This document shows positions 1 to 63,419 of a stretch of 63,419 nucleotides of DNA, one piece after another (position 1 is the stretch's first letter; each line of letters opens with the position of its first letter). Source of the DNA: Amoeboaphelidium occidentale (lineage: Eukaryota). The notes under the pieces were generated by a model, which saw nothing but the letters and a program-made list of their open reading frames with translations, did no database searches and was not told where the DNA came from. Position numbers and translations under genes: made by a program. The stretch is from positions 1 to 63,419 of the forward strand of contig JALGPX010000069.1 of assembly GCA_023515795.1 (NCBI GenBank). Direction: 5' to 3'.

Positions 1-54
1 CTTCCAGCATATGATCTACGCTGCGTTGGCCTTTTAATGGTAGAAAAATAGAAA

Positions 55-1424
55 TTATATAATTCCAACGATAACAATAAAGGAAATCCTCAAAATGGTG
101 CCAATATGGAGTTTTAACCAAGCTTGGATAAGCTTCTTTAAGTTCACAAAGCCTTCTGTGAAAATGGTCCAACGTCNAATGAGCGAATTCGAAGATATTG
201 CCATAAAGTCGTTCCACAACATTTTCACAGTTAGGAATCCGGTCGCGATTTTCATAAACGTTTCGAATAGCTTTTCCCGAGTGATTAATTGCAAAGTATT
301 CATAGTAAAAAGATGTGTCTGATGTTGCCGAGAAAATTGAAGAGCTAGACTTTTGAAACCGAAAAAGGTCTTCAAACTCCAGATTCAGTGCGATGATTCG
401 TATCATCTCTGGAGGTAGAGCCAAAAGTGAAACACCCTTTGACATTCGGTTGCCAAATATGTTGCTCATTGCTTCAAGGAAAAAGAGATNAACAGTAAAG
501 GAAATCCTCAAAATGGTGCCAATATGGAGTTTTAACCAAGCTTGGATAAGCTCCTTTAAGTTCACAAAGCCTTCTGTGAAAATGGTCCAACGTCACAAGT
601 CCTCCTAAAAGAATAACTTCACGCCAAAGTTTTTCCAAATATTTCCCCAATTCATAGCCAACGCGTTCAGTGTCAGACCCGAAAATTTATGGAAAAAAAT
701 TAGTATCTCTGCTGTATAAGGAATCTGCGTATATGTAGAAAAAATGAGCGAATTCGAAGATATTGCCATAAAGTCGTTCCACAACATTTTCACAGTTAGG
801 AATCCGGTCGCGATTTTCATAAACGTTTCGAATAGCTTTTCCCGAGTGATNCTTTAAGTTCACAAAGCCTTCTGTGAAAATGGTCCAACGTCGGAAGTCC
901 TCCTAAAAGAATAACTTCACGCCAAAGTTTTTCCAAAGATTTCCCCAATTCATAGCCAACGCGTTCAGTGTCAGACCCGAAAATTTTTGAAAAGATTCAG
1001 TATCTCTGCTGTATAAGGAATCTGCGTATATGTAGAACTAATGAGCGAATTCGAAGATATTGCCATAAAGTCGTTCCACAACATTTTCACAGTTAGGAAT
1101 CCGGTCGCGATTTTCATAAACGTTTCGAATAGCTTTTCCCGAGTGATTCTTTGCAAAGTATTCATAGTAAAAAGATATGTCTGATGTTGCCGAGAAAATT
1201 GAGGAGCTAGACTTTTGAAACCGAAAAAGGTCTTCAAACTCCAGATTCAGTGCGATGATTCGTATCATCTCTGGAGGTAGAGCCAAAAGTGAAACACCCT
1301 TTGACATTCGGTTGCCAAATATGTTGCTCATTGCTTCAAGGAAAAAGAGATAACACCATATTCGACCCAGATGAGTCACATTCCTGGAGGTAGTTGTCCA
1401 ATCGGGATCTAGGCGTATGATCAA
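55..1424 (-). pseudogene. F-box protein family fragments, repeated several times across N gaps, with stops and frameshifts
   Basis: F-box-like motif SLLALPPEMIRIIALNLEFEDLFRF in ORF 1038..1424. In-frame TAG after FAH and after LFF. The same segments recur across single n's at 177, 490 and 851. Confidence 0.55.
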
Positions 1425-1461
1425 TGAGTTGGCCCAAATATTACCAGGTAGTCTCTATTGC

Positions 1462-2554
1462 TTAGAGAGAAGACATTTGCAATATCAGAGGTTCCATAAG
1501 TGAGGTGCTTACAACTTTCGTTGTATATCCGTTTTTCTTTACAGCTGAAATAGACTGAGGTTTATGTCTTCCTGCTAGTTGTGTGAGTAACAACGAAAGT
1601 CTTGTATGATAAGACCCGTCAGGCTTAGAAATCCTGTTGGTTCTAACATTTGCAAACCTTTCGACCCCATTCAAAAGAATTACAGGAGGAAAGTCGTAAT
1701 CAACACGAAAGGCAATATTTGTCAGCCTCATGTATTCGTCAATCATCTCATCAACGCTGAAACCACGGCACATAGAAAGCCATCTATAAAACGCTGTTCC
1801 CGGATATGCGTCGGCCTCGATGTCTTTCCAAGCGATCGGAAAAAGAGACAACACTTTAGCTCTGAAGTAAATACCACCAACACATTTAAAACAAATCATC
1901 CTACACAAATAATGCACCATCAACCTCTGGAAGAAGGTTAAAACATTGTCGTTAAGGTGAATTCCGTCAAGTCCGAGTGAAACGTCAAACGACAATATCC
2001 TGCCACACTGTCCAGCTTTCACGATCTCTGGACAATTAAGGTGTTCCGGAATAGATTGTAATCCAATTGCTTTCAAGAGGGACTTCGCATCCATCCCGTG
2101 GCTCGCGCTGATGATAATCGGGCGGTATTTGTGATCCCTGAAACCATTATGAACATTCTCATTAATAGTCATCAGCATATCATCATTAACAGGAGCAACC
2201 GCAGCCTTGTCTCTCTTACGACCAAAGAACGGAAATTCAAGTGTGTAATATGATGGCCTAAAGTCAGGATAGTCCTCTTTCACTAAATGAAAAAATTAGA
2301 GTCCGGACATTACAGCGGGCCTTACATTCAGCAGGAGGCTGAAAATGACCAAGCGGGTGAGATACATTGTAAATGCTGAAGCCCTGCGAAAATCCAGCAA
2401 TTTTTACCCAATACTCCATAGGGCTTTGTATCCAAATCTCCATGATCGATCCAGCGCTTTCATGATAGTTTTGAAGCAAGTCATGCAGCCCCTTCCTTCT
2501 TAAGAGTTCAAGTAATTCTTCTATACTTGCTTTTCTATCCTGCTGATTACTCAT
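1462..2554 (-). CDS. Crinkler(CRN)-like protein with degenerate P-loop NTPase, possibly truncated or a pseudogene
   Basis: ORFs 2264..2554 and 1462..2283 join in frame through a 43-nt GTAAGG...TTTAG intron (2283-2325). FFGR...PIIISASHGMDAKSLL resembles a decayed Walker A region. Family assignment is from recalled similarity only. Confidence 0.45.
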
Positions 2555-2954
2555 TGCGAAAATTTGAAAGTATCAGGACCTTTTCAAAGTTGAGTTGGAA
2601 CAGTATGAAATTTAAACGAATCATCTATCAGAAAAGGCTTGGTTGTTCATAATACAGCTGCTTTCAAGGTTGAAGCCCGTGCTGCTTAAGAGCTTTTTAA
2701 AAGGAGTTTTGAGTTATACAGTTACGAGCTAGATGATCAGCTATGGAAGCTATTTTCTTGTTCTTTGTTTCAAATTGATTGCATTCATGCCGCGACTGGA
2801 AATCATCCTATAGATTACATATTCATAGAAAGCGACGTGCGAGAACTAACCAGGCTCAAGTAATACTCATATCGCGAGCAGAAACTTTGCAGACGGAACG
2901 CTACCTCTCTAAAAATCTTTAAATTCTCCACGAAAACATAATTAAAATGTGCAA

Positions 2955-3026
2955 GGCCCAATGGTTTAATGGTATAATACTCGGTTTGGGTCCGAGTGGT
3001 TCTGGGTTCGATTCCCAGTTGGGCCC
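2955..3026 (+). tRNA. tRNA-Pro(TGG)
   Basis: Acceptor GGCCCAA/TTGGGCC, anticodon arm CTCGG-TTTGGGT-CCGAG, T-loop GGTTCGATTCC, followed by an oligo-T Pol III terminator. Confidence 0.95.
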
Positions 3027-3237
3027 TTTTTTGCTTCTGTGAGGAATCGTTTTGGAAGGCTGCGGTGAAGGTCTTGATAAGTCTTTTTGCTCAGGGTCTT
3101 TACTGATTATTTNAGCGACGTGCGAGAACTAACCAGGCTCAAGTAATACTCATATCGCGAGCAGAAACTTTGCAGACGGAACGCTAACTCTCTAAAAATC
3201 TTTAAATTCTTTACGAAAACATAATTAAAATGTGCAA

Positions 3238-3309
3238 GGCCCAATGGTTTAATGGTATAATACTCGGTTTGGGTCCGAGTGGTTCTGGGTTCGATTCCCA
3301 GTTGGGCCC
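3238..3309 (+). tRNA. tRNA-Pro(TGG), second copy (probably an assembly duplicate across the n at 3113)
   Basis: Identical tRNA within a ~280-bp block repeated on both sides of a single n; the flanks differ at a few positions. Confidence 0.7.
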
Positions 3310-3694
3310 TTTTTTGCTTCTGTGAGGAATCGTTTTGGAAGGCTGCGGTGAAGGTCTTGATAAGTCTTTTTGCTCAGGGTCTTTACTGATTATTTTTTTA
3401 AAAAGCTACCTAGAGATCTCTCTTATTTTAATCTTACCTCTCATGTAAATGTGGCCGCTGCGAATACTTCATCTATTTTGCTTTCAGCGCAACTTCTTGG
3501 AGGGTAACGATATTAAACCGACATTCCAAGCTTCCGTTTATCTGATGTGACAGCATAAACATCCTCGTCCATTCAATTAGAGCTCAGACATTTTACTGGG
3601 TAGCGATGTCTGGAAGCGGTAACGCGAAATCTATTTATATAACTTTTTGCTTTTAACAGCAGAAATTGTTGCTACGATAAATCCAATTCACATA

Positions 3695-5911
3695 ATGTTT
3701 CACAAAAAGCAGACTTTATGCAGGTAAAACCATGAAAGCGAGAACCTGAGATATGTGTAGAGCTCGTTATGATTACAGGCCACAGGAATCGAATGAAATC
3801 GGTTTCAAGACAGGATCAACGATTGTTCTGATCGAAAAGCATAATGGAGACTGGTGGGAAGGAGAGATCGACGGTAAGAGGGGTCTGTTCCCCGCCAATA
3901 GAGTGGAGGAGATAGAATCGTTGATGGCAGAGGTATGATCGCGAAGTTTAAAGTATCATGACTTGTTAGAACCCAATACCTCCGGTCATGGCTGCTAAGC
4001 CGTCAATAATCAAGAAGAAAGATTCTTACGTAGGACCCGTAGAGCTTCCAGGAATGCAGCCTAATGTTGAGCAAAGAATGTCAACCCCAAGCATAATGCC
4101 TGATGATGATACAACTTCTAACATGGGATCTCTAAGCAATTTCGCACCAGGTTCAAGCGTTAAGTCTAAAGCCAACTTTCTTCAAAACCAGACGAGTTTC
4201 AGCTTACCTTCTATTGGAGAGCCGCCTAAAGTTCGTGTTCGAGTGAATTCTACGTTAAGTCAGGGCTCATCCACATCTTCTGGCCCCACGAGTGCACCAA
4301 ATTTAATCGCAGAGTTGAAACAACGCCGACCAGAAAGTTCAGTGCTTGAAGGGAATAGCATCGCTGAAGGTGAAATAGTACATTTTTGAGTAACTTATTT
4401 CGTAGAACTGAACAAGAGACTTGCTATGGCAGCAGGATTGTCGGCAAGTTCTATGCGTGCACGTGTTGGTTCAAATCCTCCAGTCCCTATGCACACGGAG
4501 TCTCAGCTGAAAGTGAGTCCCTTACCACAGCAAGGGACTGTAAGTGGAGATGAATCACCTCTATCTCTGTCTGAGGAAAATTTAAACGGCGTAGATGATG
4601 AATTTGATCAACCAGTGGCAAACTTGGAAGCAGCTCAGGCTTCAGAGGTCAAGAAGGAAGGATTTTTACAAAGAAGAAATGGAGATGATAAAAAGATGAC
4701 TTTAAGAGCGTGGAAATCATTCTGGACTGAGCTAGCAGGCAGCTCTTTGTACTTTTATAAAGATTCTCAAAGTAAAAAGGTGCTTTTAAGCTTATTACTG
4801 TACTAATAGTCTTAGAAAGAAGGAAAGAAGGATAAGCCTATCAAGATGATCGATATACGCCAAGCCAGACTTGATTTCAGCTCAAACTTAGATAAGAAGA
4901 AATATTCGTTCGCAATAACCACAGGGAAAGGAGAAGCCTTGTTCTTGGCTGCAAAAGACGAGGCTGAATTCCTTTCATGGCAAGAAGTATTGTTGGAGGT
5001 TCCTGGTGTCAAGAAAGAATCTATTGCAGAACAAAATCAGACTGTAACAAAGAGGCCTTCTGATTCAAACTCAAAAGCTGAAGCTACTCCTAAAATCGAA
5101 AAGAAATCTGTGCTAAAAAGAGCTCAACCAGAATTGAAGAAAAAATCTTCCTCTGCGAATGTTATTGAGGACGATTTACCTGAAGCTGATAGGAAAGCAT
5201 TTGCAAAGAAGTCTTTGTTGGGTTGGCTAACTTCACGTCCGCCTTTAGAAACATTGAAGGAGAAAGGTATCATCACAGAAGATTCGCTGTTTGGAGGAGA
5301 TTTGGCATTACATGTGCAAAAAGATCAGAGGAAAATACCTTTTGTTGTCGAGCAATGTATTCAGCATATCGAAAGCAAGGGCCTGGACTTTGTTGGTATT
5401 TATCGTTTGTCTGGAAACTTGGCATCGATCCAGAAATTGCGTTTCATGTACAACGAAGGTATAATATCATTTATAGATTACTGAATGATTATTAGGCCGC
5501 GCAAACATAGATTTAACAGCCGAAGAGTTCGCTGATATTAACATAATTACCGGACTTGTCAAATTGTACTTTAGAGAGTTACAGCAGCCTTTGTTCACAT
5601 TTGAAAAATATGATCCTTTAGTTAATGCAAGTAAAATTCAAGATGTAAGCACGAGAGTTGCACAAATGAGAGAACTTGTCAAGAAACTTCCTAAACCAAA
5701 CTACGAGACTTTGTGCTTCTTGATGAAACACTTGGTCAAAGTTGCTAAACTTTCCGATTCAAACAAGATGGACGCGACAAACTTGGGCATCGTTTTTGGC
5801 CCTACGCTTATGAGACCACAAGTGGAATCATTTGAATCGATACTTAATACTGCTGCTCACAGTATCGTTGTTGAGACGATCATAAACCACTTTGACGCGA
5901 TATTCAGGTGA
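3695..5911 (+). CDS. SH3-PH-RhoGAP protein (ARHGAP9/12/15/27-like), multi-exon
   Basis: SH3 (ARYDY...GDWWEG...GLFPAN), PH (KKEGFLQRR...WKSFWTEL), RhoGAP (GIYRLSG, KMDATNLGIVFGPTL). First intron 3724-3760 gives the start MFHKKQTLCRARYDY. Confidence 0.9.
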
Positions 5912-5932
5912 AGCCAAAGACTCTGTACAGTT

Positions 5933-6125
5933 AATCAACGAGTCATTGTACAATGACTCGCGCAGAGCCTAATAAATAGGATACAGATTTCTTTTTCGCG
6001 GCATTTTCTAGCGCATATTCTGAGGAAGTCGATTGTCTTAATTCTTTGTCTTTGGGCTTCTTCTTCTTCGGATTGTGCCCTTTCCTGTCTTTCTTGTTCA
6101 AACCATCGTCCTGTCCATCATTATC
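5933..6125 (-). ncRNA. Putative omegaRNA scaffold overlapping the Fanzor C-terminal coding tail
   Basis: Conserved with 63130-63331. Contains the perfect palindrome CGAGTCATTGTACAATGACTCG (5939-5960). Position is analogous to TnpB reRNA. Expression is not shown. Confidence 0.5.
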
Positions 6126-8671
6126 ATCGTCTGATTTATCGTCAGAAGGTTTACACAAATACTCAGGACGTTCTCCTTTCTCTAGAATAGCAGACAACGC
6201 AGCACACATGTTGTCAGCGGCCAATATATCTCGGTGGAATACGACGTTGCACTTTGAGCATTTCTTCGCCCTCATAGACAGCGATTCTGTGAACTCATGA
6301 CATCGGACAAATTTATGGGATTTAAAGTACTCATCTACGCCAAGAATCGTTATCCCCAAAGGCCTTGCTTCCCTCATAAAGTATTCCAAGAACGAAGTAT
6401 GAAGTGAACCAGTTGCGTCAAAGTCTCCAGTGCCAATGCCAACATAAATCCGCTGTTTCTTTTTGACCTTCTGATGTGGTTTCAAGCAAACCATGAAAAT
6501 CAAAGCAATGAAAACACGATCCATCTCCCTTTGCTTTGCACAATGATACTCAAAGGTCCTCTTCCTAATAGCATGTGAATTGTAAAAATTAGCCAAAACT
6601 GTGTATCTTTCAATCATTCTGTTGAAATAATTAGTGATTGTTTCATCTGGAAGTCGGGAGAGGCCACAATTCTCTGCATCTCTTACAGGCTTGTTCTCAT
6701 CTTTCATCTTTGTCTTGTTCAGCCAGTTTCTGTAAAGAGTATACGGTTCACCAAGAGCCTTCTTCTTAACAGCTAGATTCTTCTTTGAGCCGTCTGGCAA
6801 CCACGAAACAGCTCCAACAGTAAAGGCCTGACCAAGATCTAGTCCCATGATGATATCTGTGTCTTTCCTATATGCGGGGTCTCTTGAAACAATTGGTGGA
6901 GGTTGAGTGTGCTTGACTTTCCTACATCTTGTATCAATTACGTTGACTGATAGACTGAAACCATCAGTAGCAAAAGAAGTCATCAAAACGAATCTCTTAC
7001 CAGAATCTTCCTGACCAATTGTTCTGTACTTTCTGTACTTCTTGCTCTTCAACCCAAATACCAGTTGCACCAATTCCCCAGTTCTTTCCAGTGTCATCAA
7101 CAGCCCATCTTTTTTAGGATCGAGAAAATCCTTAAACCATAGCCTGGAGTCCATGGTACCTGTAATACCAAGAAGACAGTCTTCCGTAAGACTTAGAGGA
7201 AACAAAGACGGCTGATATTTTGGCATGTATTTGTATCGCTGCGAAACCGGCAGCAGATTGTTCATAGCGAAGAAAAGCCTAACAATCGAAAAAGTTTCCA
7301 ACTTTGAAGGGTCGAATTCTGGAATTTTCGGTTCTGGCTTTGTTTCTNAACCATGAAAATCAAAGCAATGAAAACACGATCCATCTCCCTTTGCTTTGCA
7401 CAATGATACTCAAAGGTCCTCTTTCTAATAGCATGTGAATTGTAAAAATTAGCCAAAACTGTGTATCTTTCAATCATTCTGTTGAAATAATTAGTGATTG
7501 TTTCATCTGGAAGTCGGGAGAGGCCACAATTCTCTGCATCTCTTACAGGCTTGTTCTCATCTTTCATCTTTGTCTTGTTCAGCCAGTTTCTGTAAAGAGT
7601 ATACGGTTCACCAAGAGCCTTCTTCTTAACAGCTAGATTCTTCTGTGAGCCGTCTGGCAACCACGAAACAGCTCCAACAGTAAAGGCCTGACCAAGATCT
7701 AGTCCCATGATGATATCTGTGTCTTTCCTATATGCGGGGTCTCTTGAAACAACTGGTGGAGGTGGAGTGTGCTTGACTTTCCTACATCTTGTATCAATAA
7801 CGTTGACTGATAGGCTCAAACCGTCAGTAGCAAAAGAAGTCATCAAAACGAATCTCTCACCAGAATCTTCCTGACCAATTGTTCTGTACTTTCTGTACTT
7901 CTTGCTCTTCAACCCAAATACCAGTTGCACCAACTCCCCAGTTCTTTCCAGTGTCATCAACAGCCCATCTTTTTTAGGATCGAGAAAATCCTTAAACCAT
8001 AGCCTGGAGTCCATGGTACCTGTAATACCAAGAAGACAGTCTTCCGTAAGACTTAGAGGAAACAAAGACGGCTGATATTTTGGCATGTATTTGTATCGCT
8101 GCGAAACCGGCAGCAGATTGTTCATAGCGAAGAAAAGCCTAACAACCGAATAAGTTTCCAACTTTGAAGGGTCGAATTCTGGAATTTTCGGTTCTGGTTT
8201 TGTTTCTTCAGCGTATTCGCCCAGCTTGCGCTTCCTCGATCGCAAATTCATAAATCCACTCGTACGCTGCGGCANNNNNNNNNNNNNNNNNNNNTTTCCA
8301 ACTTTGAAGGGTCGAATTCTGGAATTTTCGGTTCTGGCTTTGTTTCTTCAGCGTATTCGCCCAGCTTGCGCTTCCTCGATCGCAAATTCATAAATCCACT
8401 CGTACGCTGCGGCACTTTGGTATCAACTTCATTCAAATTATCTATTAATTCCTCATTAACCAAACTATCTAAAGCATTAGAAGAAACCTAAGTAAGACTT
8501 ACCTTCAGATGATCCCTCTAACTCTGACAATTCCCCCTTCTTCTCGACAGCCAATACCACACAGTCCAACAGTCGCTTAGCTTGATCCGTTTGAGATGGT
8601 GCATTTTCTTCAACGCTTTGTGCAAGCAACGGTGCACTACCAATATAATGCCTGGCAATCATAGCGTCCAT
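5943..8671 (-). CDS. Fanzor/TnpB-like RNA-guided endonuclease region (C-terminal part of the fusion gene; 7349-8274 largely duplicated by assembly)
   Basis: RuvC-I IMGLDLGQ, RuvC-II-like GVDEYF just before the zinc finger (FVRC...CSKC), RuvC-III HRDILAADN. A 34-nt intron at 8469-8502 joins the upstream ORFs in frame. Confidence 0.8.
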
Positions 8672-8680
8672 GAGGCTTCC

Positions 8681-9540
8681 TTAAGACTGCAAAGTATTTC
8701 CAGTGCAAAAAGGTACAAACATTAATTCTTCTTCAGACAAGACCAGGCCAAGAGAATTATCTTCTATGAATTGTTTAATCTTTTGAAAGAGCCTGGGACC
8801 TTTGTGACAACACCTGTTCGGCTTCAATAGATAGGCGAGTAAATTCGACCAAACCTTTGCACCACCACGTGTATCAAAAAACAATTCATTTTCCACTTTC
8901 AAGTTATTCTGAACATTTTGGAAGAACAATTCTGCTATTTCTAACGCAGCGTGTGATGCCTTGTTCACCAAAAGCACAACCATTTTAATACGTTGCAAAA
9001 TGGTATTCTGGATTTGTGAATCTAACGAAGACTGATGAATTCGACTTTTAAGAGTTCCAAGACGCCAAGTCTTCGTTTGATACATTTGGTGAAGTTTCTG
9101 CATATCCAATGTTGATTTTGATAGCTTGTTGGGCCCATGTGGATTCAAAGATGGCGTTGANNNNNNNNNNNNNNNNNNTGAATCTAACGAAGACTGATGA
9201 ATTCGACTTTTAAGAGTTCCAAGACGCCAAGTCTTCGTTTGAAACATTTGGTGAAGTTTCTGCATATCCAATGTTGATTTTGATAGCTTGTTGGGCCCAT
9301 GTGGATTCAAAGATGGCGTTGACCTGGTTCTCTTGTCTGACTTAAGGTGTTTTGCCTTCTTTTTTTCTTCTTTCTTTGTTTTTTCTTTGAGATCTTCTTT
9401 GTTGATGATTTCAAAGGGACCAAAGAAGAGCTTGTTACGTCCTTCAAAGTTATTGGCTCCATTAATTGTTCCTTAGAAATCGATTTCACCTTGAAGCGGC
9501 CATACTCACAATGAATCAAAGGTGAGAAGCGGTTTTTCGC
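8681..9540 (-). CDS. Middle, Lys-rich segment of the XPG-Fanzor fusion gene (interrupted)
   Basis: ORF 9307..9519 is in frame with the XPG ORF past one TAA at 9541-9543. A frameshift then leads into ORF 8681..9310, which is in frame with 8477..8671 past one TAA at 8681-8683. Confidence 0.6.
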
Positions 9541-10764
9541 TTAAGGCAATTTAAGATTTTTCAGTTGAACAACAGTCCTTCCCTGCGTAATTTGGTGTTT
9601 AACTGCACGCAAAGCCTTGTACTGCTCCCTTTTTGAGTTTAGCGTTTCACGACAATCATTGAACAAACCATCACTTGAACTTTCAATGCATACCTCACAC
9701 TTTGTTTCTTTGAGAGTTAAAAACACAGCGACAGCGTTTTGAAAATGGCCTTCCTTAGCGGGCGCATGCTCAAATTCACTTACAAGTTCTTCTGCTTTGT
9801 ATGTATGGTTTTCATCAATTCTCTGAATTTCCTCCAAACATTTAGCAATACCAAAATTCCGCACATTAGTAACATAATCGTTACCCGCTATGACCGCTAA
9901 GGCTCTCCAACATTCTCTCGTAACACACAGTTTTCTTAAAATAGTATCTTCACGAAAAATGGTGAAATGCATCGAGTNGTTTTCATCAATTCTCTGAATT
10001 TCCTCCAAACATTTAGCAATACCAAACTTCCGCACATTAGTAACATAATCGTAACCCGCTATGGCCGCTAATGCTCTCCAACATTCTCTCGTAACACACA
10101 GTTTTCTTAAAATAGTATCTTCACGAAAAATGGTGAAATGCATCGAGTTGGTGTCATATTTGTTCTGCAAGAATGGTCTTGCAACAATCTTGTATCCATA
10201 GAATAGACTGTCCGAATCATTGGAGACAACTACAGCTCTTGACTGATCATCAGAATTTAACTGTGTGACGAGACGCGAAATCTCTACATCTGATTCAAAC
10301 TCAGCATTAACTATTTTCAAAATTGCTGATACTAATGCTTCTGAAATGCTTTTAGTACATGTCTCTGTAATTCTAAAACAGGAAAACTTGAGCTTATCTA
10401 GTCTTCGCCACTTTGATTTAGAAACTTTGCCTTGAATTTTAATGCCTGCCAAGGCCTCTGAGAACAATTTCAATTTAGTTTCTCGTTGACTGTCCCTTGC
10501 CACGTGTGTATCATGTTTCTCCATTGATCTTGCCCCATCTAAGACAAAAACAACATCTACACCTGAGAAGACGTTTGCCAAACACTTGGCCAAGGCTGCA
10601 TATTGATTGTCCAACGCGTAATAACGAATGAGATTGTAAAAACTCCCATAAAGATCCACATAGACCTTCGAGCCCTTAAACATCGTCTTGAATTCTTGGA
10701 GATTTAAAGTTTCAGAGTACAACTGATGTTTCTTGGCAAAAGCACTAAACCCTTTAACGCCCAT
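9541..10764 (-). CDS. XPG/FEN1/Rad2-family (PIN-fold) structure-specific nuclease domain, N-terminal part of the fusion gene
   Basis: MGVKG start, YVDL, FVLDG...EK...R, EFESD, SNDSD, H3TH GNDY...FGI motifs. An internal ~58-aa repeat flanks the n at 9978. Confidence 0.85.
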   Translation of the reverse strand: MGVKGFSAFAKKHQLYSETLNLQEFKTMFKGSKVYVDLYGSFYNLIRYYALDNQYAALAKCLANVFSGVDVVFVLDGARSMEKHDTHVARDSQRETKLKLFSEALAGIKIQGKVSKSKWRRLDKLKFSCFRITETCTKSISEALVSAILKIVNAEFESDVEISRLVTQLNSDDQSRAVVVSNDSDSLFYGYKIVARPFLQNKYDTNSMHFTIFREDTILRKLCVTRECWRALAAIAGYDYVTNVRKFGIAKCLEEIQRIDENXSMHFTIFREDTILRKLCVTRECWRALAVIAGNDYVTNVRNFGIAKCLEEIQRIDENHTYKAEELVSEFEHAPAKEGHFQNAVAVFLTLKETKCEVCIESSSDGLFNDCRETLNSKREQYKALRAVKHQITQGRTVVQLKNLKLP

Positions 10765-11322
10765 TTAATTATTATATTATGTAGTAGTAGAAGAGTGAGT
10801 TAAATGATAATTTTCGTAAAAAAGCGAAAAAATTATCTGATCGGCGACAGCGCAACCGATAGCTTGAAAATGAAGTGTAGAATATCTCACGGGGAGCAAA
10901 ACTATTTGTATTCTACGATTAAGCTTCTGGTTACTTCGCAAAATGATATTCTATTCTCTTAAAATTCTCCGCGATTTTCGATCTTTGCAGCAAATGGGTT
11001 CAAAGGAGAGCGAATACTTCGAAACAGAACTGAAGAGTCAACCAAATGATCTAATAGAGATGTATGCAACGACGTTTTAGCGTTTAAACAAATTGCTTCA
11101 AAAACAATTAGATTTCAAGATCCAATGATATTTGAGTGTTTGTACACACATGTAACCTTGAACGATCAAATCACCCAATGATATCGCCGGATTTTGACGA
11201 ATTGGCCAATGATATTGCAGGATTTTTATTGAGCTAGATATACCCCCTTTAAGAAAGCGCATTCGCACTCCAGCTCGCAGCATGTAGACGCTTGAGCTGG
11301 ATCTCTACAATTACTAAAAAAT

Positions 11323-11739
11323 CTATTGCCTGTGATCTTCTTCTGTAGTCTCTACAGTTCCATCAGGTCTGGTTATTGTCTTTATCGTGTGACAGAATCG
11401 TTTTACGTCGCAATTTGTGCGTATCTCTTCAACAGTTCCATCAGCTTTCACTATCCTCTTAGTGTTCTCAGTAGAACCATCAGGAAGCATACGAAAAGAA
11501 GATGAGCTTCTTGAGCTGCTGAAAAATCGTGAATGGTCCGTCTCTTGCTGAGATTGCGGATTGCGTAATATCGACGCCTTGAGTGCTGCTGGTGACGTAT
11601 CGGACTGCGATGCTCCAAATTGCTGTGGTTGCTGGTACTCATCAAAATCCACAGGCAGAAAAAATTTGTCCAACATGGAGAACGATCTATTGAAGAGTTC
11701 CTCTAGTAAATCCTCAGGTGGATTCGGCGGTTTGTTCAT
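11323..11739 (-). CDS. Small hypothetical protein, HAX1-like C-terminus
   Basis: 138-aa ORF with repeated PDG/ADG-T-V-E-E turns (KADGTVEEIRT, RPDGTVETTEE) reminiscent of HAX1. Confidence 0.45.
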   Translation of the reverse strand: MNKPPNPPEDLLEELFNRSFSMLDKFFLPVDFDEYQQPQQFGASQSDTSPAALKASILRNPQSQQETDHSRFFSSSRSSSSFRMLPDGSTENTKRIVKADGTVEEIRTNCDVKRFCHTIKTITRPDGTVETTEEDHRQ

Positions 11740-11769
11740 CGAGCTGGGAGTTTCAATTCGCGAAAATAA

Positions 11770-14046
11770 TCAAGCCGTTTCATCTTGCGCATTCGAGCCA
11801 AGCTTCAGGAGAGTTAGCGCGAAATCCCAAAAGCTTTTCCCTTCTTCTCTCATATCAAGCATAGAAGATGGAATCAAGTAAGCAATCATTTGCATGTCCA
11901 TAAAGATGTCTGTGTAGCAGGAGCCCGAATTAGTCGTGAACGGATAATTCTGAATGAAAAATACCTCAAGCTCATTGAGTAACTTATCTGTGCCTATTGT
12001 ACGAGTCTTGTAATTTGTCATGTCGAATGAAATGTTATCAACAATCCTTTCTTCCAGCTGTCGAATGGTCACAAGTTTGTAATAAGGGCTGCACGTTTTG
12101 GACATTTCAAACGCAAACCAGCTGGCCAAAGAAGAAGAACAAGATCGTGACTTACGGGTTATAAATTGATTAGAGAATGCCAAATCCTTGTTTGTTGATG
12201 AGAAGAATCGTGAATTAAACAAATCGTTGCACAGTAAATCCATAAAGTATCTAGAATACTTTTCAATTTCTTCTTTCTGTGAGCTATTAGACTTCTGCCA
12301 CATAAATTCTGTGAATTTGAAAACAGAAAAACTGTGAATCGAATGGATTAAAGGAAAGCAGGAATGTACAGGTTCCTCTGGCGGTAGTATTTGTATGATA
12401 TCTTTTCGTCTCAGGAATTCCACAACTTCCAAAGGATTAACAGGCTCAGCAGACCTTTTTTCAATCTGGGTCAAAGCATCTCTAAAATCTTGAGAGGATT
12501 TCAGCCGTAACTGATAAAATTGCTTCGCCAGTTTCCTTTGCTTTCTTTCGTGCTTATTTTCAATTTTTCGCATCCAAATAGATTGTTCTCGTTTAACTGA
12601 TGACTGTAAAGCCAAGAGTAAGCTATTATTGTGTTCATAGACATTCAAATGGCTCTCAAGATCTGTGAGTGTTTCCATTATTGCTGTTTCGTCCAATTTC
12701 GCTATTGAAGTAAAGAACGATGAATCGCTAATGTTAGCCCTGGATAGAATCTTGTTCAGCGTGCTTTTCCGTTTAGCATCATATTCTTTAACTGCGTGCA
12801 TTGGTGAAAGTAATTCTAAATACGCCGTAGATGGATGAACATTTCCGTTAATCTGGATAAAAAGAGACACTTCATTTCTCCTTTCCATGTGTTTTGATAT
12901 GTAGGTCAGTGCAAAATTGCTGCGCTCATCGCTTGGTATAACTTTTAAGAGCGTGAACAAATCACTAATACTCAGCATAAACATAGGAAAAGCTTCTGGA
13001 AACAATTGTGGGTGTAGACTATCACATCGAGTAGTATTGAAGTCTCTTATAATTTCAAGTATTGAAGCAAATCCAGATGAAAGTGTTGGCGTGGTTGAAC
13101 CATTTTCGACATGAAGGTAAAATGAGCAAGCTGAAGAGTAAATTAGTTGATAAATCTTTACCATCACACCCAAGATGAAAGTTTCAGATACAAGCCTATC
13201 TTCGAATACATCAGACGACAGTATAATCTTGCCAAGAAGCTTCCGAAAGAAAACCTGGACAACACAAACATTAAGAAGCGCAGTATCCATCGTGGAAATT
13301 AAATCTTGATACAAAACCATGAGGACCCATGGAAACTTTGTCAGAGATTCCTCAAGACCTTTCAAGATCTTTATCGCAAACTGCTCCACTTGATCTTGAC
13401 AAACATCAGTGTTCACGTGTACAGTTTTCCATATTTCAACCAAGACAGGTTCGATCTCATTTTTAATAAGAACATCCACTTCAAATAAAGAAAACAAGAA
13501 GAACAATATATGCGTAATAGAATGAGAATGTTTGCATAAAGATATAAGTCTTTTGTAGAATCTGTAGCAGAGAACTTGTTCTGATTTGTGATCAAAAATG
13601 TCCAATATACACGATGTATACAGGAACAGTATAGCCTTTAGATCTTCAGACATCTTTTGCGTATATGGATTATTGATCTCGTCAGAGAACGTTGTAAACA
13701 CAATCTCAGCAAGCTCTTCAGGATTGTCGCGACAAAAGTGTAGCATTTCGATTACTGATGCTTTCATCTTTTCAGAAAACCACGCCATGAAGCCGTCTTT
13801 TACTTTGCTTCCAAGCTGTTGCTCCAACTTGTCATTAGATTTTAGTTGGTCTTTCAGTGTGATCAAGTCGTGTTCGTCGTGTTGTTTTCCAATAGGAGTG
13901 TCTTTCACGACTTCCCATAAGTATTCTCTACGCATTGCAAGATTCCGTAAGTGATCATCCATAATACTTGAGATATTTTCGCATTGCGATTCCTCAGCGG
14001 CTATATTCATCAAAGACAGGCGAAGTATCTTTGTCTCCATGATCAT
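11770..14046 (-). CDS. Hypothetical protein with probable C-terminal VPS9 (Rab5 GEF)-like domain and possible RasGAP-like middle region
   Basis: 758-aa ORF; C-terminal IGTDKLL...GKSFWDFAL resembles fungal VPS9-domain proteins. Confidence 0.5.
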   Translation of the reverse strand: MIMETKILRLSLMNIAAEESQCENISSIMDDHLRNLAMRREYLWEVVKDTPIGKQHDEHDLITLKDQLKSNDKLEQQLGSKVKDGFMAWFSEKMKASVIEMLHFCRDNPEELAEIVFTTFSDEINNPYTQKMSEDLKAILFLYTSCILDIFDHKSEQVLCYRFYKRLISLCKHSHSITHILFFLFSLFEVDVLIKNEIEPVLVEIWKTVHVNTDVCQDQVEQFAIKILKGLEESLTKFPWVLMVLYQDLISTMDTALLNVCVVQVFFRKLLGKIILSSDVFEDRLVSETFILGVMVKIYQLIYSSACSFYLHVENGSTTPTLSSGFASILEIIRDFNTTRCDSLHPQLFPEAFPMFMLSISDLFTLLKVIPSDERSNFALTYISKHMERRNEVSLFIQINGNVHPSTAYLELLSPMHAVKEYDAKRKSTLNKILSRANISDSSFFTSIAKLDETAIMETLTDLESHLNVYEHNNSLLLALQSSVKREQSIWMRKIENKHERKQRKLAKQFYQLRLKSSQDFRDALTQIEKRSAEPVNPLEVVEFLRRKDIIQILPPEEPVHSCFPLIHSIHSFSVFKFTEFMWQKSNSSQKEEIEKYSRYFMDLLCNDLFNSRFFSSTNKDLAFSNQFITRKSRSCSSSLASWFAFEMSKTCSPYYKLVTIRQLEERIVDNISFDMTNYKTRTIGTDKLLNELEVFFIQNYPFTTNSGSCYTDIFMDMQMIAYLIPSSMLDMREEGKSFWDFALTLLKLGSNAQDETA

Positions 14047-14106
14047 GGTGCGATCAACAAACAGAAGGAAATCAAGGAAAAATCATTTTGTTTTATTTCT
14101 AGACGA

Positions 14107-15150
14107 TTACATTGATGCTGTCTGGCCTCCAGAAACATACCCTCTGGCCACTGTGACCTCTTCAGTTACGATCTCAATTGGCTGTTCTCCAGATTGCATT
14201 TGTTCACTCAAGAACTCTGGTGCTGATCTTGCGCTCTCTATGACAACGGGTGCATTTGATGTACCTGGATAGGTTTCAGATACCGCTTGTCTGGAAGTAC
14301 TAGCAGCAGCAGGTGTAACTGTGGATGTTGAAATCGGAACTACGCTTGAAGGTGCTGAAGCAGATGCCATCCCTGCACTGCTCATTCCAGCTGGTGCTTT
14401 CATAGCTTTTGCAGTGGCAGTTTGCATTTGACCAGACCCTCTCAATGACTCACCTCTAGCAACCATTCCTTCATTACGGACCATTTTTCCCATTCCAGAA
14501 GTCAAACCACCTCTAAACTGATTCATGCGACCGCGGAATGCCGAAGGTTTTCTCAATTCAGATGTCGGAATTTGGCCCGCAATAGGCTCAACAAACATGG
14601 AAGGTGTTTCGTAGTATTCTTCTTCATAGCCACCGGAAGGATAATAACCGGTAGGTTCAACATCAGACAAGTATGTAACAGGTGCTTCTGTTGATCCACG
14701 CGTATAAGTGGTAGGACCATAACCACGACTTGGGTACGAAGTAGAAGCAGGTCTTGCATAACCGTACTCTCTACCAACACCAGGACCACCTCCGCCACCT
14801 CTTGAATAGTACGGTTCACCGTAAGTGGCCATTCCGTATCCTGGAGCACCAGTACCGCCAGCAACACCAGTCGGACCACCCATAGACGTGGTGTAAGCAG
14901 TTTGACCACCATAGCCAGCACCAGCACCATACCCTGGATATTGCGATGCTGCATAAGGTTGATTCATCATTTGACTGCGAGCATAGTACTGCTGCGACTT
15001 GTCTTTGCGACGCATTCTTGAACCTTTCTGTCCCATAGTTTTCTTATTTGAGAGAAAATGTGACTTTGCGATTTTCCGACTTGACTTCGAGGCTGAAACC
15101 GCGATTTTCGATTTCGCAGTTTCAAAATTCGTTGATCCTTCGGCAGACAC
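14107..15150 (-). CDS. Gly/Tyr/Ser-rich low-complexity protein (start may be MGQKGS at ~15036)
   Basis: 347-aa ORF with strongly biased composition; no confident domain. Confidence 0.55.
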   Translation of the reverse strand: MSAEGSTNFETAKSKIAVSASKSSRKIAKSHFLSNKKTMGQKGSRMRRKDKSQQYYARSQMMNQPYAASQYPGYGAGAGYGGQTAYTTSMGGPTGVAGGTGAPGYGMATYGEPYYSRGGGGGPGVGREYGYARPASTSYPSRGYGPTTYTRGSTEAPVTYLSDVEPTGYYPSGGYEEEYYETPSMFVEPIAGQIPTSELRKPSAFRGRMNQFRGGLTSGMGKMVRNEGMVARGESLRGSGQMQTATAKAMKAPAGMSSAGMASASAPSSVVPISTSTVTPAAASTSRQAVSETYPGTSNAPVVIESARSAPEFLSEQMQSGEQPIEIVTEEVTVARGYVSGGQTASM

Positions 15151-15168
15151 TCGAAAATCGACACCAGT

Positions 15169-16710
15169 TTATTGTGCCGCCTTATTCTTTTCAATATCTT
15201 CCATAGGAATTTCTTCTGCTGCTTGGGGAACACCCTGTGCTCTGTGCCGAGAAGCTTCATGACGCTCTCCCCAAGTTGCTCTTCCTTGATGAATAGCAAC
15301 AGATAAGCACCAAACGAGAATGAAGAACACAGTAATTATCGTGAACCAAAGTATAAACGTTCCTGGGTTCTTGTAATTAACAAAGAAGTAAGGGAATCCA
15401 TTGTCTGCCGGCCCTCCTGTTGGGAAAGCAGCGGCAAATATCCATGTGTAAAATATATAGCAAATCATCATAACGGTCAAAATCAGTAAATGTCCCCAAC
15501 AATAGACAAACTTGTTGCAGAAAAACTCAATAAGAATTACAGCGAAATCAAGCGCATGAACAGAAAGCTGTTTCCATCGACCAAGAGGATCATCATCAGC
15601 AAACGAATATCCACTTCCTAAAAGTGTCCAATAAATCAGAGGAACAATTATGTGAAATGTGAAAGAGAAGGTATACAACATGCATGCAACAATTTCAATT
15701 ACTTCAGGTTTTCGTTTAAGTGATCTTTGAGGATATAATAATCGCCTCAGAGTCAAAGAAATGCTCACCCAAAAGTATGCAGTCAAGCCCAAATATGAAA
15801 GATGTGTAAAGTATGCAAACCAATAGCCACCATTGAAATCAGTAGACATACTTGCGATAATGACAGCAGTGGTGTACAACACGGCTATTGTCCTTAAAAA
15901 GAAAACAGCTTTAAGCGGAAAGAAGTAAGACGTAACAGTATGTTCTGGTTTAACAAACTTCATCCCAACTACGTAATCTAACCACCATTCTTTCGAAGTG
16001 ACATCTTTGTCCAAGAAACAGCCACAGCAGCAGCTACCACGCCCACATTTACGATACACTCTGATGGTCTTGAAAGAATTTGCATCGCCTCTGTCCTGCG
16101 ACACCAAATGTGCTTCGCTTTCTCTAGGGGTATCTTTCCGAACAGGCTCTGGTGGTAAAGATGATGCCTCTGAGGGCCTACGATATCGGTCTGCAGGTAG
16201 CGGAGGCAATATCTTGTCAACTGTAGCCCTTTTTAAACGTTGAAACAATGACACTGATGACGATCTCCTTTGTTCGCCCACGTTATCTGCTTCCAGCTTG
16301 CTCTCATTCACTTGAGACTTCTGAGACTCGGCCATCTTGTCTGCCGATGTGCCATTTGCTCCAATTTTAGCCTGTAGTTTGGCAGCTGAACTTCTTCTGG
16401 TTTCAAGCTGAACTGCTGAAGATGGTCTTCGTGCTTCTTTTGGGCTGTCCGTCATTGAAGTTCTATCAGGTTTCTTGCCTTTATCAACTGGTGCAGTGCT
16501 CGATGCTAGTGGTCCTACTTCATGGAAGCTCTGGGCTACTGATCCTGAAGCTTCTGCTGCCAAATCATTATTGGTCGTACTTCGACTGGGAGGCAGTTCA
16601 TACTTTAAGTAATTCTGTATCGCTTGCGATGTTTCTGCATCAACTTCTGAATGCGCTGCTGAGTCTGTTCGTTCTCTGGTTGCCTTATCTGATTTAGTTG
16701 TGCTTGACAT
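15169..16710 (-). CDS. Multi-pass membrane protein, rolling stone/FAR-17a-AIG1-like
   Basis: Disordered N-terminus, then several TM helices with YFTHLSY, LIYWTLL, SVHALD and FPYFF motifs. Confidence 0.7.
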   Translation of the reverse strand: MSSTTKSDKATRERTDSAAHSEVDAETSQAIQNYLKYELPPSRSTTNNDLAAEASGSVAQSFHEVGPLASSTAPVDKGKKPDRTSMTDSPKEARRPSSAVQLETRRSSAAKLQAKIGANGTSADKMAESQKSQVNESKLEADNVGEQRRSSSVSLFQRLKRATVDKILPPLPADRYRRPSEASSLPPEPVRKDTPRESEAHLVSQDRGDANSFKTIRVYRKCGRGSCCCGCFLDKDVTSKEWWLDYVVGMKFVKPEHTVTSYFFPLKAVFFLRTIAVLYTTAVIIASMSTDFNGGYWFAYFTHLSYLGLTAYFWVSISLTLRRLLYPQRSLKRKPEVIEIVACMLYTFSFTFHIIVPLIYWTLLGSGYSFADDDPLGRWKQLSVHALDFAVILIEFFCNKFVYCWGHLLILTVMMICYIFYTWIFAAAFPTGGPADNGFPYFFVNYKNPGTFILWFTIITVFFILVWCLSVAIHQGRATWGERHEASRHRAQGVPQAAEEIPMEDIEKNKAAQ

Positions 16711-16749
16711 GGTTGGGTAGAAAAACTATCGTAATCTATTTGGTCAAGT

Positions 16750-18244
16750 TCAAACAACAACTCCCTTCTTGGAGCGAATAGCTTCGATAATAGGAAGTCT
16801 CTTCTGATCGAAACGCTGCTTAATTTGCGATATCTCCTTCTCCATGTTCACTTCCAAAGCTTGCAGAATCTCGTTTAACTCTTCTACTGTATTTGGGCTT
16901 CCGTTCTCAGACTGGCTTGAGATGAAAGCAGAAGCTGCATTTCCAGGCTTGATCGTTCCATCGACGCTTGGCTTCTTGATGAGTTTCAAGAACGCAGGTT
17001 GATATGTCTTGTCTTTAGAGGCGTCTTGATTAATAACTTCCACATGTTAGAACAGAACTTAATCGTATATGATCTTACCTGACTTCATGGTAGAGTCACT
17101 AGCTGTTCCATTGACCATCATCGTGTTAAATTGAGAAGCCAATTTCTCCTCATCGACACCATCCAGTTTCTTCATAGAGACGCCACCTTTAACGGTAGCA
17201 GAATGAACTTCGATTCCTGCGCTTGGCTTGGATTCTTCTTCATCATCGCTGTCATCTTCACTTTCATTCAATGCACCTGAAGCGATCAAATCAACGGCCT
17301 TTTGGATCTTTTCTAGTAGAAGGGAGTTCGGTCCAGCTGAAGCAATAAATGGATCCTACACAATTAATTTGATCAATAAGCTTAAACCAGTTTACTGATA
17401 GCAATTGAGCTGCAGAAGCACGTTGCTCAGGATTCTTTACCAAGCATCTAGCAATAAACTTGTTGAAAGCTTCCGAAAAGTTCTTTGCATTCTCCAAAGT
17501 TGGCGGAGGTCTTGATGGAATGATGAATAGCGCTCTCATAGGATGAACATTGTAGTAAGGTGGGCGCCCTTCAGACATTTCAATAGCTGTGATACCTAAA
17601 CTCCAAATATCGGCAGAGACACCATAACCAACTTCTTGAATGATTTCCGGTGCCATCCAGAATGGTGTCCCAATAACAGTGTTTCGCTTTGCGACAGTAT
17701 CAGACAACTGACCAGCGACACCGAAATCAGCCAATTTACATTCTCCTTTGCTGTTTAGAAGAATATTTCCAGCTTTGATGTCTCTGTGAATCTTGAGTCT
17801 TTCATGCATGTACTTTAAGCCCTCTAAAGCTGATCTTACAATCACAGCAACTTCTTGCTCACTCATGACAGTCTTACACACTTTCATTATGTCAGCTACT
17901 GAACCTGCTCCACAGAATTCAATGAACATCCACAAGTTATCGTTCTTAAAGTATGATCCGTAGTATCTAACAATATATGGAGAGTCACAGCCATTCATCA
18001 CATTGATTTCCTTAATGATATCTTCCAGATCATTCTCAATTGGGACGATCTTCAAGGCAACGACTGTTCCTGACTTCTTGTGGATAGCCTTGTACACTGA
18101 ACCGTAAGATCTTTACAATAGAACATGATCAGTTATACTTCGATATTGAAATCAAGTTTACCCTTCTCCAAGCTTATCCAGCAAATTGAATACGTCATCA
18201 GGCTCCTGTTTAAGCTCTGCTTCTGTGAGTCTAAAGTCTGTCAT
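16750..18244 (-). CDS. STK4: STE20-family Hippo/MST1/2-like kinase with C-terminal SARAH domain, multi-exon
   Basis: Exon 1 MTDFRLTEAELKQEPDDVFNLLDKLGEG, HRDIKAGNILL, KRNTVIGTPFWMAPE; C-terminal EELNEILQALEVNMEKEISQIKQRFDQKRLPIIEAI. Confidence 0.9.
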
Positions 18245-18515
18245 TGATGTGATGAAACAAGTCGATCAAGTGAAACTGAAAGTGCAAGCAAGATCGTCTC
18301 AGCCTTTTCGAGCTTATCTGGTTCGAACAAAGTTAAAACCATTTGAAACTTTACGCTTGTAAAGTATCGTAACGCTCGTCGCGGTTTAATAGGGCGAGCT
18401 CCGTCTACGCCGACTAAAACGGTTCTAAAGTTCATGGTGTGGCGCAGACTCCATAATCTGATTTTCACAAACAAGTTTTTTGCGTCATTTCTTCGTGCCG
18501 TTCTTTAGTAAGAAG

Positions 18516-19742
18516 ATGACAACCGAAGAACTTTTGCAACAAGACGTAATGCCTGAGGCTACGCCTAAAAACGAGAAATCCTGGACAGCTAACAGCATTT
18601 TTGTTGTTTTTGTGCACTTGGTATCTGCTTTAACTTTCTATTTCTATCCTCCTTCTACAGTTCCATGGCAAACTTGGTTGTTGACCTTTGCGTCATGGGA
18701 GTTGGCCACGCTTGGCATTACAGCTGGATATCACCGTCTGTGGAGCCACCGCTCGTACAAGGCATCATTGCCTCTGAAGATTTTGTTGGCTTGGATGGGC
18801 ACGCTTGGTTTTCAAGGATCGATTCGTTGGTGGGTTTTGAGGCACAGACTACATCACAGGTTCACTGATACTGAAAACGATCCTTACAATGCTAAACTTG
18901 GATTCTGGCACTGTCACATTGGATGGATATTCAAGAAGTCGCTCTATTCGAAGTTTAAACTTATCAACATGTCTGATTTAGATTCTGATCCCATTGTGGC
19001 ATTTCAACACAAGTATTATCTACCGTTGGCTTTGCTTAACGGTATCATTTTACCTGCTTTAATTGCTCATTTTGGTTGGAATGACTTCCTTGGTGGTTTC
19101 TTATATACCGGCTATGTCTGTCGCGTTCTAGTTTGGCATGTTACATTCAGCATTAACAGTTTTGCGCACTTAATTGGTTCTCAAGAATTTTCCCAGAGTC
19201 ACACAGCAAAGGGTGGCTTCTTCATTGCTCTTTTGACTCAAGGCGAAGGATACCACAATTTTCATCATGAGTTTCCAAATGATTTCCGAAACGGTATCAA
19301 TTGGTATGACTATGATCCTACTAAATGGCTGCTGTCATTTATGGGAACCATTGGTTTGGCCTCCGATTTAAAAGTAACTCCTAATGACGAAATCGAAAAG
19401 ACCAAATTAAGTGCATCTTTGGCCAGAATTAAAGAAGAAATGAAACAGTATGATTTTGGCTTGGAAGAAGAACAGCTTCCCGTAATGGCAAAGGAAGAAG
19501 TCACTGAAAGGTCTAAAAACGGTTCCATAACGATGATTATTGATGATCACGTCGTAATGCCGGATGATGATCTTTTGAATAACCATCCAGGTGGTAGAAG
19601 TCTTCTGTTTAAATACAATGGTCTCGATGCTTCCAAAGCGTTCAATGGAGGTTTGAACAATCACACCGAACATGCAAGACTGTGGATGCGTAAATTGACC
19701 GTTGGCAAACTCTCAAATCGAAACATTACCAAGGAAGAGTAA
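18516..19742 (+). CDS. OLE1: Delta-9 acyl-CoA desaturase with C-terminal cytochrome b5 domain
   Basis: His boxes HRLWSH, HRLHH, HNFHH; HPGG b5 motif near the C-terminus. Confidence 0.95.
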   Translation: MTTEELLQQDVMPEATPKNEKSWTANSIFVVFVHLVSALTFYFYPPSTVPWQTWLLTFASWELATLGITAGYHRLWSHRSYKASLPLKILLAWMGTLGFQGSIRWWVLRHRLHHRFTDTENDPYNAKLGFWHCHIGWIFKKSLYSKFKLINMSDLDSDPIVAFQHKYYLPLALLNGIILPALIAHFGWNDFLGGFLYTGYVCRVLVWHVTFSINSFAHLIGSQEFSQSHTAKGGFFIALLTQGEGYHNFHHEFPNDFRNGINWYDYDPTKWLLSFMGTIGLASDLKVTPNDEIEKTKLSASLARIKEEMKQYDFGLEEEQLPVMAKEEVTERSKNGSITMIIDDHVVMPDDDLLNNHPGGRSLLFKYNGLDASKAFNGGLNNHTEHARLWMRKLTVGKLSNRNITKEE

Positions 19743-19994
19743 ATTTCTCCTTTAAAGCTCGAAAGGCCACAATAAACGAACTTGAATCGAGCAGGACGGT
19801 GCATTCAGTGCTATTTTAGTTAGGCTTCGAGGAATCAGAGTGACTACAGGGTCTAGAACCATCGATTGGTCCAGCTCAGATCTAAATCAAGGACCAATGC
19901 ACATTGCTTACAATATTTCCTTTCTTACCCGATGAACCAAATTAAGCTAGGATGTCTACTGACTTTGCTAGTTTTTATCATGCTATGCGCAAAA

Positions 19995-21256
19995 ATGAGT
20001 CATGTTAATGTTCTTTTTGAGATGTTCGACGGTCAAAATCAGCAATTTGATTCTTATGGACAGGCACGCAATTCGATGATACTAACAGAACATATTCAAA
20101 TAGACACACTGCCAGATTCTGCATTGGATTTGGTATCGCCTGGCTTCGAAGGCCCTGAAAAGCTTTTGGAGATTTGGTTCAAAATCCCCAATGGTGATGA
20201 AGACTCCGCTAGCTTGCTATCCGTCGAGCGAGACCAGTGGGTTGAAATGCTGGATCTGGTCAAATGTCAAATTATCAGCGAAATCAGTACAAAGACCACC
20301 CGGGCGTATTTGTTGAGGTAAATTCTGCGTCGGTTGTTTGCGCTAACGCGTTGTTTTGTAGTGAAAGTTCCTTGTTCGTTTTCCCGCACAAGCTGATTTT
20401 GAAAACCTGCGGCACAACGACCCTTCTCTTAAGCCTCGATAAGCTCTTTGATATCGCTAGATCAGCTGGATTTAGTGGAGATGTTGAGTACTTCTTTTAC
20501 TCCAGAAAATCCTTCATGTTCCCAGAAAGACAGCAATTTCCTCATACACATTGGAATGATGAAGTTGATTACCTAGAGAAGTATTTCACTGGTGGTGCCG
20601 CGTACGCTGTTGGTAAAACTAATGGGCCTCATTGGTATTGCTACTTATGGGAAAATGTTATGGAGGTATCCGATTGTACATCTAGCTCTGGCTCCGAAAA
20701 CTCCTTGGGGCTTTTGAAGCAGAACGGGGGAAATGATTATACTCTTGAGATTTTAATGTGTGATATGGATGAAGAAGCCGCGATGATGTTCACAAAGGAG
20801 CAAGGAGCTGGCAAGAACGGTCAATGGATGGCAACAAGTAAGCTTCAATCATTGTATGGCAGAGCTCATAAGAATGCGACTGGTCTGAAAATTGATGATT
20901 TCATGTTTGATCCCATTGGATACTCTGCCAATGGAGTTACAACTGCCGGGCATTATTTTACTGTTCATGTCACGCCAGAGACTATTTGCTCCTATGCAAG
21001 TTTTGAAACTAATATTCCTCCCTCTGGTGTATCTTATAATGATTTGGTAAGAAACGTGGTACAAATTTTTAAGCCGAAAACTTTCACTGTTACTTTGTTC
21101 GCGGAGAAGAACAAGAACGAAAATGACGATACTTTTCAAGATCGTTTAAAGGCATGTTTTTGCGGAGATAGTGTTGATGGGTACAAAAGAACTGATAGAA
21201 TTCATTATGAGTTCGAACAGTATGATTTAGGATATTATGACTATACAAGCATTTGA
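19995..21256 (+). CDS. SPE2: S-adenosylmethionine decarboxylase proenzyme (start uncertain)
   Basis: FEGPEKLLEIWF; YLLSESSLFV reconstituted across intron 20318-20361; KTCGTT; HVTPE...SYASFETN. Confidence 0.93.
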
Positions 21257-21298
21257 ATAGAAACTTTTCCCCTTTAATGAAGGAACGATAACAGCAGT

Positions 21299-23302
21299 TT
21301 ATTCAGATTTAACAGAATCTTGTCCTTCCATCGATAAATCTTCAGATTTGGGCAATGATGTCCTTGATGATCCTGTAGATCGAGGCTTAACGCTTGCCAA
21401 AACTGCTCCGTCCATGTTAATGGTTATTTCCTCTTGATTATCCGTGTTTTCGCTGTTTTTATGTTCCACGGCATCTTCGTAAACACTCTCTTCAGAGCTT
21501 TCAACTTCTGCCGGTTGTATGGAATCAAATCTCGACGGAGCAACAATCTTATCAGCTTCATATAACGTTGGAGGATCAGAAGGTCTGGCAAATAGGTCAG
21601 AAATGTTCCGCCGCGGTGGCACTGGAACTGGTTTGCCTTCATCGTCAACAGTTTTCAAAGCAGCTTGTATCACATCCATATCCCCTAGAGCATAAATAGT
21701 ATCTTTTCGAACAGGCGGAGGTTTTCCTGCAGAGTTTGCTTCTGTACCGTTGTCTGCCTTTTCTTCAGTGGTTTTTTTTGCAAAAGGGTTCTCTCGAGGA
21801 CCTGTCAACTTCCTTGGTGCCATTGTATCTTTTCTAATCGGAACAGGAATATGTTGTGTTGTTTCCTGACTTACTATTTCTGGTTGATTACTTGCTTTGG
21901 AATGTGTCAAAGTTGTAGAGGAAGACTTTCCAATATTTCCGATAGAGGGCAATTTAAGCTTTCCCATTTTACGACTCACTCCGTCCAGTAAATTTCGGCC
22001 TTCTTTTGCAAAGCTGTTAGCTTGATGAGGCTTTTCTACTGTTTGGACTTCAGCTTGAGCGGCAATAAGTTTCTGGTGATTGTTCCTAATTGAATCATAA
22101 CTAAGCATGAAGCCAGATGTTGGTGAGTGATTTCTAGGTCGATGTTCTTCCGTATTATCGTTAGATGCCTCTTGTGGGAAATCATCGTAGAATATCTCAT
22201 CATAATCCTTAATCAGAAGTTCAACAACTTTACTTGATGCTCCAGTATCAAGCAATTCAGCACCCAAGTTAAAGCCCTCTTTAGTTTCATTAATACTCAA
22301 TTTATCAGGAGATGGCCTTAATTTAAGTAAGTTCGGTGCAAAGCAGACTGCCAGATTACCAAAAGTCATCTTATTCAAATCACTTTCCTTAGAAATATCA
22401 TGTAATAAAGAAATCAAATGAACTAATACCAATGCATTATGGGATGGTAGATAAGATATTATTTTCCTTAGTGTCTGTATGCGTGTATAAAGTGTTTCCT
22501 CGGAAACGGGTATAGATGAGACTGCCAGAAACATATCGTACATTTCATAAGTCAATAATGGTTCTGGCAATTCACGAAAGAATAATTTCAACAATGCAGC
22601 GACAGTAGCTACACCTTTAGAAGCCAATATCTCCTGAGAAACGTGTCCTGTCTTGCTCTTGTGATAAAGATCTTTAAGTTCTCTGATTTCTGCAGCAGAG
22701 CCAGGAATTCTGAACACACCTTCCAAATCAGAAGTACCGAGCTTAGACCTTAAGTAATCTGTGCAGTCCTTAACAACTGTAGGAATACCACCTTCATCAA
22801 CTACGACTTCATCAAGCGCCACCCCAAATAATTTCTTCGTACCAGACAACTTAGCCTTGGTATCAGAAGCGAAAGCCTTTATGTTCTGCTTCATCTTCTG
22901 CATAGAAAATTTCTTCTTTTCCTTGTGACTCTTCTTTTCGGAAGTACCATGGGAAGATTGCGATGTCGAAACTGATAAGGAAGGAGCATCTCTTGCCGTT
23001 TCATCAGCATCAGCTGCATTTCCATCAGCAAAAGGATTCATGGAATCATCCTCATTATCCATCGGAGACTTTAGGTCCTTTCCGTTACCAAGATCGACTT
23101 CCTCCATGTCTCCCTGTGCGGCATCAGCACAATTCTCCTCGGAATCAAACTCATGTACCACTTGTGCAGCAATATCAGCATTATATTCCGTAGCATTATT
23201 CTGTGCATTAGAACTTGAAGACGTCAATGAGGAAGTTGAGTTCGGGTTCAAGCGATCCTTAGCATGAGAATCGTCTGCGTCTGCCATCTTTTCCCTAATC
23301 AA
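21299..23302 (-). CDS. RhoGAP domain protein
   Basis: LFGVAL...EGVFRIPG...LLKLFFRELPEPLL...NKMTFGNLAVCFAPNL. Confidence 0.9.
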   Translation of the reverse strand: MIREKMADADDSHAKDRLNPNSTSSLTSSSSNAQNNATEYNADIAAQVVHEFDSEENCADAAQGDMEEVDLGNGKDLKSPMDNEDDSMNPFADGNAADADETARDAPSLSVSTSQSSHGTSEKKSHKEKKKFSMQKMKQNIKAFASDTKAKLSGTKKLFGVALDEVVVDEGGIPTVVKDCTDYLRSKLGTSDLEGVFRIPGSAAEIRELKDLYHKSKTGHVSQEILASKGVATVAALLKLFFRELPEPLLTYEMYDMFLAVSSIPVSEETLYTRIQTLRKIISYLPSHNALVLVHLISLLHDISKESDLNKMTFGNLAVCFAPNLLKLRPSPDKLSINETKEGFNLGAELLDTGASSKVVELLIKDYDEIFYDDFPQEASNDNTEEHRPRNHSPTSGFMLSYDSIRNNHQKLIAAQAEVQTVEKPHQANSFAKEGRNLLDGVSRKMGKLKLPSIGNIGKSSSTTLTHSKASNQPEIVSQETTQHIPVPIRKDTMAPRKLTGPRENPFAKKTTEEKADNGTEANSAGKPPPVRKDTIYALGDMDVIQAALKTVDDEGKPVPVPPRRNISDLFARPSDPPTLYEADKIVAPSRFDSIQPAEVESSEESVYEDAVEHKNSENTDNQEEITINMDGAVLASVKPRSTGSSRTSLPKSEDLSMEGQDSVKSE

Positions 23303-23307
23303 ATTGA

Positions 23308-24168
23308 ATGGCTGAAAAAATCGACGTAAAATTTATAGAAATCGCTAAAGGCCTGGCGCATAATGGTGATACTCTTTTGCTTCTAATCGTAGTCATTAAC
23401 TGTTTGTGTAGACACCAAAGTGCGCAGGAAGACGATGATGGAAGACTTGAGGCAGTTGATCACGACATTCCATTTGACGCATTCGGAATCTTCATATCAC
23501 GATTCTGTTAATATGATGAAGCTATGGAAGGGTCTGTTTTACTGTTACTGGATGACCGATAAGCCTGTGGTTCAGGAGTACGTCGCTAAGGAAATGGCTA
23601 ATTTCACGCTTTTGTTCAATGATAATTCTCTGTCTTTGCTGTACCTTCAGTGCTTCTGGAGGATTCTGATGAGAGAATGGGTAGGCATTGACTATTTGAG
23701 GTAAACCTATAATTGCTACTAAAGAATCTTACGTGTTGGTAAAGGCTAAACAAGTATTATATGCTCGTAAAGGCAATGATTGTTGTTTCATTTGAATGGC
23801 TCAAAGAAGAGGAATGGGATGCGCAATGCATTGAGGCTTATAATGAATTCGTAGTATTGGAAGAAGTGTTGAATGAGTCCGGCTTGAAGATCGCGCCTGC
23901 TTTGTGTTATTACTATTGCGAGAAGTTGTTGGAGAGTTTTACAGCAAAAGACACGGAGCATTCTTCAGAAACTTTGAATACATTCATAATTCCGATTATT
24001 GAAGTGTACAGAAAGTCATACAAGTGGACTGTAGGCGGAAAAGTGTTGCGAGCAAAGATTGATGAATTTGTCTTTGGGCCATTGTTGCAAGAGCAAGTCG
24101 CTGAAGAGTACAAAGATTACGATCTGTCACATGTAAAGCAGTTAATAATTAGATTAAAAAGAAAATAG
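23308..24168 (+). CDS. RRP1: Nucleolar rRNA processing protein Rrp1/Nop52, 3 exons
   Basis: KLWKGLFYCYWMTDKPVVQ and REWVGIDYLR^LNKYYML across short introns. Confidence 0.88.
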
Positions 24169-24189
24169 AGTGAATATTTAAATTTACAT

Positions 24190-25668
24190 TTATTTACTTA
24201 ACCACGGACTTTGTAGCACTTGCTTTACAGTGGCTCTTTTCTTTGGGTCTGAATGCAACATTTGGCCCAGTAATGATAGTGCATCTTTTTCTAAACATCT
24301 AAACAATGGAAACACACTTCCTGATTTTTGGTATCTCAAGTACATGCAATAATTTGGATCTTTTGTTGACGCCAGTTCCCATGGGAATGATTTGCACAAA
24401 ATTGCAACAAGGACTATTCCCAAGGACCAAACATCAACTTTAGTTGGATCGTAGTCTTTTCCCATCCATTCCTCTGGGGCAATGTAAGGAGCACTTCCAC
24501 AAAGACCATGCGACATCTTTTTTCTTCCGGAATGCCCTAATTTGAATACAGAGCATAACCCAAAATCAATGATCTTTGCATTTCCGCCAGATATACAGAC
24601 GTTCTCTGGTTTCAAGTCACGATGCGCTATTCCTAAATCATGCAAATAATCTACACCTTCAACAATTTGTGTGAAGTATCTCTTCAAAGCGATTCTATCG
24701 CATGTTCCCTCTTTGATTACTGTGAACAGGTCTGTGTCGCAATACTCCATCACTTCATAGAATTTACCATCCTCCACAACCAACTCAAGTGTTCTGATGA
24801 TATGATCATGATCAAGAATAGCTCCAATACAATATTCCTTTGCCAAACATGCGGCGTAATGTTTCAAAGACTCTTTAGAATTAATCGCACGAAATTCCTT
24901 CACAGCAAACGTCTTGCCATCGTTCTTCTGAAACAGTTTAACAGTGCCACCAGTTCCTTTGCCAGCCACTCTCCAGCAGTTTCCATACATTGACTCAACC
25001 CTTCCGACGCGAACAATCGGCCAGTCTGAATGGCTTTCAACTTGCGAAGTTTTGTCCGGGACATAAGGATCATGCTTAACATGGAGTAAATCCAATTGTT
25101 TCAAAGGTGACAACGCGGACTCCAAGTCCCTAATTGAAACTGATAATGCTTTTGCAAGAATGCGCTCTTCTTCAGGAACCTCTTGCTCCACGAACAAGCT
25201 TGGAAATGTCCTTCTGAACCAAGCAACAATCGGTCCGACAACACGAGGATCCTTCTTCCTTTGAGGCCCAGTAACAATCTTTGCTGCTGGTTCGCTCTGT
25301 ATTGGAACAACCTCAGATTTTGCCATATCGACAGGATTTTGGTGCAACTTGTAACTCCAGGGAATTGTCTTGTTTAAGGATTTGTTGTCTGAAAGCATGA
25401 CGCAATTAACAAACTTGTCATTTGCCAACGACATTGCTCTTCTGTGCCTCTGTAAAGCCGCAGCCTGGTTTTTGCAAGTTGAACGTAATGGAGGCAAAGA
25501 AGCGCCAAGCGGGACTTGTTGAAGACTCTGCCTGAACAAAAGTTGATCTCTTGTTAGCGGAGGCGAAAGAGGCGTTGAAAGTGTCGAGACGCACTCGCAG
25601 GTCGGCAGATGCGTCACTGGAGTGGACTTATCAGGTTCTTGTTCAAGTGTTTCGGTATCATCTGCCAT
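24190..25668 (-). CDS. Ser/Thr protein kinase, fungal HAL/NPR(SAT4)-like
   Basis: FAVKEFR, KEYCIG..LDH, AHRDLKPEN, DFG, GSAPYIAPEE. Confidence 0.88.
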   Translation of the reverse strand: MADDTETLEQEPDKSTPVTHLPTCECVSTLSTPLSPPLTRDQLLFRQSLQQVPLGASLPPLRSTCKNQAAALQRHRRAMSLANDKFVNCVMLSDNKSLNKTIPWSYKLHQNPVDMAKSEVVPIQSEPAAKIVTGPQRKKDPRVVGPIVAWFRRTFPSLFVEQEVPEEERILAKALSVSIRDLESALSPLKQLDLLHVKHDPYVPDKTSQVESHSDWPIVRVGRVESMYGNCWRVAGKGTGGTVKLFQKNDGKTFAVKEFRAINSKESLKHYAACLAKEYCIGAILDHDHIIRTLELVVEDGKFYEVMEYCDTDLFTVIKEGTCDRIALKRYFTQIVEGVDYLHDLGIAHRDLKPENVCISGGNAKIIDFGLCSVFKLGHSGRKKMSHGLCGSAPYIAPEEWMGKDYDPTKVDVWSLGIVLVAILCKSFPWELASTKDPNYCMYLRYQKSGSVFPLFRCLEKDALSLLGQMLHSDPKKRATVKQVLQSPWLSK

Positions 25669-25781
25669 TTGGTTAGTCGGATAGTTGATCGCGGAAAATC
25701 TTGGATTCAGCGGTTAGCGATCGCTTCGTCACAAGTCACGCCCTGTAGCACGAAATTATTAAGTAATGAACAATTTTATGA

Positions 25782-27613
25782 TTATTCAAGGATTTCATCA
25801 TCAGGATTATTGATAGAATCCAAATCAATATCATATACACTAAAAGTACGCTTCTTTCCAACTACAGCGAGTTTTCTCGATGACGAAATGTCAAACACAA
25901 TCTTAGCCTTGGAACTATGACCAATAAGCGTAGCATTATCCAAGACCAATGTATCCTCTTCCGTACAGGGTTCGTCAAGAAACGATTCCAAGTTTGCATA
26001 ACAGAGATAATGATTGTTTGAGCATTGTAGAATCATAAATAAAGACGTGTTGTCAAAGGCTTTAAGCTGCTGAACTTCTGGTGACAAGTCGTTGTGCCCA
26101 TCAAGTGCGACATTCAAAGTAGTTTTGCTATTGAGTATCAACCTATTTCCAGAATCCATGTGAACAGGAATAATTTCATCATCCCTTCTTATTAAAGCAT
26201 ACTTCTCTGATGGCACAGAAAATTCTCTTCGATCTGAGTAAGTCCATTTGAAAGATCCTATTAAACTCTGATACTGAATATCTTTGAGTTGATTCTGGAT
26301 TTCTTTGAACCTGGTCTCAAAAGGCTTAACGTTTCCATTCAATACAGAATTCTCAAAATACTCAAAGCTAGATTCCAAATGCATATACCAGGATTTAACA
26401 AAGCTAATCAGTTTGACAGTATCTCCTTGGAAATCTTTCTCTGATGCCATAAAATCATGGAACTCTTTAAAGAGCTGCCTCTCTTTTGCTAATTCGACTG
26501 TGAAATCATCGAATGAGAATAGGAACCCCTCAATTAGTTGAAGCAAGTTCTTGTCACTCGAAATAACGGCTGACTTTGATGCAATCATGAACAATCTCAT
26601 TATGCCCTTCTTGATCTCATGAATGCATTTCAGCATATTCTCAGTTCCTTTTTCTAAAGAAGTGTTCCATTTTGAGACATTGATCATATCAGCAATTTGT
26701 TGCTTTTTGTTTGTATGCATTGCGATCATCTTGAGCATTTCTTGCAGATTGACATCATTCTTCAATAATTTATCTAAATATTCTTTGGAATAGAATTTAA
26801 GCTGATTCTTGTAATCTTCTCTAATTGTCTGGAGTAATTGATTAATATAAGTTTCCAGCATGCGATTACATTGAGCAAATTCCCTCACAAGCTCATGATT
26901 GTATTCAAAATCTATACTTCTCATTTCAGAATCAGTTATGAACTTAATACTAGTTTTATCAGTACAAACGCCCTCCTTAAAGTCTGGTATTGCATAAAGA
27001 CCAGCCAACTGAATGTACGGACCATCCAAATAGAGCAAGAACAAGTAGCCCTTGTAGTAACACACGTTCATACTTGCATCCTCTTCTGCATCACCATAAA
27101 GCGATGGGAACACTGATAAAGCTGCGTCCGAAATGCTTGTAGTAACGTCTGGTTTATCCAAAGCAAACCATTTTACGTGAACACTTACAGCCTGATCATT
27201 AATACTCAAACCAATACTTTCCAGCACAGAACATAAACTTAAAGTGCCTTCGATCTCCCCTGTTTCGATGTCAATAGTTGAGACAGTACCATTCTGTTCC
27301 ATTGCGACAATCTTTGTACCTTCAAACGATTAGTTAATCGCACTTTCCAGCTTAATAGAAAATTACCATTCTCATTCCATTCAACACAAAGAACATCAGA
27401 ACTGAAAGCTGGGCTCGTATAGATTGCTTGACCATCCAACCTGTAAACAATAATCTTATTTCCACTTGTAACAACCGCAATTAAATCTATCTTGTCATTG
27501 CATTTGAACATTTTAATCTCATGGCTCTGCTTCTCATTCAGAGTCGCATTAGTAAATGTATCGAATGAGGGCAAATCCAGTAATTCCGCCGTCGTAGTTG
27601 TTTTAGCGAGCAT
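25782..27613 (-). CDS. APC4: Anaphase-promoting complex subunit 4-like
   Basis: N-terminal WD40-like KIDLIAV...IVYRLDGQ...VEWNENG, an intron, then a long helical region. Confidence 0.65.
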
Positions 27614-27816
27614 CCTTCCGACAAAGAAAACCAAACCGCAGCGATTAAGAAGATCTTGAAGGATTACAGTGCACAGAAGGTTATAATCGTCTCCTATCAC
27701 TCAAATAAAATCGTTTAAATTCCCTTCTTAATGAAATAGCACGCTACTTTCAGGCACAAGATACTTTTGGCTCCAAGCTCGCCGATCATAGATTTCCTTT
27801 CGCCAACAACTTTCAA

Positions 27817-28734
27817 ATGTCGCTAAGTGCACAGGCTACGCTCGCAAAGACTTTTGTCAACGCAGTTCCCCGTTCTTTTGGTGCTGTAGCAGCTGCGCCA
27901 TCCTCCACCAGAGCGCTCAACATTCTGAAGCACTCTTCTAATGACGACGATGATCACAAGAGGAATGACGACAAGAAGTGGAGCCAACTAAGAGCGTACT
28001 CAACCACCAGAGTCATTCCATCAGGTAACACTTTTACTTTAAAGCTGTATGATATCTCATCTCTTCTAATTCAGGCTCAACTGTCAAATTTGCCCAACAG
28101 CAGCGATTCTACTCAAAGAAAGTGGAGACTACACAAATCCCTGACTTTTCCGCATACAAAAAGACATCTTCCGCAACTACGAATGAAAACGGAAGAGCGT
28201 TGCATTACGTCATGATGGGCACAACTGGCTTCGTTGGTGCGATGGCTGCAAAGAACTTGGTTGTTGATTTCCTGACGCAATTGACGCCCGCTGATGATGT
28301 TTTGGCTCTCGCAAAGGCTGAAGTTGATATTTCTGGTATTCCGGAAGGAAAGAATGTCACAATTAAGTGGCGTGGTAAGCCCGTGTTCATTCGCCACCGT
28401 ACTCAGGCTGAGATTGATGAAGCTAATTCTGTTGCTTTGAATCAGTTAAGAGATCCAGAGACTGTAAGTTTATTTTAGTTTTCCGGAGTGGTTAATTTAT
28501 TTAAAGGATGCTGATCGTGTCAAGAAACCAGAGTGGCTGGTTGTTTTGGGTATCTGCACGCATTTGGGTTGTGTCCCTATTGGAGAAGCTGGTGATTATG
28601 ATGGTTGGTACTGTCCATGCCACGGATCGCATTATGATATCTCTGGTCGTATTAGGAAGGGACCAGCTCCTTTGAACTTGGAAATACCTCCTTATGATTT
28701 CAATGAAGATGATACCAAGCTAATTATTGGTTAA
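27817..28734 (+). CDS. RIP1: Cytochrome bc1 Rieske iron-sulfur subunit, 3 exons
   Basis: [40 protein letters not shown]. Confidence 0.97.
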
Positions 28735-28755
28735 AAATAAAAAATGGGATACACT

Positions 28756-29697
28756 TCAAATACTCAGTACTTTTAGACCTGTTGGTGGCACTTTAATCGT
28801 AGCCTTTTCCACCTGAAGATCTTTCTCTGTTTTACTTTCTCCAGAACGGTTCATCTTTTTGGCTTTTCTTTCCTTCTTCTTGCGCGCCTTTTGCTCTCTT
28901 GAAGTCAATCTTCTTTCAGTCTTTTTTGTTTCGACCTCTGGCTCTTTGTCAACTTCAGGCTCAGGCTTAGGCTCTTTAAAAACAGGCAGCTCTTCTTCTT
29001 CTTTATCTTTAACTGAAAGGGTTATGAGCTCCTCTATAGTCTGATCAATATCATAATGTGCATCTGTTAGTGTTTGTTGTATTGTTTGAACATCTGAAAC
29101 ACCTGTAGACGTCACAATGTGCTTCAATTTCCACTCAGGCAATTCTTCAGAATCATCTTGTAATTCTGCAACTGAATTTTGACTTGGCTTTTCCATTTCG
29201 AATACGCCGTCGTTGGGACCATCTACAGGTCTTACTGATGAATAATGCTCAAAAGAATGATACGCAATGTGAATAGTTCTCTTCTTGCCAGTGTCACCTT
29301 CAGACGCATCAATTGTCAGTATCAGTCCATCATCCTGATATATACAAATGAGAACGTGGAATAACTTTGAGAATGCAACCAACTCCAAATTACCACCATA
29401 AGTTCCATCCTGCCGCATAAGCTTCAAATGATGCTCCAGAGAATCATCAGGTATAAATGGCGCAAAGTCTTGAGGATGATCTTCCATGAAATCGCATACT
29501 TTAGCGCGATATATAGAATGGTTTGAAGGTGATCCTTCGTATTGATCGCATAGCGCCCTGAACAGACAGTTTCCATCGCCGCGCAGGTCTTTAATCTTCA
29601 GGCCCAACTTATGCAAATGCGACTCGACTTGTCCTGGCGCGCTACTTACACCGAACTTCCGCGCTTTTGATTTTTCATTTCTCTTGGACTTCCCCAT
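28756..29697 (-). CDS. OTU-domain deubiquitinase (OTUD3-like)
   Basis: GDGNCLFRAL catalytic Cys box and EHYSSVR His box. Confidence 0.9.
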   Translation of the reverse strand: MGKSKRNEKSKARKFGVSSAPGQVESHLHKLGLKIKDLRGDGNCLFRALCDQYEGSPSNHSIYRAKVCDFMEDHPQDFAPFIPDDSLEHHLKLMRQDGTYGGNLELVAFSKLFHVLICIYQDDGLILTIDASEGDTGKKRTIHIAYHSFEHYSSVRPVDGPNDGVFEMEKPSQNSVAELQDDSEELPEWKLKHIVTSTGVSDVQTIQQTLTDAHYDIDQTIEELITLSVKDKEEEELPVFKEPKPEPEVDKEPEVETKKTERRLTSREQKARKKKERKAKKMNRSGESKTEKDLQVEKATIKVPPTGLKVLSI

Positions 29698-29711
29698 TTC
29701 ACTCTGTCGAA

Positions 29712-30611
29712 ATGAAAGAACTTTTAAGCAAAGAAGACTTTAAAGATTTTATTGATAGAATTGATACCTTCCTTTTGGACTGCGATGGTGTGTTGTGGCA
29801 CGGTAATGAAGTTCTGCCTGGCATAAAGGAAACTTTGGCATATCTGCGTCAATTGAAGAAGCGTCTGATATTCGTAACCAATAACAGCACCAAATCTCGC
29901 GAGGGTTATCTGAAAAAGTTCACGTCTCTGGGAATAGAGGCTAAAAAGGAAGAAATCGTCTGTTCGAGTTATGCAGCAGCTGTTTACATCTCCAAGTTTG
30001 CAGATTTACCGAAAGATCGAAAGATTTACGTCATCGGAGAACGTGGCATTTGTGATGAATTGGATGACGCTGGTCTTCAATGGGTAGGCGGGCCAGAAGC
30101 GGATCGTGAGTACTTGGTTACAGAAGAAGACAGAAGGTCGATTCAGCCTGATGATTCTATAGGTGCTGTTCTTATGGGCTTCGATAATTGTTTCAATTAT
30201 CGTAAACTGTCTAAAGCGCATTGCTACATAAGATACAATTCTTATTGTGAATTCTACGCGACAAATGATGATGCTACGCTGCCAATTTATGATAAGTTGT
30301 TTCCAGGGACTGGTTGTAATATTCAAGCTCTTGCGACTGCTACTGGCAGGAAGCCTCTTGTGTTTGGAAAACCTAATAAGCCTATGATGGATGCAATTTT
30401 GAAATCCTTTGATCTTAACAAGAGAACGACTTGTATGGTTGGTGATCGTTTGAATACAGATATTCAGTTTGGGCTTCAAGGAGGTTTGAGGACGCTTTTG
30501 GTGTTAACAGGTGTCACTCAATTGAATGACCTAAATTCTCTGCCTGACTCTGAGAAGCCTCATTTTTACACGAATACTTTCGCTGATTTGCTAAGAATAA
30601 CCGGTGAATAG
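29712..30611 (+). CDS. PHO13: HAD-IIA phosphatase (4-nitrophenylphosphatase / phosphoglycolate phosphatase)
   Basis: DCDGVLW, FVTNNSTKSR, GKP, MVGDRLNTDI. Confidence 0.92.
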   Translation: MKELLSKEDFKDFIDRIDTFLLDCDGVLWHGNEVLPGIKETLAYLRQLKKRLIFVTNNSTKSREGYLKKFTSLGIEAKKEEIVCSSYAAAVYISKFADLPKDRKIYVIGERGICDELDDAGLQWVGGPEADREYLVTEEDRRSIQPDDSIGAVLMGFDNCFNYRKLSKAHCYIRYNSYCEFYATNDDATLPIYDKLFPGTGCNIQALATATGRKPLVFGKPNKPMMDAILKSFDLNKRTTCMVGDRLNTDIQFGLQGGLRTLLVLTGVTQLNDLNSLPDSEKPHFYTNTFADLLRITGE

Positions 30612-30632
30612 AGAGTTATTTTAATTAGTTAG

Positions 30633-32618
30633 TTAGGAGAAGTTTGCAACAACTATAGGCTGAATCACTTCATCTAGATTCTCAAATGTCGCATACTTAG
30701 CCACCATCACACTGTAAACTCCGCCAGGCTCAGTAGAATCTCTTGGAAGAGGACATAGGAAACTGAATGTGCTCCATTCTTGAGGGCGAACAATTGCATG
30801 ACTCAAAGCATCATCATATTCACAACGAGTTGAAACACCACCAAGAGCAACAGATGATTCACAAATACGAACAACAGCAGTCGGAAGATCAGCGCGTGAG
30901 CTCTTGTAACTGACAGATATAGTAGTTTCTTCTCCTGGAGTACAAGGTAATGAATTATATGCAACAGACCAACCACAGTTTCTCATTTCAGAGTAAGGTC
31001 TTACATTTCTTTCGCATTTAGCTGTAGTGGATGCTCCTGCAGTTCTTACTCTTACTTTGGTTTTGTTCAAATTGTTCATGGCATAATTTGTTTCCAAATC
31101 ACAAACAGGACGAGTAGCATTCACAGATTTCTTCATTAATTTGAAACGCTCTTCTTCTTTGTGCAAGATCTGTTTCTTTGGCTTCTCAGTCAACGCTGGC
31201 AGACCTTCGCACATGAATCCATAGGTATTAATTCTAGTTCTCAGAACTCTTGTCCTATCATCATTAATTTTTGTGATGTCGACCCATTGACAAGGTGATC
31301 CAACAGGTATTGTGTATGCCCAACCTGATGAGATGCCCTGCCAGTCACAAGAATCATAATCAGTTGCCAAAGGAGAGTATTCGTGGTTCTGCAAACGCTG
31401 GGTATCATGAACACAAGTTGCGATCGGAACTCCTTGAAGTTTAGCAAGAGAGTAATTTCCAAACAATGTATACTTGAAATCTCCTGCACATTTATCATAT
31501 GAATAAATACCAGAGTCAATAAAAAGAGAAGGATTTCCTTCTTTACCAAACCTTGCAACGTTCAAGAATCTAGCGATACCAGTATTCAAAGCATTTGTTG
31601 AAAACGTCAATAATCTTCTCCATCCTGTTCCAGTTACACATGGAGTGCTAGAAGCATAACAACTATCAGGAGGAAAGTAGCGGTAAACAACTTTTGCATC
31701 TTTAACATCAGGAACTGCAAGATCTCTCTCACGAATTGCAGAACCAACACGATATTTCTTTGCAAGACTTTCTTTGTATGGAATTCTTGTCCATGTAACA
31801 TTGACTCTTTCAATACCAGAGAATAATTCCAAAGAATCCAAACAAGAAAACTCAGAATCGTGGAAGACATGACATTGATGATCAGGATTTAACCTTCCAC
31901 CTGTGCAGGTATCATCAAAGAACATCCTTAAATTTAAGTTTCAACTTAAAGGAAAAAGTTACCAAGCATTAAAAGAATTTGCAGAATCCAAGGAAAGCCT
32001 AGACTCGTCAATACAAGCGAAACCAGTTCTTTGTAAGAAATAATCAGTATCTCTGGGAAACACGACGGTATCAACCCACTGGCCACCTTCTTCAGCAAGG
32101 GAAGGCTACAGAACATCAGCATTTAGCAATTTTAAAAGTACCTCAGCAAGTTTAACGGATCCACGCCTCGCAACAACGACGCTCTCAAACGTGTACTCCA
32201 TCGCGATAAACTTATTGTCGCCTTCATTGATCTCAAACGGACCGCGACCATTTGGGTCGATCTTAATTTTCCATACTTTCTCTGGTGGGAACACTAATTG
32301 GCCCTTTTCTTCGCCCGGGTAATAAAATCTTCTGTAGACTTGTTTGTGCAGTGTAAACTTTGCTTGTTGTCTAGCCTTCTTCAGCCAGTAATTCTTTGGA
32401 GGATTCTTAAAACCATTAAGCAATGTCTCAATAGTCTTCTCTGTGAACTCTTGACCATCCAAGTTAGTAGGAACCAAGGATGCAACCACTGAAGTGTAAG
32501 ACACGGAAATCAAAGCGCCAGGATTCGGGTCGAAAGCGCTGATTTCCTGAAACTCCGGTTTCTTCTGGCACATGATGAAGGGCAGCAGTGCAAAGAAACT
32601 TAAAAGTCTTTTAGTCAT
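30633..32618 (-). CDS. Secreted lysyl-oxidase-like protein, multi-exon, apparently lacking the copper-binding His motif
   Basis: Signal peptide MTKRLLSFFALLPF; GWRRLLTFSTNALNTG and QGISSGW...CQWVDIT resemble the LOX catalytic domain. Confidence 0.6.
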
Positions 32619-32773
32619 TTCGAAACTGAAAAATAAATGAGCTGAAACGTGAGCGTCATGTCCAGCATTGTTTTTTGTTGGGCAACAATCGCGCTCAATT
32701 GTCACGAAAAGAATGCCAGCGTCTTAGCGAATGTCAAAACACCTTGCTCGGGGTTATTCACATGATATCAAGT

Positions 32774-34346
32774 TTATTCCAGAGTTTTTGCCTTATAAAC
32801 TAGCATGTACGCCATATGCCAGTCCCCACCACCATACAACTTTTCGATATCTTCACCCTTCACTGGGGACACTTTATCATCATCAAATTTCCACCATTCA
32901 TCCATGTATTCTCTTCCTTTTACCCATGCCATATAATGACCTGAATCAGCAGAACGACCAACATGAGTTAAAACAGAAACTAATTCATAGTTTGCAGTTG
33001 GATTAATTCCTTCTTCATCGTACAAATACTCGTCAACTTTTCCTCTCAGTGTTTCCTTCAATTCGATTCCTAAATCCTTTGCAGATACTTTAACAGCTTC
33101 AGCTGGTCTCTCTTTTCTTTGTTGTTTTGCAGCATCGTCCTTAGCTAAAGTCTGTTTCATCAAGAGATCTCTGAATGGTCTCATCTTTTCTTGCAATTCT
33201 GGTGTGCACAGAGAGTTTAGGTCCAAGTCAAAAGGATACTTGACAGCCTAAATACCAGTAATTAGTAAAATTCGCGGTAGATTTTGAAAATACCCTCATG
33301 ATCTTTGCCTTCTTACGAATATCTTGTTTCCAGAAGAATCTAACGAAACTGACGGTTAAATACTTTGGCAACTTTGAAACTTTTGAGGTCATGGAGTAAA
33401 TCGCAGTTCTGTTCAGTGTTGGTGAGTTCTTTTCGATCTTTTCATTCAATGCTTCCTCCAAACCCTGTGATAAATAATTCACATTAACAGAAATGTGACA
33501 TCTCAGCTTTCTGAATTCTTCATGCGTAACAACAGGTGCTTCTTCTGGTGCCTCGTCGCACTTCATAGTTTTCTCAAATGTTCCAGTCATGTACTTCTCA
33601 ACAAACGATGATCCACCAGGAAGTTTAAAATTGCTGTCCAAATTTGTAATCAAAGCAGAGAAGCACTCATCAGCATCCTGTTGTGCAAAGCTTCCATTTA
33701 CCTGTTGAGCGAATTGATCGTATTGTGCTCGCAAAGTCTGCAAGAAGATCAGCGGATTAATTTCAGCACCGCCATCGTTCAGCTGTCTCATTAAATCCCT
33801 CAATGCAATTGTTAAATTCTTGCTACGATCAACCCCAAATGTGCCCTGTAAGTCCTTTTGCAAAGATGTTCCAAGTTCCGGAATCGAGCGAAGACACTGC
33901 AACGTGGCATTCATGTAACAAGTATTTCCCAAATTAGTCAAACCAGCAGGAATCATAAGCGCAGTATTTCTTTGTGAGGTCGACATATCTTCCAAGAATT
34001 TTGGCTTCTCAACAGGTTCTTTAGGAATTTGTGCTCCAGGCGTGCCCTTCACAGTTTAACTTTGAATCGCCTTTAAATCACATTACCATCATCATAAACA
34101 CATGCCCATTAGGAACATTCAAAGCTTTCAAGTCCGTGTCATCCTTTAATAAAGTAAATCACCTTCGTCTATTAACGGAATTACCTTCAACATGCCTCCT
34201 TTGATCATAATCTTCTGCTTTTCAGGTTCAACTTGAGTCAACTTGTAAAGCTGTTCCTTAAAATCCCTGGCAGGCTTCGTAACGTCCAGTGGGATGTCGT
34301 CGAACTTCTTTCCGGACCATTTGACTGATACTTTGAGAATCGTCAT
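32774..34346 (-). CDS. UBP6: Ubiquitin carboxyl-terminal hydrolase Ubp6/USP14, multi-exon
   Basis: N-terminal UBL (VSVKWSGKKF), GLTNLGNTCYMN, HVGRSADSGHY, GGGDWH. Confidence 0.95.
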
Positions 34347-34398
34347 GTTGCAAACAAACAGGAAAGAATGGAACAGAACTGAGACTGATGTAAAGTAT

Positions 34399-35893
34399 CT
34401 ATTCAAGAAGGGCGCTAATTTCTTCAAATGTTTTACCGTTTGGTTCAGGTAGGAGAATATTTATGATGATAGCGCATACTAGAGAGATTATACAGAAGGG
34501 CAAGAATGTCAGGCTTTGTAACAGATCTTGGATCTTTAGAAACGAGAAACCGACAATAAAGTTCGATATCCATGATACTGAATTACAAACAGATGCAGCT
34601 GGCGCAACAGCATAAGTCGGGAAGAGCTCCGGAAGAAGTAGCCACGGTATCGGTCCTAAACCGACAGCAAAGCAGCAAACAAGCACAGCGATTGAAACAG
34701 CCACCAACGCTTCAATTTTAAACACTGAACCAATAACGATTATTCCCAACGTTAAAGCAGTGGAATATTGACTAAATAATAATAGAACGCGGCGGCCAAG
34801 TCTGTCGATGAGATAAACTGAAACAATAGTTATGAAAACATTAACGCCGCCAATAATTAATGTGAGAATATTTGCCTGATCGTGCCCTTCTCCCATAAGC
34901 TTTTCAAATATCGTTGTAGAGAACATAATAACACCATTAATCGCAGAGAATTGTTGAGCGAAGAGAGCCGTCGAAGCAATTATCAATGCAGTTCTTAACG
35001 ATGAAACGCGCAGTAAATCTGCTAGGCTCATGTGTCTTTCTGTATGCGATGCTTGACACGCTTCATATAGAACATCATATTCTTCAGTTGCAACTGTTTC
35101 ATCATTCCTCAAGAAGATCAAGTTATCTTTTCCTTCAACATACAATCCTTTTGAAATCAAGTATCTAGGCGACTCTGCAACCGTAGGGCTTAAAGCCATC
35201 TGTAAAAGAGCAGGTATTATAGTTAGAGCAAAAAGGATTCTCCAACCTGGAGCACTAGAAAGAAGAATACCAAATGCTTGTGAAGCTAGTATAGCCAGAG
35301 TGATCATCAGTTGATTCAATGCACCAAGCCTCCCTCTATGATAATTTGTAGAAACTTCGGCAATGTACATTGGAGATGCAGAAGAAGCTATCCCACTATA
35401 ATAATTAGCAACGCATCCAAAAGATATCAATTTACCATCCTATGCCCAATATGAAACGCGAAACCATAAGCATAGCAGGAGACCATGATAATGCCATACA
35501 CATTCCACCCAATAAGAAGAAGCCATTCATGTAAATTTGTGTGGGTTTACGTCCGATTTTGCGGCATGCGAAACCTCCAACGAAAGCGCCAACTAATCCA
35601 CCAATGCAAAGCAGTCCAGCCACTAAGCCCCATTGAAGATCGTCCATCGGTAAGCAGTTTGGTAGCCATCCTCCTTGGCTGTTTGCATCATCAGTGCATT
35701 CAACAATTACGCTCCTCGGAGTATTAATAACGCCCAAATGCCAACCAAACTGAAAGCCTGAGATCGTAGACCATATCACAGACCAGAGCGTATTACAGGT
35801 TAAGACCTCCTGCCTGGTATCATCAGGGTTTAGTGCAGTCTCACTATCTACACTTCTATCCAAAAGCTTGTCAGGTTCAATATCTGAAGGCAT
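34399..35893 (-). CDS. MFS sugar porter (GLUT-like), paralog 1
   Basis: GFQFGWHLGVIN, AESPRYL, QQFSAIN, DRLGRR, GLGPIPW. Confidence 0.92.
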
Positions 35894-36028
35894 GAGAAAA
35901 TTGTTACGCCTCAAAGGACAAAAATTATCAGCGTTTCAAAATGTTTACGACAATGCTCGGAATTTTAGCAAAGGCTGTTCGCGTTGGAAATGTCCTGACA
36001 AACAATTGCATTTAAGTTAGACCATGCT

Positions 36029-37579
36029 TTATTTCAATAACTCGGTTACTTGTTCAATATTCTTTCCCTTTGTCTCAGGCAACATAGCAGTCATGATCAA
36101 CGCTGCCACTAAACTTATAATGGCGAACGGTAAAAATGTGTAAGATCCTAGCAATGCCGATATCTTTAAAAATAGGAATCCGACTAAAAACGAACAAAGC
36201 CAGTTGATCGCTACACAGACAGAAGCAGCTGGTGCAACTGCAGAAGTAGGAAATATTTCTGGAAGAATAAGCCACGGTATAGGACCTTGAAAAATCAAAT
36301 GAAATCACGTACTTTAAACTTACCTAGACCGATGGCAAAGACTGCAACAAAAGAAATGACACAGACAGCGATTAAAGCATCAACATTCAGTAAAGATCCG
36401 ACAACAATTAGAATAGACAGAATTGCCATTCCGTACTGACTGAATAACAATAAAGCTCTTCTTCCTGCTCTGTCCATCAAATACACAGATAATATAGTAA
36501 CAACCAAATTCACAAGACCAACAAAAACAGTCAATAGCTGTGACTGTGACTCTCCCTCTCCCATTAGCTTCTCGAAAATCGAAGATGAAAACATAATAAC
36601 ACCATTAATACCAGATAGCTGTTGAGCAATCTGTGCAACAATAGCGATGATCAACGGTTTTCTGAGTGATTTCTTTTGAAACAATTGGATAATATTTATC
36701 TTTTCCTGTGAACTGGAATCGTTCTCTTGTGAAGCTGTAAGGGAATACAATTCCTCGTCAACGTCAGTGGTTCCTCTAATTCTTTCCAAAGATATACGTG
36801 CTTTAATTTGCTTACCAACACTGATCAAATATCGAGGCGATTCACAGATAAACGGAGCCAACAATAATTGCAACACGGAAGGAACAATAGAGAATCCCAG
36901 TAGTATTCTCCATCCAGGTATATTAGACAGACCAAGTCCCATTAACATTGAAACCAAAATCGCAATAACAACGCCCAACTGATGCAATGCTCCAAAAGTA
37001 CCACGGAATCTGACAGGACTGATTTCAGCAACGTACATTGGCACAGCAGCAGTACACACACCAGCACCGATACCAACAACAAAACGACCGACTGTCAATA
37101 CCTCCTTATTAATAGAAAACGCCATGATCAATGCACCAACAATTAGAAAGACATTCTTGTAGATAATTGTAGCTCTTCTTCCTAATTTCTTACAGCTGTA
37201 ACCACCAGCCAAAGCTCCTACCAAACCACCAATGGAAAATATACCTGCGACCAAACCCCACTCGATAGCGTCCATGGGAATGCAAGGAGGCAAAGTCTGG
37301 GAAAGCTCTTCATCAGACGCACCACAACTTCTTATAACTTTCTCAGGATTGTTAATTACTACGCGATAATAAGTAAGTTTAGTCCTTAGAGGCATAAATG
37401 GAAAAGATACCGCCAATGTTCCATCCAAATTGGAATGAGCTGATTACGGCCCAAGCAACGGAAAACATCACGTAGCCGGTGAGCTTCTCATGAGTGAATG
37501 TCGCACTGGAATGAGATGCATCCAAAAGAGGTTTCTGCTCAGATTCTGAGTGTTCTTCTTTATTGATCTTCACACTCAT
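36029..37579 (-). CDS. MFS sugar porter (GLUT-like), paralog 2
   Basis: SFQFGWNIG, CESPRYL, QQLSGING, DRAGRR, GPIPW, PETKG. Confidence 0.92.
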
Positions 37580-37629
37580 TGTTGGCGTTGCAAAGCGTTC
37601 CAAGAAAAAAAGATATGTGGCGCATATCG

Positions 37630-38703
37630 TCACACGCCTGGAGTTTGAACGTCATAAGAGTCGTTTGAATGATTTAGGCGCTGTTGTTGTTGTTGCTGCT
37701 GTAGTCGAGCCTGCGCAACCAGTTTTTCAAACTCTGAGGAATATGCTGAAGCATGCTTCTTTGCATCATCTTCTGTTTTGATTGTCGGAGTATGTTTCGT
37801 AAGACTAGCTTCCCTTTCTTCTAGCTGCTTGAATATTTGCTCATCACTAACAGGTACTCTGCTCTCACAAGCAGCATTCCAAATCTGAATAAATAAATTG
37901 TATCGCGCTTCCCTGGTTTTGCGATCACCATGCGTTGGGATACCGTACTGATGCATCTCTTGTTTCAATTGACTTTCCTTCTTCGCTTTATTCCATTGAA
38001 CAGGAATCTTTTGTCTCTGACTGATAATGTTAAATCCGTTTGAATTAATCAAGTAAAAGTTACTTTGTCTTTTGTTCTTTAGTAGGTGCGGAGGCATTTG
38101 CGGCATTTCGAGGCTTCCTTGTACTCTGATCATTACGCTTAACTTCTACAATGATCACGTCGTCGTCGTCGTCTGAATTATCATTAATTTCTGATGAAGT
38201 TTCCTTGTATGTCTTTCTGCTGGAAAGATCGCTCTTGCTTGACCGCAGTGCAAACGGATTTTCATTCAAACGCTTTCGCTTTGCAGGCTGTTTATGGATC
38301 TCTTCAGGATCTTTTGCAGCCTTAGTTTTTACCTTCAGAGCAGCAATAGTCTTTTCTCTACAGATGAAACAATAGTTATTCTGATACAAAGAGCGCTTCC
38401 GTAAACATACCTCACAGCCTTATAAGGTAAAAGAATACTGTCAATAAGACCATTAGAAATAGTATCATTGTTATAATCCTTAATTTTACAATTGCAAATC
38501 GGACAGTGCTTATCACCAGCCATCTGCTGTGAGTCCAGGGCTTGTCGTAAACATAAAGAACAGAATGTGTGACCGCATGACGTAACTGTTCTTGCAATAT
38601 TCAGTAAATCTTTGCATGAGGGGCATCGGAGTAAAGTATCAATTGTCTCCCAGTCTTTGTCTGGCCAGTCTGTTGGATCATCAACCAAGTCGTCCATTGT
38701 CAT
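37630..38703 (-). CDS. RAD18: RING E3 ligase Rad18-like, multi-exon
   Basis: DDPTDW...LLRCPSCKD...CGHTFCSLCLR RING; C-terminal SAP-like YGIPTHG...WNA. Confidence 0.8.
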
Positions 38704-38864
38704 TCTGTGTGAGTTGTTGCAGGAATAGGAACGTTCAAACAAATATGAAACAACATCAACAAAGGCGTTAAGTTACTTCAGCCTCAGATTTACTCAGGCT
38801 CTTTCAGTATCCATTCTTTATTCTCAGCTTTCAAAGCTGTACCTTTAAACCTTCTTTCTGCATC

Positions 38865-41264
38865 ATGTTTTCGAGTCTACAGTCGCGCTTCTACGATGGA
38901 TACGATCCCATTCAAATGCAGGACGTAGAAATGGGCTCATCTAATGAGGATTTGAGGGCATCGCCTGTTGCTGTAAAGAAGAAGAAGACGCAGGCTAATA
39001 TGTGCTCTAATGATCATAATGTGCTGAAATGGATAATGGCCACTGTGCTCTTTTCCGTAATGCTTCCAATGATGATGTCGCTCTTGTATTACGCCAATAC
39101 TTTTGAAGAAGATGTAAGAGAAATTTATCATGATATGATGTTGACAGTGCCTTCTGAGGACAAAGCGATGGAATGGTTAAAGTATTACACATCAAAGCCA
39201 CATATTGCTGGTTCTGATAATGATTATGAGCAGGCGCTATGGACCAGAGATAAATTTACTGAATTTGGGTTACCTGACGTTTGGTTGAATACTTATTATC
39301 CTTTGCTAAATTATCCTAAAGCAAGAAATGTCTCCGTGCAACAGAATGATGGCACAGTTAGATACTTAAAACTTCAAGAAGATCCTGTTGCTGAGGATGA
39401 AAGCACAGTGAAGTACACTAACGCTATTCCTCCGTTTCATGGTTATTCTTATTCCGGCTCTGCTACAGGACAGATCGTTTACGCGAATTATGGAACACGA
39501 GAAGACTTTGATATTTTGAAAGCGAACGGAATTGATGTTAAAGGAAAATTGGTCTTGGTGAGATATGGAAGGAACTTTAGAGGTTTAAAAGTTCGTGCTG
39601 CAGAGTTGGCTAGTTGTATTGGAATATTGATTTACAGTGATCCTGCTGATGATGGTTATGGAAAAGGTGCAGTATATCCAGAAGGTCCGTACAGACCAGC
39701 TTCTGGTGTTCAAAGAGGCAGTGTGCACTACATGAGTTTGTATCCTGGTGATCCTTTGACTCCTGGCGTCCCAGCTCATGAAAACGCTGAGAGAATTCCA
39801 ATTGAAGATGCTGTTACTTTACCGAAAATTCCTTCTCTTCCTATATCATATCAAGACGCACAGATCATCTTTGAGAGTCTTAAAGGCACAGGAATCAATT
39901 GCAAAACTTTAGTTAATGGTAGTTGGGTTGGTGGACTAGATGAGAATTTATACTTTACTGGTCCTTCATATCACAATGTCACAATGGTGAACGACGTTGA
40001 GTACAAAATAGCCCCTGTATGGAACGTATTAGCGAGGATTAATGGAACCATGTATCCGGATGAGTATATTGTTCTTGGGAACCATAGAGATGCTTGGGTT
40101 TTTGGAGCCATGGATCCTTCGTCTGGCAGTGCTTCATTTGTTGAACTGGCGAGATCATTAGGGCATATGCTGAAAAAAGGATGGAAACCGCTAAGGTCGA
40201 TTATATTGGCATCATGGGATGGAGAAGAATATGGAATGTTGGGTAGTACAGAATATGTTGAAGATTTTGTGCAAGATTTGAAAAAGAACGCTGTTGCATA
40301 CATTAATGTTGATAACAGTGCATCTGGATCAGAATTATCTGTGTCCTCTACTCCATCATTATCTTCTGTAATCAGAGAAATCACAAAGAAAGTTAATGAT
40401 CCAAAAAGTGGTAGAACTGTATACGATGAATGGATGAAAGCTGATATGGAATGGAACAGCAAACACATTACTTCTGGTGAAGAGTTTAGAGCTCATCCAG
40501 TTGTTTCAGAGCTTGGCTCAGGTTCAGATTTTGTAGCATTTTGTGACTATGCTGGGGTTCCTTCAGTTAGCTTTGCATTTAAAGGCCCTTACGGTGTTTA
40601 TCATTCAATTTACGATAGTTTTAATTGGATGCAAAAGTTTGGAGATCCTGGATGTAAGTATGAAGTCACTGCTACTAAATTGTGGGGTCTATTGTCTCTA
40701 ACTTTGAGTGATTCTATCATTCTTCCTTTTAATTACACAGAATACGGCGTAGAACTGGATTTTTATGTAAACAAGTTAGAAAAAGCTCTGAATGAAGGTC
40801 TGGACAAGAAAATTCCGAAGAGTAATTTGACGATTTTGAGAGATAGCATAAGGCCACTCTATGAGGTTTCAAAAGCAATCGAAAAGAAGATGGAAAATTT
40901 GAAACAACAAGTTTCTCGAAAATCCTATTCTTTAGAGAAGTATCTTAGTACGAAGGAAAATTTTGAATTAAATCAAGAAATCGCACTGATAAACAAAAAG
41001 CTTTACCTTGCTGAAAGACAGTTTTTGCTTCCTACAGGCGGCATTGAAGGAAGAGAATGGTACAAACATGTGGTTTACGCGCCCGGATTATGGGCTGGAT
41101 ATGGTGCTGTTACTTTTCCTACATTGACGGAATCAATTGAAGAATATATCAAGAGCGGTAGAAAAGAGAAGAATCTTAATCGAGTAATGAAGGCACAAAA
41201 GGAAGTATCGGAAAGAATTCAAGCAGTTGTAAAATTCTTGGACATCTCTGAACAGGAGCAATAA
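38865..41264 (+). CDS. Glutamate carboxypeptidase II-like M28 peptidase (PA and TfR dimerisation domains)
   Basis: Type II TM helix, YANYG, GNHRDAW, SWDGEEYG, GSGSDF, YHSIYD, WYKHVVYAPG. Confidence 0.92.
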   Translation: MFSSLQSRFYDGYDPIQMQDVEMGSSNEDLRASPVAVKKKKTQANMCSNDHNVLKWIMATVLFSVMLPMMMSLLYYANTFEEDVREIYHDMMLTVPSEDKAMEWLKYYTSKPHIAGSDNDYEQALWTRDKFTEFGLPDVWLNTYYPLLNYPKARNVSVQQNDGTVRYLKLQEDPVAEDESTVKYTNAIPPFHGYSYSGSATGQIVYANYGTREDFDILKANGIDVKGKLVLVRYGRNFRGLKVRAAELASCIGILIYSDPADDGYGKGAVYPEGPYRPASGVQRGSVHYMSLYPGDPLTPGVPAHENAERIPIEDAVTLPKIPSLPISYQDAQIIFESLKGTGINCKTLVNGSWVGGLDENLYFTGPSYHNVTMVNDVEYKIAPVWNVLARINGTMYPDEYIVLGNHRDAWVFGAMDPSSGSASFVELARSLGHMLKKGWKPLRSIILASWDGEEYGMLGSTEYVEDFVQDLKKNAVAYINVDNSASGSELSVSSTPSLSSVIREITKKVNDPKSGRTVYDEWMKADMEWNSKHITSGEEFRAHPVVSELGSGSDFVAFCDYAGVPSVSFAFKGPYGVYHSIYDSFNWMQKFGDPGCKYEVTATKLWGLLSLTLSDSIILPFNYTEYGVELDFYVNKLEKALNEGLDKKIPKSNLTILRDSIRPLYEVSKAIEKKMENLKQQVSRKSYSLEKYLSTKENFELNQEIALINKKLYLAERQFLLPTGGIEGREWYKHVVYAPGLWAGYGAVTFPTLTESIEEYIKSGRKEKNLNRVMKAQKEVSERIQAVVKFLDISEQEQ

Positions 41265-41286
41265 AATATGACTTTTCATTAAGGCA

Positions 41287-42612
41287 TTACAATGTTCTAG
41301 CCTTCTCATACAAACTTTGAACTAAAGTTTCCATGCTCTTAATTGTTTGCAAACCCAAATCATAAGTCTTGTCAACTTCCTGCTCATCAAAAACTACCAA
41401 CATTCCAGCACTTTGGTCAAGAATACCAGTCAACTGCTTGTCAAGAATCATTTGGCTTAGTTTCTGCTCGACTTGGAATACAGGCAAGTTGATCATTTCT
41501 GCTACATAACCAATCTGGACTCTTGAGTATGGCTCAATAATGCGGAGCAGATTCTGTTCCAACAAAGTATCGTACAATTCCTTCAAATGGCCCTTTACAA
41601 TAGGATCATCTTGTAAGTGAATCGTATACTTTGCCAATGCAGCTTCAAATTCCTTCAAAGATCTGTTCTGGTATGCTTTTGCAACAGCCTTCATCGCATC
41701 AACTTCAATCATCTTCTCGTACTTGGAACCGAGTTTAGTCAATAAGATACCAACAAAGTCATCGACATTATTTAACATAACCTTGCACAGTAGCATATAC
41801 TTTAGTCCCACAATGGCTTTAACATCTTCCTGGCTGGCATAACCTTCGAATGCTTCATAAAAGTAAGAGTATCCAGTCTTGTAATCCTTCTCTTCTGCGT
41901 GCAAAATACCACTCTGCATATCCAAAGCAGCCTGCAAGAGAACAGGACAATAAACAGCGTTTGCAGAACTCTTTGCGCTGGTCAAGGAAGCCTACACAGT
42001 AAATCAAGCTAACTGTAACAAGAATCTACCCTTGACTTTGCCAAATTTCTTAGAGCGTGGTAGCATCGACTCTCTAGCAACAACACCTCAATAAGACCCA
42101 TCTTATCATCCAACTTCTTCAGTTCCCTGGTAAGTTCATTGATCATAGCCAAAGCTTCGGAGTAGTTTCTGACATCCAACAACAGCGAGATGAGCCTGGT
42201 CTCTAAAGTCTGTCTCAAATAAATTCTGTTTTCGTCTTTAGCTGTTTTAATCAGACTCTTGACCAGTTCGATTTGAAGTTGTGCTGAGCCATGAATGGAT
42301 GCCATGAAGCCAAGAAGCTGTTTAACCATTTTCGAAGTTTTTGCCTTTGACAACTTCAACAGTAATGGAACTGAGTTCTTAATAAGAGCAGAAAGATCAT
42401 CGGCATCACTAAGAAAGTGCAAAAGATTAGTAACAGACATTATGGGCTTTGTAGGATTACTTTTGATGTTGGTACGCTTCAGCCAGCAACAAAATAAAGT
42501 TCTCATTAACTTCTGTGCCACTGACCAGAGGCTTTAAAAATTGTACCAATTCAGGCCACTTCTTTTCCTGTTGCAATTTCTGTGCTTTAGCTGTTAAATC
42601 TTCCTTTGCCAT
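41287..42612 (-). CDS. RPN6: 26S proteasome lid subunit Rpn6/PSMD11, multi-exon
   Basis: SKAKTSKMVK, ELKKLDDK, DMQSGILHAEEKDYKT, PCI domain LLEQNLLRIIEPYS. Confidence 0.95.
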
Positions 42613-42815
42613 GCTGAACTGTTTTGCACAACGCTGATTGAATAAAAACGTTAAGGATTACAGAGCGTGGAAGTGTTTCAACAGGCTTTGAAGTTCAGAG
42701 CAAAGATTATTGCTGTAGAAGAGTATGAGACTTTATATTCCTATACAATTTTACATCTATTGCAGTCACAAAGATCGCGTTGATCAATTCGGTGCAAGAT
42801 TATTCATTAACAGCT

Positions 42816-45201
42816 TCATATTTCACGCTTTTCATTGGTATTAAAAGGCCATCTGAAAAGCTTGACTAGTCTTCTTGATGATGAGTCTCCGTCACCCCTT
42901 CTGTTATTCTTGGAAGCTTGACCCCATTCAAATTCTATGTAACCAACATCTTCTCCGACAATGCCTTCAAGATCAGGCAAACTTCTGCTAGGATATGCCA
43001 AAGATAATCCAATATTCTGAATAGAATGAATTGATGGTGTGCGCTCTTTTGACTGAACAACAGGTGGCGATTCTTCAGTATCAGCTGTTGTAAGAGGCTG
43101 GATCTTTTTGATTTTATCAGACGATTTCCTTCTTGGCAATGAGGCAGTTCCTTGCTTGACTTGTTCTTTTTGATTTTCTGTCTTTGCACTCTGTTTAAAT
43201 ACTGTATGCATGTCATCAAGTGCCTCCTCCAAACAGGATCGCAACCAATGGACTCTCTGTTTCTTATAATTACTTTGGAAATATCTTTCATCATCGTCAG
43301 AATAATTCCCACTAGTTTCAACTGGATGTGTTGAAGTCCCATTTTTCTCAGGATTACTGTCAGAACTTGAATCCTCCAGATCGGGAACAGAATCGCCAAC
43401 TAATCCTGCAACATTGAACATGAAACAATCTTCGCCATTATAAAAGTAAGCAATTCCGAATCCATCATCAACAACTTGACCCCATCCATATCCCTGAAAA
43501 TACTCGGTTGGAATCTGACTCGTTGACAAAGTCCAGTGACAAGATAATGTATATGCAGGGTCCAGAAACAAAGAAGGCATTGGTTCGCTTGATTTGACAC
43601 TTAGACGAAGTCCCAGGAAGTGTCTATCGATTCCCTCGCCTTTGACACAGTCCGACATATACTGGCTGTGAGCAAGTATCGCTTGCTTTCCTAATTTGGC
43701 TCTCTCTTCAACAGTGACCGATGAATCTTCCATGGCTCTACAAAATGCAACTGACTCATTAGAAACAGATCTACAAGTCTCAGTTCTTCCCCATTGAAAT
43801 CGTTTCATCCCTGCACTCTCATAAGTTGCAGCAAATGAGCCCATCAGTCTGAAGTATGCCAATTGAATTGCCATTTGTAAGTAAGAGTCAGGAGAGACAC
43901 CCAATGTTTTTACAAAGCCTTAATAACAATTAAATCTGTATCTTTGAAGTATTACCTTTGCCGTACTTTGCATATTTCAATGTTTGCAAATCATGCTTTG
44001 ATATTTGACCTAATAATTTCTTCTTTGTGTCTGTGATAGACTTCTTTAAACTATCAGTCAGTTGAAAGTTCAAGTATTCTGCTTTGAAATTGATCTTGGG
44101 ATGACTAACTGGATCTCTAAGGAAAGACTCTGTCTCCATCTTGCTACAAACAAAATCACAGAGTCTTGCAGGAGTTGTGGCATCAACCATAGAATGTTCA
44201 CCTAGAAATCCACATCTACCATTCTGGAAAACGATAAATTGGCATGTTTTATCAAACCATCTGTTTGAACCATAACCATGCCAGCAAAGATGAGCGATTT
44301 CTTCCCGTGTTATCGGAGTTGCAGTATCTAAACAAACAATAAAAGACGAAGAAAATACATCTTTCAATATTTCCTTGTTCTTGGAATTAACCTTGTATAG
44401 TTCCCTTAGATTAACACTCCATTCATCACGATGACCTGCGGTTAACATTCCTATAGGAACAGAAGACTCTCTACCGTCAGCGTCTTGCAAAATCAGAGCC
44501 ACTTGTTCTTCAATTTGATCCATACTCATCTTACTAACACCCTTTAAAACATAGTAATGATTTCTTCTGATAAACACAACAGACTCGTTCTTTGCGGGTT
44601 CAAACGACAAGACCTTATCACTTGGCTGGCATGCAACACGACAAGTATTAAACAAAAACTTGTACTGGTTCATGCACATGACTCCATTCTTCGCCTGTTC
44701 CGGAGGTAGTTCTTCTTTGATCAACTGTTGGCGAAACTGTTCAGCATGAAACACGATCGATGCAGCTTTTCTTGTCATTGAGCCATAATTCAAGGGAAAC
44801 ACAAAGAAGAAACTGACATTAAGGACAATAGATTCTCTGTATCTCAAATAACTGAACTCGTTCCACCAGTCGATCAGCCAACTTGACTTTGTCGCAGCTA
44901 TTTCTGGTGATCCAGACTTTCCGGAAGCCGATAACTCAGGCAGTAACTCATCCAGAGGAACAGAATCCAAGTATTGAGGCTTCCAACCAACAAGCGTTTC
45001 ACATTCTGCCTTCCTAGCCAGTAATCTTTCATGCAAAGTTTTCCCTACGCCATCTTCAAAGTCATCGACAATTGCCAGCGTTCTCTGATAATCCTTCTCG
45101 CTCAAGAAAGGCCTGACCGTCTCCAAGTACTTTGAGAGCGTATTCTCTAATTCAGGCACCGGAAGGAAAGGAATTTCGTTCTGCTTCTCGAATGTTTTCA
45201 T
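42816..45201 (-). CDS. Carnitine O-acyltransferase (carnitine acetyltransferase-like)
   Basis: LPVPELENTL, NRWFDK, GEHSMVDA, SPDSYLQMAIQLAY, GRTET, LSTSQ; one short intron near 43920-43955. Confidence 0.92.
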
Positions 45202-45694
45202 TAGCAGAATGGAAGTGTGGCGTCGGTGAGAAACCTGAAACAAGGCGTTGAACAATCCCTTCTTGGGCGCTGTTTTTATTGTAAGGCCTTTGCCTTAGGA
45301 GCACGAGCGCATTATATGCGCAGTATTACGAAGCAGAAGTTGAAACAATAAGGCAGTTTAATCGAACTATCTCTTCTTGATCTGATTGTTCGCGCCTCCT
45401 GATAAATAAGTCATAACGCTGAAGCTAGGTGTATTCGGGAGAAGCTTAAGGCTTTAATCAGCAGAGAGTATCAGATTAGACATTTTAAATCGATCGCATG
45501 CTTCCAGTTGCAACATGAACCCTGCATATGATTTGATCGCAAGGGCAATCTGAAATTCTGAAATCGAAGTTAACCTAATATCCTTCGTTTTAATTAAACA
45601 ATTTAAAATGCGAAGTATTTCATGCTTAAAAGCAAAAGTTTTATGATAAATTCTTGGATTATGATGTGTTAGAGAACCTATTCATCATCAAGAA

Positions 45695-45789
45695 GACACT
45701 TTGGCCGAGTGGTCAAGGCGGTTGCCTGCTAATTAAGCTTAGTGAGCAATTGGGTTCTGCCCGCGCAAGTTCGAATCTTGTGAGTGTCG
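45695..45789 (+). tRNA. tRNA-Ser(GCT) with a 13-nt intron (45732-45744)
   Basis: Acceptor GACACTT/GAGTGTC, D-arm GGCCGAGTGGTCAAGGC, anticodon GCT, long variable arm GGG-TTCTG-CCC, T-loop GTTCGAATC, oligo-T downstream. Confidence 0.92.
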
Positions 45790-45931
45790 CTCTCTTTTTG
45801 CTGTTTGTGCAATTCACGGAAAATTGTTTGCGCACGAGATTTCGTTTTAGAAATTTAAAACGATCTCTTTTTATAATTCTGTCTCTATAAATCCTTACCT
45901 GAACTTCCCTTTACTCAATTACAATTTTTTA

Positions 45932-46780
45932 ATGATATTGCGATTGCGGGGAGATGAAAGTTTTAAAGAATCATTGAACTTCAAGCCTTCGGCTGATACT
46001 CGCGCTAGACAGCTGGCCACTGTATTTGAGGGTTATCACGGCAAATTCCATTTATTCAAACCAGAAATTCTGAAACCTTTCAATAAGAAGAGTATCGTAG
46101 TCTGGGAATGCGACTATATTGGTGTTCATGATTTTTTTGTGCAGCTGTTCCGGCGAAGCGATAAAGAACCTCTGATATATGGAATAATCGGCAACTACAT
46201 TCTCTATCTGAAGAAGCAACTGAAAAAATACTGTAAAGCTGATGTTTTAATACTTAAATGTCATCCTAAAATATTTCGAGTTTCAATGTATGCTGAAGGG
46301 TTATGGCTTTCCAAAAGACAAAAGATTGATTATGCGATTGCCTTGTCTCACAGGAACAGTGTCGTATTATCAGTTATCGGAGGGGCTTATGCATCAATTG
46401 GCAAACAATCCCGGAAACACGCTAAAAAAGCTGCTTGGTTGGCTCAGGAGCAGATTCGAATATGGTCTGCGGTAGGAGATGATCTTCAAGTTACGAAATA
46501 TAGGCTTTACCTAGCTGAGTGCTACATACGCATGGGATCCATCGACAAGGCAGTTAGCATTACTGAACAAGTTCGCAAGTCCATCCNNNNNNNNNNNNNN
46601 NNNNNNNATCATCAAGTTACGAAATATAGGCTTTATCTAGCTGAGTGCTACATACGCATGGGATCCATCGACAAGGCAGTTAGCATTACTGAACAAGTTC
46701 GCAAGTCCATCCCAGCGTATTCTGATCTGAAACAGACATGGCTATTCATACTAGACGCTTTGAAGAAGAACTCCAGATAA
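45932..46780 (+). CDS. Hypothetical protein, DUF4807-like
   Basis: LSVIGGAYASIG...GDDLQVTKYRLYLA resembles DUF4807 from memory. The C-terminal repeat across the N gap is an assembly overlap. Confidence 0.45.
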   Translation: MILRLRGDESFKESLNFKPSADTRARQLATVFEGYHGKFHLFKPEILKPFNKKSIVVWECDYIGVHDFFVQLFRRSDKEPLIYGIIGNYILYLKKQLKKYCKADVLILKCHPKIFRVSMYAEGLWLSKRQKIDYAIALSHRNSVVLSVIGGAYASIGKQSRKHAKKAAWLAQEQIRIWSAVGDDLQVTKYRLYLAECYIRMGSIDKAVSITEQVRKSIXXXXXXXXHQVTKYRLYLAECYIRMGSIDKAVSITEQVRKSIPAYSDLKQTWLFILDALKKNSR

Positions 46781-46794
46781 ATTGTTTATTATCA

Positions 46795-47953
46795 TTAAAC
46801 ATTGATGACACGGCTGAGCTTCTGAATGCGGTTCAATAATAGATCACCTTGTTTAATTACAGACTGATACTGCGCATTCTTTGTGTCTGGTCTGTTTGTT
46901 TCAACAATATTCGAAACTTTATCAATTACACAATGCAGTCTTCCGGCAGCAATAAACTTACACAAATCCTTGTCCAAATACTCTTCGGTGACGCCAAACT
47001 GCTTGGACATTGACTCCAAAGTAACACTTCTGTAAGATTCCAATAATTGCGCATAAGCTCGGATTCTCATCTCTCTTACATACCAAGCATAGTGAGCATT
47101 CAAATATCTTAAATTAGAACAACTTTAAATGGAATGCTTACCTGTCTCCCTTCATGATACTCTCAACTGAGGCCAAGTTTTGAAAGAATGTTCCATACTC
47201 GCAATTGTACAAAGAGTTAACAAATGATTCCATATGAGGAATTTGATGAATGACTTCCAAAACTTCTGGCGACTCGATGATCTTCTTCTTAAGTTCATCT
47301 CTGGGCAACACCAAAACAGCAGTTAAAGCAACGTACTTCACAAAGTCCTTGTACTCCATCAACTCAGTACAGGTGAACGTAGCCAAACCATCAATAAGCA
47401 AAGGTGTGGCTGTTTTAAAATCTCTGATACTCAACAAGGAAACGCCTTCGTAAACTTTCAAACGGTTCCTTCTGTCCCAGTCGCCGCCCTCTTCGATCAA
47501 GGATTTTGCCTTCTCAGTCTGTCTCTTAACAATTTCCCAGTCTTCGAAGAACAGGCCAAGTCTGAACTGCGCAAAACATAAATCCAACTTTGCGCCGCTT
47601 CCTACAGCCTTTTCAGCTGCCTGCCTGAAAGCGCTCAAGGCCTTCTCTTTGTCTCCAATCTTTGCCAAATACTCAGCAGTCTGAACCAAAGCATCCTGAA
47701 CTTCTGTCTCGCCAAAGTTCTTTTCTGCGTCTTCGAGCTTTTCCTTAAGTTTTTGTAACTCAGCTTCGTTCTTCTTTGACAGTTCGCTTAGGAGTGATTG
47801 TTCCTTCTTCAAGACACCTTCAGCGCAAAGTTGTTCATAGTACGGAGCCATTTCATTCTTTTTTATTTCCTCTAAAATATCGGCCTCTGCTTTCTTTGGG
47901 TTAATTCCCTTAAGAAGCTCAAACTTTAATTGTGGGAGTTTCATCGAAGCCAT
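46795..47953 (-). CDS. RPN7: 26S proteasome lid subunit Rpn7/PSMD6, 2 exons
   Basis: [46 protein letters not shown]. Confidence 0.96.
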
Positions 47954-47956
47954 TTC

Positions 47957-50900
47957 TCAGTTTATTGAAAACAGCAAGGATTTGCTGAACTGATTCTCTT
48001 CAAACATCTTCTGGGCAATTTTACGTTGCTTATCGCCATTTCTTGATCTTGGTATTTCGTTTTCCTTCAGGAATATTACCATGTGCGGTGATATGCAATG
48101 ATCATCAATCACAGCGTTCACGATAACTGGCAAGCAATTGTTAGCGTCAGATTCTGGATCCAGCAGCTCGATTAGTAGGACCAAACCACCTGCAAATGAG
48201 GAGATGAAAGCAATTGCTCCAAGGATATTCGGATGAACGCGCTCAACTGTATTTTCTATATCTGTTTGAAAGAAATAGTACTTGCGGTCTCCATGTTCCA
48301 ACGCTATTAATTCAGATTGGGTTCCAAGAACAAACAGTAGCTCTCCTTGAACACGCTTAGTTTCTCCGTCTTGGTAAGAATTAATAGTTGATTTGTAGAG
48401 AAAGCCATAAGTTTTTGTGTTCATGAAACCTCCGACATCAAGACCATCAACTTGCATGGTTGCCGTCTCTTCGTCAAACTTGTCTACTAGGCCTGGTGAT
48501 GAAACCCATATTTCACCAAATTCATTGAACAAGCAAAGTTTGTCTGTGCCTGGTCTTACAATTGCAACGTATGCACATGTTGAAACTCTTCCAGAATCTT
48601 GCAGGCGAATGCTGCCCAAAGAGTTTCTTTCCACAACTTTGATCAAACCATTTCTAAGGGATGCCAAATCAAGTGCAAGCACAGTTGCATCATCTGCAAG
48701 GTAACAGCGAGATGACAATAAAGAATGAGCCATTGTTGAAAATGTGCATGAAACAGCGTCAGGATCTAACCTAAATCGATCGTGTAACGCTTTGTTCCTC
48801 TTAATAATCAAAGGCCTGGAGTCAAAGTAAACCATGATACTTCTAAGATTTGACAGTAAAGCTTCTTTGGAATCTGCTGAATGATTTGCTGAAAATATTA
48901 GATCTAGGAGATGTTTTGGAGCGTAAGCATCTTTGACCTTGTACTTGGAGAGAATATCAACAAGAATTCTTGATGAAGACAAAACATGAGCAGCGGAAAT
49001 GACAACAGTAGGACATCCGACAAAAGGACCAAGAGCAACACAATAGAACAACCCAACGCCAGTGTAAGGCTTTGACCAAGAGAAAATTGGTCTTGAAGGA
49101 ATCATGTTACACGTCTCCTTAAATATTGCACACTGAGCAATCAAAGTGTCATGGGTTGCATAAGTCAAAGAAATATCACGATCTGGGGAGACATAAACTT
49201 GAATGACTGCATAGCGGTTTGTTTCGGCCGTCATGAATCTCATAACTTCATCAAACTTTTCATTTTCCAAGTAAGCTTCATCTTGCTTGGCAGCTTTGGT
49301 AACGTTGATGATTGCAACATCACTCAAGCGTTTGATCTTCTTCCACTCGGCTGCAACAGACTTGTGTTTGAGTAAATCTTCACCGTGTTCATTCGTCAAA
49401 ATATGGTGAATATTAAACTTGTTTGAAACGTAAGCTAAAACATTAAGTTGTTCGGTAGCATCGTGCGAGTCAGGTGGTTGTAAAGGTACAACAGTGACCC
49501 CCAAATAGAAACAAGCATAGAATGAATAAATATAATCTAAACTATTGCTAAATACAAGTGCAACTGTGTCTCCCATTTTGAGTCCCTTCTTTGTCAAAAA
49601 TGTCGCAATTTTAAGAATCTTGTGGTTGAACTTTTTGAAAGTAACAGTCTTCATTTCTTTTCCTCTTCCATCAAGAGAAATCAAAGCCATATCATTAGGC
49701 CTTTTGACGCTTCTCCACAAGACAATACGTAACAAAGAATCAAACTGTAGTAGATCCTGATTATTCTGCTTATCAAAGCCGCCTAAACCATGACCTGCAG
49801 CGCCAACATTGTTTCCATCGGCAATCTGCAACATCTCTCTGTCGGAGGCTGAAGCGGACAGTCTGTTCAGATTGGGAATGTTTTGTGGTCTTTCCGAAGT
49901 TGAAATTATATCATTTACAGATTCTTTGACATTGAATAAGACGTGGTACGGATTCAATAATCCGGAATCAAATAGCTTTCTGACTTGTGATATATAAACT
50001 GCTCCATCATAGTCTCTAGGTAATGTTCCTTCTGGACATAAGAGAATGGCGTAAGCTCTTAGCTTCAAATCAGTTTTTAAAGTTTCCTTAATGAAATTCG
50101 CCATGTTTTGAAGTTCTTGTGAAGACAGTTTTGAGACAACTTCCACAATGATAGCAGGAAGTTCTTGATCTCCTAGGACAATTGAGAAAGCGCAACTTCG
50201 AAGTGCATTAGAAAATCTTTGCTTGATTAATTGATTCACATCTGTTGCAAAATAGTAAGAGATTGAGCCATCCTTATTTGTTTGAGTGATCATGTCATCG
50301 ATGGAGCCAAGCAAGAAAAGGCGGTCTCCATAGGCAAATCCAATGCAGCCAGACGGAAAGAAATTTCCTACATCGGATATTCTCTGATACACATGTCTAT
50401 GCGGCGAGAATGTTTTGAACAGGAATCTTTCAGGGTAAATGTCATTCTTCAGATAAATTTCTCCAATCTCCTTGTCTTTGCATATAGTGTTGCCATCCCG
50501 ATTTACGATGCACATATCAGTATTTGGAGAAACCCAGCCACTGTCGGCAAGAACAATATAACCTGGATCTGCCTGTAGAGCCCTTCCTTCTTTTCCAATA
50601 GATACTTTGTTTACGGCTAAACTTTCCAGCGAAACTGATACTTCGATTGGGGGCTTCTCATCATATATATTAGTAATCCTGATACTTCCGAAATCTTGTA
50701 GCGAGGTAACTTGTGACACTTTCATGTTTCCAAAATTAGAATTGTCAGCAATACGCGGCCGTGTAGTTGTTCCGTAATTGTCCACGATAATGAGGCGTGC
50801 AGTGTTCATGGATTCAAATAAACTGCTTAAATCTTTGGTCTGAGTCAAGAACTTGTACGCAGTGTGATCAATGAGCATGACAGTTGGTTTTATCTTTTTC

Positions 50901-53040
50901 AGTAAACCAACGCAGAATGTGCTTGCAAAAAGAGCAGGGCCATTAGTACCGCAAATGTTGACAAATCTACAACCGCTATAAACCGATAAAAAGATTCCAT
51001 TCACAAGACCAGAAGCTTTTCTTGCATCCTTGTGTGAAAACAGGACATCGTTAGAACTGAGGCCATAGAAGTATTTGTTGTACTTGCATTGTTCCATTAT
51101 TGACTCGTGGCTTAGTTCTAGAGCAGTGATTTCTCCAAGACTGGATTTTGAGTATTCTACATAAGCTATTTCATCTTTTGATGGCGGAATGTAATCATAG
51201 ACTCCCATTTTCTTTGAATTGTACATTCCCAAATCATTTACTTTCCAAAATTCTATACCATTGAAGCCAGGCTTTGCTTTGTAGGACAAATCTTTTCTAA
51301 CATTCTTGATCTGAGAATCCGTCGATAGTATGACTTTGATATTGCAATTGGACACGATCAAGTCCATCTCGTCGACCATATTTTCAAACGGAGAAACAGC
51401 AAAGGGAACTGGAATCATTCCTGCAAATAAGCAACCAAAGAATGACACGATGAAATCACAAATTTCGTTCTTTCCGAATAGCAACAAGATTTTGTCGCCT
51501 CTCTTAGCGTGGTCTTTTTCTATGAATAACGAAGCGATTTTCTCTGCTCTTCCAAGAAGCTTTTCGAAAGTAAGATTTGAAACTTCTTTGCCTTTTGAGT
51601 CAAGAGCCACATAAACATGATTCTTGGGACTTTTATGAGTTCTTGATCTGAGTACATCAGTAATCGATGCCAAACTAAGTAATGAAGATGACAATCCCTC
51701 GTTTTCAAATATGATATCAAGAACTCTTCCTGGATGGATTCTTTTCGAGACTGAAGAGCGACCAACTGCTTCAGGAGACGTGGTCACAATCATATCTGGT
51801 AAAGAGCTCTTTTGCATACCAAGCTGGATTAGATTATTCAGTCTCTTAGTGACTGTTCCAAACTTGTCCAAAACTTTCTTTGGTGTTTTCTGGGCTTTCG
51901 CCGCTTGAGTATCTTTGGAAAACTCTGATAAATTGCTATCCGTAGATCCAAAATTGCTTCTATCGCTTGCAGCAATATCTTCGCCTAAGCTATAATTTGA
52001 TCGCATTAAATCATTAAAGCTCATCGATGGCTTCTTTGAATTTCCCAAGCTACCTCTAGCTTCCTTTTGCTTAAGTAAATTTGCGCTTGCTAACTTCTGT
52101 AAGTTGCTAAAAGAATCTATCTTAACTTTTGGCATTTCTTCTATAGCCAACTTACCCAAATCATTACTAGAAACAAATGGTGACTGAGACAATGGAGTTC
52201 CAGGCTCTGGTTCATAAACATTGATTGATAGTTCTTGAGAATTAAGCTCATTGGGTCCATCTGCATCTGAACTTGCTGGCGATAAACTTCTATGCCGGTT
52301 TGGAACAGCAAGGAAGTCAGGATCAACGCTTAAAGATCTGTCATTCAAGAAAATCTTTGAGATCTGTCTTTTCTTGTTACTTTGGTTGCCACCCATAACT
52401 TCTGCACTTCTGAGAACCGCTTCAACTGAAGGTTGATCAATAGAGCTATCCTTATTTGGATCAGCTTCATCATCAGAGTCAGAATGATCAACTTGACTAA
52501 GCTCTTGATCAACACTTTGAGCTTGAGAACCTGCCAAAGATCTCGATTTTCCAAGCCCGACTCTTATGCCTTCCATATCATTAGCCAAAGCGTTCAATGA
52601 TTGTGACTTTGATGAGAGATCACCATTAGAACCTCTAAAGATCTCGGCTGCCTCTGCAACAAGCTGTCTGCTGGTCTCTTTTCTCATCCTCAAAGTCGCT
52701 CGTTCTTTTTTCTTGGGTATTGGCGAGTTTGAATCTGAATCTGAACCATCAAGGGATTTCAATGATGCACTATTGCTGATATTGTTGAAAGGTTTTTCCT
52801 TGTACGAATTCGATATAGGCGCAATAGGTGGTGGAGGGCTAGGGAAATTTTCCATAAGATCTGTCTGTGGTTTGCGTCCGGCTGAAGCAAGGAGTTGAGA
52901 CCTCTTCTTTTCCCATCCTTGTCTTGTGATATCTCCAGCTTCCAATTCCTTATCTAGAAATTTCAGCTTCTACTAGGTAGAGTAGTACCTAAGTTGGCAA
53001 GCTGTTGTGACAAATCAATTGATCCTGGACTGTGAGACAT
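47957..53040 (-). CDS. DIP2: DIP2/Cmr2 family protein (DMAP1-binding domain plus two acyl-AMP ligase-like domains)
   Basis: Exon 1 MSHSPGSIDLSQQLANL spliced to DKELEAGDITRQGWEKKR; two adenylate-forming-like repeats (LDSKGKE...TFEKL and LDGRGKE...TFKKF); GEIWV; IPRSRNGDKQR. Confidence 0.88.
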
Positions 53041-53081
53041 TGGAGTCAAACGATGTTGCCATGCTAAACTGCACAGGTCTA

Positions 53082-53969
53082 TTAATTAGTGATTCCATTC
53101 GAAATGTTCACCACAGCATCTTTCAATTGATCAATGGACTGAACGCTTTCCAATATTTCATTTACGCCTTCAATAAATCTACTCGTGTTCTTCACTTTCT
53201 TCAATCCATGCTGCACTACAGACAAAGGGATCGCACCACTGAATACTGCCTCTTCTTTAGAACTTTTCAAAGTTTCTGGCATATCTTCTTGGCCATTAGC
53301 AACGTCAGCAGCTTCATCGGTCTTGACTTTCAAAATCTCAGCGCCACTCTCAGTGATCTTTTCAGATAAGATTTCTCTGCGCAACAATAACTTTGCCAAG
53401 AACATTAGCTCCATCTTAAAATATGCCAGCCATAGACCTTCATCATCACTGTTAATTCTTAGACCTCTCTGGAAGATGGCACGAGAAGTGACAGCGCCTC
53501 CATGTTCTTCCCACTCGAATTCAGCAGCCATGCGCCAGAATGTAGAATCTCTTGGATGAAACCTTATTGCTTTGGCAAAAACTTTACTCAAGTGCTTATA
53601 AGATCTAGCTTTCTTCGCGAATGAAATATAATCGAGCCATAAGGATTTATCGCCATAGAACTTATTGGTGACGCGATCAAACAGGAAATGCAGTCTCTTA
53701 AGACCTGAGTGGTCAGAGATGGTGCGCGTAGTTGACTTTATGTTGAGCTTCTTCTTTCTCTTCACGCGCAATGATTCCAAAGCAAGTTCGTATTGAATAT
53801 ACTGAAGGTAATCAGATTTAAGAGGAGCGCGTCTTTTTAGTCGATACTCGAAGTCTTGCCTCTTCTTCACGATACTCTTAATTTCTTCGGAAGTGAATAT
53901 CTTCTTTTCCTCCAGGTCCTTTAATTCCGGAACCATAAGTTCCAAATAGTATTGCACGCTTTCTGCCAT
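53082..53969 (-). CDS. UTP6: U3 snoRNA-associated protein 6 (HAT repeats)
   Basis: MAESVQYYLELMVPEL...IVKKRQDFEY; FQRGLRIN...LWLAYFKMEL. Confidence 0.9.
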   Translation of the reverse strand: MAESVQYYLELMVPELKDLEEKKIFTSEEIKSIVKKRQDFEYRLKRRAPLKSDYLQYIQYELALESLRVKRKKKLNIKSTTRTISDHSGLKRLHFLFDRVTNKFYGDKSLWLDYISFAKKARSYKHLSKVFAKAIRFHPRDSTFWRMAAEFEWEEHGGAVTSRAIFQRGLRINSDDEGLWLAYFKMELMFLAKLLLRREILSEKITESGAEILKVKTDEAADVANGQEDMPETLKSSKEEAVFSGAIPLSVVQHGLKKVKNTSRFIEGVNEILESVQSIDQLKDAVVNISNGITN

Positions 53970-54021
53970 TTCGATCAACCAACAAAAAATCAATAATTCT
54001 GGAATAAATTGTCTATTTATC

Positions 54022-56247
54022 TTAGTTGCCATCTATATAACTTTTGAGCTTTTGATACTGAAGTAAATCTCGTTCAGATACTGAGGGGTTGCATCTTTGC
54101 AGAGCTTGTTCAAAATCGTTTGAGCTTATCAGCAAGCTTGAAGCGTCATCCATAAGACTTACATCCACGAGAGCTCTTTTCAATGCAGACATACCTGCTT
54201 CTCTAATAAGAGCTGATAAATCTGCACCACTAAGCCTTTCACATTTCTCTGCGATTTGCGATAACGATACATCTGAGTCCATAGCAATCTTTCGAGATAA
54301 AGTTTTGAGAATTTCCGCACGTTCAGCAACATCAGGTAATTGTACATAGACCAGTTTGTCAAATCTTCCTGGACGAAGCATCGCTCTATCAATAATATCT
54401 GGCCTGTTTGTTGCTGCGATGATATAAACTCTCTTTCTCCCCTCGACACCATCTAGTTCTGTAAGCAATTGATTAACCACTCTTTCTGATGAAGAGTTGT
54501 CAGAATTCATTCCTCTCTTTGGACATAATGCATCCAGTTCGTCAAAGAAAATAACGCAAGGCTCTGATGCTCTTGCTCTAGCAAAAAGCTGTCTAACACC
54601 TCGTTCACTCTCACCAACAAACTTGTTTAGCAGTTCTGGTCCTTTGACTGATAAAAAATTACAATGACTCTCATTAGCAATGGCCTTTGCCAATAATGTT
54701 TTACCACAACCTGGAGGTCCGTAAAGTAATACACCTGAAGGATTCACTATTCCGACTTTAGCAAAGAGCTCAGGGTTCTTTATAGGCTCAACAATCGACA
54801 TTCGAAGCTCTTCTCTAACAGAAGATAACGCACCAATGTCAGACCATGTAACATCTGGAATTGTAGCAAACCCTTCTCTTTTCGCTGATGGTTGCACTTT
54901 CTTCATAGCCTCCACAAAATCGCCCATCTCTATGGCTAAATCTACCAATTGTTCTTCATTCAGCGGATCCTTGTATTTGTTTAAGAATCTTGAGATATTT
55001 GATTCTGCTTTGTTCTGTAAATCGAAAGTTTCCATTTGTGTATCCTCTGCAAGTTTGCCAAATACTCGATTTACTGCAATGACACCAGCAGCTGTAGCTA
55101 ATGAACTCAAATCAGCACCAACATAGCCAGGAGTACATTTCGCGAGTTCTTTAAAATCGAAATCACCAGCAAGTTTCATGTCTTTTGTCATAACTTTAAG
55201 TATCTCCATTCTTGCTTTTTCGTCTGGGATACCCAAACTGATTTCTCGGTCAAAGCGACCTGCTCTTCTCAGAGCACTATCAAGAGCGTCAGGTCTGTTC
55301 GTAGCCCCAATAACAATAACAGTTTTAGACTCTTCCAAATTATAATTGTTTAAATCATCCATGCAAGTTAACAACTGAGCAACAATTCTTCTCTCCATCT
55401 CACGCGCAGCTGTTTCTCTCTTTGGTGTAATAGCATCAATTTCATCGATAAAGATGATGGAAGGTGCAAGTTCTTTGGCCTGTGTGAATATTTCTCTGAG
55501 CCTCTTTTCGGATTCACCAGACATTCCAGAAACCACTTCTGGAGCAGAAATTTGAAGAAATGGGACCTGAAGTTCTCCAGCAACAGCTCTGGCTAACATA
55601 GTCTTACCACAACCCGGCGGGCCGTGTAGAAGCACTCCTCGAGAAGGAGGAATCCGTAAATGTTTGTAAATTTCAGGATGCGTCAATGGAGCTTCAATAA
55701 GCTCACGTATAACGTCTATGTGAGCATCAATACCGCCCAAATCTTCATATTTGACGTTCGGAGGCGTGAAATCGTTGTTTGTCTTCCTCTTCTTCTTCGC
55801 TTGAGTTGGCTGCAGCTCCTTCTTGTTGGCCTCGTCAGATTGCTCATTAGCAGCAACGGATGCAGCTGATTTCTGATATCCTTGTGCCAGTATATTATTC
55901 AAAGAGTTAGAGCCCAAAGGCGCGATTATCTGCGCATCAGAATCATAATCCATTCCATCAATATCAGCAATATCATCAAGCCCTTCTTCTTCGCTGGAAA
56001 CATCCAATTCGTTTTGTATCTTTTGAATACTCTCCTGGACCAGCCTCCTAAGGACGTGTTGCTTCAGTCTTTTGACAGCAAAATCCTTCTCGCAAACGTG
56101 TGCCATCATTAGATCCACGTCCTTCCATGATACTTGATCATCAACTTTCTCTGTCATAAACTTCATAATCGCATTCGTAATTTTGCCATGAACAGGTAAA
56201 GAGTATCTACTGGCTTGTAAATTTCGTTTTCTGTTCCCATTCACCAT
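54022..56247 (-). CDS. RIX7: Ribosome biogenesis AAA ATPase Rix7/NVL
   Basis: Two AAA modules (GPPGCGKT twice), VSGMSGESEK, REMERRIVAQL, QPSAKREGFATIPDVTW. Confidence 0.95.
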   Translation of the reverse strand: MVNGNRKRNLQASRYSLPVHGKITNAIMKFMTEKVDDQVSWKDVDLMMAHVCEKDFAVKRLKQHVLRRLVQESIQKIQNELDVSSEEEGLDDIADIDGMDYDSDAQIIAPLGSNSLNNILAQGYQKSAASVAANEQSDEANKKELQPTQAKKKRKTNNDFTPPNVKYEDLGGIDAHIDVIRELIEAPLTHPEIYKHLRIPPSRGVLLHGPPGCGKTMLARAVAGELQVPFLQISAPEVVSGMSGESEKRLREIFTQAKELAPSIIFIDEIDAITPKRETAAREMERRIVAQLLTCMDDLNNYNLEESKTVIVIGATNRPDALDSALRRAGRFDREISLGIPDEKARMEILKVMTKDMKLAGDFDFKELAKCTPGYVGADLSSLATAAGVIAVNRVFGKLAEDTQMETFDLQNKAESNISRFLNKYKDPLNEEQLVDLAIEMGDFVEAMKKVQPSAKREGFATIPDVTWSDIGALSSVREELRMSIVEPIKNPELFAKVGIVNPSGVLLYGPPGCGKTLLAKAIANESHCNFLSVKGPELLNKFVGESERGVRQLFARARASEPCVIFFDELDALCPKRGMNSDNSSSERVVNQLLTELDGVEGRKRVYIIAATNRPDIIDRAMLRPGRFDKLVYVQLPDVAERAEILKTLSRKIAMDSDVSLSQIAEKCERLSGADLSALIREAGMSALKRALVDVSLMDDASSLLISSNDFEQALQRCNPSVSERDLLQYQKLKSYIDGN

Positions 56248-56268
56248 TTTGAGAGTTTTTGATCAAGA

Positions 56269-57807
56269 ATGTCAAAACGAGACTCGTGGATGTTGGAGCC
56301 TGAAGGAGGCTTTAACTTTCAATTTTCCGGCACATCGAGCGGAAGCAAACGAAGGCGTGAAGGTGGTAATGATGATCGTGCTAAAGATCATTTGGGTGAC
56401 TCTTTCCAGAAGGTCAGCAAGTATGAATTGAATCCACACTTTAAGAATAATGGGAATGGACTACCGGATGCTACAGCAAAAGAGAGTCAAAAGAATGTTC
56501 GAAGCACTTCTAACCCAAAGAAGAATGCATGGACCACAGTTAAAGTGAACCGCTTATTGGAAATGGCGCAGAAGTCCGGAAGATCGGTTGAAGAACTAGC
56601 TATTCAGCAGTATGGCTCATTCGATGAATTCAGGCGTATGGCTGACGAAGCTGGAATATATCTGGGCATTGATAATAGGAAGAAAGCGCAGGGTAAATCT
56701 GTTAGCGTCTCAGAGAAAGTTTCTGTCTTGAAAGGAACACATGCTGCGATTTCTGGTGCTAGCGGAGAAGCCGTCTCAAATTCGGACTTGAATCGTTTGC
56801 AGGCTGACGCGCTGAGGGCTTCGATGAATGGGGATGCAGAATTATCGAAAAAGTTGCAACAGCAGTTTGACGAAGCTCGAGTGAAACAAGAAAAGACTAA
56901 AAGCACGGTTGTTTCATTCAATGACAACGAGGATGACATCACTAATATGCTTCTTAAAGAAAGAACAAGCAAGAGATCTTTTGATGAAGAATATGCAAAG
57001 AAAGTATCCAAAGACTCAAGGTTCGACGATAGTTTGGACTATCTTGACGACAATGCATCGAAATTAGGATCGTCGAAGCAAGGTTCTTCAAAAGCACTAT
57101 TAGGAAAGCAAAGAGAGACACAAGAGTGTTGGTATTGCTTGAATGAAGATGAAGGAATCAAAGTTCCTGTTATCGCTTGTGGTTATCGCGCGTATTTGGG
57201 CATGTTCAAATCCAAAGGAATAGTTTTCGGTCATTCCATAATAGCCCCCATTGAGCATCATAGCAGCATGCTTGAATGTGGAGAGGAAGAATGGACCGAG
57301 ATTAGGAATTTTCAAAAGTCTCTCATAAGAGCTTTTCATTCTATTGGAAAAGGAGTTGTGTTTTACGAAACTAATTTGATAAACAAGAAGTCTAAGAGCA
57401 GGCATGCAATGATAGAATGCGTTCCCATTCCACTGTCACTGTTTGATCAAGCAAAGATGTATTTTAAGAATGCTATAATGTCTTCGGATGACGAGTGGAG
57501 CATGAACAAGAAATTGATCGTTACCAATGAAAAAGGAGGACCCGGAAAGCCATTCTCTAGATCGCTTGTTCCTTCGCTGAGTTATTTCCATGTTTGGTTT
57601 GGTCTTGATGAAGGATATGGTCATCATATAGAGAACGAGGATTTATTCCCGCGAGAGTTTGGTAGAGAAGTGTTGACTGGAATGCTGAATATGGACAAAA
57701 AAGGCAGCAGTAGAAGAGATATCCTAAGCGACGATCAATTGGATGAAGAAAAACGCAAATTTTTGAAATTTTTTAAAGAATACGACTGGACCGTTGCGTT
57801 GGATTAA
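56269..57807 (+). CDS. CWF19L2: CWF19-like protein 2 (CwfJ C-terminal domains)
   Basis: KRDSWM start, CWYC, HAMIECVPIP, DEWSMNKK, YFHVWF, YDWT end. Confidence 0.88.
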   Translation: MSKRDSWMLEPEGGFNFQFSGTSSGSKRRREGGNDDRAKDHLGDSFQKVSKYELNPHFKNNGNGLPDATAKESQKNVRSTSNPKKNAWTTVKVNRLLEMAQKSGRSVEELAIQQYGSFDEFRRMADEAGIYLGIDNRKKAQGKSVSVSEKVSVLKGTHAAISGASGEAVSNSDLNRLQADALRASMNGDAELSKKLQQQFDEARVKQEKTKSTVVSFNDNEDDITNMLLKERTSKRSFDEEYAKKVSKDSRFDDSLDYLDDNASKLGSSKQGSSKALLGKQRETQECWYCLNEDEGIKVPVIACGYRAYLGMFKSKGIVFGHSIIAPIEHHSSMLECGEEEWTEIRNFQKSLIRAFHSIGKGVVFYETNLINKKSKSRHAMIECVPIPLSLFDQAKMYFKNAIMSSDDEWSMNKKLIVTNEKGGPGKPFSRSLVPSLSYFHVWFGLDEGYGHHIENEDLFPREFGREVLTGMLNMDKKGSSRRDILSDDQLDEEKRKFLKFFKEYDWTVALD

Positions 57808-57819
57808 CAACACTTTCAA

Positions 57820-59205
57820 TCAGTTTGGATTCCAACAACGACCTTGCCGCGGGGACTTCTGGTAGGCGCTTTCACTCAGCACCACTTTACTCCAGTAACT
57901 CATTTTGAGTTTGTTATAATTAAACTTCCGTTTTCTTCGCCGTTCCATGATTTCATTGAAACTGTTTCTCAAGAAGGTTTCAGATATTTCGCCCCAATCT
58001 TTTACTATTAATACTGGGAGATCTGTGAACAAATCATCGATTTCAGATGACAAAACGATCGGTATTCGCCCAAGATACAACGCTTCCCATGTCCGATGAC
58101 AATCCACTCCGTTTCCGCGAGGACTTAACCAGAATGGAAACTTCATGTTTTGTTCGTAGATATCAGGTAGTTTTTGTACATATTGAACAACCCCCGTCTC
58201 TTTAGAGATACACATTGAAAATCCAGCCCAAGGATTTGCGCCTGAGTTACTACAAGCCTTGTCCCACAGAATTCGACGAGTACCAGATCCGTCAGTACCA
58301 GGATCAAAGTTCAGTAACAGCAACTTTGTCATGTTGTTGATATCATGCTCCATAGGGAAAGTTATATAAGGATCTTCGGGGTCATATTGGCTCTTTTCGC
58401 CAGGAACATAGAGCTTCATATTCGCCCTGTTTTGTAAGTAACGTGCTTTTACCGTATTAAGAGAATCAACATGCTCCCGACAGTTCAAACCGATAGGAAT
58501 ATGCGTTAACCGATCATAACTTGTCTTGGCCATACCATTCTGCCCAAACCAGTGAGAAATTCTGGATTCATTCTTTCTGCCGCGGATGTAATGAATGTGA
58601 TGAGTGTATGGAACAGTAAGATCACCTTCTCCAGTAAGTAGAACAATGCTTTTAGTAATATCAGGATAAATACGATCAAAGAATTCATTCATGAACCAAC
58701 TGCGAACATAAATAATTCCCCCTTCAGGAATACAAGATTCGATCTCGTAAAATTCAGGTATTGCAAGGCTCTCTTTGTGATGAGTCTGTTCCCACATGAA
58801 CACATAATCCGCAAGATTCCGGAACTGCTGAGGACAAATATACTCGCCAAAGTTTCTTAGTGAAGATTCCGTTGATATCGAAGACGAACATCGCAGTTGA
58901 TCAGAGCTTTCATGAGGCACAAGATCGCAAAAGCATTTTTCCTTACATATCGGATTAATTGGGGGCGGAGGCAGAGGAGGCTGCACAATAGAGATAGAAT
59001 CATTATCAGCACCTTGAACTGTTTCGTCCTCGTAATCCTCAAAGGCAACACTCATCTTTGGGATCAGCAGAACATAAAGGCTGGAGATCATGATAATTAC
59101 AGACAGGACAATGATAGATCCAAGAAAAGCATGTCGACTTTTGATATATGATGAGGTTGATAGCTTTGGGGCAAATTTCGCCGCCGCAAGATTTCTGTTC
59201 ATCAC
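57820..59205 (-). CDS. Type II membrane glycosyltransferase-like (exostosin/GT47-related) protein
   Basis: N-terminal TM helix; C-terminal FWLSPRGNGVDCHRTWEALYLGRIPIV. Confidence 0.7.
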   Translation of the reverse strand: MMNRNLAAAKFAPKLSTSSYIKSRHAFLGSIIVLSVIIMISSLYVLLIPKMSVAFEDYEDETVQGADNDSISIVQPPLPPPPINPICKEKCFCDLVPHESSDQLRCSSSISTESSLRNFGEYICPQQFRNLADYVFMWEQTHHKESLAIPEFYEIESCIPEGGIIYVRSWFMNEFFDRIYPDITKSIVLLTGEGDLTVPYTHHIHYIRGRKNESRISHWFGQNGMAKTSYDRLTHIPIGLNCREHVDSLNTVKARYLQNRANMKLYVPGEKSQYDPEDPYITFPMEHDINNMTKLLLLNFDPGTDGSGTRRILWDKACSNSGANPWAGFSMCISKETGVVQYVQKLPDIYEQNMKFPFWLSPRGNGVDCHRTWEALYLGRIPIVLSSEIDDLFTDLPVLIVKDWGEISETFLRNSFNEIMERRRKRKFNYNKLKMSYWSKVVLSESAYQKSPRQGRCWNPN

Positions 59206-59396
59206 ACTGCAGATTCGATTGTTTGAGTTTCGAGAGCAAGTTTGGTTTCCCTTCGGAATAATTAAGATAAATTAGCGGGTTAACGTAGCATATATTCGGT
59301 TTATTATTAAGGTCATGCTAATTCTTTACAGTTCAACTGGCGGATGGTCGTGATATTACAAACTCTCTTGTAATTTTTCCTTAAAAACCTAACATC

Positions 59397-60986
59397 TCAT
59401 TGACAGCCAATATCGCTCTCTTCTTGATCATGTAGCAGCTCTTCAACTTCTTCGCGTACAATATCAGGTGCTGATACAACACTTGGTCTTGCTGGACCAA
59501 CACAAACTATTGATGCAACACTCAGCCTCATGGCATCTTGCGACATGATTTGACTTCTGCTTCTCAGTAAATTCATGCGATCTGCTGGACTTAGCGCTTC
59601 GTCTTCTTCTTTGATTGTCTTCTCGAACAACATGTAAGATACAATTGATAAAAAGCAAAACAGGATATTTGTTGCAATTATCACAGAATTAGGAACTAGA
59701 GGACTAAGAGCAGCAGATATCGCATACGCGACACATGAAACAAATCGAAAGTATGCGAAACCAGATGGCATCATATCTGCATCGTAATACTTTGAAATAG
59801 AAATGTTCACCAAGGAATTTATCATGTAATCCAATAATCCATAAGAAGCACCAAGCAGCGTTAGTGTAGCAAATTTACCAGAAGATCCAATTTGATCTCT
59901 AAATGAATCCAAAGGAAGACCGATACTATCAACAAATAGAATAATTCCAGAATACTGCAGAACAACAACCAAGACATGAACAACTAAGAGTGGCCTCATT
60001 CCGAAACGATCATAAACTTTTCCGCAAACAAAAGATGTAATAGTTGCTGTTATTCCAAACGCTAGCAGAATGTATGCAATCAGTTTCTCGTCTCCTTCAG
60101 CATAAACTGGAAGATTACCAGCACTGTAAGCCAAAGAAAGCCCTTGCGCGCAAATGTAAGGAGTCAGAAAAAGAGTCTTCTTCATGGTCCCAACGTGTAT
60201 CAACTCCTGGAAACGTTTTACAAAGCCAGCACTAGAATGATGATGTTCATGCTTTGTCCTTGCAACAAAGAACACGGAAATTGAACCTGCCGCAGCGAGC
60301 CCAGTAATAGTCCATGCAATAGTGTCAAAAGAAATATTTACTTGCTGTAGAACAATTGTCAGAACGTTTCCAAATATTCCATTCAAGTTAAAGAGTGTAA
60401 AGAATATTCCGGTAAACGTTCCGACTGAACCAACTTTCATGGTAACTCTCGTCAACCAAATGCCCTGACTTATCCACAGCAAACCAGCACCAATACCATT
60501 CAGCGCAGATGCAACCAGAACAATAGTAGCATTATTAGAGTTAATAGAAGCAGAAAGTAACGGGTATGTAACAGCGCCCAGAAACATGGCATTCACAACA
60601 CCAATACGTGCACAGATCCCTGGAACAACCAAACCACCAATTGCAAATAAAAACTGAATTAAAGACAGCGAAATATAACCTACTGTGCCAGGGTAAAGAG
60701 TCGTTAAGAAGCTCTGAACGATGGAAGCAGTGAATATCAATGCAAATGATAATCCACCATGAACAACTTGAAGCAGAACCTTCCGATAATGTGCATCAGG
60801 ATCCAGCAAGACAGCAGCGTAATCTGGAGGAAGAACAGTTGACGTCACTGAGGCGACAGATTGTCTGAGTCGCTGGTAATTTGAAAACCTTCGTGAGTCG
60901 TGTCGTTGTCTTAGCAAGGGTCTTGTGTCGATATGATCATCATCTTCCACTGCTTCTCCGACTTTGTAATGAACGTGCTTCTCCAT
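59397..60986 (-). CDS. UNC-93-like MFS membrane protein
   Basis: About 12 hydrophobic segments; GIGAGLLWISQGIWL motif. Confidence 0.8.
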   Translation of the reverse strand: MEKHVHYKVGEAVEDDDHIDTRPLLRQRHDSRRFSNYQRLRQSVASVTSTVLPPDYAAVLLDPDAHYRKVLLQVVHGGLSFALIFTASIVQSFLTTLYPGTVGYISLSLIQFLFAIGGLVVPGICARIGVVNAMFLGAVTYPLLSASINSNNATIVLVASALNGIGAGLLWISQGIWLTRVTMKVGSVGTFTGIFFTLFNLNGIFGNVLTIVLQQVNISFDTIAWTITGLAAAGSISVFFVARTKHEHHHSSAGFVKRFQELIHVGTMKKTLFLTPYICAQGLSLAYSAGNLPVYAEGDEKLIAYILLAFGITATITSFVCGKVYDRFGMRPLLVVHVLVVVLQYSGIILFVDSIGLPLDSFRDQIGSSGKFATLTLLGASYGLLDYMINSLVNISISKYYDADMMPSGFAYFRFVSCVAYAISAALSPLVPNSVIIATNILFCFLSIVSYMLFEKTIKEEDEALSPADRMNLLRSRSQIMSQDAMRLSVASIVCVGPARPSVVSAPDIVREEVEELLHDQEESDIGCQ

Positions 60987-61118
60987 TTACTTAAAGAAAA
61001 GTTTATCGGCGTCTCTGGGGGGGGCGTTTACAGTGAAATTGACGATGCAGCGATAAGGCGATATCAGATGTTTGACATGTGCAGAAAATTTCAATCAATT
61101 TTTTCAGCCAATTCTGAC

Positions 61119-62459
61119 ATGCCAAGTAAAAGAGAAAGAGAAGAAGAACTATCTTCAGCATCGGATTACAGCAGTGACTTTTCTGATAGTTCAGCCGAAG
61201 ATGCATCTCAGGATGAAGAGACTGTTCAGGAAAAGCGTGTTCGCCTCGCTAAAGAATACATCGCGCGCATGAAAGATTCAATGGCTGGCGAGGATGATAT
61301 TGACGCGGAACAAATAGACAAGGAATTAATTGCTTCCAGAATTAAAAGAGAGATCCTTGAGGAAGAAGGAAAGCTCAATAGGGAAATTGCTGATAGCTTT
61401 CGTTCGTGGCAACCTGTCGATGTGAAATGCTTCAAGGGACACGATAAGACCGTAACTTGTGCAGTCATGACACCTAATGAAAAATTTATATACTCTGCAT
61501 CAAAGGATGGAACGATTATCAAGTTCGATATGAAGACGCAATCTAAATTAATTAAGTTCAGAAGGCAGCCAAAGAAACAAGATCCTGTTCTAGGTCATTA
61601 TGATCAAATCCTTTGCTTGGCTGTCTCTTCAGACTCAAAATACTTAGCAACTGGTGGTAAAGATAAACGCATATGTATTTGGAGTGTCGATGAAGACAAA
61701 TTGCTTCGTGTGTTCACGCAACACAGAGATGAAGTTACGGGTTTAGCATTTCAAAGAGGCAAGAACATGTTGTATTCCTGTTCTGCTGATAGAACCTTAA
61801 AAGTCTTTAGTCTGGACGAGATGACGTACGTAGAAACGTTGTTTGGCCATCAGAGCTCAATTACTTGTGTCGCAAACATGGGATCTTATGATCGTTGTTT
61901 ATCTTCTGGTGGAAGAGACAGAAGTGTTCGTATGTGGAAAATAGTTGAAGAATCTCAATTGGTATTCCGTGCATCTGGGGGCCGTGTCACAAAAGACGGT
62001 GATATTGATAATACAGGTTCGGTTGATTCGGTGTCGTTCCTGAATGAGCATCATTGGATTTCTGGCACTGATGGTGGAACTTTATCTTTGTGGTCCGCTC
62101 AAAGAAAGAAACCGATTCTATCTGTTCTTAATGCGCATGGTAGATATTACAAACAAGTTACAGAAGAAGGATCGGAGGTTGTTTCGTCGCCTTTTTGGAT
62201 AACTGCACTTGACTCATTACCTTATTCGGATATATTAGCTACAGGATCGCATGATGGTTACGTTCGTTTATGGAAGGTCACCGAAAGCGCAATGGAAGAG
62301 GTCAACAAGATTCCTGTTAGAGGTTTTGTGAACTCTGTGGTCTTTTCGAAGAATGGTAAATTCCTTACAATCGGTGTTGGTAAAGAGCACAAGGCAGGAC
62401 GATGGGCTGTAGATAAGGGAGCCAAGAATTGTACAATGGTAGTTCAACTTATACAATAA
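61119..62459 (+). CDS. RRP9: U3 snoRNP WD40 protein Rrp9/U3-55K
   Basis: ETVQEKRVRLAKEY, YVETLFGHQ, WKIVEESQLVF, VGKEHKAGRW. Confidence 0.93.
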   Translation: MPSKREREEELSSASDYSSDFSDSSAEDASQDEETVQEKRVRLAKEYIARMKDSMAGEDDIDAEQIDKELIASRIKREILEEEGKLNREIADSFRSWQPVDVKCFKGHDKTVTCAVMTPNEKFIYSASKDGTIIKFDMKTQSKLIKFRRQPKKQDPVLGHYDQILCLAVSSDSKYLATGGKDKRICIWSVDEDKLLRVFTQHRDEVTGLAFQRGKNMLYSCSADRTLKVFSLDEMTYVETLFGHQSSITCVANMGSYDRCLSSGGRDRSVRMWKIVEESQLVFRASGGRVTKDGDIDNTGSVDSVSFLNEHHWISGTDGGTLSLWSAQRKKPILSVLNAHGRYYKQVTEEGSEVVSSPFWITALDSLPYSDILATGSHDGYVRLWKVTESAMEEVNKIPVRGFVNSVVFSKNGKFLTIGVGKEHKAGRWAVDKGAKNCTMVVQLIQ

Positions 62460-62516
62460 GTAATATAAATCAAAACGTAGAGACAATCTGTTATATTTTT
62501 GTTGAGATCATCCTTC

Positions 62517-62897
62517 TTAAACTCTTGATGGGTACATCATGACACGCACTGAAGCACCGAAAGAGTGTGGAGGCAGATTTGAGCGGAATTTAGCACGAAC
62601 GACACCGGAGTTTCCGTGAGGGCGAGTAACTTTTCCCCAGATGACACGAATCTTCTTTCCGTCGATTGCTTTCTTTGCGCGGTAAACGTATGCAATTCTC
62701 TTGCCTAGGTAAAAGCCAGTCTCCTCTTTTGCTCTAACGCCTTCGATCTGGATTAATGAGGTGTTTTCATTCTGATTGCGCTTGGCTCTGGTGTATCCAA
62801 GAACTCGTCCTTTTGTGTATAGACTAGAACAGATTAGATCCACTGGTTGATCATAAAGGCATTCTTACCGAACAGAATTTGGCTTGCTTTCCGGCAT
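62517..62897 (-). CDS. RPL35A: 60S ribosomal protein L35a/eL33, 2 exons
   Basis: [10 protein letters not shown]^LYTKG across intron ~62824-62868; [21 protein letters not shown]. Confidence 0.96.
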
Positions 62898-63129
62898 TAT
62901 CACGACTTAAAGAAATGATTGAAAAATTTTTGCTTCGGTTNNNNNNNNNNNNAGATCCACTGGTTGATCATAAAGGTATTCTTACCGAACAGAATTTGGC
63001 TTGCTTTCCGGCATTATCACGACTTAAAGAAATGATTGAAAAATTTTTGCTTCGGTTTGTCGATCAGTTTTTCAAAGGTTCGCGATTACGGTTTCAGCTA
63101 CAGCGACGCGTGATCAGTAAAGTAATACA

Positions 63130-63331
63130 AATCAACGAGTCATTGTACAATGACTCGCGCAGAGCCTAATACATAGGATGCAGATTTCTTTTTAGCGGCA
63201 TTTTCTAGCGCATATTCTGAGGAAGTCGATTGTCCTGGTTCTTTGTCTTTGGGCTTCTTTTTCTTCTTCTCCTTCGGATTGCGCCCATTCCTGTCTTTCT
63301 TGTTCAAACCATCGTCCTGTCCACCATTATC
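63130..63331 (-). repeat. Second copy of the Fanzor element 3' end (omegaRNA-like region) without the nuclease core
   Basis: Aligns with 5933-6125 with substitutions and a 9-nt in-frame insertion; same palindrome at 63136-63157; unrelated sequence on both sides. Confidence 0.85.
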
Positions 63332-63419
63332 TGTTGAGATCTAAAGAATCTGGTGTGCTGTGATACGTAGATGAAACAGCGTTACATACATGATACATAA
63401 GATCCAATCTAAAATAGAC

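Follow-up and report, generated by a model that had tools for sequence, protein, structure and literature searches.

[quoted passage not shown] In the available excerpts of Saito et al. (2023; PMC10432273), two relatives of the gene described below, P0166 and P0063, appear as FZ1 rows of the supplementary table without PIN annotation, an N-terminal nuclease is not mentioned, and the biological role of Fanzors is described as still open. The openly accessible literature searched yielded no description of a PIN-Fanzor fusion, in line with a sequence-only reading of the present locus whose author was not aware of any characterization of this architecture.

As summarized in Table 1, the seven minus-strand ORFs that this reading had chained together were all found in place within the window (the whole stretch of 63,419 nt from Amoeboaphelidium occidentale that was analysed), and they form one gene for a FEN1/EXO1-type PIN nuclease and a Fanzor1. 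The N-gap duplicates were likewise present, as four N-flanked duplications of 170, 144, 120, and 859 nt; contig X1-4, from one of three runs examined (X1, X2, and X3), spans two of them as single copies, and the remaining two were absent among the joints listed. Without the duplicates, the coding sequence comprises 3,452 nt, one base less than 1,151 codons. The TAA codon at the end of the first ORF, through which the frame had been said to continue, holds for the assembly but not for any covering contig examined. Excision of the proposed 34-nt intron, a predicted GT..AG intron read from 8502 to 8469, restored a frame colinear with the same-species paralog P0166. The linker frameshift also proved to be present, and the linker length equalled that of the assembly in X1 and differed by a net -6 nt in X2/X3. 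The RuvC D-E-D set with its Glu ahead of the zinc finger was borne out, but the reading had overlooked that the finger lacks its first Cys in the assembly, which has also lost one Thr where the paralogs have E-Y-F-T-S-Q-K-C; the contigs of X1-X3 read other letters at 6310-6322, and these may be paralog contigs. With the frameshift in the linker still present, and a second TAA that is read from the assembly only, the window copy of the gene is probably damaged.

Table 1. Positions of the gene, the mobile element, and their parts in the window.
Feature	Position	Strand	Basis or remarks
ORFs of the gene	9541-10764, 9307-9540, 8681-9472, 8477-8680, 8248-8487, 7262-8347, 5943-7409	-	ORF list
FEN1/EXO1/XPG-type PIN nuclease domain	9808..10764	-	complete acidic set, pair of basic gateway residues; one assembly duplicate of 171 nt lies within
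Fanzor1 part	6027..9265	-	WED/REC, RuvC D-E-D; Glu six residues ahead of zinc finger; includes three assembly duplicates
In-frame TAA	9541..9543	-	assembly only; Leu codon in contigs of X1, X2, X3
Second in-frame TAA	8681..8683	-	read from assembly only; aligns with Gln of P0166
Predicted intron, 34 nt, GTAAGT..CTAAT..TTAG	8469..8502	-	sequence; colinearity with P0166
Lys-rich linker, -1 frame offset	9310..9452	-	one base fewer than in P0166; run of seven A at 9367-9361
Whole mobile element, 4,047 bp without assembly duplicates	5935..11314	-	flanked by two convergent host ORFs, between their stop codons
5' junction	11306..11314	-	8 nt in place of first 6 nt of other copies
5' subterminal hairpin	11270..11300	-	DNA folds; with other copies' 5' letters the fold takes in the 5' asymmetric repeat
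3' asymmetric terminal inverted repeat, 10 bp	5958..5967	-	23 nt from end; complementary to other copies' first 10 nt
Perfect 22-bp terminal palindrome	5939..5960	-	contains stop codon, followed by TTGA and TT flank; end of predicted omega-RNA
Second copy, 5'-truncated, last ~200 bp only	63132..63331	-	91% identical, same end, different flank

Two further explanations were discarded. An alternative code with TAA/TAG as Gln was ruled out by the 27 stop-free frames of at least 300 codons in the window (472 CAA/CAG, 15 ending in TAA), and further by the absence of the first TAA from the covering X1, X2, and X3 contigs. An assembly chimera of two genes was ruled out by the contig joints, the single frame of L001, and the open, colinear P0166.

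The N-terminal half is, by modelled fold and residues, a 5' nuclease of the FEN1/EXO1/XPG type. Pfam XPG_I scored above the cut-off in the window gene (E 3e-7) as well as in P0005, P0012, and P0166, phmmer returned EXO1 (E 0.0025), and the family profile matched Rad2 at E 4e-19. A structure model of a homolog showed the PIN/FEN fold with H2TH, close to FEN1 (Z 21.0) and EXO1 (Z 20.9) with rmsd 2.8-2.9 over 264-270 aligned residues. The acidic motifs claimed for this half were seen in the window, and seven acidic residues and a gateway Lys/Arg pair were found; like FEN1, EXO1, and Rad2, the domain has an N-terminal MG start, the acidic set, and a K-x6-R gateway, of which the acidic and gateway residues belong to the active site. 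It differs from these enzymes in its low identity (16-21%), in being transposon-borne, and in its fusion to an RNA-guided-type nuclease in place of the host C-terminal tail.

The C-terminal half is, by profile and modelled fold, a Fanzor1, a type that is RNA-guided in studied relatives. The expected Fanzor fold was recovered: SpuFz1 ranked first by profile (E 4e-17, 297 positions) and in Foldseek, and the model resembled it (PDB 8gkh/9cez) over the whole WED-REC-RuvC-zinc-finger fold, with Z 18.2 and rmsd 3.4 over 473 residues and the same rearranged Glu. TnpB, Cas12f, and Fz2 matched the finger region alone, and Pfam Cas12f1-like_TNB fell just under the cut-off in the window gene (E 2e-5). 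The Fanzor1 motif D-X(125-275)-[TS]-[TS]-X-X-C4 finger-RD was found, with the RuvC-II Glu six residues ahead of the finger. A phmmer search of the window RuvC part against PDB gave no match, whereas the profile search did. A long disordered linker is predicted between the domains (pLDDT < 50 at 354-403); a single-sequence fold of P0004 was of low confidence (pLDDT 35).

The proposed linkage of the two halves was sustained in homologs, since both share one open frame in L001 and P0166: L001 carries PIN and Fanzor in a single intact, intron-free, stop-free frame of 1,289 codons, and P0166 is open through both halves and colinear with the window gene, although its model also bears a host N-terminus joined to it in error. 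A PIN domain was present in 11 of 13 hits of at least 850 aa among the matches listed, by a profile that is partly circular yet matches Rad2/FEN1 at 4e-19, and upstream on the same strand at 15 of 59 loci. The pairing of a FEN1/EXO1-type domain with Fanzor recurs in early fungi. PIN-less relatives exist (P0152, L054, L016), so that the domain is dispensable for some. All 12 catalytic sites of both nucleases were kept in 7 of 14 aligned proteins, or in 8 when one D-to-E change (P0113) is counted; among the six others, five are models with truncations or gaps, and P0034 in addition has Asp in the gateway Lys column. The RuvC D-E-D was retained in 13 of the 14, the exception being a truncated model, and both residue sets are, as aligned, kept across fungal lineages. 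PIN and RuvC trees had 4 of 10 splits in common (r 0.68), with conflict among the deep splits (6/10). Alignment A7 was derived from A6, in which PIN fragments were misplaced, by dropping 35 of the 123 rows, among them every PIN-only and every middle fragment; a profile search with alignment A5 returned only three proteins. In viral contigs, 68 pattern matches gave no confirmed case.

The fusion may nevertheless not be made by the window subfamily, given the -1 offset that separates the halves in X1 and, it appears, in the diverged X2/X3 copy as well. This subfamily might instead make two products, one being PIN alone and the other a Fanzor with its own start or a fusion produced by slippage; otherwise, the offset might be an inherited inactivating lesion in copies still moved in trans. 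Consistent with this, X1 shares the offset with X2/X3 contigs diverged by 6-15%, the X2/X3 letters close the downstream frame at 9454-9452 while leaving the upstream frame open, and an ATG at 9265 starts the Fanzor fold. However, the X2/X3 offset was inferred from table coordinates through a masked repeat, the linker is open in the gene models of P0004, P0005, and P0166, which are paralogs from the same species, and inspection of the linker by eye found no canonical intron or perfect slippery heptamer, and we regard such an arrangement as quite improbable.

The gene fills a bounded insertion that is larger than the gene itself and is missing at this site from other isolates (runs X2 and X3), where the empty-site joints run 5934->11315 and 5935->11319, respectively; the flanking host ORFs end at 5911 (+) and 11323 (-). 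The element is multicopy, with many flanks seen in the contigs, and loose ends behind 11306 were found in 13, 10, and 11 contigs of X1, X2, and X3. The 8 nt of the 5' junction and the next base agree with the 3' flank in 7 of 9 positions (chance 0.006, post hoc), which is possibly a degenerate target-site duplication. The ends look Helitron2-like in sequence, with asymmetric 10-bp repeats at 0 and 23 nt (criterion 8-15 bp; 0-2 bp at the 5' end, 20-30 bp at the 3' end), a hairpin at either end, with the repeat taking part in that at the 5' end, a 5'-T, and a T-rich target. The 5' repeat letters are the loose-end consensus of other copies, the window copy having lost six, and 122 of 200,000 random pairs scored as well. 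Near the stop codon, perfect hairpins (stem of at least 8) occurred in just 1 of 43 metagenome loci, so that the type of end seen in the aphelid is not shared by the whole family. The second copy, at which no target duplication was seen, is possibly a guide-RNA-only cassette. The element ends, the empty site, the Helitron2-like terminal anatomy, and this 3'-only copy are new relative to the earlier reading.

The absence of a transposase asserted in that reading stood for the element and the 36 scanned window ORFs, among which neither a RepHel with the same termini nor a recombinase partner was found, but not for the family: in Mortierella-like relatives, a head-to-head MULE-like transposase adjoins the fusion gene (Pfam MULE E 6e-4 to 9e-3, below the cut-off; SWIM E 9e-7). 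The window had no MULE similarity, and its asymmetric element ends differ from the TIRs with 9-bp duplications that mark MuDR/MULE elements. A poly-T at L010:683 was rejected as a 5' end, as it lies inside the MULE-like gene. An element mobile by itself, in which cut, resection, and host repair synthesis suffice and which would represent a new homing-type class, would account for the lack of a transposase, for the copies being 3'-intact and 5'-truncated, and for the six of 12 PIN-start loci without a MULE match. Five of these six loci, however, hold <600 bp upstream, and the other six, representing three distinct elements, carry a MULE-like gene; moreover, precise shared 5' ends and the asymmetric repeat fit RepHel recognition, and homing alone leaves new non-homologous sites unexplained. 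We consider self-mobility improbable.

We favour, with a probability of roughly 0.55, the reading that the window holds one copy, probably damaged, of a multicopy element that lacks a transposase, has Helitron2-like ends, and carries a single PIN-Fanzor1 gene. The encoded protein is predicted to be guided by RNA to empty insertion sites and to cut them, and it likely resects the cut ends, so that the element is copied in by repair. By analogy with Fanzor1 biochemistry, the omega-RNA would derive from the last ~100-200 nt and run into the flank as guide, the TAM would be T-rich, and the break would lie ~14-21 nt into the flank. Much as the earlier reading had suggested in proposing that the cut is resected or processed to promote homing, the tethered PIN would degrade the 5' ends at the break. 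This would favour homologous synthesis, starting at the 3' end of the element, over end-joining, and early disengagement would leave copies truncated at the 5' end as well as short target duplications. To reach new sites, the element would depend on a host-genome transposase acting in trans, with RepHel as the candidate here and the MULE-like one in Mortierella-like relatives. As for the RNA, the 3' end is sharp and common to copies with variable flanks, and the 3' region of Mortierella-like relatives reached z < -2 in 10 of 18 cases versus 2 of 13 flank controls and contains a covarying 5-bp stem; RNAalifold on alignment A8 gave the first stem only. The aphelid 3' 216 nt folded no better than shuffles (z -0.33), Rfam at gathering score had no match in L001, L010, or L038, and in the window from 2500 to 12000 it had only tRNA-related matches at 2955-3309.

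Alternatively, the PIN domain may not act on the Fanzor break at all, trimming 5' flaps or RNA-DNA hybrids of transposition or R-loop turnover or maturing the guide RNA, with Fanzor only as a tether. Rolling-circle and strand-displacement synthesis give rise to 5' flaps, FEN1/EXO1-type nucleases also cut RNA in hybrids, the fold is equally near FEN1 and EXO1, and the disordered linker parts PIN from Fanzor. We nevertheless judge this unlikely, although worth keeping in view, in that PIN stays with Fanzor while the carrier switches between Helitron2-like ends and a MULE-like transposase, and this constancy argues for a Fanzor-linked rather than a carrier-specific task. Engineered exonuclease fusions lowered MmeFz2 editing (PMC12923547), a result that can be read for or against resection by the tethered PIN; since those fusions impaired the enzyme, the evolved geometry could inform editing tools.

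More broadly, and only tentatively, these elements may form an old, undescribed clade in early-diverging fungi and aphelids, in which a Fanzor1 cutter with a tethered EXO1/FEN1-like resector forces homologous copying and switches its carrier between Helitron2-like elements and MULEs. The 5' junction would then record abortive homing, a process that would account as well for the hitherto unexplained target duplications of Helitron2 elements with a Fanzor, and slippage at the A-run may determine how much PIN-only product is made relative to the fused one. A natural Fanzor with its own end-processing nuclease is a direct test case for the homing model in eukaryotes, where end-joining and homologous repair compete, and a natural counterpart of engineered nuclease-plus-exonuclease fusions. 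The window locus offers the two ends of the element together with a candidate TAM and a candidate guide flank, and L001 an intact, intron-free gene.

Compared with known systems, the gene, like that of SpuFz1 (PMC10432273), occupies the 3' end of an element lacking a transposase, whereas this family has ~430 extra N-terminal residues with a FEN1/EXO1 nuclease, and its ends are a hairpin plus asymmetric repeat instead of the 30-nt TIRs given there. Fanzor2/IS607EU differs in that its protein is compact and TnpB-like and has a serine recombinase as partner, against the 660-residue Fz1-type fold here. ROr-4 and PBl-3 as well as MCi-4 share with L010-L013, L035, and L038 a Fanzor1 in MuDR context in early-diverging fungi, from which the window element departs in lacking MULE similarity. 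For CRe-1/2/3, no PIN was reported, and "flap" and "exonuclease" are absent from the text (PMC3627910); target duplications occur on their truncated copies, with the junction match as a possible counterpart in the window, and their ends were matched to RepHel elements, whereas those of the window are likened to Helitron2 by anatomy. In that anatomy, CRe-1/2/3 and the present element agree in the asymmetric repeat, which lies 0-2 bp inside the 5' terminus and 20-30 bp inside the 3' terminus, the hairpins at both ends, the 5'-T, the T-rich motif before the insertion, and the 5'-truncated copies.

The sequence-only reading had proposed that an XPG/FEN1-type PIN and a Fanzor RuvC form a single gene, and this architecture was found open in P0166, a same-species paralog. 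Its gene model, which starts with a WH2 host N-terminus joined on by mistake, runs from PIN to RuvC and is colinear with the window, the individual segments being 45-83% identical. Uninterrupted PIN-RuvC frames, which that reading had suggested seeking in other genomes, were represented by the metagenome locus L001, where PIN, middle and RuvC lie within a single frame of 1,289 codons without a stop, no gene model being needed. A phmmer search yielded 323 relatives, and 13 of the 150 matches listed were at least 850 aa long; PIN was present in 11 of these by a family profile built from those same proteins, and Pfam XPG families were detected at E < 0.05 in 4. The profile itself matched Rad2 (E 4e-19) and FEN1 (7e-18), and at the level of sequence comparison the independent support for PIN is weaker protein by protein and strong for the family, which has named members in Actinomortierella, Dissophora and Mortierella. 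PIN also lay upstream on the same strand at 15 of 59 metagenome loci; 14 of the 15 were spread over several frames with breaks at recurring positions, which are likely introns. Of the 14 proteins aligned, 7 retained all 12 positions that we take to be catalytic or gateway residues of PIN and RuvC (8 when one D-to-E change is allowed), and the relatives further included PIN-less ones (protein P0152, loci L054 and L016). The PIN-fused Fanzor1 variant is real and recurrent.

In an AlphaFold model of the relative P0015 (pLDDT 83), residues 1-301 matched FEN1/EXO1 (Z 21, rmsd 2.8-2.9), and residues 438-1098 matched the solved Fanzor1 SpuFz1 (Z 18.2, rmsd 3.4, 473 aligned), so that the C-terminal half is predicted to adopt the Fanzor fold, as had been supposed. 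The PIN and RuvC trees of 13 proteins had 4 of 10 splits in common (r 0.68), which suggests co-inheritance at shallow depth; the deep splits of the two trees disagree.

As for the window gene, its seven ORFs, two TAA codons and one frame offset, the four N-flanked duplicates and the predicted 34-nt intron were all located where first described; the first ORF matched XPG_I (Pfam, E 3e-7) and the last Cas12f1-like_TNB (E 2e-5, below the cut-off), and the genetic code is standard. The first TAA stands in the assembly and is replaced by a leucine codon in all contigs covering 9542 from three sequencing runs (X1, X2 and X3), and the second aligns with Gln. Letters damaging the zinc finger were missing from the run contigs, though these contigs possibly represent paralogs. 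In X1 the linker kept its -1 offset, with equal length and no gaps, and in a diverged X2/X3 contig as a net -6 nt, by coordinates across a masked repeat. The window copy probably does not produce the full fusion; an A-run slip or separate products are possible for the offset halves, and that the subfamily is split or dead is very unlikely.

The locus supplies both ends of the element plus an empty site. Contigs from two of the runs connect 5934 to 11315 (X2) and 5935 to 11319 (X3), and those runs therefore contain a site without the insertion. Many further flanks are evident from loose contig ends, which fall at 11306 in 13, 10 and 11 contigs of X1, X2 and X3 and at 5933 in 5 contigs of X1. 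Other copies start with ten bases complementary to a 3' repeat located 23 nt from the element end, immediately before a perfect 22-bp palindrome; this complementarity was equalled by 122 of 200,000 random pairs. The 5' repeat falls within a predicted 5' hairpin, and the targets are T-rich. In the window copy eight other bases stand in place of the first six, and these eight plus the base that follows agree with the 3' flank in 7 of 9 positions (chance 0.006, noticed post hoc), an arrangement resembling the target duplications of CRe elements; no target duplication was found at the second copy. The depth over the 5' region probably reflects short non-autonomous elements that have the 5' end in common and form a large family, and the repeated motifs there are possible transposase or transcription-factor sites.

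Coordinates of the element, its parts and other features
Feature	Location	Strand	Observation
PIN-Fanzor1 element	window 5935-11314	-	
First in-frame TAA	window 9541-9543	-	
3' repeat	window 5967-5958		
5' region	window 11096-11302		summed contig depth (not copy number) ~160x flank in X1, ~80-90x in X2/X3; loose ends at 11107, 11215, 11231
Repeated motif	window 10810-11216	-	five copies of ATATCATT-like motif
Second copy	window 63132-63331		last 200 bp only; same end as main copy
tRNA gene	window 2955-3026 and 3238-3309	+	present twice through a 282-nt N-flanked duplication in the assembly
F-box-like short ORFs	window 44-2295	-	amid N-flanked duplicates; 277-aa ORF without Pfam match
Lysyl oxidase domain	window 30636-31940	-	435-aa ORF; Pfam E 1.8e-5, above cut-off
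Related RuvC region	L054:3-2879		959-aa open frame; no detectable PIN or Pfam domain
MULE-like gene	L011:6991-8572		adjoins 3' end of PIN-Fanzor element
MULE-like gene	L032:207-2769		ahead of truncated Fanzor

Beside the observed anatomy, conservation and insertion polymorphism of the element, a mode of propagation can be proposed. Fanzor1 uses a 3'-end RNA with the flank as guide and an AT-rich TAM, and the two Fz1 examined cut 14-21 nt away, according to PMC10432273 and PMC13565253. PIN would resect the 5' ends of the Fanzor cut, the flank-side 3' end would invade the occupied allele, and the element would be copied inward from its 3' end; completion would restore the whole element, and early release would join a truncated element to the target stub, giving a duplication. 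That PIN instead handles flaps or RNA apart from the Fanzor break is unlikely.

The variant is apparently undescribed: no title or abstract opening listed by literature searches, which did not reach Repbase, bioRxiv supplements or the majority of subscription journals, described it. These searches gave no paper pairing Fanzor with XPG or with Mortierella, a look-up of Helitron2-type ends for an element of this kind came back empty, and term look-up did not find the fusion in the accessible parts of PMC5499597, PMC10530073 with two supplements, PMC10711439, PMC11423790 and PMC12923547. In the portion covered of the Saito supplementary tree table (PMC10432273; 18 of 26 species rows), P0166 and the relative P0063 are entered as hypothetical proteins of type FZ1, and XPG is not among their labels. 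Rows 630 and 1394 of supplement file 3 hold two further aphelid proteins, of 1,219 and 783 aa, in whose N-termini acidic motifs like those of PIN can be made out by eye; the protein of row 630 bears no FZ1 label there and hints at a second PIN-Fanzor lineage.

Mortierella-like 3' ends differ from the aphelid's in their sharp boundary preceded by conserved stems. Their 3' region reached z < -2 in 10 of 18 relatives, picked for carrying the motif, versus 2 of 13 controls, and a 5-bp stem showed 8 compensated cells, a count reached by 0 of 500 shuffles in a statistic that ignores kinship. At 6 of the 12 loci holding a PIN start (3 distinct elements), a MULE-like gene stood head-to-head with the PIN gene; the L011 and L032 arrangements are nested or tandem elements. 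Consistent with the earlier claim, no transposase was found among the 36 window ORFs scanned; that the element moves itself without one is very unlikely. In PMC3627910, Bao and Jurka describe such end features as defining Helitron2, including the Fanzor-bearing CRe-1/2/3, and the window element is like these in its terminal repeat, hairpin, T-rich target and truncated copy.
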